Assembly (NCBI GenBank): GCA_032718475.1
Contig: JAUCBJ010009125.1
Coordinates: 51,002-115,001, forward strand
Length of the DNA: 64,000 bases
Direction of reading: 5' to 3'
Source: Nemertoderma westbladi
Taxonomy: Eukaryota; Animalia; Xenacoelomorpha
Part shown: one piece after another, positions 1 to 64,000 of the stretch
Position numbering within the stretch: the first letter of the stretch is position 1
How the letters are laid out: each line of letters opens with the position of its first letter
The notes under the pieces: model-generated
What the model saw: the letters and a program-made list of their open reading frames with translations, nothing else
Told to the model about the DNA's origin: nothing
The model's database searches: none
Program-made: the position numbers and the translations under genes

Positions 1-456
1 AGATTATATTCCTATAAACCACCTGGCTTCGCATATTGAACGTGCGATTGGAAATAAGTTTGTGCTACCTTCCGTGGGTGGTAGATGTCGCGGTTATGTA
101 TTGGTGGGTGGGAAGGGTCGGGGGCGGGGGGGGGGGGGGGGTGGGGTGGGGTGGGGGTGCAGATTTAAAGGGCTGAACACGTACTGTCCCTCTTTTTTTG
201 ATTGATTGGCGGTGTGGTTAAATTTCTAAATTTTACTAATTTATAAAGTTAAATACTGATTTTGTGATACAGTCGCTCGATATTAATTTGTATCTCATAA
301 CTGGGCCTCGTGCTGCGCGAAGGCCCCACGAACGTGTATGCTAAGCTCGCTTACTTTCGTCGCTCGCCCCACACAAACTTCCACAATATGGGAGGTAATT
401 CATTTCCTTTTCTTTGTAACTAATATTGTATATAATTATTTTATAATTATAAAATA

Positions 457-684
457 CTAGCAGGCAATACCCGAGGCATGTTACCCGGTATTTCCCGCTA
501 CCGGCATAGGCCTACTGGCGTACTGGTACCGGTATAGGCCTACTGACGTACCGGTACCCAGTACCGGTACCGAACGTGAATTAAACTTTTCGAAAAGTGG
601 CCTATAACGACCGCTGGTTAATGTTATACACACATGCCAAGTTCCAGCGCAATCCCTCTGCCCGTTTTGGAGGAGTTCGAACAC

Positions 685-715
<31 letters not shown>

Positions 716-737
716 ATTTGATTTTTATAGGTATAGA
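457..737 (-). mobile_element. Short non-autonomous Helitron-like element
   Basis: Minus strand begins A|TCTATACCTATA and ends CTAG|T; internal (GA)n/GACA microsatellite. Confidence 0.6.
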
Positions 738-881
738 TTACCACTAGCCATATGTAGTATAATATTTGGTGTTGATACTTGGGGCAGAGTATAAAATACG
801 ATAATATTGTTAATATTACCACTAGCCATATGTAGTATAATATTTGGTGTTGATACTTGGGGCAGAGTATAAATACGATAA
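737..881. repeat. Two-copy direct repeat (~77 bp period)
   Basis: attaccactagccatatgtagtataatatttggtgttgatacttggggcagagtataaa at ~737 and ~815. Confidence 0.85.
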
Positions 882-941
882 CAATGTTTTCTGATTAAAA
901 TTGTTGATTAATGAATTTGGCTTTTCGGGGTTTAATTATAG

Positions 942-3900
942 TGGGCAGTATTAATTACTACTCCACCATACGTGTTCCTAACCAACAGATGTCGAGTGTG
1001 GCTACGTTTGGCCTTAATGAAGAAAACATTATCAAGTTTACTTCGAGTTCTTGTGGAAAATGTTAGCCTAACTAAGAGACTGTACAACGAATGGGCTGTG
1101 TTACTCCACGAAGAAGGTATGCACACATCATATTCTAATTATCACGTCCTTTTGTTAAATTAATTATGTCATATGCCTAGGCCACATCAATCTTCACAAG
1201 ATAGAAAGCTTAGCCAATTCCAATATATTATTTATTATCCAAATAATTCGGCCCAATATTGAAGAGCAATCTTCGGGCGATAAAGATGAATAATAACAAC
1301 TTAATTAAGTCATTGTGGAGCTGATTATGAACAAAAATGAAACTGTAAGCTGTGCTATTAACTCTTGGCGTAGTGGTGAAATCCGTTGCCATGGAATCAC
1401 ATCTCTCCGAATAACGTGGGTTCGATCCCCGCGTGATGGCATGGGCAGTTTTAGTTTCGGCACGAATACTGGTGGATGCGCCATGGTGACTAAATGGGTA
1501 CAGGAGTTACATATCGCTGGGGAGTATAGTTCTGGGGGGACCGCACTGGAAATAAGTCCTCAAACCTTGTGCGTATTACCTACCTGGCCTAACGGCCGAA
1601 TAATGTTTGCCTCCAAATATGTTTCTCAATAAGGTTGGAGTGAGAAAAAACGGTGACTCCCGCTAATTATCAATTAAAGGAAAGCTGTTATTAGCAACAC
1701 AGCTTGCTTACACAGCAAAACACAGCCAATTTTCAATTCGATTTCCGGTTTATTTTCGCGCGCACACGGGTTTCGACCATATCCTAGTGTTTAAACAATA
1801 AGAGCACCCCGCCGTTCGATCCAAGGTAGGAGAGCACCTTGTTACCCGTTATTCAGTGTAGGACACTTTGTTATCCGTTATTCAATGTAGAGCACCTTGT
1901 TACTCGTTATTCAGCGTAGGACACCTTGTAACCCGTCGTTTAGTGTAGGGCACCTTGTTACCAGTCATTCAATGTCGGGCACCTTGTTACCAGTCATTCA
2001 GTGTAGGGCACCTTGTTACCCGTTATTCAGTGTAGGGCACCTTGTTACCCGTTATTCAATGTAGGGCACCTTGTTACCAGTCATTCAGTGTATGGCACCT
2101 TGTTACCCGTTATTCAGCGTAGGACACCTTGTTACCTATTATTCAGTGTAGGGCACCTTGTTACCCGTTATTCAATGTAGAGCACCTTGTTACTCGTTAT
2201 TCAGTGTATGGCACCTTGTTACCCGTTATTCAGTGTAGGGCACCTTGTTACCCGTTATTCAGTGTAGGGCACCTTGTTACCTGTTATTCAATGTACGGCA
2301 CCTTGTTACCAGTCATTCAGTGTAGGGCACCTTGTTACCCGTTATTCAATGTAGAGCACCTTGTTACTCGTTATTCAGTGTATGGCACCTTGTTACCCGT
2401 TATTCAGTGTAGGACACCTTTTTACCCGTTATTCAGTGTATGACACCTTGTTACCCGTTATTCAGTGTAGGGCACCTTGTTACCCGTTATTCAATGTAGA
2501 GCACCTTGTTACTCGTTATTCAGTGTATGGCACCTTGTTACCCGTTATTCAGTGTAGGGCACCTTGTTACCCGTTATTCAGTGTAGGGCACCTTGTTACC
2601 TGTTATTCAATGTACGGCACCTTGTTACCAGTCATTCAGTGTAGGGCACCTTGTTACCCGTTATTCAGTGTAGGGCACCTTGTTACCTGTTATTCAATGT
2701 ACGGCACCTTGTTACCAGTCATTCAGTGTAGGGCACCTTGTTACCCGTTATTCAGTGTATGACACCTTGTTACCAGTCATTCAGTGTAGGGCACCTTGTT
2801 ACCTGTTATTCAATGTACGGCACCTTGTTACCAGTCATTCAGTGTAGGACACCTTGTTACCCGTTATTCAGTGTAGGGCACCTTGTTACCCGATATTCAG
2901 TGTAGGGCACCTTGTTACCTGTTATTCAATGTACGGCACCTTGTTACCAGTCATTCAGTGTAGGACACCTTGTTACCAGTCATTCAGTGTAGGGCACCTT
3001 GTTACCCGATATTCAGTGTAGGGCACCTTGTTACCCGTTATTCAGTGTAGGGCACCTTGTTACCTGTTATTCAATGTACGGCACCTTGTTACCAGTCATT
3101 CAGTGTAGGGCACCTTGTTACCCGTTATTCAGTGTATGACACCTTGTTACCAGTCATTCAGTGTAGGGCACCTTTTTACCTGTTATTCAATGTACGGCAC
3201 CTTGTTACCAGTCATTCAGTGCAGGGCACCTTGTTACCCGTTATTAAGTGTAGGGCACCTTGTAACCCGTCGTTCAGTGTAGGGAACCTTGTTACCCGTT
3301 ATTCAGTGTAGGGAACCTTGTTACCCGTTATTCAGTGTAGGGCACCTTGTTACCCGATATTCAGTGTAGGGCACCTTGTTACCCGTTATTCAGTGTATGA
3401 CACCTTGTTACCAGTCATTCAGTGTAGGGCACCTTTTTACCTGTTATTCAATGTACGGCACCTTGTTACCAGTCATTCAGTGCAGGGCACCTTGTTACCC
3501 GTTATTAAGTGTAGGGCACCTTGTAACCCGTCGTTCAGTGTAGGGAACCTTGTTACCCGTTATTCAGTGTAGGGAACCTTGTTACCCGTTATTCAGTGTA
3601 GGGAACCTTGTTACCCGTTATTCAGTGTAGGGCACCTTGTTACCCGATATTCAGTGTAGGGCACCTTGTTACCCGTTATTCAGTGTATGACACCTTGTTA
3701 CCCGTTATTCAGTGTAGGGCACCTTGTTACCCGTTATTCAGTGTATGACACCTTGTTACCCGTTATTCAGTGTAGGGCACCTTGTTACCCGTTATTCAGT
3801 GTATGACACCTTGTTACCCGTTATTCAGTGTAGGGCACCTTGTTACCCGTTATTCAGTGTAGGGCACCTTGTTACCCGTTATTCAGTGTATGACACCTTG

Positions 3901-6900
3901 TTACCCGTTATTCAGTGTAGGGCACCTTGTTACCCGTTATTCAGTGTAGGGCACCTTGTTACCCGTTATTCAGTGTAGGGCACCTTGTTACCCGTTATTC
4001 AGTGTAGGGCACCTTGTTACCCGATATTCAGTGTAGGGCACCTTGTTACCCGTTATTCAGTGTAGGGCACCTTGTTACCCGCTATTCAGTGTAGGGTACC
4101 TTGTTACCCGTTATTAAGTGTAGGGCACCTTGTTACCTGTTATTCAGGGTAGGGCACCTTGTTACCCGTTATTCGGTGTAGGGTACCTTGTTACCCGCTA
4201 TTCAGTGTAGGGCACCTTGTTGCCCGTTATTCAGTGTAGGGCACCTTGTTACCTGTTATTCAAGTGTTTCTAGCAGAACTTATTGTTAAGCCGCAACAAC
4301 GATGTTCTTATGAGAATAAACATACAACAAATAGAGCTTTTCCGATGTCCAAATAACTTATCAAATTACTTTCAACCTTCGCAGGTGAAATAATATCTGG
4401 TTTACTTGTCGGTCTTCACATAATCGACTGTGATCTCTGCCTTGACGACCCTTCTCTAGACGCACCTCCAGGCACTATAGACTTCGCCCTTTACCTTAAG
4501 GACGCAAACACGTTGCAGAAATCACTCCAGGTTAGTCACTTGTAACTCACATATCGAGTACATGTGGGGTGGGAGTTGTTGGTGGATGTGATAAAGTGCA
4601 CGTGCTTGGGGACTTCGCGCAGCACTAAGTCCAGATGAGCCTCTGCGTAGCAGTATAATCATTGAACCTTCCAAATTTCAGATGAATCTGGTGTCTTGTT
4701 TTATAATTATTATAGCTATTTCTAGGTTTCTTATCATTAGCACCGTCTAGTGGCCGACAGAGGTACTATCTATATAAATAAAGTCTGTCTGTGTATAGAA
4801 TTTCTCAACTTATTGACTACATATGTACCAAGTTTGTTTCCTTTTCATCAATGATTAGGGATTGGTAATGAATGTTGGGTGTTGGGAGGTCATTAGGACG
4901 TAAATCGCAGAAATACAATGAATTAACTTTGTAAGCATTAGAACTCCATGCTCCACAAATAACTTTAAGGTCAGCCATCCCAAACATGAATTTAAGAGGT
5001 GAAATTTGTTTTTGTCCAGTAGATATTAATGCGGAAGGATGCCATTAGGGTTCGAACCCGAAATAAAAATAACACGAGTTGGGCGGCACAGCGCTGGTTT
5101 GGGTACCATCGATGGACATTTTTCTACTGGACCAAAATCATAAATTATTTAACGAAAATTTTATATTGAACTTATATTTTGCGACCGTTTTTTCTAACAT
5201 GTATTACTGGTCCTGTTTTGATAAATGTATATTCTCTCTCACACGAATGTAAACAACTAAATCAATCAAACACACATTTTATTATCATATATCAAACTTG
5301 TAACGTTGCATTAGCAGCTAAAAATTACGGATTAATTGGTAATTGAAACTTTAATCTTGTCTTGTTTATTTGTTTAAGCAGGATGCGAGTATACGGTCGC
5401 AATCAGCCAACAATAACTCCAATCCAATGGAATGGGAAAATGAGTTGTTAGACCAGAACAATTACCTGCAGGAAGTCAACGAAAGGTTAAGAAAGAAATC
5501 CGTGGAACTTCAGCATAAACTCACGGCAATGGGGGAAGGGCACGCGGAAACCAAACGGTTACTGGCAGAGGCAAACAATGAGGTTATATCGTTACAAATC
5601 GATAACACAAGGTAAGTGATAGAGTGGGGAGGGGACATAATAATGTGAGGACAATGTGAGAACGATAAAATGAGGACATTAATGGGAGGGGACATTGTGG
5701 CAAGAGTGCTGCAATCATTAAGGTAGTGCGACACGAGTGGACAGCGTTTATTTGGTGTAACACGATAAAATTAATGTCGAGGCAGTGTGACACCGTTGCC
5801 CAGGTGGATAGAGAATCATCACTTACATCTTATTATAGTGAAATAATAAAAAGAAAAACTGGCTGTCATTTTCATTTAATGACCTACTAAAAAGTAAAAA
5901 GGACTATTTTATTCGATAAAAAAAAGTAAGCCGAAAACACCGCTTTTTTCACTCATTTTCAATTTAGCGAAATTCAACGATTCTATCCGAGTGGTTGAGT
6001 TTTACAAGAGTTGGCAGGTTTTTAGCACGAGCGAAGCGAAGTTCTGTTAAAATGCAAACGAGTGGAAATCTCAATACACGAGGGCAGAATAACTGAATTT
6101 TGCTAAAGAAAATGAGTGACAAGTGTTTTCCGTTACGTTTTTATATCAAATATATTGTTTTATTTGAAAAAAATATCACCAGCGTTACCATTATTTACGA
6201 CGATAATACTCTATTAATGCTGCCCACGCTTTCAGATAGATATCCTAAGATTTCTGAGTCAGTAGCTCCGAAAACATCGCGTCATCTTCGAGCACGTACG
6301 GATCGTCAATATTTAAGCCTACCACTAGGTCCGGTAATGCTAACCTACTGTGTACAAGTACCGGTACCGGTACTGTGTAAACGGAAGTTTGTTTGAGCTA
6401 GCTGTACAGTAAGCTAAAATCAGTTAAAAAATACTTTTTTTTAACTAATTTGCAGCAAAATTAGTTAAAAAAGAACTTTTTTCCAGAAAATTAGTGAAAA
6501 AATGTTAGATTAATTAACTCAATTTTAAAAATATTAGTGAGAATAAGAGCCTTTTTCAAATAAAAATCATATTCACTAAATTTTATAGGAAAATCTCAAC
6601 ACTTATTAATTAAAAATACATAAGGAACAGATACAGGTTACTGGGGCATGTTATTCTAACCAAAACAATAAACGAAAATAACATGTTACAATTTTATGGT
6701 TGTTAATAAAAAATACGTTTTTTTAGTGATAATAAAAATATTTTAGCGGAGATATAATTGAGTGAAAAAATTTATTGAAAATATTTAATTTAGTAGAAAA
6801 ACCAATTGTCTTAGTGACCAATATACAATTAAATCACAAAAATATATTGTACTAGTATATTTTACGTCTACATTAGATTACAGGATAAATGTACACAATT

Positions 6901-7954
6901 GGACAGCCTGTATTCACGAACTATTAAGGAAAATTTTTTCGATATGGAAATAGAGAAGGAAGCTTATCAGAGAAGCAAATCGGGGTTAGATGAGTTGTAC
7001 ATCAACTTGCGGAAACAACTAGACGAATCCAACAGCCAATGTGCCGAACTTAACAAGGAAATTAAACTACAGGTTAAATTATAGCCATAACAGAACCCTA
7101 GAAGCAGCTGCATCGAAATTCACAAAAGTTTTAAAAAACCCAACCCACCCCACACCAGGTCGAAAATCTATAATTGATCAAAAATAATTAATAGTCGATA
7201 ATAATCGATCGAATTTTTTTTTCATTTCCGATGAATTTTTCACTATATAAAATATCAAACTCACTTTTTTTAAATTTCTGAATAAATCTGCATAAAGTGT
7301 TATAATAACCTGCATATTATGTACTGTAATCACTCATACTCCATTCATTATTTAATGAAAAAAACCGCTCGCTTCAGCACAATGCGAAGTAAAGGGCCGC
7401 TTTACACAGTAAATTTTCGAAATATTAAGCATTTATTTACGTATTACAACAATGAACATTTTTCAAATAGTAACCAATAAATAATTTAACAGATTTGTAT
7501 TACAATTACATTGGTAATAATCGAAAATGATCGATAAATCGGTACTACACCAAATTTCAAGACACTTGGCCTCTTATTCTAGTTATTTCTCCATTTGTGA
7601 AATAGTAAAATAGGTAAAACTATTGAATTAATTTAAATTGGTGATTCTTTATTTACATAACGTTAAAGAAATTCTGTATTCAATAGACCAAATTATGTTT
7701 TGTAGAAAACATTAAGAAAGGAAATGGAATCAGCGATAAACACGATGGAAGATGAACTCAGAGAAAGAGGCGACACGGTAAAGAGTTTGAGACGACAGAT
7801 GGACGATCTGAAGGCCATTAACGTAGGCATGTACAACAAACTGCAGGAGAGTGAAAGAAGGCTGAAAGAGAAAAGCTACAAAGTGGACCAATTACAAAAC
7901 GCGAATAGAGCGGAATGGAAGACCTGCGACCGAACAAATCCCGGCGGTAGATGA
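942..7954 (+). CDS. RUFY-family (RUN domain + coiled coil) gene, 3' exons; 5' part outside window
   Basis: Exons ~942 or 989..1116 (acceptor ambiguous), 4385..4530, 5382..5611, 6877..7072, 7706..7954 join in phase (1,0,2,0) with GT-AG. Peptides RVWLRLALMKK, EEGEIISGLLVGLHIIDCDLCL..IDFALYLKD, LLDQNNYLQEVN, LRRQMDDLKAIN match RUFY1/2/3. Stop at 7952-7954 followed by AATAAA signals. Confidence 0.85.
1362..1650 (+). mobile_element. tRNA-derived SINE
   Basis: A box TGGCGTAGTGG, B box GGTTCGATCC, A-rich end; related head on minus strand at ~54920-55010. Confidence 0.7.
1832..4261. repeat. 29-bp minisatellite (~80+ copies) in RUFY intron
   Basis: Unit cagtgtagggcaccttgttacccgttatt; source of the repetitive ORFs at 2129-3978. 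Confidence 0.97.
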
Positions 7955-8734
7955 ATTAACTACCAACCCAATAAACCCATTGCTAATAAACTGCCATACA
8001 ATGTGCTCCAAGTCGATTTTATATAAAAACAGAAGCTTTTTAAGTGTTATATTCACAATCGCAATAACAATTAAATAATTTACGCAATAAATAATAAATA
8101 AATTTTATGGAAATGATAACTGTGTTTATTAAACCAAGTTAAATTAATAAATAAACTAACGTTTTAAATGTTTTTAAATTGCTAACATGGATTTTTTATC
8201 ATCAGTTTGTTGAAACTTTAATCCTTAAGGGGTACAAGTTAAAATATCATATAGGTACCGTTATTATTATTATTATTATTATTATTGAAAGTATTTATGA
8301 GGCACCGTATACCGGGCTATTTTTTGGCCTCCGGATATGTCTCTGGTTCCCGGGTGATGAAAACAGACATTTTACCCAGAGATCAGTGATTTTACAAATT
8401 AGAATTAGATATGTATCTTGTACAACATAAAATAGTTATAGAAAATAGTTCTCAGTTCATAATTACCTGTTTGTGCTATAATCAAATTGTAAGTACAAAA
8501 ATAATCGAAGTCTCTGATCTCCGGCTCTGGTCTCCGGTATTTTTCAAAATAATTCTCCGGGTAGGTCTCTGGTTCACCGGGATTAAGAAAATCAGGTCTC
8601 TGTTTCAACTCTAGTATACGCGGGGTTCTAGGCGCCTAGGCGCACAGTAAAATTTAAAGACATGTTGTAATTGTAAAAATAACTTAAAGAAAATGCTCAA
8701 TAAATAAAATTAAAGCGATGATAGTAGTTCTAAT

Positions 8735-8815
8735 TGTAGGTTTTGCTCTTAAATAAGTTTAGGGTTGGTGACGAACGAACATCCAGTGGAAGATTGTTCC
8801 AAATTAATGGCTACA
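8735..8815 (-). mobile_element. CR1/L2-type LINE 3' fragment
   Basis: Translates PLIWNNLPLDVRSSPTLNLFKSK, the typical WNxLP C-terminal motif. Confidence 0.6.
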
Positions 8816-8954
8816 GATTTTTCATAAGAATATTAAATTTATATCAAAACATTGACAAAAATTTATTATGACAAACAAACAAGCAGCTTTTTTGAATACA
8901 AAACTAAATAATGTGAACATTGTAAACAATTATTAATTAAGAACATTTTCTAAC

Positions 8955-11434
8955 CTGAATTATTTTGGACAGAATAAAAGCTCCTTTAGAGGAAATCCCA
9001 GAACATGTTAGATCCAACCAGCTGATACACATCGTGTTCTTTATACCCCATGATAAAACTGTAAAATAGATTTAATTTAGTTATCTAACATATTTATTTT
9101 ATACGGAATAAATAATAAATTAATTGTTGCGGCTGCGGGGTGACGGTGAATTAAATATAAATAGTGTAATAGGACAGCATGATAAAGCTCTCCATAGCGA
9201 AAAATAAAAAACAGACCCTATTGGGGTTCGAACCAGGTACCTAGGTTTCAAACTTCCGGTTATCATCAGCCGGGTGAGTGTGTCTATGACAACAGAGCTA
9301 CCAGGAAGGATGAAGAAGTTATTCGCCTAGTGGGCTGTACTTTCCTTTGAGTGGTTGTAAAAATGGAAAAAACCATAACGAATAAATTCTTCAGCCGTCC
9401 TGTTAGCGGTAGCTCAGTTGTCATAGACACACACACACACCAGGCTGAAGATAACCGGAAGTTTGAAACCTAGGTACCGGGTTCGAGCACCAATGAGGTC
9501 GGTTGATATTTTCCGCTATGAAGATCATATTCATATTGTTCTATAATACATCGAATATATAAATAATAGATACAATTAAGTAAATATTGCATATATATAC
9601 TCCTCGGTCTAGCGAGGAAAGAAAATAAACGTAGAAAGTTTGAGAATTAATAATCAGGGTTGCCATTCTAGTTCAGTTTTAATGACATTTCCCTGACTTT
9701 TTGAAAAAATTCCCTGACTGCCTGCTAGCAGGTTCACAGCATTTTTATAAAATATAGAGTATATTATTTTATTGACCGCTTTATTATATTCCAAACAAAG
9801 TTAAGCGATTCGAGTGCGCCTATATATTTAGTGATGTGAGGAAATCGAATGGCGAGCGAATCGATCACAGAACATTTTACAGGTTTTCGCTTGTTTATAA
9901 AACTTGTCCTGTACATTCACTGACGTTTACCTGATTTGTCCATTTTTTACAAGAATTCCCTGACAAAAAATGAAATTCGCTGACTATTCCAGGTATTCCA
10001 GGTGAGTGGCAACCCTGATAATAGAAAGATAATTGATCAGATGACGCGAAAACTGCAATAGTTTGTAAATATAATTGCTAGATTTTATTAAGAATGGTTG
10101 TAAATATATTAGGTGTATAATTAATGGAGATTCAAAATCTTCAAGTTTTTCTCTATCAAAACAAAGTTCAATATATTTAGTTAGCGATATATTCAATATA
10201 TTAAATGAAATGACTTGATGACTTACCCTCTAAGCCTTTGTCGCGGATGTCTGTAAATGCGAGTGACAATGTAGTTAGTGAGGTTGACTCCTTCAGACCT
10301 TGAGCTAAAATCTGGAAATAAATACGGTGAATTGGATAAACGGACCAGTTGATAAATGTAATAATTAATATTAATATAACCCAATAACCGATGCACTGAT
10401 TGGTGTGATTAGGAACTCAATATAAGGTACAAACAAACCTTCAAGTCTGTGTTTCTGAGAGACAATCCCTCGAGTTCTAGAACCTTTAAGGACGAATTAA
10501 TCAGCAAACAATCCCGGAGACTGGAGCAGAGATTCTCGGCAACTAATCGATCGCGAACGGAAGGACAACGGGGTTTCAGTTTAATCGATTTACTTCCTAT
10601 TAAAAATAATAATAAAGAGTCAGGAGTAATATAGTTCGGATGATACTAGGTGTGTGTGTACGGTAATCAGAATTCCGGCCGGAAGGGAATTACACCCCAA
10701 GTCTATCAACCTACATACATACATAGAACACATACATGGGGAAGGGGGGGGGGGGGGGGGGTGTTGGGATTGGTGACGGTTTTTCCCATTTAATCTACCT
10801 TTGGTTGTATCTCCTGGCTCGTAGTAACTACGCAACGCTATCACTCTCAATCCCCTGTTGACCTTCACGCAGTTGAGAAAAGGTGACCAGTCGTCCATTT
10901 TCAGTCGGTCTGAATTTAGATCGACCACACGTTCCTGTACAAATAGATAGTATGTAACTGGTAGCTATAAAAAAATTCTGGAATTAGGAAAGGTGCCGTT
11001 AAGTAAGTTTCACGTTTTCACGCACAATTTACGAAATTAACAAACATTCTACATATTATGGTCCTAAGATATGTCTACCCTGACTCTTCTTTCCTCTAAA
11101 AAAGCAAATAGTAAATTAAATTCTGAATTAGGTTCGGATTATCAAACTTATCAACGTAGCAGTTTGTTTTGCAGTCTGCAGATAATTTGCACATTATATG
11201 CTACATTGGTCTCCAGTACACCTGGCTGTTACACCTGGCTGGCTACGACCGGCTGTTACACTCTTAATGGGTTGACACTTTCGATCTAGGATCCGTCAGA
11301 CCTACCTGGACGTGAGCTTTGACAGCAGGTACGGGAACTGAGTCCTGGAGAAGACACAAGTTGTCATAGTGAGAAGCGAAGTCGTATGCCCCTCTCTGTC
11401 GCTCCGCTACTGACTGGATGAGGCTTGTACCCAT
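8955..11434 (-). CDS. CEP78: Centrosomal protein 78, first five coding exons (LRR region)
   Basis: Exons 11434-11306, 10934-10799, 10596-10439, 10311-10227, 9058-8955 in phase with GT-AG: MGTSLIQSVAERQRGAYDFASHYDNLCLLQDSVPVPAV.., DLNSDRLKMDDWSPFL, LKVLELEGLSLRNTDLKILAQGLKES.., matching the CEP78 N-terminus. No later exon found. Confidence 0.85.
9232..9275 (-). ncRNA. Minimal type I hammerhead ribozyme motif between tRNA-like A and B boxes
   Basis: acccgg CTGATGA taac-cggaa-gttt GAAAC ctag GTA cctggt; palindromic stem III ACCTAGGT; predicted cleavage after 9238. Stem II lacks the usual G-C closing pair. Confidence 0.7.
9439..9482 (+). ncRNA. Minimal type I hammerhead ribozyme motif between tRNA-like A and B boxes
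   Basis: accagg CTGAAGA taac-cggaa-gttt GAAAC ctag GTA ccgggt; A box TAGCTCAGTTG upstream, GGTTCGAGC overlapping the 3' strand, TTTT at 9509-9512. Confidence 0.7.
9655..10017. mobile_element. hAT-like MITE
   Basis: TIR CAGGGTTGCCA..TGGCAACCCTG; 5-bp flanking repeat ATAAT; internal ttccctgac repeats. Confidence 0.8.
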
Positions 11435-11874
11435 GATGTATGACCTCAGTATCTAGAACGGTCAGAGCAGCCCTAGTCAGAGGGTATGGTGCTGAGACAG
11501 TATGATTCAATGGGCTGTGCAAACTACCGGTAAGGGGAAGGCTAAACTTAAAGTAAATGATAGTACAGGTACGCGGTACCAGAATATAATATGTAAAGCA
11601 ACGTTTAGTGAAATCATGATACTGATAACATTTTGTAAAATATTTGGTAAAATTTTTCATAAAAACCATAAGTACCGGTACCCCTTGCAAAACAAAGGAG
11701 AATATTAGGAACAAAATAGGGCAGTCACCGTTCCTTGGGAGACACCATTGGAGACCACACGGGAAATACAGAAATACTTAGTACACCATTTATACGTATA
11801 CATTGTGAACGATTAGAGATCAGCCAATTGACATATTTGGGTCCGACGAATCTGTACAAAAAAATCAGAAAAAA

Positions 11875-13225
11875 GGCTCATTCCTGTTTGGGGGGCTCCA
11901 TCCTACTGTCCTATACTATTATTATAGTATATTCCCTACTGCTGTACTCTTAATAGGTAGTTCCGTGCCCAGGTCACTGTTCTAATCTTATTGTAAACCT
12001 GATCAGCTGACTGCACTGCAACCTTCCTGCTTACAGACTTAAGCCGCTGTATACTTGTAGTAGGGTGTATTCCTACTTTACTATATAATTTTACGTCAGA
12101 GGAAGACGATGTGCCCTTCGCGCAGCACGTGTAAAAACAAAAAACTGTCTTTCTAGAAAGATACTTCATCTAAAGCGGAATTTCAGTGGTGGATAAAACA
12201 CGGTCTCGGTCCTGAAACACCTCCTACGTGTGGTCGTTGCTCCATGGGAAAGAAATTACCCACGAGGAAGTCCCGTTCTATACGTCGACCTGACACCTGA
12301 CGCCCATCAACTCACGTGGAATTGTGGCATTTTATACGAAGCATTCCGGTACTATTCATGCCGGTATGGCAGTATGGATGCCGGTATTATCCATATACCG
12401 GTACCGTAATCAATAATTAGGCCAAATCAATTTCTAATTATAGTTTTTTTAGTTCATTGTGTAATTTATTATTATAGGCATAAGTTATTTTGAATAATCG
12501 ATCGCATTTAATACGTTTTTTTAAGTCTGTAAGTCAATTACGAAAATTATTATTAAGCAATTACAGAATTATTACACAGTGCGTATTTTTAGGAATTGTG
12601 GCATTTTATGTACTAATTAATATTTTTAATTTAATCAATACATCAATAATTAAATCAATATTTTCTTTATTTCAGTCTTACAGTACCGGTATTAATAGGC
12701 ATAGTTAGCTTAATTAGTTCATTTTAGTTAATTAATTAGGTAGGTTAATTTTAGTTAATTAGGTAGGGTAATTAATTATATAGAATATTACTGTGCAATC
12801 TATGTATGCGAATCAGGCCACATCTAGGATCTTGTATTGTTTCTCTATTAGATTTCTTAATCACAGAATCAAGGGCATAGACTGATAGAGGAATTGCTTT
12901 TGGAAGAACAATACTTTTAAATGGGAATGGTGTGTTCTGTTTTAAAAGTGATTTGGGGGCGGTAGCGCTCTAACTAAATAGGCGGGGGTTTGTGCAGTTG
13001 GGAGCAGCTTATTTCAGTATTTTGAATCAAAATTATAAGTCAGAAGTTAACGTTCTAAGTATTTTGTTATAGGAAGCCGGTAAATTGACCAAATTTCTAA
13101 GTGGTTTCTTCTTGGAAGCGGTAAATTGACCAAAAATACGACAATTTTATAAGTGGTTTGCCATGGGAACTGGTAAAATGACATTAAAAAAATTCAAAAT
13201 GGAGGCCCCCAAACAGGAACGTCCT
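11875..13225. mobile_element. Possible TIR element
   Basis: ttcctgtttgggggctccat (11881) is inverted relative to atggaggcccccaaacaggaa (13199); no TSD identified. Confidence 0.4.
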
Positions 13226-13581
13226 GACGTCCCAGAAAAAATTACGAAATAGTATATTATAGTACAAAAGAGTACAATAATGTGCAAAAATAGTACAAAA
13301 GAGTACCATCGAGAGAGAAACGCTTGCAAAAAGTGTATACAAGTGTAGTTCAAATCGTGTAGAGGGGCGCACATGATGTGCAAAATAAAACAAAGCATTT
13401 TGGGCGGAGCCACGCATTGTGCGGTGGCTGATATAGCAGTCAGAGAGCATCACAATATAATATTATGAGTTTTAGTGCAGCTTTTTGAATTCGAAAAACA
13501 CAAAAAACGGTCCCAAGCCCGCAAAATTGCAGAGGAAGAACTCTAAAGTTGCTAGATAGATGCATACATACATAGCCTACA

Positions 13582-13719
13582 TAACGTAATCTATACGTAG
13601 CATACAATCTATCCTTCAGTGTGTCAGTATATGGGCTACTTTAAGACTATTAACGTAATCTATACGTAGCATACAGTCTATCCTTCAGCGTATCAGTATA
13701 TGGGCTACTTTAAGACTAT
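13582..13719. repeat. 69-bp tandem duplication
   Basis: taacgtaatctatacgtagcatac..gggctactttaagactat twice in tandem. Confidence 0.9.
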
Positions 13720-14339
13720 GACCTAAATTTTGAGTCTCAGTTATACGACGTTATATCTACAGATCCACCCACTGCTGCACTGCATAGCATAGTATGTAGG
13801 CCTATTGCATTAAATTGTATTATACGAACAGTCTGACAGTAGCCTACTTCTACTGTAGGCCTACAGCTGTGCTGTATGCCAGTTAAAATCTATACGAATC
13901 AAAGTTCTGTCAATCATTTCATACTTGACCACAGAATCAAGGCCGCTATTGACACTGTCACTGTCGGACTGTAGCGGCGCATATTTCAGTATTTCGGCAT
14001 TCGGTGCCGTTGCATTTGCTTACAATTATATTTGTATACAGGTGTAATGTAGGCCTACTGACTGACTGAACTGATGAATAGGCCCTACTACACTGGAACT
14101 GGCAGACTGGTATACACGTTTTGCATGCGTTTCTCACTAGTTTGTACTATATTTGCACTCTTTTAAGTACTATATTGCAGTATTGTACTATTTTGTATTT
14201 TTTGTAGGCCTACCGCAGTACCGTATTTATTTGTACAGATTCGTCAACCGACATATTTTAAAACGCGATAGACTGATAGACTGATACCGGTAGACAGATA
14301 GAGTCACAATACACTGATACATGACTGCATGAGGTTCTA

Positions 14340-16123
14340 CCCAGTAAAAAATCCGCATTCGTAACGCATGGGATCGCGCATATTTCACGCATTCGTAACG
14401 CATTCTGAAATGTTACATAGATGAACCATGCGATACGAATGCGAAAACCGAACCAAATACGCATCCTTTATTCGCATATCGAATGTAATACGAACCTTAT
14501 CCGAATCCCGCACATTCTACGAATGCGCCCCTAATCTTATACGAATGTTTCCCGCACACGATACGAATGCGTCCCGCATGTTATATACGAATGTTTCCCA
14601 CGCTATACGAATGCGTTACGAATGTTTTACGAGTGTTATACGAATGTTTACCGCAGGATTTTTATTTTTTTATTATTTCGCTACAGTTTACATAGTTTTA
14701 ACAGTTTACAACTGATAAAACGTGTCCATTTTATTTTATTTTTTTAAATATACTTGATATTCCGAATCGAATATGAAAGCCATTTTCAATTTCCCCAAAT
14801 AAATGTTCAGATATAATTCAAGAGCACGCAATTTCAGACGTAAATCGTTATAGTTATTATTATACTTATATTAATTATTATTGATGGTTTATTATTTTTT
14901 ATGATATTTTATTATTATATTATTTTATTATTATATTATATTATTTTATTATTATATATATTTTTATTATTATTATATATATATTTTATTACTTATTATC
15001 GAAAAAAAGCGAATTAATATTCTAGAATATAGTAAAAAAAACATTCAAATTATGTTGATGCATCTCATAAAATGTATGCCTTTGATGTATTTTGTCTGTA
15101 AGATTTTTTTACCATTAATAAGTGTAGGGCCTACTGTAGCAGTAACCGGTAATTAACTGCTACAGTATATCAGTAGACTTTTTAATGGCTTTTTATAGCG
15201 AATTAAACAAATTCGACCTGGAGGCCTAAGAAACTGTGTGAGAATATCACCATACACACGTACAATTTAATAAAAATGCCACATGCTTTATAATATGTAT
15301 TGGTACTGTACTGTAGGCCAGGTGAGATAAATAATGACAACATAAAACTACTGTAATAACTTTGGGAAATGAGTACTACTGTACAGGGGCTAAAACTACG
15401 GGTGGGGGGGGGGGGGGGGGGGTGCCGAGTGCTACATACTATAAGTATGCCTACATACTGTAGTTCCTTAAGTTAATACTGTAGTTTTATGTTGTCATTA
15501 TTTATCTCACCTACCCTACAGTACATAACCTTTACATTATTACAGTATATCAAGCATGTTGGTAAAGGGAACAGGTTTACATACCAAAATAATGGGGAAC
15601 CAAAATACTAAATGGGAGTTGAGAATTACTGGGCAACCCATTAAATAAATATATAGTAAAAGTACATAGGACTGGCTGACTGGTAACAAAGGGGGAGAGC
15701 TACTAACTAATAACACTATGTTCGATTATTTGCCGAATGGTGATTGGTCAGTATTACAGTCTGTACGGTACTCTAATTGAGAGTGCTTTGCATGCGTATC
15801 GCATGCGTCACGAATGGACCACGAATAATTTTAAGCGTGGCGTGGCTAAGCATTCGTATCGCATGTGGTACGAACGAATGAACCACGAATTATTTTTTGT
15901 GTGGAGTGGAAGCATTCGTATCGCATGTGCCACGAATGATGAGCCACGAATATATTTACAAGTGAAATCTCACATGCGATACGAATACTATACGCATTCG
16001 TTAAATTATTCGGACTGACGAACCATTGACGAAGGCTTCACGAATCTTAAATAACATTGCACGCACCTTTTACGAATGCTGCATGTGGTACGAATGCGTT
16101 ACGCATGGGGATTTTTTACTGGG
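14340..16123. mobile_element. Non-autonomous CACTA/EnSpm-like TIR element
   Basis: TIR CCCAGTAAAAAATCC.CAT.CGTAACGCAT at both ends, TA flanks, subterminal tacgaatgc repeats; nested foldback ~15280-15560. Confidence 0.75.
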
Positions 16124-16901
16124 TAACTGCATAAATTGGAAATACTGAAATAGGCTGATAGGGGTCCGGTCCACTGTCCACTCAACTGCTCAAAGTGTTT
16201 AAGAAGAGATACGCTCTTTATTGAATTGGGTATTCAGGATTCAGCCACCACTCAGCCCAATTCTAAAAAAACAGCGCGACTTCCTGTGCAATAGGCCTAT
16301 ACCAGTATACCGACATCCACAAACCCCCCTATTCTACGTAATGAACTGTTGCATACTGCTGTACTCAGGTACTGGCACGAACTCAGATGGGGGGATCAGC
16401 GATAGAGAACCTGCTTTCAGTTCCCCACGATCCGGCAGTTGCTTCAATAGACAGATAGAAGCTATCAAAATGTCCCTTCCGCTTCCTCAGTCTGTCAGTT
16501 CCTGCCTAGCAGCCTAGCTGCCTCTTCGGTCTGCCGCTGCGAGTTCCACGAAACAGCCGGTGTACCTGAACCTGCTGACCTGTTGCATAGCATAACCACT
16601 CACTCTGTCACTAAGTCGTCCAGCCATAGGCCTAGCGTCTGGCCTAGGTTATAGTTAGTTATAGGCCAGTAGGCCTACCGTACATTGCACATTGCCGTAT
16701 TACAGTATTACTGTATTATTAGAGATGAAACGGTAGGCGGTAGGCCTAGGCGTAGGCGGCAGGCGGTAGCCAGTCAGCCAGTTGGGTACGATATTCATGA
16801 TAGACAGCTGGACAGACAGATAGATATAGGGCCTAATATAGTACAGTCAGTCGGTGAGAAGTCAAAAATTGGACTTGAGTCCAAAATTGGACTTCGACTC
16901 C

Positions 16902-17872
16902 AGTAAATTACATAACCTACAACAACGCGCATTTAAAATAATTAAATACCACAACCCAACGTTTAACCCACACTGCTTACGTTCTCTTTACATTTCACAA
17001 GTAGGTGCAATCTGTTTCAAGTACATCAATGGATTACTCCCGAAGGATATTTTTCCACATCTTTTGACTCCGGTAAACCAAACTCACTATCATCAAACCC
17101 TTGGATCGTCTCAGAATAAATGCTTCATTGTTAGACATAGGTTAAAATTACGAAACAATTCCATATTTATACAAGCCCCACACATATGGAATTCTCTGCC
17201 TGCTGATGCACGACGGGCCGCTTCTTTTAACTCGTTTAAACAAAAACTTTCAGTGCATCTATTAAAATTATTAAAATAATTAAATTGTAGTATTACTTAA
17301 TAATTACTTTCGTTTAGTTTATAGTTTATATAATATCAATTACCTTATATAATATCCATTACCTTGTTTAACAGGTCTTTAAAATAAATGATGTACCCTA
17401 TCTTGTTGATGTAAGTACGTAAGTAGTTTGTTTATATTAGTTTAGGTTAGGTGGATTATATTATGTACCCATCTTATAACTGTACTGTATATGCCCCCAA
17501 CACATATATTTATGTGCCCATCTTTATATCTGTGTGTATATGCATGCATTTGTTTTTTTACAGAATCTATATCTTAAAGTACTTCGGTTTCTACCTACAA
17601 AATTGTTTTTATACTTAATGCAATATATTAGAATTACTGGCAATATTACAATACTTAATTAGGCCTAAAATGTAGTTAATAATAAATAAATTAATCGCTG
17701 TGTTACTGGTGCCTGAAATAATGGGACTACCCGTCCAGGTACCAGCTACACGTAGAGTACATTATGTGCATGCATATATTATATACAATAGTTATCAATT
17801 TATTTAGTACAAATTTGCTCTATATCTGTGTATAAAATTGTTAATAAATCTTATCTTATCTTATCTTATCTT
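16902..17872 (+). mobile_element. 5'-truncated CR1/L2-type LINE with 3' UTR and (TCTTA)n tail
   Basis: ORF has LQQRAFKII, HYHQT, APHIWNSLP..FKQKL; ends aataaa(tctta)4; splits the host subterminal repeat. Confidence 0.8.
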
Positions 17873-18887
17873 CAAGTCCAAAATTGGACTTCTGTGAGTC
17901 CAATATTGGACTTCAAGTCAGCCAATTGTTCCAGGGCCTTGGGTAATAGGATCGGGCGGGATTTTTTTTCTTTAATCGAAAATATATCAAAAAATAAGAG
18001 TTTTGAACAGGGGGACCTGAAATTCACCAGGGGGAACTTTTCTTATAAGGCTTTGAATTTTTACAAAAGTCCAATATTGGACTTTAAGTCCAATTTTGGA
18101 CGTGACATTGAGAATCGAACTTAAAGGTACATGAAGCATGACAGATGAGAGACAGCCAGACAGCTGTTAAGTTATGGAAAGTTACCTTTGCAGCTCTGTA
18201 TGTATCTTCAGTGTACTGACTGTACTGTACTTAGAATATAATGGTACATTCTAGGTACTTTGTACTTCACTTTTAGCATATTGTTTAGTTCACAATTTAC
18301 ATTCATGTTATGTCTAACCTTACAGCCTTATGTACCCAGGACTTTATAGTGTCTTTAGGACTAGATTAGATTATGCTCCAACAGATATTTAATTACAAAT
18401 TATATTTGGTGGATACTGGTAGCAATGCCAGGTTAGCCAACTGCAGCTGCTGCTAAGGCTAACTACAGTACAAGCTACGATTTCGTCTAAGGTTATGGGA
18501 GCCCTATCAGAAAGAAATACTACAAGTTGATGCTACCACCATCTCTTCTAATTTTTCCATACAACGGGAAGGGTATTATAAAACAGCTGGATAACAGGAT
18601 AATGAAATGGGATTAGTAACTGATTAACGCGTTGGGGTCTCCACATAATAAGTACAGAAGTAACAAGTAACACACGTCATAATCATAAACCAATTGAGGG
18701 AAAGGAACAGGTTACAGAGGCAGGCTTTTCTAACTAATTTCTAACTAACTCCAAACAATAAACGGCCACTTTTGACTTTACCAATTGAAGGAGCCCTATA
18801 ACCTCACCACATACTACTACTACAATCGGCATGATTCATTGCAGCTGCATTATATATATAGCAGTATAGGCCCTATTATGTATTAAG

Positions 18888-19235
18888 AATGCTGTGCCGG
18901 CTTGTTAACAAAAGTGCGCCTCCACAACTCCCTTACACTCTTACAGCCTTATCACCCATGACATTTGCTAGATCATCCGCATCATCAAGGCCAGTGTCCT
19001 TTAAGACAGATGCGTCTCAAGAAAGTCATGGGCTGTCCACCATGCTTATTCACTCCATGAGGTGCACTGGCTGGTCCTCACGGCTTAAAGCGATGTCCTG
19101 CAAAGCGGAGGCGGCTTTGTTCTAGTGTCAAGCTTGGGGGAACCAATGACTGAATGAGACACCTCCAACTCCAATGTTATATAGTGTCTGGTTGGAGATG
19201 CAGAGATGTGTGCATTGTACTTGACACAGTGAACC
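18888..19235 (-). mobile_element. RTE-like LINE 3' fragment
   Basis: Homologous to ~45180-45520 (gaaagtcatgggctgtccaccat, ccaatgttatatagtgtctggttggagatg). Confidence 0.6.
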
Positions 19236-20287
19236 TAATCAAAACAATTAGTCAATAAACATTAACTCAATAACATAATAGGCTGATAGGTTACAGTTTA
19301 CAGTAGTCTTATTTTTGCCATACGAAAATACCACAGGTATGGCAGTATGGGTATGACGTATGAATGAACTATACAGCTATAACTCAACTACGCTACCGCG
19401 GTATACACGCTAAGGCAGTAAGGCTACCGCAAAGCTATACCACTACCGCAAAAAGTAAACCGCAAAAAGTAACTACTAATGTCTGACTGTACGTGTGCGA
19501 TCCCTGTTTATAATACATATAATAATTAATTTGATCATTAAAATAATGTTGCATTGTAATTATGTAATATATATGTACTGATACGGGATGCAGTTTTGAT
19601 TTAAATACCGATATACAGTATGGCAGCATGGGTACACTTGGAGTTGTACTAAAGTCCAATATTGGACTTTGGAGTCCAAAATTGGACTTGAAGTCTAAAA
19701 TTGGACTTGAAGTCCAATTTTTCACTTCTCACCGACTGACAGTATTAATGTTTAATGTTTATGTTTAATGTAAATAGGGCGTGAGGAAGCAAATGCTTTT
19801 AAAGCCCGTACACACAATAAATAAAATTAACGGAGACATATGTAAAATATATATATGAAATTGTACTGTACACATAAATAAAATATTGACTGGGTTAAAA
19901 CACAGGGTTTTAGGTAAAACTGAACGTAATCGGGACCGCACAAAGTACATAGTATGATAATAGGCTAGGAAAAAAAGCGTTAGTTCAAATTAGTTCAAAT
20001 TATTAACATGAATACCAGAATACCGTCTTAGGTTTTGATTATTGATAGTAAGAATGTGTTGGCAAGCTGTATTTTTCGAGGTGTTTGCGCCAATAAAAGA
20101 TAAGTTATTTTCGGTAAAATAAACTTATCATTCGAGGTTAAGACCCCTAGATCCCTTCCTATAATAAATGTATAATAACAAACACCTCGAAAAATACAGC
20201 TTGCCAACACATTCTTACTATCAATAATCAAAAATCAGGGGCTAATAAAATGGCAGCTGTCTTTGAAATTAATTCTCCATATCTCAA

Positions 20288-20457
20288 GAACCTGTGGCCT
20301 AGTGGTTGTAGTCTCGGCTTCCGCCTCGAGGTCCCAGGTTCGAATCCGACACCACGCTGATGAGACCCAGTAAGGTCGAAACGCGTACGTGGTTTGGAGA
20401 GATATGAGATATTAATTTCAAGAAAAATTACGCGATTCCTAAATTTGTACACTACCC

Positions 20458-20495
<38 letters not shown>
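20288..20495 (+). mobile_element. tRNA-derived head + hammerhead + poly(A) SINE-like unit
   Basis: A box TGGCCTAGTGG, B box GGTTCGAATCC, hammerhead immediately after, long A run 20462-20495. Confidence 0.65.
20351..20393 (+). ncRNA. Minimal type I hammerhead ribozyme
   Basis: accacg CTGATGA gacc-cagtaa-ggtc GAAAC gc GTA cgtggt: perfect 6-bp stem I, 4-bp stem II with G-C closing pair, palindromic stem III ACGCGT; cleavage predicted after 20387. Confidence 0.9.
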
Positions 20496-20498
<3 letters not shown>

Positions 20499-20802
20499 CG
20501 CATGTGATGGGATTAGTCCTACAATTGCGCCAATAAAAGATAAGTTATTTTCGGTAAAATAAACTTATCATTCGAGGTTAAGACCCCTAGATCCCTTCCT
20601 ATAATAAATGTCTTAGGTTTTGGACTATGCAACTGCACTACCGGTACTCACAACGTTTCACTGTTTTAATTAGGCCCCTAAATATTTCAATGTAAAATTT
20701 CCCATTATTTACTGTAAATGCTGCTTGGTAGGTACCCTAAACTTTTAAATTGTGAACTAATTTTTAAATTAAATTATATTTTAACGCTATTTTAATTGAA
20801 TA

Positions 20803-20844
20803 TACCGCTGAAGACGCCCGCGAGGGTGAAATGGCCATACGGTA
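20803..20844 (+). ncRNA. Minimal type I hammerhead ribozyme (Penelope-like)
   Basis: taccg CTGAAGA c gccc-gcga-gggt GAAA tggcca TA cggta; GNRA-capped stem II, palindromic stem III ATGGCCAT. Confidence 0.8.
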
Positions 20845-21171
20845 AATAATTAACTTCATTTTTTATATATCCACGTGGTGAAAGACCCTTCCTTGCCTTT
20901 ATTAATCCTGTAATTAAGAATACCGTCTGACCGTATTACAGTCTGACAGTATTATGTTATTTCAGTATTTCTGTATTTAGAGAGACTGTCAGACTGCTGA
21001 ACAGTGACGGTGCTGGTGCAGTGGTGCCCTTACTGCCTTACCTTGTACCTGTTACCCTATCTGCCTATAATAAATAGGCCTACCCTGTACCCTCAGACCC
21101 TATCAGCCTATTTATGCTTTATCCAGTTATCTCGCTGTCAATCTATATATATAAATATCATGTGATGTGTG

Positions 21172-21356
21172 TGTCTGTCTGTCTGTCTGTCTGTCCGTCC
21201 GTCCGTCCGTCCGTCCGTCCGTCCGTCCGTCCGTCCGTCCGTCCGTCCGTCCGTCCGTCCGTCCGTCCGTCCGTCCGTCCGTCCGTCCGTCCGTCCGTCC
21301 GTCCGTCCGTCCGTCCGTCCGTCCGTCCGTCCGTCCGTCCGTCCGTCCGTCCGTCC

Positions 21357-21446
<90 letters not shown>

Positions 21447-21473
21447 CTGTCTGTCTGTCCGTCTGTCTGTCTG
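21172..21473. repeat. (TCCG)n/(TCTG)n microsatellite
   Basis: Directly visible. Confidence 0.98.
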
Positions 21474-21929
21474 TGAAAGCTATACGTTTCTACACACAAG
21501 CACCAATCGGAGCTCGCGATACATTGAACGAAAGCTCTCGTCTCGAGCATACGTGCACTGTCGCTATCTCGAGTCTTATTTTAAGTGTTTGTTTGCGTGA
21601 ATGCAAATTTCGTGAATTCGGTACCGGTAGTGCATTAGGCCTAGCAGTTCATTCTGTCACTCTACACGTTGGGTCTCGACTATTATGCTACTTTTTCATG
21701 CGCATCTAAGTGATGCAGACTGCCCCGAGCACATGGACGTGAAACGTCGTTATATCGAGGCTAATTTTATGCATTATTTATGCGTGAATGCGTATTTGTG
21801 GTCAAATTGGGCTATTATTCCATAACAATTTTCAGCCAAATTTGTCAACCAGCAGGAAACTTTAAAAAAGCGGTTGCACCATCAGACTCAATCTGTTCTA
21901 AATGATACTTTGCAGATACGTTCCTGACC

Positions 21930-24335
21930 ATAGACTGTGTGTTTGGGAAGACACTGATCAATCGGCAGTTCTCCAGTCTGCCGCTAGGGGGCGAAATGTC
22001 AGAAACTGAAAACCTTCTCCCATCTCGTTATTATTAATGCCTTTTAGCTGAAAAGTGGCAGAGGTCTACTACTACACCATAGGCTGTGTGTTTTTGGAGG
22101 ATGCTGACCAATCTGCAATTCCCCAGTCTGCCGCTAGGGGGAGAAATATCTGAAAGTGAAAACCTTATCCCATTTCTTTGTTTATAATGCTTTTTTGCTG
22201 ATACTTGGCAGAGGTCTACTACACCATACAGCGTGTTTGGGGAGAAGCTAGAATCAGTCTGCATTTCTCCAGTCTACCGCTAGGGGGCCAAATGTCTGAA
22301 AGTGAAAACCTTATCCCATTTCGTTATTAATAATGCTTTTAGGCTGACACTTGGCAGATGTGTATTACACCATATGGTGTGTGTCCAGTGCCAGATTAAG
22401 CCTCTGGTGGCCCTAAGGCACATTTTAGTAATTTCCAAAAATGGTCCGAAAATTGATAATTTTCCGCAAACCCTTTCAAAAGAAAAGGCTGCTAAAAACA
22501 ACTGAAATTTTGAAAATGTTGCGAAGGAAATATAATGTATTTTCGTTGGATGACTGACTGCAAATAAGTACTAAGTACTATTTTGTGATAGACAAAGTAT
22601 AGCAAATCGTTACAAAATCGGTTCTAGAAGATCCAAATGGCCATGTTTTACAAACCAATATTCACGATTTTAGCCCTAAAGATGCTAAACATTGTGGTAT
22701 ATGTTTAATGGAAATTATTGAGTAAAAAATAAAAAAGTGGTAGGGAATTTAGTGATGAAAAAAGTCAAAATCGACAAACAGATAAAATGGTTGTTTTATA
22801 CAGAGAGGCATAAATATCAGCAATATATTATGTTGTTGAAAAGAGCAGTTTTGAGGTCAAAAAATAGTTCAATGTTGAAAACCGTTATTTATTGCCTTTA
22901 GGGTAGGTTTCGCAGGGTACTTATCTTTACTGGACTTGTTGTGAAATTTAACACACCAAAAGTGTGGGCTTAGTGCAAAGATATAATATTTCTGATCTAT
23001 ATTTGGACTTGCTGAGAAAGTAATGTTCTTCGATAAGAGAACAGTCTCGGAAATAAGTACTTTTTGTCACTAATTTTAATTTACCCAAATTCAATTATGC
23101 TGTCCGAGAGTTTTAGGTTTTGCAGGAATGGCACCTAAAATGCCAGCGATGGCAAAATGCAATACACGAGGGCAGAACATCTGAATTTCGGTTAAATTAA
23201 ATTACAGTAGTGACAAGAAGTTATTTCTGACACGTTTTTTTTTATCAACAACTATTTTATCTACAACTAATTTATCCTTTTTTTTTATCTATTAGGGCCT
23301 ATATTTATAAAACTCGTTTCCGCTGAAAAAAATTAATTTCGCACTACCATATCTCCTCGCCATACATTTACTATGTACAGTGGTTCCAGTATGTCACCAC
23401 GTCATTATTTAGTTGTTCTAGAAAGTTTAAGAGCATAGCATAACTACAAATAATTCCCCACAAATAAATAAAATTAAATTCTCCATTGTTCATAATTAGC
23501 ACTTTAATGTTTTACGGCCCATATTTTATTATTTCCCTGCCATCAGGTCTTGAACTAATAACACAAGCAGCTGTCGGTCGATTGAGCTACAATTTTGCAA
23601 TTTCTACCACAAATCTAGTGATAGGAAGTAGTCGAAAGATGCACTTTTGTTCTGTTTTCTAGAAATTTTAGTTAGAAAAAATGTGGACTTTTCAGATAAA
23701 AATAATTTTTTTCACAGGAATGACTCGCTGAGAAAAAATGGCCCGTATTTTCGTCTGGCCTTAAGGCACGTGCATTATGCCTAAAGGTTAATCCGGCACT
23801 GTGTGTGTCTGTGGAGGACGCCCAACTACCGGCAGTTCTCCATTCGGCCGCTAGGGGGCGAAATATCTTTAAGTGAAAACCTTATCCCATTTCGTTGTTT
23901 ATAATGTTTTTACGCTGATACTTGGCAGAGGTCTACTACACCATAGACTGCGTGTTTGTGGAGAACTCTGACCAATCTGCAATTCCTCAGTCTGCCGCTA
24001 GAGGGCGAAATGTCTGAAATGAAAACCTCCTATTTCGTTGTTTCTAATGCTTTTTTTATACTTGGGAAAGGTATACTACACCATAGGCTGTGTGTTTGGG
24101 GCGGATGCTAACCAGTCTGCAGTTCTCCAGTATACTGCTAGAGGGTGCGAAATGTCTGAAAAGTGAAAACATTCTCACATTTATTTATTAAGAATGCTTT
24201 TAGGCTGATACTTGGCAGAGGTCTACTGTACTTACATCATAAGCTGCGTCTTTGAGAAGGACGTTGACCAGTCTGCAGTTCTCCAGTCAGCCACTAGGGG
24301 ACGAATTGTCTGAAAGTGAAATCCTTCTCCCATTT
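21930..24335. repeat. Diverged ~150-bp tandem units interrupted by a MITE
   Basis: Recurring ccgctagggggcgaaatgtctgaaagtgaaaacc..cttggcagaggtctactacaccata. Confidence 0.8.
22386..23801. mobile_element. hAT-family non-autonomous element
   Basis: TIR CAGTGCC(A/G)GATTAA; exact 8-bp TSD TGTGTGTC at 22378-22385 and 23802-23809. Confidence 0.85.
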
Positions 24336-25699
24336 AAATTATTTAGAGTTGATTCTTGGTAGCGATCTAAAAGTAAACTGTACAGTACCTACTGAACTAA
24401 ATAAACTATAGAATCGGATGAGAATAGGAATGAGATGAGATGAGAATGGGGAGATAGCGGAGTGAGATGAAGGTCCAATGAGAATGTGGAGATAGCAGAT
24501 CAGGATTGGACATGATCTTTAGAGACAGCGGGTTGCTATTACTTGTTTCGTTCTTGCAAAACAAATTTTAAAGTTAATAAATAAATAGAAGTGTTTTTTA
24601 AACTTCTAATGTGATGTAGACATATTGAGGCTTCTTTCAAGCTATGTTTTATATAGACTTAAGATCTGCAATTTTATACCTTTAAAATTACGGCTCGGGG
24701 TTTTTTTTGTACCTGACGTTTTCGATGCTTCTCATTTGGAATTTGCAACTCATTTTGTTTTTTGCGGATTGGACCTAGAAGTTTTCCCACATTCATGTCA
24801 CTTTCCGCATGTAACTTTTTGTGCATAACATTTTTTATCGATACCGGTATTTTAGTTTGGTAATAAAGACCCACCACCCTCTCCCCCTTCAGTTAGTACT
24901 ATATCAAAAAGTTGCCGAATATTATAAAAGCTACAGCTGACATTTTCGAGTATTGTTTACAAATATAAATATAATAGAAATAATTTACTGCACAGTGCAC
25001 AAACTTATCTAATAAAAATACTACTATAATACAGAGATATGCAACAATAATTATTTAAATATATGCAACAATAATTGTTTAAGTATGGTGACAAAAAGTA
25101 TCACGCAAAATTTTAAGGATAGTGTACAATTAAACACTTTCTCTCAGATATACAGTATATACTTAAATTATTGTTTTTATTCGAAGAAACTTTTATTGTA
25201 AATAATTGAATTTATTGTATTGCATTGGTGCTGAATGCCTTTAGCTGTACAGATGTAGGCCTAAACCTTGTGAGGTCAAGGGAATAAAAGTGACGAAATA
25301 ATACACGTTCGTGGGGACTTCGCGCAGCACGAGGCCTAGTTATTATATACAAATTAAAATGCAGCGACTGTATCACAAAATCAGGTTTTGAGAAATTTAC
25401 CCACACCACCAATCAATCAAAGAAAGGTGGACAGTACGTGTTCACCCCTTTTAATCTCCCCCCCCCCCCCCCCCCCCACCCTTCCCAACCACCAATACAT
25501 AACCGCGACATCTACCACCCACGGAAGGGTAGCACGAACTTATTTCCAATCGCACGTTAAATATGCAAAGCCAGGTGGTTTATAGGAATATAATAAACGC
25601 AGTACTCGTTTTCATTATAAGCCTCTTTGCGTTCGTCCTGTTTTGTATTTAAATATATTTCTTAAACGCATGCTAGGACGATCTTTATAATAATAATAA

Positions 25700-26850
25700 C
25701 TAGGGATGCGATCAATATGTGAAGCCAGGTGGTTTATATAATAATTTAGTCAACGCAGTACTCGTCTTCATTATATGCCTCGTTGCGCTCGTCGCTTGTC
25801 CTGTTTTGTCATAAAATATTTTTCCTAAACGCAGACTGACGATCTTTATACAGTTATAACTATGCGAAGTTTCGAAACTGTGCGAGTAACTGTTGATACA
25901 TCTATGTGGAGATGTGTGATACAACGCCAACGCATCGTATGCTGATGTAGTAATATGGGTATTGAAATAATATTAAATCAATGTACACTCTTAAAGCTGC
26001 AGCGAAAAAATGTAGCTAATTTCCTAGGTTACATATAAAATAATAATATTATTTTTTAAGAACATTAATTTTACTACTTTGCAAAAATTCAATTAAAAAA
26101 TAACCAGACATATACATTGTGGAATAAACTATTTCAGAAGCCTACAACAGCCATGCCATGGATTGTATTTATGTTATTATATCTGTCATTTAACTGAGAT
26201 AGCAATAGTAGTAATAGTCGAACGGTTATGCAGCCCGTCCAGCCTATAATAAACACAATTCAGTGATTGGGCTGGAATAGCAATACTGGTAGCCTCTATT
26301 ACAATTCCTCTCAGGTTATTCTACAGCCACAACTCCCAGCAGCTAGCTCCACACCAGCAGAGACTTGACCAATAATGGGAAGGATTAAATTTGTACTCAA
26401 TAATTGTGCGGTTTAATTACGTTTAGATCAATTAAAGACACATTTATTAAAGCAAATCACTTAAACTAATTAAAAACTATAATAGAATGGCGTATGGGGA
26501 TTATATCTGTATAATTTTTAAGTATAATTATTTAAATCTTATACTGTAAAACAATTAATTTCCTTTAAAAGGCAGGTTGAAAATGGCGTTTTCACCGTAA
26601 TCAACTTAATTAACTAATTAACTGCTATTATCTTAGCTTCTCGAAGGCCACACGGAAATTCTACTTGGAAAATTTCTAAACTTTTGCCAAACAACATGTG
26701 TACCAAGTTTGGATAGATTTCATCAAAGATTGGCCGAGTTATTAACGTTTAAAATTGAACACGACAGAACGACAGGTTGATTAATGGTACCACTACGCTA
26801 AGGCTCACTCACTTCGTGGCTCGCCCCATCACTTCGTGGCTCGCCCCACA
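25700..26850 (+). mobile_element. Dispersed repeat family, copy 1
   Basis: Long homology to ~51545-52652 and partially ~35040-35472; ends gctcactcacttcgtggctcgcccca. Adjacent 25300-25590 matches 1-340 inverted. Confidence 0.75.
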
Positions 26851-27571
26851 CAGTATTATGTCCTGGAATATAATACATAGAATATAGTCTACGGCGATAT
26901 CTTACCAGTTACACCCCAGTTATTCTTCATCGAATCTTAGTGGTTTGTTGGTACTGATGGAAAGCTGACCATGCGTGGATTCCAAATGTGTAACTTAATA
27001 TCTCAGCTAATCGTTGATAAATAGCTGTTCGATGGCCCAGAGGCCACCGTTACAGCATTGCGTAGCTATTCATACATAATTAAATGTTCCAGAATTATTC
27101 TTGTTGCAGTGTTTGGGGTAGGCATTAGGGGATAGACCAGGAAATATACTGAGTGCCATGAGGACATCACCAGAGACTGATGTGGTGTAACTGGTGCAAC
27201 ATCGACGGAGACACTTTTTTAAACGCTTGAGGCTAAAGGTTGTAAGCGAAAATAAAAATTCTACTCACCCAATACGGAGGGGGGGAGGTGAAACTATCTT
27301 TAAATGTCCTGCAATATCATACAGATTAGTAGATTACTCCGCTGGTACAACAGAGTGTAAAATGTTTCAAATACTAAAAAAATTACTTATTTCATCGCAA
27401 GCAATAATTATAGAAACCATAATTATAGTGATGGACTATAAGACTTGAGGGATGTCAATACTACTTAACCGGCATTTAGAAACTCAGCAAAATCACATTA
27501 GTATTAAAATGTGTGCAATTCAACGCATATGTGATGGTACTACACTAGCACACAATTACAATAATCACCTA

Positions 27572-35689
<8,118 letters not shown>

Positions 35690-36999
35690 TCAATAGTAGT
35701 TTATGAATCAACTCTTCTATCTCTGTATCTTGTTCTAGGCAGCTAGGCCCCAGGCCTGTTATATCATAAACTGATAACCAGATAACAACAGCGTAGGCGT
35801 ATTGTGTTTAATGTACATACCAGCATCAGCATGCTCCGATCCTGATCCTGGATACCGCAGTACCGCGATACCGGCTGCCGGCTGTCCGGTACTACAGTAC
35901 TACTACTGTCTGACTGTGTACTGTACTACTACACAGCACTACAGACATTGGACATCCCGCTTTAACGCTGTCGCAGTATGCAGTACAGCAGTAGGCAGTA
36001 GGCCAACTGTGTTTCACAGGGAAAACAGTCAGGTAAAAGGACAGGCCCTACATAATATTCGGTTTCTGGTGTCAGTTCCCTCCGCGGTCAGCCAGTCTGC
36101 AGTCAGGGATTTTACTATTATGCTGATATGAAACTCAGAAACTCGCTGGTGGTTACAGTACCGGTACTGGCGGCTTCAACCCTAACTAGATTAGAACTGT
36201 CATGTAACCGGTATGGCTGTAGGCCTATGTATGGTACGGTAACGGTATCTAACCCTAACCCTAAGTCATAATCTAAGAAATTTTGCGGATTTCAGACATT
36301 ATTGCTATGTAATGTGGGATGGTTATGACTTACCGGTCAGCGGGTATAGCGGCATGGTTTACACAGTTACATGACGGTTTTAATTATGGTTGGGACCTGA
36401 CCAACTATAGCACTAACCAAACCAAAATAATAAACCAAATACGCATACCCCACAAGTCCCGGTACTGTAGGCGTTTTAAATGAAACAATGTATATTATAT
36501 TATCACATCTACTGTATCTATCAATATTCGGTTGCAGCTGCATTACGAACGCTAATCGACAAAATTGCAACTCCCTGCTTTTACACATGACTTTCTCAAG
36601 ATCGTCTCGAAGGCCAGTGTCCTTTTGTGAGTAATATCCATGTATTTAAGGTTGCGGATTGACGTCAAGAGCGGCGTGAGCAAATTATTATTATGTTGAG
36701 CCTCCAGGCAGCCAGGGGGCTGGAGGTAAGGTTAAGGTTGAACTGAGGTGAGTGTCTTTTTAAATGTCATTTTAAAATATCATTTAAAAAAAATAATTTA
36801 TGTCCTACGCGCATTTCGCTGGTTGCGGGTGTCTTCGGCGGATTTAATATTTAAATAAAATTCAAAGAAAATTTACAAAGAAAACGACAATGGGCAGAAC
36901 CCGTAATTATAGTTAAAGTACAGTAGTATTAATTATTAATTTATTATAGTATATGTGAAATATATAGAAAACCAAAATGAAGAAAATAAGAAGGTTGGT

Positions 37000-37480
37000 A
37001 ATAACAGGCAAGGCTACTAATTTGTACGTTTCGGCCTTTTTCTTTTCAATGTTTGGTAAAGCACAAAAATGGTTGAAATATGAAACCCAAATACTTGTAC
37101 TGGTTTTCAATATTGATTTCTTCTCCATTTATATTTAAACTTGTCTTTCTTTTTCAAAGTCAATGTTCACTTACGTAAACTTGACTATTTTCGTTTTCGT
37201 GAGGTTTACTAACATTCCATTTTCGTGGCACCACTTTGATATATGTAGCAAGTCCCCCTTGGATATCTTCAGCATTTTTTTTAGAAGAACTACAGACTAC
37301 ATATATCATCAGCTAAAAAGATAAATAGCAGCGTCGATACTGCCTGATGTAAGGTAGTTGCCAGATCGGCTAATATAAAGAGCGTTGGTGACAAACAGTC
37401 CCCTTGGAGAATTCCTTTGAGATGATATATTAATTTGGAAAAGAGTAGACCGTTGAAAACACGCACTTAATTTTTTTGTA
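37000..37480 (-). mobile_element. Degenerate non-LTR reverse transcriptase fragment
   Basis: Minus strand KGILQG.DCLSPTLFIL and FLADD motifs with frameshifts. Confidence 0.6.
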
Positions 37481-37797
37481 TAACGTTAAGTTATATCATT
37501 TTCGTTTTAACCTAAGTTATAAATTTTGTAAAGTAACATAATTTTATTCTATAAATCTATTAACTGGAGCTCATATTATTGCGGTGTACTACAGGGGAAG
37601 GGTACAGGCTTGGGCCATCTGCCTTTCTTATGCTACATGAATGATACGTTCGTGGGGCCCTCGTACAGCATGTCATGGATGCATGATGTATGGGCGTATG
37701 TTAGCAGTTGGGATAGAAATTAATTTTGAGCGATTAACAAAAGTTGAATTTAACTGGTTTTTATTAATACATGTTACAAGATTATGCAGGTTAGTAC

Positions 37798-38055
37798 TTT
37801 ATTGTTTATTGTTTTGGTTCCCCCAACACGCCTTGGTAACCTGCTCCTTTACTAACCTGCTCCTTGAAATACCAATGGGACCTACCGTTTTTTTGGGACC
37901 TAACGCTCTTTGGGACCTAACACAACTTTAGCTCTTTGTTTTGTATACAGGCCCCAAAGAGCTTTAGGTCACATAGCCATTTAAAGGAGCAGGTTATTAG
38001 TAAAGGAGAAAGTTACAAAGGCGTGTTGGGGGGAACCAAAACAAATAAACGAAAG
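37798..38055. mobile_element. Foldback MITE
   Basis: gttttggttcccccaacacgcctt..cctgctcctt inverted at 37985-38045. Confidence 0.7.
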
Positions 38056-38363
38056 CTAACAGATGTTACATTATGCAGGTTACTTAATTGGGTCTGAGTC
38101 TTTGTTTTGTACTCACCCAACTGTAAGGTTATCATTGAGAAACCGATTCTTTATCTTCCTGTAAATAAACGAAGCGTATCATCAGTTTACCTCCTGAAAT
38201 CAAAACAATTAAGAAATAAATGTATGTTACATTCGGGCTTAGTAATTTGTAGATCGAATGTAACATAGTTATAGGATCCAATGTAACATAATTGAAGTTA
38301 CGTTCGATACGTAATAACTATGTTAAATTCGATCCTGATTACGTTCGGTCTGTCACCCACCCG

Positions 38364-38947
38364 TACCGACTCATTCACCAACCCGCCCGGCCGAACGGCT
38401 ACCCATTCAAGCCTACCTGTACCAGGGTACCGGTACCGACTTCTGTCTGAAGGTACCGGGCTGCCTGTATATTATTATCATTATGCAGAGGCAGACTCCA
38501 ACTTAACGCATAAATTATCGAACGATCCCACACACTACGACATTCATTCTCGGTCAGTCGGTGGGGTTGACGTTTACAACTCCAACCGTGTTCATTAGAA
38601 TGAACTTTGTGAGTTCCTTCGATTCCCAACTCGGATCGCCTCACATAATCGTGAAGTTGCGGACAATACCTAGATCGCATGGGCGTCCGAACATTCCGCC
38701 CAATGTTAAATTGTGTTCTAAACAAGATATTACAGCGGTGCAACCAGCAACATGTTCCGACAACTCTCTGTCGCTCAGATCAAAAATATTGCCTGTAGTT
38801 AGGGTGAGATTTTCGTTGCCTTTGACCGCCGTTTCCGGTAGACTATCGGGCGGACGCACGATCGTTCGCACCTTAAACCCCCGACCCAGCAGTTGTTCAA
38901 CCACTAGTCGCCCAGTGGGAGTGGCCCCGGGTGACTATCCAACCGTA
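38364..38947 (-). pseudogene. Inverted, frameshifted partial copy of the neighbouring Rossmann-fold gene
   Basis: Aligns to 39294-39918; start codon and first half of the Gly-rich loop deleted, frameshifts, 3' end missing. Confidence 0.9.
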
Positions 38948-39346
38948 TCAGTAGTACTATTGCAAGACCTATTTTGCGATAGCCGTACCGGTACTAAATT
39001 AGATTAGATGTACTAAAAAAATAGTTCAACAATCAGCTGATTCAGGTGAGGGTAGTTGTATCCGGTTGCCAAGAGATATGTTATTAATAAACAAAAACAG
39101 CTGTTAGAATTAAATGTTGTTACAGAACAGGCTGCAGTAAGCAAGCAGTATGTGTGAATTCGGTTTGATTGTTATCTGCTTTATATTTACCGTTTAGGGC
39201 CTGCGTATGTTCTCATGCTACTCTTTAGCAACTGATACGGTTTTACAGTTCATACATATATTTATATTACCAGTATTATCAGTTCCTTCATACTACGGTT
39301 GGATGGTCATTAATGTTTCTGCACAGAACGTTTAACAAATAAGAGA

Positions 39347-40096
39347 ATGCCCGGGGTTGCTTTAATTGTGGGTGCGACCGGGGCCACTGGACGACAAGTG
39401 GTTGAACAACTGCTGGGTCGGGGGTTTAAGGTGCGAGCGATCGTGCGTTCGCCCGATAGTCTACCGGAAACGGTCAAAGCCAACGAAAATCTCACCCTAA
39501 CGACGGCCAATACATTGGATTTGAGCGACAGAGAGTTGTCGGAACATGTTGCTGGATGCACAGCTGTAATATCTTGTTTAGGGCACAGAGGAACATTCAA
39601 CGGTTTGTTCGGACGCCCACGCGATCTCGTGTTGACTGCAACTTCACGATTATGCGAGGCGATCCGAGTTGGTGAATCGAAGGAACGCACAAAGTTCATT
39701 CTAATGAACACGGTTTTAGTTGAAAACGTTAACCCAAACGAGAATGAACGTCGTAGTGTGTGGGATCGTTCGATTATTTATGCGTTAAGTTGGATTCTGC
39801 CTCCGCATAATGATAACATACAGGCAGCCCAGTACCTTCAGACAGGAGTAGGCATCGGTCCCGATAGGCCTGAATGGGTGGCCGTTCGGCCTGGCGGGTT
39901 GGTGAATGAGTCGGTATCGGAATACAGTCTACATCCATCGCCGATAACAAATTCGATATTTACCGCAGGAAAAGTTTCCCGGGCCAACGTGGCCCACTTC
40001 ATGTGCGAGTTGGTAGAGAATAGGGATGTATGGGATAAGTGGAAGGGCAGAATGCCGGTGATACTGAACGCTAAACAAGGAAATACTAAAAACTAG
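39347..40096 (+). CDS. NAD(P)-binding Rossmann-fold oxidoreductase (atypical SDR / flavin-reductase-like), intronless
   Basis: 249-aa intact ORF, VGATGATG nucleotide-binding loop, AVISCLG, WVAVRPGGL, VSRANVAHFM. Confidence 0.88.
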   Translation: MPGVALIVGATGATGRQVVEQLLGRGFKVRAIVRSPDSLPETVKANENLTLTTANTLDLSDRELSEHVAGCTAVISCLGHRGTFNGLFGRPRDLVLTATSRLCEAIRVGESKERTKFILMNTVLVENVNPNENERRSVWDRSIIYALSWILPPHNDNIQAAQYLQTGVGIGPDRPEWVAVRPGGLVNESVSEYSLHPSPITNSIFTAGKVSRANVAHFMCELVENRDVWDKWKGRMPVILNAKQGNTKN

Positions 40097-40242
40097 GTTA
40101 CTAGGTTTAATAATATTGTTTCACTTTACAATTTATATGATAGGCCTATCTTATTCATTAAATTGTTGTATATAAATACTACCATACCTACGGAGCCCCT
40201 CCTAAACTAAAGGGACGTTTGGAAACAATATTTTTTTTATAA

Positions 40243-40830
40243 GTTGTGCGCACAACTTAGTTTCTTCTGCGACCAACTTAGTATCTTGAGCTCACAACTT
40301 AATATCTTGAGCTCACAACTTAGTATCTTGTGCGCACAACTTAGTATCTTGTGCCCACATCTTTAGTATCTTGTGCGCACAACTTGTATCTTGTGTGCAC
40401 ATCTTAGTATCTTGTACGCACATCGCACATCTTAGTATCTTGTACGCACAGGCGCAACTTAGTATCTTCTGCGCACAACTTAGAATCTTGTGCGCACATC
40501 TTAGTATCTTGTACGCACATCTTAGTATCTTGTACGCACAGGCGCAACTTAGTATCTTCTGCGCACAACTTAGAATCTTGTGCGCACATCTTAGTATCTT
40601 GTGCGCACATCTTAGTATCTTGTGCGCACAACTTAGTATCTTGTGCGCACATCTTAGTATCTTGTACGCACATCTTAGTATCTTGTACGCACAGGCGCAA
40701 CTTAGTATCTTGTGCGCTCAACTTAGAATCCTGTGCGCACAACTTAGTATCTTGTGCGCATATCTTAGTATCTTGTGCGCACAACTTAGTATCTTGTGCG
40801 CACAACTTCGTATCTTGTGCGCACAACTTA
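40243..40830. repeat. 21-bp minisatellite
   Basis: Unit cttagtatcttgtgcgcacaa with indel variants. Confidence 0.95.
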
Positions 40831-40859
40831 TTAACTACTTATAACTGTGGGGTGGGGGA

Positions 40860-43800
40860 CTGTGATCCAGCAGGGACTATGTGGATAAAATACTCTCAAA
40901 TTGTGATGTCCTTGCCCTTTCTCCTTACCTCACCAGTAATAAAGTGTCTGATGGTTGCTCTCGTGTAGGAAGGGGCCAAGGTGGGGTAGCACTTATTTAC
41001 AAGGATAGTAAGTTTACTAACGTAACAGAGGTTCAATCAGAAGATGATATAGTTGGAATCAAAGCATATCATAAATCAACCCATAATAGTCGTGTCATCT
41101 TATCTGTTTATGCGCCTGATAGGAGTAAAGGATAAGGAGCTCTACATTGATCTTCTGGGACGTCTCCAAGCTATTATAGCTGAACATAAAGTGGCAATAT
41201 AATACCCATCATTATCTGTGATGTTCCATTGACAACCTTCAGGGCCCACGTTTCCTTCATAGGAATGCAACTCCACGGGGGAAGCTCTTCCATAACTTTA
41301 TGTTAAACCTCAATCTTGAAGCTGTAAGTACTCACACTATGTTCCAAGGACCAATGCCACTTATTATGGTCCAGGAGGAATTTCATCATGCATTGATTTC
41401 ATTATTACATCAACTTTTAACAAACATATTGTAAAGCAAGGGACAGTCTTCAATATGGATGAGGTTTTCTCCGACCACGTACCAGTGCGAGCTCTACTTT
41501 CATTCCCACCTCTTAGTAACCATGGAGTCGGATCGACTCAGAATGTGCCATCTAGGCGCTTGTACGCTTCAACTGGAATTACGTCAGTAAGCAGAATTTA
41601 CAGTCATATCAGACATATGTAACATATGAATTAACAATTCTATCAGATCAACATAGAAGTGGATTTATGATTGAAGATAGTCTGAACAATTACATGGAAA
41701 GGGTACAGAAGATAATTTTTGATTCTGCATGTAGGAACATTCCTAAAATTCATCTAAAGAAATATACTAAGAAAATCAGGATAAAGAATAAACATCTACA
41801 GGGACGAAGTGTTACCACCAAGGTGCTGTACAACACTTGGCGTCAACGGGGTAAGGGCGAAAATGATGCTTATGGAACTGCATTTAAAGAATCCAAGGGG
41901 TCAGTCCTCCGTCTAAGAAATTTTATATTAAAACAGTAACAGATTGTAACCCAGAAAACACAACGTATACATCCAGTAAAAAATGGAAGATAATTTTGGT
42001 AACACTTCCCCAAGAGAAGCCATCAGACAGACATCAGCCATAATGCCCAACACTTTATTCGCAATGAATTTAAATTAAGATTCCAACAACGCAATGAATC
42101 AGTGGAGATCAACGAATTGGAGGAGAAACTTAGAATCTCTAGTAATAAGTCGGAACATACCTAAGTATAGCTTTGGGAAGGAAGCCATCAAGCGGGCGAT
42201 AAGACTACTCCCTATGGGGAAACCAGCGGATTATTATTCTCTGGTTCCGAAACATTTATTACTTCTTGATCCTGGCATACTAGCAGAACAACTGGAATTT
42301 ATTTTGAATTCATCTTTGTCATTGGGAATTGTACCGATACCGAACATCTTTGGTCGGACAGTCATCAACTGCATCTACAAGGAAGGCAACCGTAGTAAAC
42401 TACTCAGTAATTCGTATCGCCCAGTATCGAGTGTTAGTATCTTTGCTAAGATTTTTGAGGCGCTTATAATGAGTGATCTTATGTGTAATAAAAGTATATT
42501 CCCTGCAGATAGTAGTCAGTTAGCATATAAAAAACAAATAAGCAGAGACGGTTGTTGCAGCAGTCTTGGAAACAATGGAATACTGTACAAGGCGAGGTTC
42601 CCCTGTTTATATATGTAAGATTGTTCGCGCTTTTAGACCTTTAGCAGTTTAACCTGCCAAATTTAGGTGTCTTCTAGGTTATAAATCGACTTTAGCCTAT
42701 GACAAGTATTTGATACACTACATTAGCCGAAGCCAGCCTATGCACGACCATTCACCCACTGGATTTACCCGGGAGACTGGATTCGGATGCTCTGACCTTA
42801 TTGCGGTGTAGGCCTACTGTATTATTCGATTGATCGTTAATATATAATCTCTGACAAATATTATTCACTTTCGGGAAATATTAACAGTTCCTTTAGGACG
42901 TGGCGCTTTAAGTATGTAAACAGAGTTATGACTTACACTAAACACAACGGGATGGCTAATGATTCACGTATAAAGCGCATTCTTTAGGAGATGCTTTGTT
43001 ATCTATCACACTCATGCACACTACCGCACAATGCTGCACACCGATCTGCCGACCTTCACTAATTTTAATCATATATAAGGAGAACGGCAACCGACACATG
43101 TAGTGCCTATGAAATAGCATTAGATTCACTCCAAAACCAATATAATGTAAGTCGCAATTGCTATATGTAACCAGTCTCTTACCTTCAGTATATCAAGAAG
43201 ATTGGGGTTTTATGATTATTTATCGATATTATCCAAATATAACAATATTCCATCAACTGATATAATTAATAACCGACAGTAAATAGCAGTAAAATAATGC
43301 GGTGTTTGTATGTGACCAGGTTTGTTATGAGTTCGTTAGATAGATATAATAACAGTTATACGTTTCTATGATCAAAGCCGTTCTAATGTTTGGCTAAAGT
43401 CTGAAACACAGAATAATTCCACAGCCGGTGTTCTAGGCTTAGGGAAAAAAACACACTGACTGAATTGCGTGAGTTTCTATATGCACTGTCCAACACAAAG
43501 AAAATCGCTCTGATTGGCTGAATTGGCTGAGCCGAACAAAGAACCAAAGCTCCTTGCAAAAAGCTCCACGTGGATACAGCTGATAGATGTCGTCATCTGA
43601 GTTCCGATGTTTAGAGTATTTGAGCTTATTGCGGAGAAAATGGCTTTTTATGTCCGCTAAAGCACACATGCAGACATAGCGGGCAAAATCGCTTGTTATG
43701 TCCGCTAAAATACCTACTCGGTATATTGCGGAGAAAAATAGCTTGTTACATCCGCAAAAGCTTTTACAAAGATTGATCTTGGTGCTGCATTTGAGAGTGT

Positions 43801-44731
43801 TAGTCACCTAACCTTATATCGAAACCTTGAAAACCATATCCATCCCAATGTTCTATTATTAATTATAAGTTATTACAGTCGATGAATTTTCCATTGTAAA
43901 TTTGGCCCCCTTGTTGATTGTTTTGGTTTCAATGTCTTTAATGGGCTGAAACAAGGCTCCCTAACGTCTCCAACTTTTTTCAACCTGGTAACATCACCTA
44001 TGATGAAGTATCTGGAAAGTAGTGGTAATGGGTGTTCTATTGCTGGGCAATGGCTGGGTGCGATTAACTATGCGGATGACTACTTAATTATGTGCTCATC
44101 TCCTAACGATGTTCAAACCTTATGTAATATGTTGAGCTACAAATCAAGGGAACTTTCCTTAGAGATTGAAACATCAAAGACATGTTGGCTTGTCCGTAAT
44201 CCGCCAGGGTGTGTTAGTTGTGCACCCATGTATCTAAATATACTGGGCCAATGCTTGCAAAGGAAGAGTGAGTTTATGTTTCTAGGAGTGAAAATTTTTC
44301 GAAATGTTCGAGATGTCTATCAAGATGTTCGAAGAGATTTAATTTTTACTTCTAACATGTTTTATAGCAAGTCCTGGCCAACTCGGTGGTATCCAATAAA
44401 AACTACAGTATATCAACTCTATGGAGGGCAATTGTTCAATCTCCGATTTTCTATGAGATCTCTGAGTGCCTCTGACATGGAATCTCTTGACTCTCTCCAT
44501 CGACAGTCTCTTCGGAATTTACTTTGCGTTGGACGATACACTAGTAATGCAACGATATATGAACTTATGGGATTGAAAATAATGTCAAGGGCTGATTGTA
44601 AATCTTTCCTGATTCTTGAATATATATCAGGATTTGTATTGGGGATTATGTTACTGAATCGATCAAACAAATGGTCTGAGTTATCCAGGGTGATAATATT
44701 GTCCCCACTGCTCTTTAGTCTGTTTAGGTAG
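40860..44731 (+). mobile_element. Decayed LINE ORF2 (AP endonuclease + RT), interrupted by an insertion
   Basis: GGVALIYK, SVYAP, SCIDFII, SDHVPV (APE); SYRPVS, KIDLGAAFESV, GLKQGSLTSPTFFN, YADD (RT); many stops and frameshifts. Confidence 0.85.
42622..43768. mobile_element. TGT..ACA element with 5-bp TSD (solo LTR or Ginger-like)
   Basis: AAGAT at 42617-42621 and 43769-43773; removing it restores RT reading C-K-I-D-L. Confidence 0.75.
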
Positions 44732-45169
44732 TCTGCTTTATAGGCTGGCCTATCTGTCATGGTTTTGCTCTATGCCGACGACTGGTGATCTATGGATTCT
44801 GAACAGCAAGCCCTGGGTCGCCTAGCAATAAATTCCGAGGACAACCACTTAACCATGAACCTGCATAAAGCAAAGACGGTGAAATTCCGCAGAGGTGGAC
44901 GATTATCCAAAGTCGATAAATATACGATTTGTCAACAGTTACAACTTCCTTGGGATTGTCTTATCTACAAAATGCTTCGGCCACAATGATAATCTTTATG
45001 AGGCATCACAATCCTGCATGCGACTTATCCTCCGTACAGTAGTTGATCTAAAACCTACTACTGCTATAATCGGCCTGCTGCATTCAAACTGCACATTGAG
45101 ATGCTATGTCAGCTTAACAAAAACATGTTGTCACCATCATGCAAATTACAATTGGCAGGCCCAATGCAG

Positions 45170-45580
45170 CGGCCATTAAGAATGCTATGTCGGTTTATCA
45201 ACAAAGTTGCACCGGGGCCACAACTCTCTATGCACCATGACTTTCGCGAGATTACCCGCATCTTCAAGGCCAGTCTCCGGCCAGTCAAGGCGTCTTACGA
45301 AAGTCATGGGCTGTCCACCATACGTATTCACTCCATGAGGCTGCCAAAGCACAAGATTGTGCACTGGCTGGTCCTCACGGCGAAAGCAATGTCCTGTAAA
45401 GTGGAGGCAGCTTTGTTATGCTGTAGTAGTGTCAAGCTTGGGGGAACCAATGAGAAACCTCCAATGTTATATAGTGTCTGGTTGGAGATGTGTGCATTGT
45501 TGTAATTGACACAGTGAACCCGACGTAGCATTCTTGTGAATGTGCCATCCAGAGATTTGGTGTCCTTAGCAGTTAGAGTG
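45170..45580 (-). mobile_element. RTE-like LINE 3' fragment
   Basis: Minus strand LDGTFTRMLRRV..HISNQTLY. Confidence 0.65.
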
Positions 45581-46067
45581 CAGTTAAAAGTTTAATTTAA
45601 ACTACCTGCATCATAGGTACATAATACTGTATAATGTATATGCGCCCTTTGGGATAAATAAAGAATTAATATTTGTATAACTTAGTATCGTGTGCTTAGC
45701 TAAATTGTGCTTTTTAATTTAAATTATTATTTAAATAAAAAAATAACAATAAAAAAATATAAATATAAATATAAATCTGGCGCGGTACGTACAAAACATG
45801 GAAACATTATTTCTTACTCGTAAAGTGGAACTATGGCATACAGAACTCAAGCCATGAATTAGAAACGCAAACGCAAACTTTCAGTAAGAAGGGTTATAAC
45901 GGATATCTCCTTGATCAAATTTTATATTATCACTATTAGTTGATTTATATCACTCGTTGGAAAGGAAATGGTGATTGGAGAGCTACTTGGGCCAATCCCT
46001 GGGGCAATTGGTGATATACTACTGAAAGTCTCATTACCAACAAATCCATCATCATGTTCAAAGTCGT

Positions 46068-46595
46068 GGGGGTCTTAGTTTTGTATAATGGGGGGGGGGG
46101 GGGGGGGGGGGGGGTGTTCGTTTTGTACCGTGACGGGTCTTAGACTCTTAGTTTTGTGCAATGGGGGTCTTAGTTTTGTACCATGGGAGGAATGGGTCTT
46201 CGTTTTGTACCATGGGGGGAGCGGGTCTTAGTTTTGTACCATGGGGGGAGCGGGTCTTCGTTTTGTACCATGGGGGAGCGGGTCTTCGTTTTGTACCATG
46301 GGGGAGCGGGTCTTAGTTTTGTACCATGGGGGGAGCGGGTCTTAGTTTTGTACCATGGGGGGAGCGGGTCTTAGTTTTGTACCATGGGGGGAGCGGGTCT
46401 TAGTTTTGTACCATGGGGGGAGCGGGTCTTAGTTTTGTACCATGGGGGGAGCGGGTCTTAGTTTTGGACCATGGGGGAGCGGGTCTTAGTTTTGTACCAT
46501 GGGGGGAGCGGGTCTTAGTTTTGTACCATGGGGGAGCGGGTCTTCGTTTTGTACCATGGGGGGAGCGGGTCTTCGTTTTGTACCATGTACGTCTT
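46068..46595. repeat. 28-29-bp minisatellite
   Basis: Unit gggtcttagttttgtaccatggggggagc. Confidence 0.95.
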
Positions 46596-46931
46596 AATTT
46601 TAATAATATTTGAAACATTCTGAGTTTACCATTTGGTTGTTGCTAATTTAAACTCTTCCATTTTATTTTATTGTGCTAAAAAAAAATTATATCGATGAAG
46701 AATTACATAAAATAGAATTTAATTATATTAACATCTTATAAATAATTAAAACCGCAATTATAATTAATATATTGAAAATTCAACATAAAAGCACTGTCTC
46801 GAAATGCAATTAAAACAAAGAATTAACAAAACTAATATAATATATACTCATTTGAATCTTTATTTTACAACTAGATATAAATTATACCAATATTCTTTAC
46901 TATAAGTCAGAAACTAATTAATCTCCGCGCT

Positions 46932-49307
46932 TTATTCCCATTCTGTAGTTCCGGGTGGTTTGGCAGTGAGATCGTATAGAACGCGAGACACGCCTGGTAC
47001 GGCAGCCACAGCGGCAACCATCGATGCGACAACCAACACGTCTATATCGCGACCAGGCACTGCGGGAACACCCGTCATAAAGTCCCGCGTGATAAACGGA
47101 CGAAGTACCACGGAACGCCGCTGGGAGTCGCCCTCGAAATCCAATGGGAGAAGAACGACGGGCATTTGGGCGAGTCGGCGTACAGCGCCGGCTGCTCGGA
47201 GGGCGGAATGGGCGGCGTCGTCCACCAAACGCGATAATTCTAGAACGTCCGGAGTGAGAGTAGTCGGGGTAACGTCCTGTGGCTCAGAGGTAACTGCCGG
47301 ACCGAAAACGTAAACAACTCGGTTTACGTTGTGTTGCAGACGAGGAATAATCTTAGCGAGGGAGATTAGAAGCTCCCAGTTGGGTTGGGCCGAGGGGGAG
47401 CTGAGGGCAACCGCGTAGCTGTAGGACCGAGAGTCGCCCTGAACCCCGACCGATCGCACCGGGAGGAGCACCGACGATAAATCCGTCGACGAAACGGCTT
47501 GCATTGTCTCGCGTTGTTCCGGGCTCAACTCGTACGTTCCGCGCCCCGCGAGGAACGCGGAAACCGAGTCGCGGGTGGCCGCGTAGGAACGCGTTCCTCG
47601 CGCACAGAACGCGGATCGCGAGACCCGGGCCCGGGAACGGGTGCCGTTCCACGAACGCTTCGAACAGACCGAGGTCCCGTCCCTGTTGTCGGACCTGCAA
47701 TGAAAGAGGCAGAAGGAAATAAAAATGACTTAAATATAAATATTTATTTATCTTAATTGTGTTAATCAATAAACATGTTTTGGTATAAAATAAATTAATT
47801 TGAAGAGAACAGTTCATATATAATTAAGAGAGATACACCTCCAGTAGAGGTAAATAGGTGATTATATTATATAATATAAATAGAAATCAAAACTTAATTA
47901 AAAAATAACGGAGTAAAAGTAAAAAAAAAAAGATTGAAAACTTAGGAGATAAAGAGTGGCAATCCCCTGGGCCAGCAGACACGTGGACGTGTCCAACCCG
48001 AGACGCGACAACTCGTCCTCGATGACCCGCATAAAGGTGTCCCCGATGATCCGTCGTTTATCCTCCGGCTCCACGACGTCACGCAATGCCGGCGTCTCCC
48101 GGGAACCACCAACGGTGGTCCGAGCCGAGTAGAACTCCTCGCTGGCGTCCAGATATCGGACCTTGAGACCCAGGCCGTTGAGGGCGCGGACCACCTGGGT
48201 CGACTCGTCTAGTCGCATGAACCCGTTGTTGATGTGAACCGCGATGATGGAGTCAGATGGGATGGCCTTGTGGAGCAGCGCAGCGCAGACAGTGGAGTCG
48301 ACCCCGCCACTAACAAGGACAATCACCTGTGAAATAGAAATAGAATTTCCTTAGACTTTTAATACCACACTGATTTGGTATTAATAATGAAGTTCCGCCT
48401 TATCGGAAGTGACACTCTCCCAACGGTACCTTTTTCCACCGGTACCGGAAGTGACGTCTCTCCGTTTCCCTTACTGATACCTGTGTAACGGAAGTGACGC
48501 CCCTCTGCTTCGCCGTTTACTTTACCTTTGGACCGGAAGTGACACCACTCTATTTCCTTTACCTTTCTGCCGGAAGTGACGTCTCTCCGTTTCCCTTACC
48601 TTTGTACCGGAAGTGACGCCTCTCCGTTCCGCCGTTTCCCTTACCTTTGTACCGGAAGTGACGCACCGCTGTATCTCGGCGGTACAACTCGCTTCTCGGT
48701 TATCCATAGTAAAGTTACCGGTGCAACCCGCAACTTTGTACAGGAAGTTCCTCATCATGACCCGCCCGTTGGTGGTGAGATCAACCTCGGGGTGGAACTG
48801 CACCCCGTAGAACGGACGCGATTCGTGTGCCAACGCCGCCACCATGTCGCCGGACCGCGCCACAACCCGGTAACCAGGGGCAACCGAGGTAACCGTATCC
48901 CCGTGGGTTAGCAGCACCGACTGGCGGGCTTCCAGTGAACTAAACAGAGGACAATCCGTTTCCACCGTAACATCGAACTGGCCATCTTCTCTTGCTTCTT
49001 TCTTCTCGACTTTGCCTTCGAAGATGTTGTTTATCAGTTGTAGTCCGTAGCAGATACCTAGAACCGGAATCCCCAAAGAGAATATACCCGGATCGCATCG
49101 TGGAGAGTCTGGTGACGTCACGCTTTCTGGGCCGCCCGATATAATGATCGCTTTGAAGCCCTTCCTACGTAGTTCCTCTGGGTCGGTGTTTAACGGCAGT
49201 AACTCGGTCCCAACGTTCAGCTCACGCACTTTACGATCTATAACTTTGCCGTATTGCGCTCCCGCGTCCAATAACGCTACAAACTCTGCTGAATGGCACG
49301 TCGACAT
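46932..49307 (-). pseudogene. GMPS: GMP synthase (glutamine-hydrolysing), apparently disabled copy
   Basis: Exons 49307-48645, 48326-~47966, 47695-46932: [51 protein letters not shown]. No GT donor after LAQG, the segment between LAQG and VR..G is absent, and frame shifts near 47585. Confidence 0.8.
48400..48665. repeat. ~37-45-bp tandem copies of the GMPS exon 1 end and donor
   Basis: Minus-strand unit cgtcacttccggtacaaag|GTAAGGgaaacggagaga, decaying into the intron. Confidence 0.85.
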
Positions 49308-49742
49308 AATTAATTACCGCTAATTCTGTAATTCAATTATTAACATACAATATTTGTAGGCCTAATTATTATAGTACCTGCTTCTGAGGTTTTAGAATGA
49401 GCTGATTTCATTGGGAATGTTTATAAAATTGTGGTACTTTCAAAAATGGCCAATGTCTGAATGTGCCAGTCGAAAATTTTAAGTGCCAGCCAGTGCACTT
49501 CTATTCCAGTACTGCAGTACTCTGGTCGGTACTGGTCCGGTAATGCAGTGTATTATTCTGTATGTGGTATGTGCATTATACTGCACTACTGCGTTAGGCA
49601 ATAGATTAATGCTGAGTGCATTATGCTGTTGCTGTCATCATTATTACATTACCTGATTACCTGTGTTTATTTGACTAATTATTATCACTTCTACACAGGG
49701 CTCGCAGCCACGGGGGCCTAATCTAATCTGGACATACAGTAG

Positions 49743-52700
49743 TATGGTGGCCCATGGCTGCCACTATAAAACTCTTGATAAAATATTTAAATAATAAATA
49801 AGTGGAAAAAGTATATTGAAAAAAAAATAAGTAAAAAAAAATATCTTGAAAAAAATAAGTAAAATAAAATATCTTAAAAAAATCTCAGTAAAAAATATCT
49901 TGAAAAAAAAGTAAAAAAATACTGTTAAAGAAAAAAAACACCCCACGTGGCCCAGGGCTGCCATCACCCCATAATCAGATAACAGTTGGCCCATGGCTGC
50001 CATTAAAAAAACTAATAGTAAAAAAAATAATAAAAAAAATAAAATACCCCCTCGTGGCCCAGGGCTGCCACTGCCCACAGAATCAGTACTGCAGTAATAG
50101 TATTGGACCATGGCTGCCATTAAAAAAAACTAATAGTAAAAAAAATAAAATACCCCCTCGTGGCCCAGGGCTGCCACTGCCCCCAGAATCAGTAATAGTA
50201 TTGGACCATGGCTGCCAGACTAGCAGATTACTGTGCTCATAATACTGCTGTATTGTACTGCTGTATGCAGGTATGTGTTGTGTAGTACTGTCAGACTGTC
50301 ACTGTAGGCCTACTGATTATTCATAATGGGCCCTTTTCCCTATACAGCTATAGGGGCTGTTGCGCTGTCAGTCAGAGAGGTAACAGCCCATGGCAGCATG
50401 GGGTAAGGATTTACCGGACCCCTAGCTGCCTAGTGAGCTAACTGTCAGATACAGAGATACTGAGAAAGTTTGATACCAACTGTCAGACAGTCTTTTTCAA
50501 CTATCAGATAGCCTAGACCTGTAGACGATCGGATCGCCCAGTTCTGCAGTTACAAGTTGCCCTCAGTTGTATTTGTTAAACCCCGAGAGTTCAGGAGTTG
50601 CTGACAGAGTCTGTTACTACTGTCAGTGTCAGACTGTACTACTTCCAAAATCGTTGATCGTGGTGCCGGTACCGGAATTCTGGCTTTGATTATAAACACT
50701 GAACTGCTGAACGATGGCGGAATCTACGAAACCCGGATTCCTAATCCTGTAATCCGAGAAGGCGACGAAGTCATTAAACGTAAACAATGAAACGATCACT
50801 ATGGACAACGGAGTCTATTCAATCGAGAACGATACGATGGCGACGGAGTCTATTGCTGTATTACAATATTAAACACGGAACCTGGAACCAGAGCGATCCT
50901 GCGATCAGACGATGGCGAGGTATGCCGAGGTAATCTACAAAACACAGAACGACAAGAAGGCGACGGAGTTTATTAAACCCAGTACGATATGGTGAATAGC
51001 GATCGAGACGCGACAACGGTGTCTATTAAACCTTGAACGAAGACGGTCAGACGGTGGAGTCTATAAACCTGGAACAATGCGAACGAGGCTACTGTAAAGT
51101 TAGACTGGTTTGCGGGATTAACCTGCCAATACTAACTCAATAGAATTCGCTTTCTTCGAATTCCTAATATCAGAATATATTTTAATCTTAATAATAATTA
51201 TTCAACATCAATTATTATTTTATAAGTCTTGTAAAGATTGCTAAAGTATATAGAGCTAACTTATAAATCTAAGATCTAAATTTAAGAATCTGCCTTATAT
51301 TTTTAGAATTATTATAATTAATTTTGTTATGTTTATAATGAATTATAGTGAGGCTGTAGTGTAAATGAATTATATCTTTTGACAGACTACTGTATGCGCG
51401 ACCGTGATGATAATGGGAAATGGGAAGGTAAAGGGGGGTGGGGGGATCGCAATCAATATTCTTCCCTCCCTAGGTGAAAATCGACGAAAATAACAGCTTG
51501 TTTACTACTAAAAATAAAACTGTAACCTGTTCTACAGGGAAAATTTTAGATAGCAGTACTCGTCTTCATTATATGCCTCATTGCGCTCGTCGCTCGTCCT
51601 GTTTTGTAATAAAATATTTTTCCATAAACGAAGACTGACGACCTTTATACAGTTATAACAATGCAAAGTTTCGAAAATGTGCGAGTAACTGCTGATACAT
51701 CTATGTGTACACCGCCAACGCATCGAATGTCGATGTAGTAATATGGGTATTGAAATAATATTAAATCAATGTACACTCTTAAAGCTGCAGCGAAAAAATG
51801 TAGCTAATTTCCTAGGTTACATATAAAATAATAATATTATTTTTAAGAACATTAATTTTACTACTTTGCAGAAATTAAATTAAAAAATATTCAGACAAAT
51901 ATATTGTGGAATAAACTATTTCAGATATAAGCCTACAACAGTCATTATATCTTCTGTCACCTGAGATAGTAAGTACTACAACATTTATAGTATAGAGTCA
52001 ATAGGAATTGGGAATACAGGCAGGATGGTAGACTTTAAAGAATGCTGTCTGGACTGGAATAGCAACACTGCTGCCTATTACAATTCCCCTCTGGTTAAGC
52101 TACAGTAAAAAATCCCAGCAGCTAGCAGCTCTACACCCCCGCAGAGACTATATTAAATGGGCAGGATTAAATTTGTACTCAATAATTGTGAAGTTTTATT
52201 TACGTTTAGATCAATTAAAGACACATTTATTAAAGAAAATCACGTGAACTAATTAAAAACTGCAATGTAATGGGGTATGGGGATTACAGCTATATAACTT
52301 TTAAGTATAATTATTTAAATAGTATTTTAAAAATTTTAAAATTATTTAAAAAAAAGTTCTTTAAAAAGTATAATTAATTTCCTTTAAAAAGGCAGGTTGA
52401 AAATTGTGTTTTTACCGTAATCAACTGAATTTACTGCTATTATCTTAGCTTCTCGAAGGCCACACTGAAATTCAACTTGGAAAATGTCTAAACTTTTGCC
52501 AAACAACATGTGTACCAAGTTTGGATATATTTCATCGAGGATTGGCTGAGTTATTAACGTTTAAAATTGAACATTGCAAAAAAAGCGACAGAACGACAGG
52601 TTGATTAATGGCACCCCTACGCTAAGGCTCACTCACTTCGTAGATCGCCCCACAGTAGTCTGGCAGCCATGGTCCATGTATTACTGATCCTGGTGGTAGT

Positions 52701-53577
52701 GGCAGCCCTGGGCCACGAGGGGGTATTTTATTTTTTTTTACTATTAGTTTTTTTAATGGCAGCCATGGTCCAATACTATTACTGATTCTGGGTGCAGTGG
52801 CAGCCCTGGGCCACGAGGGGGTATTTTATTTTTTTATTTTTTTTTACTATTTTTTTTGGATTCTACAGTTAGCTCACTAGGCAGCTAGGGGTCCGGTAAA
52901 TCCTTACCCCATGCTGCCATGGGCTGTTACCTCTCTGACTGACAGCGCAACAGCCCCTATAGCTGTATAGGGAAAAGGGCCCATTATGAATAATCAGTAG
53001 GCCTACAGTGACAGTCTGACAGTACTACACAACACATACCTGCATACAGCAGTACAATACAGCAGTATTATGAGCACAGTAATCTGCTAGTCTGGCAGCC
53101 ATGGTCCAATACTATTACTGATTCTGGGTGCAGTGGCAGCCCTGGGCCACGAGGGGGTATTTTATTTTTTTTACTATTAGTTTTTTTAATGGCAGCCATG
53201 GGCCAATACTATTACTGATTCTGGGGGCAGTGGCAGCCCTGGGCCACGAGGAGGTATTTTATTTTTTTTTAACTATTTGTTTTTTTAATGGCAGCCATGG
53301 GCCAACTGTTATCTGATTATGGGGTGATGGCAGCCCTGGGCCACGTGGGGTATTTTTTTTCTTTAGCAGTATTTATATTTTATGGAAATTTTTTCGTGAG
53401 TATTTTTTTACCTTTTTTTTCAAGATATTTTTTACTGAGATTTTTTTTAAGATATTTTATTTTACTTATTTTTTTTTTAAGATTTTTTTTAATTATTTTT
53501 TTTTCAAGATATTTTTTCCACTTATTTATTTAAATATTTTATCAAGAGTTTTATAGTGGCAGCCATGGGCCACCATA
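49743..53577. mobile_element. Foldback structure with ~700-bp inverted arms
   Basis: 49743-50445 inverted at ~52865-53577; CAGTAG direct repeat on both flanks. Confidence 0.75.
51545..52652 (+). mobile_element. Dispersed repeat family, copy 2
   Basis: Near-collinear with ~25755-26850. Confidence 0.8.
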
Positions 53578-54919
53578 CAGTAGTATCTGAATCTGTATGG
53601 AGGCCGTAGCAGTTACCGTAGCAGTAGCAGTTACTAACATTTGTACATTTCGACGGGCGATATATTCAGTAAACCCGGAATCTGTTGTGACTTCATTGTG
53701 CTATATGCTATAAATGCCTCAAATTCCTCAGAGACCGCCAGAAAAGTAATATACCGCCCATCGTCCTTCGAAATTCATGAAGGAGAGTAATCAACAAGGT
53801 ACGATATTTTTAAATGTCATATTCGTGATCAGCATCCCAAAAACCCATATGGTCATAAAATCAATTTGTTTTCGTGGTGATTTTTCATTATCGTATTTCC
53901 ACTACTTGTTTTTTTCGTGCTCCAGGGGCACAAATAACTGACTAATAACTAATACAACAACATGCCTAAGCCTATATGTTGTTATATTACACAACTCTTC
54001 GATATGTTTGATGTAGAGGAATAAACCTTCCCAATGAAATCACCATTCTAAAACCTCAGTAGCCAAACTGTACGGCCAATTTACCACTTTTGAAAAAAGT
54101 GATACTTGTACTTTTAGTGCTCTTTTACTATCTATTGATAAAAAAATGAAAATATTGCTTCTAATCTTGCTTCGATTACTAATAATGAATTAAACAAACC
54201 AAAAAGCATAGTATTATAGTTTAATGGTTATACCAAAATCTTGAAGGGTGATGTATTTTGTGTACTTTTATCAATTCCGAAAGGTGTTGACATGTTATGG
54301 GTGCCAGAATGCCTCATATCTCGAAAACTACTGGAGCTATTAACTTTTTATTTGTCTCGTGTAAAAGAGGATATAATTTTAGTTAGGGACAAGTACTTTC
54401 GACGCGCTAGACGTATTGTTTCAGGGGTTTTATCTAAGAGACTGGCCCACTAAATTAAGGGGCTTTGCAGCAGCTTGGCGGGTCGTATATATAGTAGGTC
54501 ATGGTACAGTCTTATTGGCCATTTAGAAGCGAGCCTTCCAAAGCTACGCTTAAACACTACTGGAAGACTTTGAGATTGCCGCACAGAGGGTGGCATTTAT
54601 AGTTTTAGCGACAAGCCATGCCAAGGCGTCCGGACATCTACTAATCTACATACCGTATCTCTAGTAGGCCTACGCCTTGTGCTTTTGCCACCCACCGTGT
54701 TTTTAAAGTGCTGTGGGCTATTCCTATGATACGAAAGAAATCATCCCTCCCAATTGGCTGCAGTTTGTTGTATTTCAACCGGAAGTACACGTTGCCAAGC
54801 AACCAGGATCAATAATCGAAATAACGATGCGTCTGTTAGAGCAGTTCAGTTGTCTGCAGTTCAGTCTGCTAGTAGGAGGCCTATTATTACTGATTACCTT
54901 TATTGCTATTAGTATGTAT

Positions 54920-55010
54920 TATTACTACTAAAACTGCCCAGGCCCCCATTCGGGGATTGTACCCACGACTTCCAAGAGATGTGAATTCAATGCAACCACT
55001 TACACCAAGC
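54920..55010 (-). mobile_element. tRNA-derived SINE head (same family as 1362)
   Basis: ggtgtaagtgg..cacatctct..gtgggtacaatccccg..gggcagttttagt. Confidence 0.6.
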
Positions 55011-55355
55011 AGCCGAGGTGGAACTTCACCGGTTAACCGCTGGTTTGATACTACCGGTTTAGTGTTGCATGGCAATCTGGTATAGGCATCGCATAGGCAT
55101 AGGCTATGCTATTAACTTTACTGCACTACCGGTACCGGTATATAATCTACCCTGCTACCGTCCGGTACTGATATCGTTGTTGATTAGGTTTTCTTTTAGG
55201 TACCGGTACTGGTATCATAATTATTTCACTCGTAAGACAGTAAGTCTGACCGCATTACTGCAATACCGACTTTTCGACTCGATATTTACTTATTAACGAA
55301 AATAGATGCTCTACATTGAATTACTTTAAATTGAATTGATTTGATAATATACAAA

Positions 55356-56411
55356 ATGTATTTCTTGACTCTGGTACTCATTTATACGATTTGTTTCTGT
55401 AGCTTTTTTTACGTTATGTTGATGGGAAACACGAGATTCCACCGCGGTGGTTTAGTTGGCCGTCTCCGATCCAACATACTCGACACGTGTTCTCGAATAT
55501 TCGATAGACTACTCCCGAACTGTGTACATACGACTTACCTGCGGTCCACCCATTTCTTCCTCGCCACTCGAACTTCCTTCTTTATCTACCTAAACGCGGC
55601 GCTTCTCTGTTTGGGTATTTCCGAGTATTTATACGACGTTCGTTTTTACACGTGGCAACTCGGGATGCCTTCCCATTACCTCGTCCGACAACTCGGATTG
55701 ATCGCCGTCCATGTCATCCTACTCTTATCGTGTCGTTTCTCAGACCCCGGTAGAGTAACGCGATCTAACGTGTCTAAATACATGGCGCAATTCCCCTACG
55801 ATCGTGTTTATTATTTCCCTAGGAACTCGTGTAGGTCTTGCGAGCTCGGTAAACCCGCTCGCTCCAAGCACTGCAACCTGTGTGGCGGCTGCGTGGCTCG
55901 AATGGACCATCACTGCGTCTGGGTAAACAATTGTATCGGATCTAAAAATTACTCATATTTCATCGGTTATCTATTTTCCCTCATCGCAATGACTACTTAC
56001 GCTTTCCACACGACCATTCACGTTTTTCATCGACTTATTTTTGTTCTAAAGATTTGGGAATGGCGTTGGGTTGACGAGGCAGGAGAGTCTCACCCTGCGA
56101 CTCCGATGCTAATGAGTCAACAACTATTCATGGAATATCCACGCATGGTCGTGTTCCTTATGGCCATGCTGTTACTAACCCTCGGTTTAATTGGATTATT
56201 TGGTTTCCATATTTATCTCCTATTGGCCAATCGTACCACGAACGAATTCTATAAGTGCCCCCCTCATCATTGCCATGGTGGCGACAACGGTGTCGCTAAA
56301 ACCAAGGTAATTAAGACTGTCCCGAGGTCAGTCGGTAAGGTTGGTAAGAATTCCGTTAAGAACATCTACAATCGCGGTATATTGCGTAATATTTGTGAAG
56401 TATTTCTATAA
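55356..56411 (+). CDS. ZDHHC4: DHHC palmitoyltransferase, ZDHHC4/Swf1-like, single coding exon
   Basis: SDPG, CRSCELGKPARSKHCNLCGGCVARMDHHCVWVNNCIG, TTNE and C-terminal NIYNRGILRNICEVF; multiple TM segments. Confidence 0.9.
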   Translation: MYFLTLVLIYTICFCSFFYVMLMGNTRFHRGGLVGRLRSNILDTCSRIFDRLLPNCVHTTYLRSTHFFLATRTSFFIYLNAALLCLGISEYLYDVRFYTWQLGMPSHYLVRQLGLIAVHVILLLSCRFSDPGRVTRSNVSKYMAQFPYDRVYYFPRNSCRSCELGKPARSKHCNLCGGCVARMDHHCVWVNNCIGSKNYSYFIGYLFSLIAMTTYAFHTTIHVFHRLIFVLKIWEWRWVDEAGESHPATPMLMSQQLFMEYPRMVVFLMAMLLLTLGLIGLFGFHIYLLLANRTTNEFYKCPPHHCHGGDNGVAKTKVIKTVPRSVGKVGKNSVKNIYNRGILRNICEVFL

Positions 56412-57647
56412 TGTTTCAATTAAGTTGAAATAAGTCCGCGTTTGCACACTTTGAGTTGCATTACATGCCTTTATTTGTATTGGATTAGATCAGATTAATA
56501 GATACCTAATAGACAGATAACTTTGTGTCTTTAATATGAACCATATTATTATTACAGAATCAGTTTCATTTTCTTTTATAGTTATTTTTTAAGTTTATAC
56601 TTCTCCATTTCAGAATCCGATTCATGTGCCTGTAAATTCTGTCACTCGCCCATCACAGATAAATTCCATATCATTCCCACATTCCATCTCTTGCAACTCT
56701 AGCGAACGTTTGATCTATTTATTTTATAATTCAGCATGTGCTTATTTTACGATGATAATAATAATAATCCCATTTTAGTTAATTTATTTTCCATTTTATT
56801 ATCGATTCTCGTGTGTAATACCTACCGGTACCTATATTATATTTTAACATATATTTATTGATCAATTGAAATAATAAATAAATTCCCAGTTGCCTCGCAT
56901 GGGGGCGTAATGATTTTTAAAAAAAGTCAGCATATTTAATTATATATAACATATAAACTTCTGCTTTATAACTCAAAGCGAAAGCCGTGCTAAAAGCCTG
57001 AAACATAATTTTCTCAATCCCATATATCCCATGTTCAACCGCAGGAAACTGATATTGTTATTCTCAAATTATCGATCTAACCAGACCTGGTTGATTAGAA
57101 TGACGTTCCGCCTTTTCTTTCGCAACGATTTTATTTTCAATCGATTCGTTTCTGTTATTCCGATACTTAAACTCGCGTTCTAAGTATCTCTCGTTATCCT
57201 TTTTTGACAGTCAACTTGTTTCGAAAATCGATACTTTTTAAACTCAGCTCTACTTCTCGTAATTAAGAAAATATGAGGTTTAATTTGTTTACTTGAAATA
57301 TTCAAATATTCATTGACAACCAAAACCTGATGATTTCCCGTAATGGTATTACTGAAAGTAATAATTTCGCAGCGGAACTGATCTGTGATATAGAGATGAA
57401 CTAATTGTACATTTCATTTGTATTATAGGTGATGACGCGTATTTATAACTTTCGGTAAGAAAATATTACTGTGGCTCAATATAACATACTTAGTTATTAT
57501 ACTGTAGTCAGAGTTGATGGCAGTCTAATTATCTGAAGCTAATGGGGGCGAAATGCGTAAATACCTTGAACTTCATTTTGACTTATTTGAAAAATATAAT
57601 ATTAAAATACAGTTAATACCAAATCTTTTTCAAAGCGTAAATAAGTA

Positions 57648-60313
57648 CACTGAAAAAATTGTTCGGCGGTTCTTTTTTTAACCTCTGGTATAAAATTTTC
57701 AACCGATGGTTGCTCTTTTAAAACCGCTGGTTACAAATTGGCATATGCTAAAACGGTGGTTTAAATTTTCCCAAAGTGCAGTGTTACATTGAAACGGTGG
57801 TTTAAATTTTCCCAAACTGCAGTGTTACATTGAAACGGTGGTTTTCCGGATTGTAATTGCTATCATAAAACAGAAACAGTGTTTGACTTAGGAATAAACG
57901 GCGGTTCATATTATTTGATACAAAGTAACCGGTGGTTTAAAACTTACATTAATCGATTGGTTGAAAAATACATATAACCGTTGATTTAAAACACAGTAAA
58001 CGGTGGTTGAAAACTTATAATAACCGGTGGTTTACAAAAATTCAAATCACAGTTTGTTTACAACACAGTAAACGGTAGTGGATAACTTAACCGGTGGTTT
58101 ACAAAAATTAAATCACCGTATGTTTACAAGGTAACGGTGGTTGAAGACTTAGAATAACCGGTGGTCTACAACTTACATGGAACGGTGGTTGAAAACTTAA
58201 AACAACCTGTGGTTGACAACATATAGTAAACATGCTCATGTTTCATAGTTTCTTTCTAAAATGTTGTTGATCCACATGTTAATTGAACATCCAATAACAT
58301 AATATCCAATCATGTAAACAATCTTAATACGTTTGTTAAGTACGTTTTTATGTAACATGTTTTATCAGGTAAATATTTAACGATTGTTTAACATGATTTA
58401 CATGTTTTACATTATTTATAACATAAATCAAGCATTCCCTTATATTTGTTGAATGCTACTTTATCATGTTGAACAAAAATGTGTTATAAATTACAATGTA
58501 TGTCTTAGGGATGTTTGAATAAACCGCCATAAGTTGACCGCTATTTCTGCAATTTGTTCATACTGTCATAGGCCTATCATAATTCAGTCATTTTTTGTGA
58601 AAGTGCCATTGCCATCCTGCGCTGTCCTGCAATCGCAGAATCGGTACCGGTACAATCCTGAAATTTGATTACAGTGATGCAGTGTATCACTGCCACTGGT
58701 ACAGTAGTGGTACCGGTTGCCGGTAGTACAGAACAGTTTAGTACAGTACTGCTGTAGTAGGGCTGAGTAGGGACTAGGGTAGTGTACTCTTTTTGTTTTG
58801 TAGTTGTACCGGTACTATTTCTGTATTTCTTGGATTGTAGCTATATCTGTGTGTATATTACTGTATTATGAGTACGGTACCTGAGTACGGTATATTATAT
58901 TTCTGTATTTGGTTTATTATTTTGGTTTGGTTAGGCCTATGCAGGAATGCAGCTATGCGGTTGGTTAGTTCTGTAGTTCAGTAGTTGGCCAGGCCTTAAC
59001 CCTAATTAAAACTGTCACATAGGCCATTCTTCTTCTGATGATGAATCCTCGGAATTATCTTATGGATCTAAATCGTCTAGTATCTGCAGTGGTCCATCTG
59101 ATAGTCGAGATGAGGGTGACTATGTTGGTGAGTTGGTTTGGGCGCGGCAACGTATAACAAAACCATTCTGGCCTGCCCGAACTGAAAGAGCTCCAGAGGG
59201 TTCCGCAATGCCCAAGCCAAAGCATCCAGGGGACAACTTCAAGTGGATTTACTTCTTTGGTTCTAACAATTTCTCATGGATTAAAGACACTGGGGAATAC
59301 ATTGTTCCATATTTTGAAAATCGCGAGCAGCATGGGAAAAGGAAGGCTTCGTCTACAGTCAAATTTCTAAAGGGACTTGATGACATTGATGAAGAATATA
59401 CCGCAATGTCTGTTAGGAAAAATGATTGTCCATATCAGGAAGAGTGAATGGTTCAATACATTATCATTTAGGATTTAGGAAACTGTAAATTCATTTATTC
59501 AATAATTTGATTATCATTTATATTTGATAAACATATTTGATATTATATTTGATATTCAATAAACCATTATTTGAAATCTAAAACACCGACTTGATCCTCA
59601 TTTGAAACCTGAAACACCGGTTGATCTTAAATTAACCACAGGTTAAACCATGTATTTGAAACCTGAAACAACGGTTGATCCACATTAAACGCAGGTTTAA
59701 CCATTTATTTTGAAAAAAAACACCGGTTGATCTTAAATTAACCACAGGTTAAACCATATATTTGAAACCCGAAACACCGGTTGATCTTAAATTAACCACA
59801 GGTTAAACCATATATTTGAAACCTGAAACAACGGTTGATCCATATTAAACGCAGGTTTAACCATTTATTTTGAAAAAAAACACCGGTTGATCTTAAATTA
59901 ACCACAGGTTAAACCATATATTTGAAACCCGAAACACCGGTTGATCTTAAATTAACCACAGGTTAAACCAAAGGTTAAATATATTTAAAACCTGAAACAA
60001 CGGTTGATCCACATTAAACGCAGGTTTATCCATTTATTTTGAAACCTAAACACCTGTTTACCATAAATTAACCACAGGTTAAATCATTTATTTGAAACCT
60101 GAAACACCATTGAACTTAAGCACAACCACTGGTTGTTATACGAAAAACAACCTGAGGTTTAATTTATAAAATTTAACCACAGGTTATCTTTGAATCGATA
60201 AACCTCTGGTTCCTCGAATTAACCGCAGGTCAAAAATTCACCAAATTAACCTGGGGTTATTTTCGAAAACCAGAGGTTTTTTAAAAAAGAACCACTGGTA
60301 CGATTTTTCAGTG
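57648..60313. mobile_element. CACTA/EnSpm-like non-autonomous element
   Basis: CACTGAAAAA..gttcttttt..aacctctggt TIRs, TA flanks, long subterminal arrays (aaccggtggtt left; accacaggtt/ccggttgatc right). Confidence 0.8.
59023..59447 (+). CDS. PWWP-domain terminal exon inside the CACTA-like element
   Basis: Open frame from candidate acceptor cacatag|: VGELVWAR..PFWPAR..WIYFFGSNNFSWI..IVPY..KFLKGLDDIDE; no upstream exon identified. Confidence 0.75.
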
Positions 60314-60969
60314 TAGTGACTCTGTAACCTTTGCTTTCCTAACTTCTATGTCTTTTCTGCTGATCTCTATCGCACGATACTGGAAGTCGTGAAATTACAT
60401 TAAATTTATTTTATATTATTTATTTAATAATATTAATTACTGTAAATTTTATTATCGAAACATTGTCTAGTAATATTCATATCCTATTTTATTTTATCTA
60501 TATATTGTATTAAAATAAATGAACGAAATCAACGATAGTATAAAAGTCTGAGTGGGAGAGAAATTACACGATAAAATAAAAAGTATCAGGCCTACTATCG
60601 ATCTGGAGAAAACCATTCTTAATTTTTTTAATTCAATTATAAATTACTAAATTATTCAATCCATCGCACAAAAAATATATAATAATGTCGTCAATTAGGT
60701 CCATATCAAATCAATTACTGGTAAAACCGACACAACATTATTATATTAATTCGTAAGTAAATATTTGTCACCTGCAAATAAGTTTAAATCAAACAGTCAC
60801 GAGTTCGTGTTGTACCGGTATTGTAAGTAAATCCATTGGAAGTGAATTATAGTAAATTAATCATCACCTGTTAGAAATGTAACAACCTTTTTTATCCCGC
60901 GGGGGAGCCACAATGTAACACGGATGGGGGGGGGGGGGGGGGGTTATAATTTAAACACGGTGTAATATT

Positions 60970-61095
60970 TATTCCGGGTAGCAATAGAGCCTGTGCTGCT
61001 ATACGGCGCCCACGCTGTGCTCTTATGGCAGAAGACAACATACCCCGGTGTTGGTTCATACAACACCAGACTGCTGCACAGGTTTCACGGCATTT
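60970..61095 (+). mobile_element. Degenerate RTE-like LINE fragment
   Basis: FRVAIEPVLLYG..YNTRLL resembles FRATLESVFLYG of the 29 kb LINE; another piece at ~60327-60390 matches 29500-29580. Confidence 0.5.
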
Positions 61096-61339
61096 ATTAC
61101 AACAAACAAACGAGGCATTGTCCACAATCGGTTTTCAATTTCAAATACATGTGCTGAGTTAATATGGCAACATAAATAATTAAATTTTAATTACACTACG
61201 CGTTTATCCAATCTGTATGACTAGATATAATTTTTAACTTCTGTCCATTGGTATTTTTTGGCGCGTCAATTCGAAGTTCAATACTTCGGAGGGGAAACTT
61301 ATTGAAATTTAAATATTATGTAACTCTGTGGTCTAAATA

Positions 61340-62422
61340 GTAGAACCTTATGCGCCCGGTCTATAACAGGATGTCTATAATGTAGAACTTTATGCGCCCG
61401 GTCTATAACAGGATGTCTATAATGTAGAACTTTATGCGCCCGGTCTATAACAGGATGTCTATAATGTAGAACTTTATACGCCCGGTCTATAACAGGATGT
61501 CTATAAGGTAGAACTTTATGCGCCCGGTCTATAACAGGATGTCTATAATGTAGAACTTTATGCGCCCGGTCTATAACAGGATGTCTATAATGTAGAACTT
61601 TATACGCCCGGTCTATAACAGGATGTCTATAAGGTAGAACTTTATGCGCCCGGTCTATAACAGGATGTCTATAATGTAGAACTTTATGCGCCCGGTCTAT
61701 AACAGGATGTCTATAATGTAGAACTTTATGCGCCCGGTCTATAACAGGATGTTTATAATGTATAACTTTATGCGCCCGGTCTATAACAGGATGTCTATAA
61801 TGTAGAACTTTATACGCCCGGTCTATGACAGGATGTCTATAATGTAGAACTTTATGCGCCCGGTCTATAACAGGATGTCTATAATGTAGAACTTTATGCT
61901 TTTTTACTATTATTTATTTACTACTTTTTACTATTTTACTTTGTACATGTGTATTTCGTTATGTGTAATTTTATGCTCCTGGTTTATAACAGGATTCTGG
62001 TTCATTGGATTATAACTGGTTCTATAATGTAGAACTTTATACGCCCGGTCTATGACAGGATGTCTATAATGTAGAACTTTATGCTTTTTTTACTATTATT
62101 TATTTACTACTTTTTACTATTTTTACTTTGTACATGTGTATTTCGTTATGTGTAATTTTATGCTCCTGGTTTATAACAGGATTCTGGTTCATTGGATTAT
62201 AACTGGTTCTATAATGTAGAACTTTATACGCCCGGTCTATGACAGGATGTCTATAATGTAGAACTTTATGCTTTTTTTACTATTATTTATTTACTACTTT
62301 TTACTATTTTTACTTTGTACATGTGTATTTCGTTATGTGGAATTTTATGCTCCTGGTTTATAACAGGATTCTGGTTCATTGGATTATAACTGGTTCTATA
62401 ATGTAGAACTTTATGCGCCCGG
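61340..62422. repeat. 42-bp minisatellite grading into ~187-bp composite units
   Basis: Unit tagaactttatgcgcccggtctataacaggatgtctataatg to ~61900, then three longer units embedding it. Confidence 0.95.
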
Positions 62423-64000
62423 TGAATTTATTTATACGGCGAGTTATAACGCTTAGTAGTTCTAGACCTTACTGGCACACCGGTAGGTCCACTGTCCACA
62501 TGCTAACTTTTTCCTTTAATACCGTTGCAGCGAAACTTTAAGTTGAAAATAAAATGCAGCTGATTATATTTGTTAGTTGTACGAATAATTAAGGCTTTAT
62601 GTTTGTTGTCGCGAACATATTTTTATGAAAAATTATTTTCTGTATCTTTGACTTACATGTTGAAAAATTAGAATGTGTCACATGATATATATTTAATACA
62701 AAATTTCGACGGTGTTTCCGTCGAAAGTTTGTACCGATGGAATGCCATAATACATAATTTGGATGAGAAATAGACATGCAAAAACATACAATATTAGAAT
62801 CGCTTATATATCAGCTATTTCTCATTCGAAATCCTTATGTTTTTACATAGTTGGAATCCTTGCATAGCCGCCTTTTCTACTCAGGAACGTTTTTCAAACG
62901 CTCGTAGCTAAAGAATGAAAGGACAAATATCAATTCTGACTCACCCACTGTGGAAGAGGGAGTTCAAATATTATGTTTCAAATTTGAATCGATTAGTATT
63001 ATTATCGGCACGGTTTATATCAAAACTTGTGGGGAGGGGGGGGGGGGGGGGGTGGGGGGGTCGGCCATGTCTCAGAATTACAACACTATATTCCGGGGGA
63101 TAGTGTGACGCATGCACAGTAGGCCTACACCATAATTAATTATCCACAATATTCATCGTGCTAATTAATTATCGCCCGTCATCTGGCAACGTGGTTATGA
63201 CATTAATTAGTTTATTTGCGCCTCAGTTCAATAGAGGGTTATAAAGACAGCTACAATGAAAACATACATGACCACATGTTGACCACCTGGAGGTAATGCT
63301 TTATATAACAAGTATACATAAACTAGTAAAAACGCCGTAGCATTATTTCTTAACGTGCTGAATTTACAGTATATATTGTATAACCGTGTAGAATCCTATT
63401 TAAACCCTGTCGCGGCATTGTCAAATATAGTGCCACATTTACTTTTATATAAGCATTGGATTTACTTTATGTCACAGCGTATAATGAAAGAAAATGACTT
63501 AAGACTGAAACCAGGATTTATTTTTATTCTACAAAATGGTGTTTTTATTCTCGTATGGAGAAAATTCAACGAGTTTTTAATTTAAACGACGTATTAATGT
63601 GACGTACAATAATATTGGGATTCGTTTTCATTTTCATTATTCTTATATATTTTTAACATTATAAATAAATATTATGGAAGATTATTACATTAAATATCAC
63701 GAGAAACTCGAAAAATTATACACATAAAAGGATTTATCTATCGCCCATAAATGTATGAAGCCGATCAATAAACATAATAAATAAACAAATTATTAAACAC
63801 ATCCAATTCGATAAAAGATTACATTCTTTTTAGTTCGATTAAGGGTTCCATTTTATGGTTTTCTAATAATTGTATAATTAAAATAATTTGTAATTTTCTT
63901 TAGTAGAGTGCATATCGTATACTAAGAAAAATATATATAAAACTATTAATTGTATATTTGTTAGTCTCGTGAAACGTGAAGATGGCGTCCACCATAAATA

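What the first reader, a model, noticed from the sequence alone, without database searches (positions are those of the whole stretch)
9155..9560. Head-to-head pair of tRNA-promoter cassettes each carrying a hammerhead ribozyme between the A and B boxes
Seen: inside CEP78 intron 4 is a ~400-bp imperfect palindrome (loop ~9326-9378). Each arm reads outward: A box-like TAGCTC(A/T)GTTG, CA-rich spacer, hammerhead core CTGANGA..GAAAC-ctag-GTA, B box GGTTCGA(A/G)C, then a T run. The outer arms are visibly diverged, but the two 44-nt ribozymes differ only at the free N7 core position and one stem I pair. Known: minimal type I hammerheads with palindromic stem III occur in Penelope-like elements and retrozymes, and Schistosoma SMalpha combines Pol III boxes with a hammerhead. 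Inference: a ~100-nt self-cleaving Pol III RNA in which the ribozyme replaces the anticodon arm, arranged as a divergent pair; I do not recognise this layout. Caveat: stem II is only 3 bp and lacks the canonical G10.1-C11.1 pair.
Basis: partly seen in the sequence, partly recalled or inferred. Interest (0 to 1): 0.9.

Follow-up and report, generated by a model that had tools for sequence, protein, structure and literature searches.

The report
Ribozyme nested inside a SINE promoter
Two mirror-image copies of an abundant short repeat sit in an intron of an animal gene, each with a predicted self-cutting hammerhead RNA placed between the two halves of a tRNA-type promoter, an unusual layout, and the pair was likely pasted in by the enzyme of a Penelope-type jumping gene.

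Summary
Each arm reads A box, type I hammerhead with palindromic stem III, B box, T run. A general hammerhead descriptor finds 4 hits in the window against 0.005 per shuffle. The locus is not unique: public contigs show a dispersed family of roughly hundreds of copies, with A-box-like sequence upstream in other copies and other head-to-head junctions. The pair carries the known Penelope insertion footprint: inverted arms, a 37-nt one-sided tail and a candidate 10-bp target duplication. The mirror layout is therefore ordinary. What I did not find in ten literature searches is the nesting: stem I overlaps the B box and the predicted cut falls between the boxes. One correction: the stem I difference is not compensatory. 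Each arm is mismatched with itself and perfectly matched with the other arm, whereas about 90% of family depth has the self-matched pair. This suggests a swap between two self-matched parent copies, in DNA or, more boldly, by ribozyme cutting and re-joining in an RNA dimer. Transcription, cleavage and the mobilising enzyme are untested. Verdict: new variant of a known kind.

The parts
9108..9117 (.). Candidate target-site duplication, left copy (10 bp, AT only)
   Evidence: Longest repeat shared by the two flanks; 3 of 200 shuffles and 2 of 92 AT-rich window pairs reach 10 nt or more
9118..9154 (-). One-sided 37-nt tail beyond the end of arm homology (Penelope-type tail, inferred)
   Evidence: Arm alignment; also matched by a few other contigs, e.g. 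an X4 piece 9112-9206, and depth 113-178 against 39-46 in the next bin outward in X1-X3
9155..9325 (-). Left arm: full-length copy of the repeat, reading outward
   Evidence: X1 contig 8900-9265 with 0 differences
9290..9300 (-). A box, 7 of 9; the conserved A is changed at 9294 relative to the family majority
9232..9275 (-). Type I hammerhead motif; predicted cut after 9238; stem I has a C.U mismatch in cis (9235 departs from the family majority)
9224..9234 (-). B box, 10 of 10, overlapping the 3' strand of stem I
9200..9211 (-). T6-A-T5 run, candidate Pol III terminator
   Evidence: sequence
9326..9378 (.). Non-palindromic spacer between the 5' ends of the arms
   Evidence: part of it is joined to truncated arms in other contigs
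9379..9558 (+). Right arm: full-length copy of the repeat, reading outward
9410..9420 (+). A box, 8 of 9
9439..9482 (+). Type I hammerhead motif; predicted cut after 9476; stem I has an A.G mismatch in cis (9442 departs from the family majority)
9480..9490 (+). B box, 9 of 10; conserved C changed at 9489 relative to the family majority; overlaps stem I
9509..9512 (+). T4 run (T5 in the family majority, site 9513)
9559..9568 (.). Candidate target-site duplication, right copy, abutting the end of arm homology
9059..10226 (-). Host intron between coding exons 4 and 5 of a CEP78-like LRR gene (name recalled)
   Evidence: GT/AG sites, tblastn of unnamed homologues, a 1116-nt X4 contig that covers only 8955-9059

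Best explanation
The locus is a head-to-head double insertion of an abundant, non-coding repeat of about 180 bp that carries a hammerhead motif between a tRNA-type A box and B box, and it was likely copied into this intron by the reverse transcriptase-endonuclease of a Penelope-like element. Shown: the repeat family, the order of parts, the inverted arms and the one-sided tail; the target duplication is a candidate. Inferred mechanism: RNA polymerase III reads intact copies from the internal boxes. Most transcripts would stop at the T run, but read-through or host-driven transcripts include the 3' end and tail that a Penelope protein would need. The protein nicks AT-rich DNA and copies RNA onto both DNA ends, which gives two outward-facing arms with varied 5' truncation. 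The ribozyme would cut only as a dimer held by the palindromic stem III. Because the cut lies between the boxes, cut RNA cannot found a copy with a whole promoter, so uncut RNA is the likely template and cutting would act as a brake or processing step. This copy looks aged: each arm has one damaged promoter box and one stem I change. On the host pre-mRNA strand the antisense arm is made first and is predicted to mask the sense ribozyme, which would spare the intron from cleavage.
For: Motif far beyond chance. Family: summed contig depth at 9489 is 52,000-109,000 against 25-34 for single-copy flank in X1-X3, i.e. 49-141 copies with full correction for overlapping contigs and 1,500-4,400 with none; 5 contigs at site 9499 in X3 average 67 times single-copy depth. 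Loose ends at 9281 (17, 26 and 20 contigs; consensus agreement only 0.54-0.56) run into A-box-like sequence after a shorter spacer. Of 15 joints shown (22 in all), 11 concern this element; 6 join left-arm to right-arm sequence with different truncation points and one more (9256/9326) joins a truncated arm to a full arm in inverted order. Shared 3' end near 9544/9168 with unrelated flanks (loose ends of 7 and 9 contigs in X3). Tail 37 nt and 10-bp duplication match the 30-40 bp one-sided tail and inverted 5'-truncated copy of PLE insertions (PMC8557442 passages) and AT-rich targets (PMC11167929). Opposite-strand hammerhead pairs 100-700 bp apart are reported for truncated PLEs (PMC4209133). Hammerhead mutants do not alter PLE insertion in vitro and uncut RNA is the main substrate. 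Stem III self-duplex -11.4 kcal/mol, monomer fold +0.3. Pre-mRNA strand: mean probability 0.95 that ribozyme bases pair with the antisense arm.
Against: No autonomous Penelope partner was seen: no genome is held, and the two reverse transcriptase fragments scanned in the window give only a generic RVT_1 match (LINE type by my reading). The target duplication is AT-only and its null rate is 1.5-2%. A-to-B spacing is long (71 and 67 nt from first A-box base to B-box G53; boxes are usually 30-40 bp apart). The putative terminator lies inside the mobile unit. Stem II has 3 bp and lacks the G10.1-C11.1 pair typical of PLE minimal hammerheads. In free folding neither arm adopts the hammerhead shape, and in the + arm the leader can pair with the core (-16.3 kcal/mol). 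Rfam gives no hammerhead, tRNA or vault match at E<=10, while the hammerhead at 20341-20408 is detected. Depth is not a copy number, and tables 3, 5, 7 and 8 were cut.
Confidence: 0.64

Rival explanations
1. The arms are 5'-truncated terminal repeats (pLTRs) of an autonomous Penelope-like element, and the A/B boxes are either part of that terminal repeat or incidental.
For: Same insertion footprint; depth falls steeply toward the 5' end (X1: 65,000 at the core, 302 at 9410-9443, 89 at 9376-9409), as 5' truncation would give; pLTRs carry minimal hammerheads (PMC4209133).
Against: Both arms here and one other copy (joint 9256/9326) start at the same 5' boundary; loose ends show A-box-like sequence with a shorter spacer, which explains part of the depth drop. 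The family majority fits the B-box consensus 10 of 10. An A-box-like 8-mer occurs in only 1.5% of random 45-nt windows. No ORF adjoins the arms (part of its output cut).
Confidence: 0.17
2. The locus is a selected pair of divergent Pol III genes whose RNAs work only together as an obligate heterodimeric ribozyme.
For: Per active site the cross pairings score -17.8 and -19.3 kcal/mol against -13.1 for either self pairing. Two random single changes would be cross-complementary about 0.2-0.8% of the time (post hoc). The ribozyme is better kept than the flanks (p=0.08).
Against: Each arm has a damaged promoter box relative to the family; the family majority is self-matched (87-89% at 9442, 92-93% at 9235 in X1-X3); whole-transcript cofolding shows no heterodimer preference (-15.4 against -13.6 and -15.6 kcal/mol); hundreds of family copies could supply partners.
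Confidence: 0.08
3. A non-LTR retrozyme family that lives as tandem arrays and circular RNAs, with this locus an inverted derivative; circularisation at the cut would rebuild the A-hammerhead-B order.
For: Size (about 180 bp) and type I hammerhead with palindromic stem III fit metazoan retrozymes (PMC7229834 passages); retrozymes are proposed to be non-autonomous PLE derivatives (bioRxiv 10.64898/2026.07.22.740005).
Against: None of the 15 joints shown (of 22) is a head-to-tail 'goes back' joint; the element's ends lie away from the cut site; retrozymes are said to lack promoters (PMC7761336 passage).
Confidence: 0.07
4. A host small-RNA gene family of vault-RNA type (type 2 promoter, variable middle, ends paired before a T run) that has spread as pseudogenes.
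For: Leader and 3' end can pair in the + arm (-13.6 kcal/mol); vault RNA genes have boxes A and B (PMC7904556 passages).
Against: No Rfam vault match at E<=10; the pairing is weak in the - arm (-4.3); the repeat runs past the T run and shows a PLE footprint.
Confidence: 0.04

Closest known systems
Sm-alpha / Sj-alpha SINE-like hammerhead retroposons of Schistosoma (seen through the review PMC6765202 and PMC8490949, passages; the 1998 primary paper was not held)
   Same: Non-coding repeat joining a Pol III promoter to a type I hammerhead
   Different: Described as a promoter followed by the ribozyme, in tandem multimers cut to unit length. Here the ribozyme lies between the boxes, stem I overlaps the B box, and the copies seen are dispersed or head-to-head.
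Insertion units and pLTR minimal hammerheads of endonuclease-positive Penelope-like elements (PMC4209133, PMC8557442, PMC11167929)
   Same: Inverted 5'-truncated arm, one-sided 30-40 bp tail, AT-rich target, dimer-type hammerhead with palindromic stem III some 80-120 nt from the 3' end
   Different: No ORF seen; tRNA-type internal promoter; stem II of 3 bp with U.U at 10.1-11.1 where PLE minimal hammerheads have a long helix II with G10.1-C11.1.
Metazoan non-LTR retrozymes (PMC7229834; bioRxiv 10.64898/2026.07.22.740005)
   Same: Short non-autonomous unit with a type I hammerhead, linked to PLEs
   Different: Defined by tandem repeats and circular RNAs and said to lack promoters; no tandem joint was shown here.
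tRNA-derived SINEs (type 2 promoter; PMC7279448)
   Same: A and B boxes fit the published consensus; high copy number
   Different: No poly(A) or LINE-like tail; a T run inside the unit; wider box spacing filled by a ribozyme; inverted double insertions.

Membership tests
Type I hammerhead ribozyme | Core CUGANGA, GAAA and UH in order around three stems | tested here: met
Type I hammerhead ribozyme | Intact stem I | tested here: inconclusive
   5 of 6 pairs within each arm, 6 of 6 across arms; family majority self-matched
Type I hammerhead ribozyme | G10.1-C11.1 closing pair of stem II | tested here: not met
   U.U here; reported as a natural variant in PMC3088659. No Rfam hammerhead match at E<=10
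Type I hammerhead ribozyme | Site-specific self-cleavage | not testable with these tools
   needs an in vitro assay or raw RNA reads
tRNA-derived SINE | Internal A and B boxes | tested here: met
   A 8/9 and 7/9, B 9/10 and 10/10 against the consensus; family majority restores both damaged sites
tRNA-derived SINE | Dispersed, many copies, non-coding | tested here: met
   bounds about 50 to 4,400
tRNA-derived SINE | A-rich or simple-repeat 3' tail of LINE type | tested here: not met
   arm ends show no such tail
tRNA-derived SINE | Transcription by Pol III | not testable with these tools
   only contigs were available
Penelope-type insertion | Inverted, variably 5'-truncated arms | tested here: met
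   this locus plus 7 of the 11 element joints shown
Penelope-type insertion | 30-40 bp tail on one side only | tested here: met
   37 nt, 9118-9154; shared with a few contigs
Penelope-type insertion | Target-site duplication | tested here: inconclusive
   10 bp, AT only; 3 of 200 and 2 of 92 nulls reach it
Penelope-type insertion | Autonomous PLE partner sharing the 3' end | not testable with these tools
   no genome held
Non-LTR retrozyme | Tandem head-to-tail units bounded by the ribozyme | tested here: inconclusive
   not at this locus; none among 15 joints shown of 22
Non-LTR retrozyme | Circular RNA | not testable with these tools
   no raw RNA reads
Sm-alpha type retroposon | Whole promoter upstream of the hammerhead | tested here: not met
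   B box lies after the cut site and overlaps stem I
Vault RNA | Match to the Rfam vault model | tested here: not met

The most novel reading that the evidence does not exclude
The locus is a fossil of ribozyme-driven RNA recombination. Two self-matched family RNAs (one A-U, one C-G at the variable stem I pair) cut themselves, swapped partners through the palindromic stem III and were re-joined, leaving two reciprocal chimeras locked in a perfectly paired heterodimer. A dimeric Penelope enzyme then copied that RNA dimer onto the two ends of one DNA break. The hammerhead dimer would thus be the clamp that makes Penelope-type head-to-head insertions, in a SINE whose promoter is split by its own ribozyme.
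Probability: 0.13. Interest if true: 0.88.

Novelty: new variant of a known kind. Interest (0 to 1): 0.56.

Why it matters
SINEs are normally mobilised by LINEs. A tRNA-promoter repeat with a Penelope footprint would be a compact natural substrate for working out what Penelope enzymes recognise. The same bases serving as DNA promoter (B box) and RNA helix (stem I), with the cut between the boxes, gives a direct way to test what hammerheads do in these elements, which the papers read here call unclear: cut RNA cannot found an active copy, so selection on the ribozyme must have another cause. The cross-matched stem I in an inverted pair makes one specific question testable genome-wide: whether RNA dimers held by the ribozyme template the two arms of head-to-head insertions.

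Tried and rejected
No genome held for the window, so no copy-by-copy alignment or covariation test was possible. ARAGORN found no tRNA gene in the window. Rfam: nothing at gathering score in the window; only unrelated weak matches at the locus. Folding of single arms is no better than shuffles (z -0.55 to 0.73). No further family copy in the window by BLASTN or nhmmer. The exact core was absent from metagenome contigs. A degenerate hammerhead-plus-B-box pattern gave 0 matches in viral contigs, 13 in metagenome and 5 in prokaryote contigs; none of the 18 has an A-box match or a tRNA gene, only 1 has a palindromic stem III, and stem I is broken in most (L001 reaches 5 of 6), so I rejected all 18 as chance. 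No RNA holder listed. Assembly artefact for the cross-matched stem I: an X1 contig with 0 differences links 9235 to N7 at 9265 on the left arm, so the left arm is as assembled between those sites; the right arm and site 9272 are not bridged by any listed piece. No run covers 9580-9647; a hole proves nothing. The joint 9238/9480 was set aside as one copy fitting each arm in part. One junction (9419/9477 in X1 and X2, 9421/9476 in X3) ends at the predicted cut, but the other truncation points do not, so I do not count it as evidence of cleavage. The host taxon was not resolved: GMP synthase is at most 63% identical to any listed relative. The gene name could not be obtained from a tool. The bacterial promoter scan is irrelevant here. 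An origin of the core from a tRNA anticodon loop (recalled likeness) was considered; no anticodon stem remains, so it is speculation. Ten paper searches showed no hammerhead between A and B boxes; Lunse 2017 and Ferbeyre 1998 were not held, and Repbase/Dfam could not be searched.

Full report
Observation. A general type I hammerhead descriptor finds both arms and two other motifs in the window; 199 of 200 shuffled windows have none. Against the type 2 promoter consensus printed in PMC7279448 (passages) the A boxes match 8 of 9 and 7 of 9 specified positions and the B boxes 9 of 10 and 10 of 10. The first three bases of each B box are the last three of the stem I 3' strand, and the predicted cut lies four bases upstream of the B box. 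The stretch around the cut aligns by eye with the variable-loop and T-arm region of another tRNA-like head in the window at 20323-20347, so the ribozyme's 3' half appears to be built from tRNA-derived sequence (inference). The element lies in the intron between coding exons 4 and 5 of a minus-strand LRR gene; CEP78 is my recalled name for it.

It is a repeat family. No genome is held, so I laid public contigs from four runs (three samples at most; one may be the source of the window) on 8900-9900. Single-copy flank has depth 25-34 in X1-X3; the core and 3' part have 50,000-150,000. Overlapping contigs inflate this sum, so the bounds are 49-141 copies with full correction and 1,500-4,400 with none; five contigs at one variant site average 67 times single-copy depth. 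Hundreds is my estimate. Among the 40 best-supported variant rows shown (112 more hidden), none falls in the catalytic core except N7. The family majority differs from this locus at the damaged B-box base (9489), the damaged A-box base (9294) and both stem I mismatches (9442, 9235). Loose ends show A-box-like sequence upstream in other copies with a shorter spacer, though their consensus agreement is low. So A box, hammerhead, B box is the family's design, and these two copies are somewhat decayed.

The mirror layout is a Penelope-type footprint. Arm homology ends at 9558 on the right, directly before a 10-bp sequence repeated at 9108-9117 on the left; the left arm alone carries 37 more bases. 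The duplication is AT-only and is reached by 3 of 200 shuffles and 2 of 92 comparable window pairs, so it is a candidate. Of 11 joints shown for this element, 7 are other inverted arrangements with different truncation points. Inverted 5'-truncated copies and a 30-40 bp one-sided tail are the described signature of PLE insertions (PMC8557442, passages). Opposite-strand hammerhead pairs 100-700 bp apart are reported for truncated PLEs (PMC4209133, parts 1-2 of 4). The Anolis PLE protein cuts and extends both DNA strands at AT-rich sites, is predicted to be a dimer, starts reverse transcription at two sites that bound the tail, and uses uncut RNA (PMC11167929, parts 1-2 of 4). No autonomous partner could be sought.

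The ribozyme. The monomer fold is unstable (+0.3 kcal/mol) and the palindromic stem III forms an 8-bp duplex between molecules (-11.4), so activity would need a dimer, as described for PLE hammerheads (PMC6765202, passages). Stem II is short and closes with U.U, a natural variant said to be the best-tolerated mismatch (PMC3088659, passages). Against activity: free folding does not give the hammerhead shape, Rfam does not recognise it, and only one of nine Xenopus retrozyme dimers cut in vitro (bioRxiv 10.64898/2026.07.22.740005, parts 1-3 of 5). On the host pre-mRNA strand the antisense arm comes first and pairs with the sense ribozyme with mean probability 0.95, which would protect the intron.

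The cross-matched stem I. Each arm departs from the family majority at one non-N7 site of 43, and the two changes are on opposite sides of the same pair in different arms and are complementary. Cross sites score -17.8 and -19.3 kcal/mol against -13.1 for self sites. For two random changes the chance is 0.2-0.8%, computed after the fact. Four readings, with my rough weights: (a) the arms came from two self-matched parents and a later DNA inversion or conversion within the 29-bp identical core swapped halves, 0.45; (b) coincidence, 0.3; (c) cut, partner swap and ligation in an RNA dimer that then templated both arms, 0.15; (d) selection for a heterodimer, 0.1. Readings (a) and (c) predict the same sequence here and need a self-matched A-U variant in the family. 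Non-majority letters at both sites exceed single-copy depth in X1-X3, but their identity and linkage could not be read, and the finer variant table for one arm was not obtained. Whole-transcript cofolding shows no heterodimer preference, and each arm has a promoter lesion, which counts against (d).

Expression. No listed run is on record as RNA. X4 holds a 1116-nt contig that covers only 8955-9059 and has zero depth in the flanking unique intron bins, as a spliced-transcript assembly would; family contigs are also present in it, one covering 9408-9544. This is a weak hint that family sequence occurs in RNA; it shows no strand, start, level or polymerase.

Comparison and verdict. Sm-alpha has a promoter followed by the hammerhead (review passages; primary paper not held). 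Retrozymes are tandem and described as lacking promoters (passages). tRNA-promoter LTR elements exist (PMC10886601, passages) but have no ribozyme in the passages seen. Ten searches showed no hammerhead between A and B boxes; subscription papers, supplements and Repbase/Dfam were not seen and may hold such a family. Unchecked notes from this scan describe tRNA-headed, hammerhead-tailed head-to-head elements in other animals; they are leads only, and none states the nested order. The pair is ordinary for its class; the nested promoter-ribozyme and the cross-matched stem I are the new, testable parts. New variant of a known kind, interest 0.56.

Noticed in passing
window 20263-20421 (+): A second, unrelated element: tRNA-like head with A and B boxes followed by a canonical type I hammerhead (Rfam HH9, E 0.00024, below gathering score), all enclosed by inverted terminal repeats of about 23 bp that fold into a closing stem. 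This is the Sm-alpha order, inside a MITE-like frame.
   Followed up: partly
window 20802-20845 (+): A further type I hammerhead motif with G-C rich stem II and palindromic stem III, in AT-rich DNA, with no B box match nearby.
   Followed up: no
window 9387-9395 and 9443-9451 (+): The leader of the + arm is an exact 9-nt complement of its own catalytic core and can alternatively pair with the 3' end before the T run (-16.3 and -13.6 kcal/mol); weak in the - arm. A possible on/off folding switch, or chance.
   Followed up: partly
window 9461-9465 and 9510-9515 (+): Loop II could pair with five bases at the end of the T run in both arms (one wobble in the - arm), a possible pseudoknot; seen by eye only.
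   Followed up: no
window 1365-1435 (+): Another tRNA-like head with A and B box matches at the start of a probable SINE in an intron.
   Followed up: no
window 964-7951 (+) and 8955-11422 (-): A RUN-domain/coiled-coil gene (recalled likeness to RUFY) converges on the CEP78-like gene; tblastn found no clear CEP78-like exons beyond exon 5 (about residue 200 of 730), so the rest of that gene is diverged, displaced or missing here.
   Followed up: no
window 9650-10022: A separate repeat with 19-bp inverted ends (9650-9668/10004-10022) and high contig depth in the same intron, probably a MITE.
   Followed up: no
window 1840-4260: Long tandem array of a short unit of about 21 bp in an intron.
   Followed up: no
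window 38400-40093: An intronless NAD(P)-binding (NAD_binding_10) ORF at 39314-40093 with diverged copies nearby in both orientations.
   Followed up: no

What the first reader, a model, noticed from the sequence alone, without database searches (positions are those of the whole stretch)
20259..20495. tRNA-like head fused directly to a canonical hammerhead, followed by poly(A)
Seen: A box, B box, then ..ACCA running straight into a textbook minimal hammerhead (20351-20393), then a long A run. The cassette is enclosed by an imperfect ~25-bp inverted repeat (20259-20285 / 20399-20422). Unrelated in sequence to the 9.2-9.5 kb pair, so a second independent tRNA-promoter/hammerhead fusion in one window. 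Inference: a SINE or retrozyme mobilised by Penelope-like machinery, with the ribozyme defining a transcript end.
Basis: partly seen in the sequence, partly recalled or inferred. Interest (0 to 1): 0.8.

Follow-up and report, generated by a model that had tools for sequence, protein, structure and literature searches.

The report
Ribozyme retroelement with tRNA promoter
This is one copy of an abundant, roughly 410-base non-coding repeat in an animal genome that places a tRNA-type promoter motif directly before a hammerhead ribozyme motif, as the known schistosome Sm-alpha repeat does, and its insertion scars suggest it likely borrows the enzyme of a Penelope-type retrotransposon, a link so far only proposed for such repeats.

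Summary
The A box, B box, type I hammerhead, flanking hairpin arms and A run are all present. The element is larger than described: 20025-20622, with a 13-bp target duplication, a 55-nt inverted piece, and 1.2 turns of a unit bounded by perfect 87-nt direct repeats. In public DNA runs the whole unit is a high-copy, homogeneous repeat with head and hammerhead linked in other copies, so chance nesting is refuted. One contig closes into a 411-nt cycle. The A run is internal and mostly specific to this copy, not a tail, and 'ACCA' is hammerhead helix I, not a tRNA end. Other copies end at two hot spots about 60 nt apart, which match the two ends of this copy: the Penelope 'tail' signature. Best reading: an Sm-alpha-like non-LTR retrozyme, Pol III-driven, cut by a dimer-only hammerhead and inserted by a Penelope-type protein, likely from a circular RNA. 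Transcription, cleavage, circles, tandem arrays and the partner enzyme are untested. It is a new member of a known kind, with unusually readable evidence on how it moves.

The parts
20025..20037 (+). Left target-site duplication (13 bp)
   Evidence: Exact repeat at 20610-20622; 2 occurrences in the window
20033..20087 (-). Inverted 'tail': exact reverse complement of 20179-20233
   Evidence: 55 nt exact; 5-nt microhomology with the duplication, 3-nt overlap with the direct part
20085..20524 (+). One period of the repeat unit (440 nt here; 411 nt in the contig that spans it)
   Evidence: GC 36.8%; circular fold z -3.75 against 60 shuffles
20085..20171 (+). First copy of the 87-nt direct repeat
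   Evidence: 100% identical to 20525-20611
20172..20233 (+). A+C-rich segment between the two copy-end hot spots (putative reverse transcription start sites)
   Evidence: 73% A+C against 57% for the unit; loose ends behind 20166-20175 and 20228
20259..20285 (+). 5' arm of the long hairpin that closes head plus hammerhead
20288..20347 (+). Degenerate tRNA-like head; A box 20295-20305, B box 20337-20347; start at 20288 inferred from tRNA numbering
   Evidence: not called at default thresholds
20351..20393 (+). Canonical type I hammerhead motif, palindromic helix III 20381-20386, predicted cut after 20387
20399..20423 (+). 3' arm of the long hairpin
20462..20495 (+). Internal A run, 34 A in this copy
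   Evidence: stretch 29 nt shorter in the X3 contig
20525..20611 (+). Second copy of the 87-nt direct repeat; holds a T4 run at 20548-20551
20610..20622 (+). Right target-site duplication
   Evidence: 2-nt microhomology with the element end

Best explanation
The locus is one more-than-unit-length insertion of a high-copy, non-coding repeat of about 411 nt that carries A and B boxes directly before a type I hammerhead motif, and it likely moves as a retrozyme using a Penelope-type reverse transcriptase-endonuclease. Shown: the anatomy, abundance, linkage, two preferred copy ends, inverted tail and 13-bp duplication. Inferred cycle: RNA polymerase III starts at the head of one unit of a tandem source and reads into the next. 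Two hammerheads pair through their palindromic helix III and cut out a monomer, which a host ligase would close into a circle. The Penelope-type protein makes two staggered nicks 13 nt apart in AT-rich DNA, and both 3' ends prime copying of the same RNA at two sites about 60 nt apart (unit positions 20171 and 20229-33). One cDNA runs 1.2 turns and gives the 87-nt direct repeats; the other stops just short of the first primer and gives the inverted tail. This copy has one hammerhead and is probably a dead end.
For: Abundance and linkage: 3407 (X1) and 1365 (X4) contigs lie on one 440-nt period, summed depth 1.4e5-8.4e5 over 20100-20429 against about 13-37 for the long listed contigs, with no drop at the B box/hammerhead junction; 7 of 27 listed pieces and 5 of 20 (9 distinct) bridge that junction. 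None of the 12 variants listed at 2% or more falls in the A box, B box or ribozyme. Closed 411-nt cycle in the X3 contig. Copy-end hot spots with unrelated flanks (agreement 0.41-0.51): behind 20228 in 17 and 18 contigs, behind 20166-20175 in 18 and 24 contigs; they match this copy's two ends. Opposite-strand joints in other single-depth contigs. Two direct plus one inverted repeat, a tail and an 8-10-bp duplication are the Penelope anatomy (PMC3846280); a Penelope protein nicks and extends both strands and starts at two adjacent internal sites in an AC-rich region (PMC11167929). Two copies of the ribozyme co-fold as a double hammerhead at -31.7 kcal/mol against -11.7 each. The direct part crosses the cut site with about 300 nt before and 224 nt after, so a cut linear monomer cannot be its template. 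The rare C at 20214 (family 98.5% and 99.9% G in X1 and X4) is in both the direct and the inverted copy, as expected if one template was copied twice.
Against: No genome is held, so no tandem array with two hammerheads was seen and no autonomous Penelope partner was found; the two reverse transcriptase fragments in the window look like LINE types by recalled motif, and no shared sequence with a Penelope end was tested. The head is too degenerate for default tRNA callers. A T4 run at 20548 could stop Pol III before the next unit. The closed cycle also arises from terminal redundancy or tandem DNA. The shared rare base could come from a homogeneous linear dimer or from conversion between the nearby inverted copies. 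In the one Penelope element tested, ribozyme cutting was not needed for insertion (PMC11167929), and 8 of 9 Xenopus retrozyme dimers did not cleave in vitro (10.64898/2026.07.22.740005). The tail segment has five A at its 3' end, so LINE priming on a short A tract is not excluded.
Confidence: 0.68

Rival explanations
1. Same element and same Penelope partner, but the template is an uncut linear multimer read through from a tandem source or a host promoter; the hammerhead is a conserved passenger or acts at another step, and no circle is needed.
For: Uncut RNA was the dominant substrate for the anole Penelope protein in vitro (PMC11167929); helix III cannot form in a monomer; the direct part spans the cut site intact.
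Against: The rare C20214 would have to sit in both units of the dimer; circles are shown for coral, mussel and axolotl repeats of this build (PMC7229834).
Confidence: 0.3
2. The unit is the pseudo-LTR of an autonomous Penelope-like element that happens to have a tRNA-type promoter, and this copy is a truncated end piece.
Against: The unit closes on itself with no coding sequence between end and start (X3 contig and this copy); longest stop-free stretch in the element 94 codons; no listed loose end has both many contigs and high agreement; the ribozyme is the canonical, not the Penelope minimal type.
Confidence: 0.1
3. A classic tRNA SINE: Pol III transcripts start at the head and are copied by a LINE from an A tract; the hammerhead is inactive.
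For: One diverged contig begins at 20285, near the inferred start, and a few loose ends lie before 20278; LINE-like reverse transcriptase fragments exist in the window.
Against: Depth is as high upstream of the head as over it; this copy has about 200 nt of unit before the promoter; the unit continues past the A run; direct repeats and an inverted tail are present.
Confidence: 0.08
4. Chance nesting of a tRNA SINE fragment and a ribozyme fragment.
For: Both kinds of repeat occur separately in the window.
Against: 9 distinct listed contigs from 4 runs bridge the junction; depth is continuous across it.
Confidence: 0.01

Closest known systems
Schistosome Sm-alpha / Sj-alpha SINE-like repeats (Ferbeyre 1998, not held; seen through passages of PMC6765202 and PMC2770079)
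   Same: Pol III-type promoter followed by a type I hammerhead in a short high-copy repeat; the promoter ends up at the 3' end of a cut monomer, so single copies cannot propagate.
   Different: Sm-alpha derives from tRNA-Gln(TTG) by PMC2770079, this head looks Gly-like; the Sm-alpha ribozyme is fast (PMC6155905) while this one is predicted to need a dimer; host proteins here have no listed hit above 62% identity, so a schistosome host is unlikely. Sequences were not compared directly.
Metazoan non-LTR retrozymes (PMC7229834; bioRxiv 10.64898/2026.07.22.740005)
   Same: 150-450-bp unit, GC under 50%, canonical type I hammerhead, target duplication over 4 bp, self-paired circular fold; helix III like axolotl HHR_Amex1 (one pair plus palindromic tetraloop).
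   Different: Neither main text mentions a Pol III or tRNA-derived promoter. Penelope mobilisation is argued there from co-occurrence and pseudo-LTR similarity, not from insertion ends. Tandem arrays and circles are shown there, not here.
Endonuclease-bearing Penelope-like elements (PMC3846280, PMC8557442, PMC11167929, PMC4209133)
   Same: Direct plus inverted terminal repeats, optional tail, two start sites, duplication of about 10 bp, hammerhead.
   Different: No coding frame; canonical rather than minimal hammerhead; tail about 55-60 nt rather than 30-40; tRNA-type promoter.

Membership tests
Non-LTR retrozyme | Canonical type I hammerhead motif | tested here: met
Non-LTR retrozyme | Unit of 150-450 bp, GC under 50%, multicopy, non-coding | tested here: met
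   411-440 nt, 36.8% GC; longest stop-free frame 94 codons
Non-LTR retrozyme | Target duplication longer than 4 bp | tested here: met
   13 bp; one copy only
Non-LTR retrozyme | Tandem copies with at least two hammerheads | tested here: inconclusive
   This copy is 1.2 units with one hammerhead; head-to-tail junction shown, arrays not visible in short contigs
Non-LTR retrozyme | Strongly self-paired circular fold | tested here: met
   Prediction only: z -3.75 and -4.26 against 60 shuffles each
Non-LTR retrozyme | Self-cleavage and circular RNA in cells | not testable with these tools
   Only contigs were served
Sm-alpha-type element | tRNA-derived A/B boxes directly 5' of the hammerhead | tested here: met
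Sm-alpha-type element | Pol III transcription | not testable with these tools
   Motifs only
Sm-alpha family proper | Sequence homology, tRNA-Gln origin, schistosome host | tested here: inconclusive
   No Sm-alpha sequence in hand; head Gly/Arg-like; host unlike any listed species
Penelope-mobilised insertion | Direct and inverted terminal repeats, tail, two preferred copy ends | tested here: met
Penelope-mobilised insertion | Partner RT plus GIY-YIG element sharing the start-site region | not testable with these tools
   No genome; no such domain among 20 of 33 window frames scanned
Autonomous Penelope-like element | RT and endonuclease frame between the repeats | tested here: not met
Classic tRNA SINE | 5' end at the tRNA head, 3' end at an A-rich tail | tested here: not met
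tRNA gene | Intact cloverleaf | tested here: not met

The most novel reading that the evidence does not exclude
A second, independent origin of the Sm-alpha design in another animal lineage: a tRNA-Gly promoter fused to a dimer-only hammerhead gives a Pol III-made circular RNA that a Penelope enzyme copies by priming twice on the same circle. The insertion ends would then be direct genomic evidence both that Penelope proteins mobilise animal retrozymes and that the Penelope inverted tail comes from dual priming on a circular template.
Probability: 0.35. Interest if true: 0.72.

Novelty: new member of a known kind. Interest (0 to 1): 0.5.

Why it matters
The papers read name Penelope-like elements as candidate movers of animal retrozymes but give no insertion-level evidence, and they leave the promoter unnamed outside schistosomes and newts. 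This family is young and homogeneous, has a recognisable promoter, and shows the two-site Penelope tail signature. One assembly and a few standard RNA assays could settle which enzyme moves it, whether the template is a circle, and what the ribozyme is for.

Tried and rejected
Genome-wide copy search: no genome held. Self-BLAST of the window: no second copy at E 0.01. Metagenome pattern scan for B box plus hammerhead core: 21 loci, none with A box context and both helices judged from the printed context; L018, L019 are Penelope-type hammerheads without an upstream A box. Viral contig scan: 2 loci, no helices. BLAST of the element against all 23 loci: no hit. Genome contigs was not scanned. Expression: no RNA holder listed; X3 is only guessed to be RNA, is labelled another organism and may hold low-level DNA, so it says nothing on expression or circularity. 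Summed contig depth is no copy number; 316 (X1) and 330 (X4) partly fitting contigs suggest at least 150 sites if most are flanks. The stretch 20452-20524 was skipped by the laying tool, so its zero depth is no finding. The tail segment of this copy folds poorly alone (-0.3 kcal/mol), so a stem-loop there is not shown. Host placement: ZDHHC4 29-40% to listed hits, mostly vertebrates, GMP synthase 57-62% to sturgeon and abalone; animal, phylum not determined. Earlier findings by sequence and by place: none. Ferbeyre 1998 and Lunse 2017 were not held.

Full report
Observation. The motifs are real. The A box lies at 20295-20305 and the only strict B box of the window at 20337-20347. An A+B pair at tRNA spacing occurs 2 times in the window against 0.027 per shuffle (8 of 300 shuffles had one). 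The head is degenerate: ARAGORN and Rfam at E 10 miss it, and ARAGORN at threshold 80 gives a Gly/Arg pseudo-tRNA at 20292-20358. The family majority has A at 20323, which gives a 7-nt loop with anticodon UCC, glycine; the likeness to tRNA-Gly is my reading and was not aligned. The hammerhead at 20351-20393 is the 1 strict match in the window, with 0 in 100 shuffles, and Rfam HH9 matches at E 0.00049, below its gathering score. It has a 6-bp helix I, a 4-bp helix II, no extra base after A9, and one helix III pair capped by a palindromic tetraloop. By PMC4209133 (passages) this is the canonical metazoan type that works as a dimer, not the minimal Penelope type. Two copies co-fold as a double hammerhead at -31.7 kcal/mol against -11.7 each. 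The 'ACCA' is helix I.

True extent. The element runs from 20025 to 20622: a 13-bp duplication (20025-37, 20610-22), an exact 55-nt inverted copy (20033-87) of 20179-20233, then a direct part 20085-20611 whose first and last 87 nt are identical. The direct part is thus one 440-nt period plus 87 nt. One period folds as a circle better than shuffles (z -3.75 and -4.26, 60 shuffles each). There is no long reading frame.

Other copies. No genome is held, so I laid contigs of public runs: 4 of 12 listed runs and 4 (X1, X3, X4, X6, X7 in all). On one period, 3407 contigs of X1 and 1365 of X4 were laid; summed depth is 1.4e5-8.4e5 over 20100-20429, against about 13-37 for the long listed contigs, and does not fall between B box and ribozyme. 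This is not a copy number, but it marks a very abundant repeat. Nine distinct listed contigs bridge the junction with 31 or more letters on each side (7 of 27 rows shown, 5 of 20, 3 shared; thousands of rows were not shown). The family is homogeneous: 10 substitutions and 2 insertions reach 2%, none in the boxes or the ribozyme. The majority A at 20274 adds a pair to the long hairpin. The one X3 contig of 441 nt covers 20140-20609 with 5 differences and 29 gaps and overlaps itself by 30 nt: a closed 411-nt cycle, given words of 31 letters (the reading of the overlap is from my knowledge of such assemblies). It shows a head-to-tail junction and that the unit continues past the A run, where it is 29 nt shorter. 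It does not tell DNA from RNA.

Insertion signature. Among the 13 of 391 loose-end rows shown, contigs leave the unit for unrelated flanks behind 20228 (17 in X1, 18 in X4) and behind 20166-20175 (18 in X1, 24 in X4). These are the two ends of this copy: the direct part ends at unit position 20171 with 2 nt shared with the duplication, and the inverted part starts at 20233 with 5 nt shared. The inverted part stops 8 nt from the other start site and overlaps the direct part by 3 nt. The segment between the sites is 73% A+C. Rotifer Penelope insertions have two direct and one inverted repeat, a tail and 8-10-bp duplications (PMC3846280, passages; PMC8557442, passages). The anole Penelope protein nicks and extends both strands of AT-rich DNA and starts at two adjacent internal sites in an AC-rich stem-loop, the sequence between them being the tail (PMC11167929, parts 1-2 of 4). 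The simplest reading is two nicks 13 nt apart, both priming on one RNA.

Template. The direct part crosses the cut site and includes about 200 nt upstream of the promoter, so neither a cut linear monomer nor this copy's own Pol III transcript can be the template. It was an uncut multimer or a circle. If both primers sat on adjacent sites, the tail was copied from the second turn, yet it carries C20214, which 98.5% (X1) and 99.9% (X4) of family depth lacks. A circle explains this directly; a homogeneous dimer or later conversion also can. I put the circle at a little over even odds.

Known systems. Schistosome Sm-alpha is a promoter followed by a hammerhead, appears to be a Pol III transcript and propagates only from tandems (PMC6765202, passages); it is tRNA-Gln-derived (PMC2770079, passages). 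The original paper was not held. Non-LTR retrozymes of coral, mussel and axolotl are tandem units of this size that make circles, with Penelope elements named as strong candidates for mobilisation (PMC7229834, parts 2-4 of 6 and term search; supplement not opened). A 2026 preprint argues the Penelope link from co-occurrence and pseudo-LTR similarity, and found cleavage in 1 of 9 dimers (10.64898/2026.07.22.740005, parts 1-3 of 5; supplements closed and may bear on this). Nine searches listed no paper on a tRNA-promoter hammerhead repeat outside schistosomes, or on Penelope tail ends in a retrozyme; the library lacks most subscription papers and Repbase. Passages of PMC5680766, PMC10886601, PMC6155905 and 10.1101/596502 added nothing against this. 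Unchecked earlier notes describe similar tRNA-headed Penelope-linked repeats in other genomes; they are leads only.

Against and open. No array with two ribozymes, no partner enzyme, no RNA evidence. A T4 run at 20548 may stop Pol III. The host is an animal with no close listed relative; its phylum is unknown, so independent origin from Sm-alpha is likely but not shown. Pattern scans of metagenome and viral contigs found no relative.

Verdict. Real, larger than reported, and best filed as a probable Sm-alpha-like non-LTR retrozyme with a Penelope-type insertion signature. The design is known; the value lies in how testable the mobilisation mechanism is here. Interest 0.5.

Noticed in passing
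window 20017-20928: A 12-bp direct repeat (20017-28, 20917-28; 2 occurrences in the window) brackets the element and a lower-copy repeat at about 20623-20916 that holds a second, Penelope-type hammerhead (20803-20844, extra base after A9, palindromic helix III). The element looks nested in the 5' edge of an older insertion.
   Followed up: partly
window 9169-9544: The inverted pair has a hammerhead core with weak helices lying between its A box (about 9410) and B box (about 9480), a different order from this element; the two share only B box-region similarity.
   Followed up: partly
window 1366-1428: A third A box/B box head at tRNA spacing, with no hammerhead found nearby.
   Followed up: no
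run X7 contig laid on window 20154-20410: One sediment-metagenome contig matches B box plus hammerhead at 79 of 80 letters and the tail region at 36 of 41, with a diverged, longer spacer: a possible sister family.
   Followed up: no
window 20288-20343: The first 7 nt of the head pair perfectly with the T-arm region, so the head is predicted to fold as a rod rather than a cloverleaf.
   Followed up: no
window 39314-40096, 46932-49313, 55335-56411: NAD-binding (flavin reductase-like) frame, GMP synthase in three close frames, and single-frame ZDHHC4: intron-poor host genes.
   Followed up: partly
L010 1131-1191: A bacterial-type tRNA 3' end followed by a hammerhead-like core with a 5-bp helix II but no type I helix I.
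   Followed up: no
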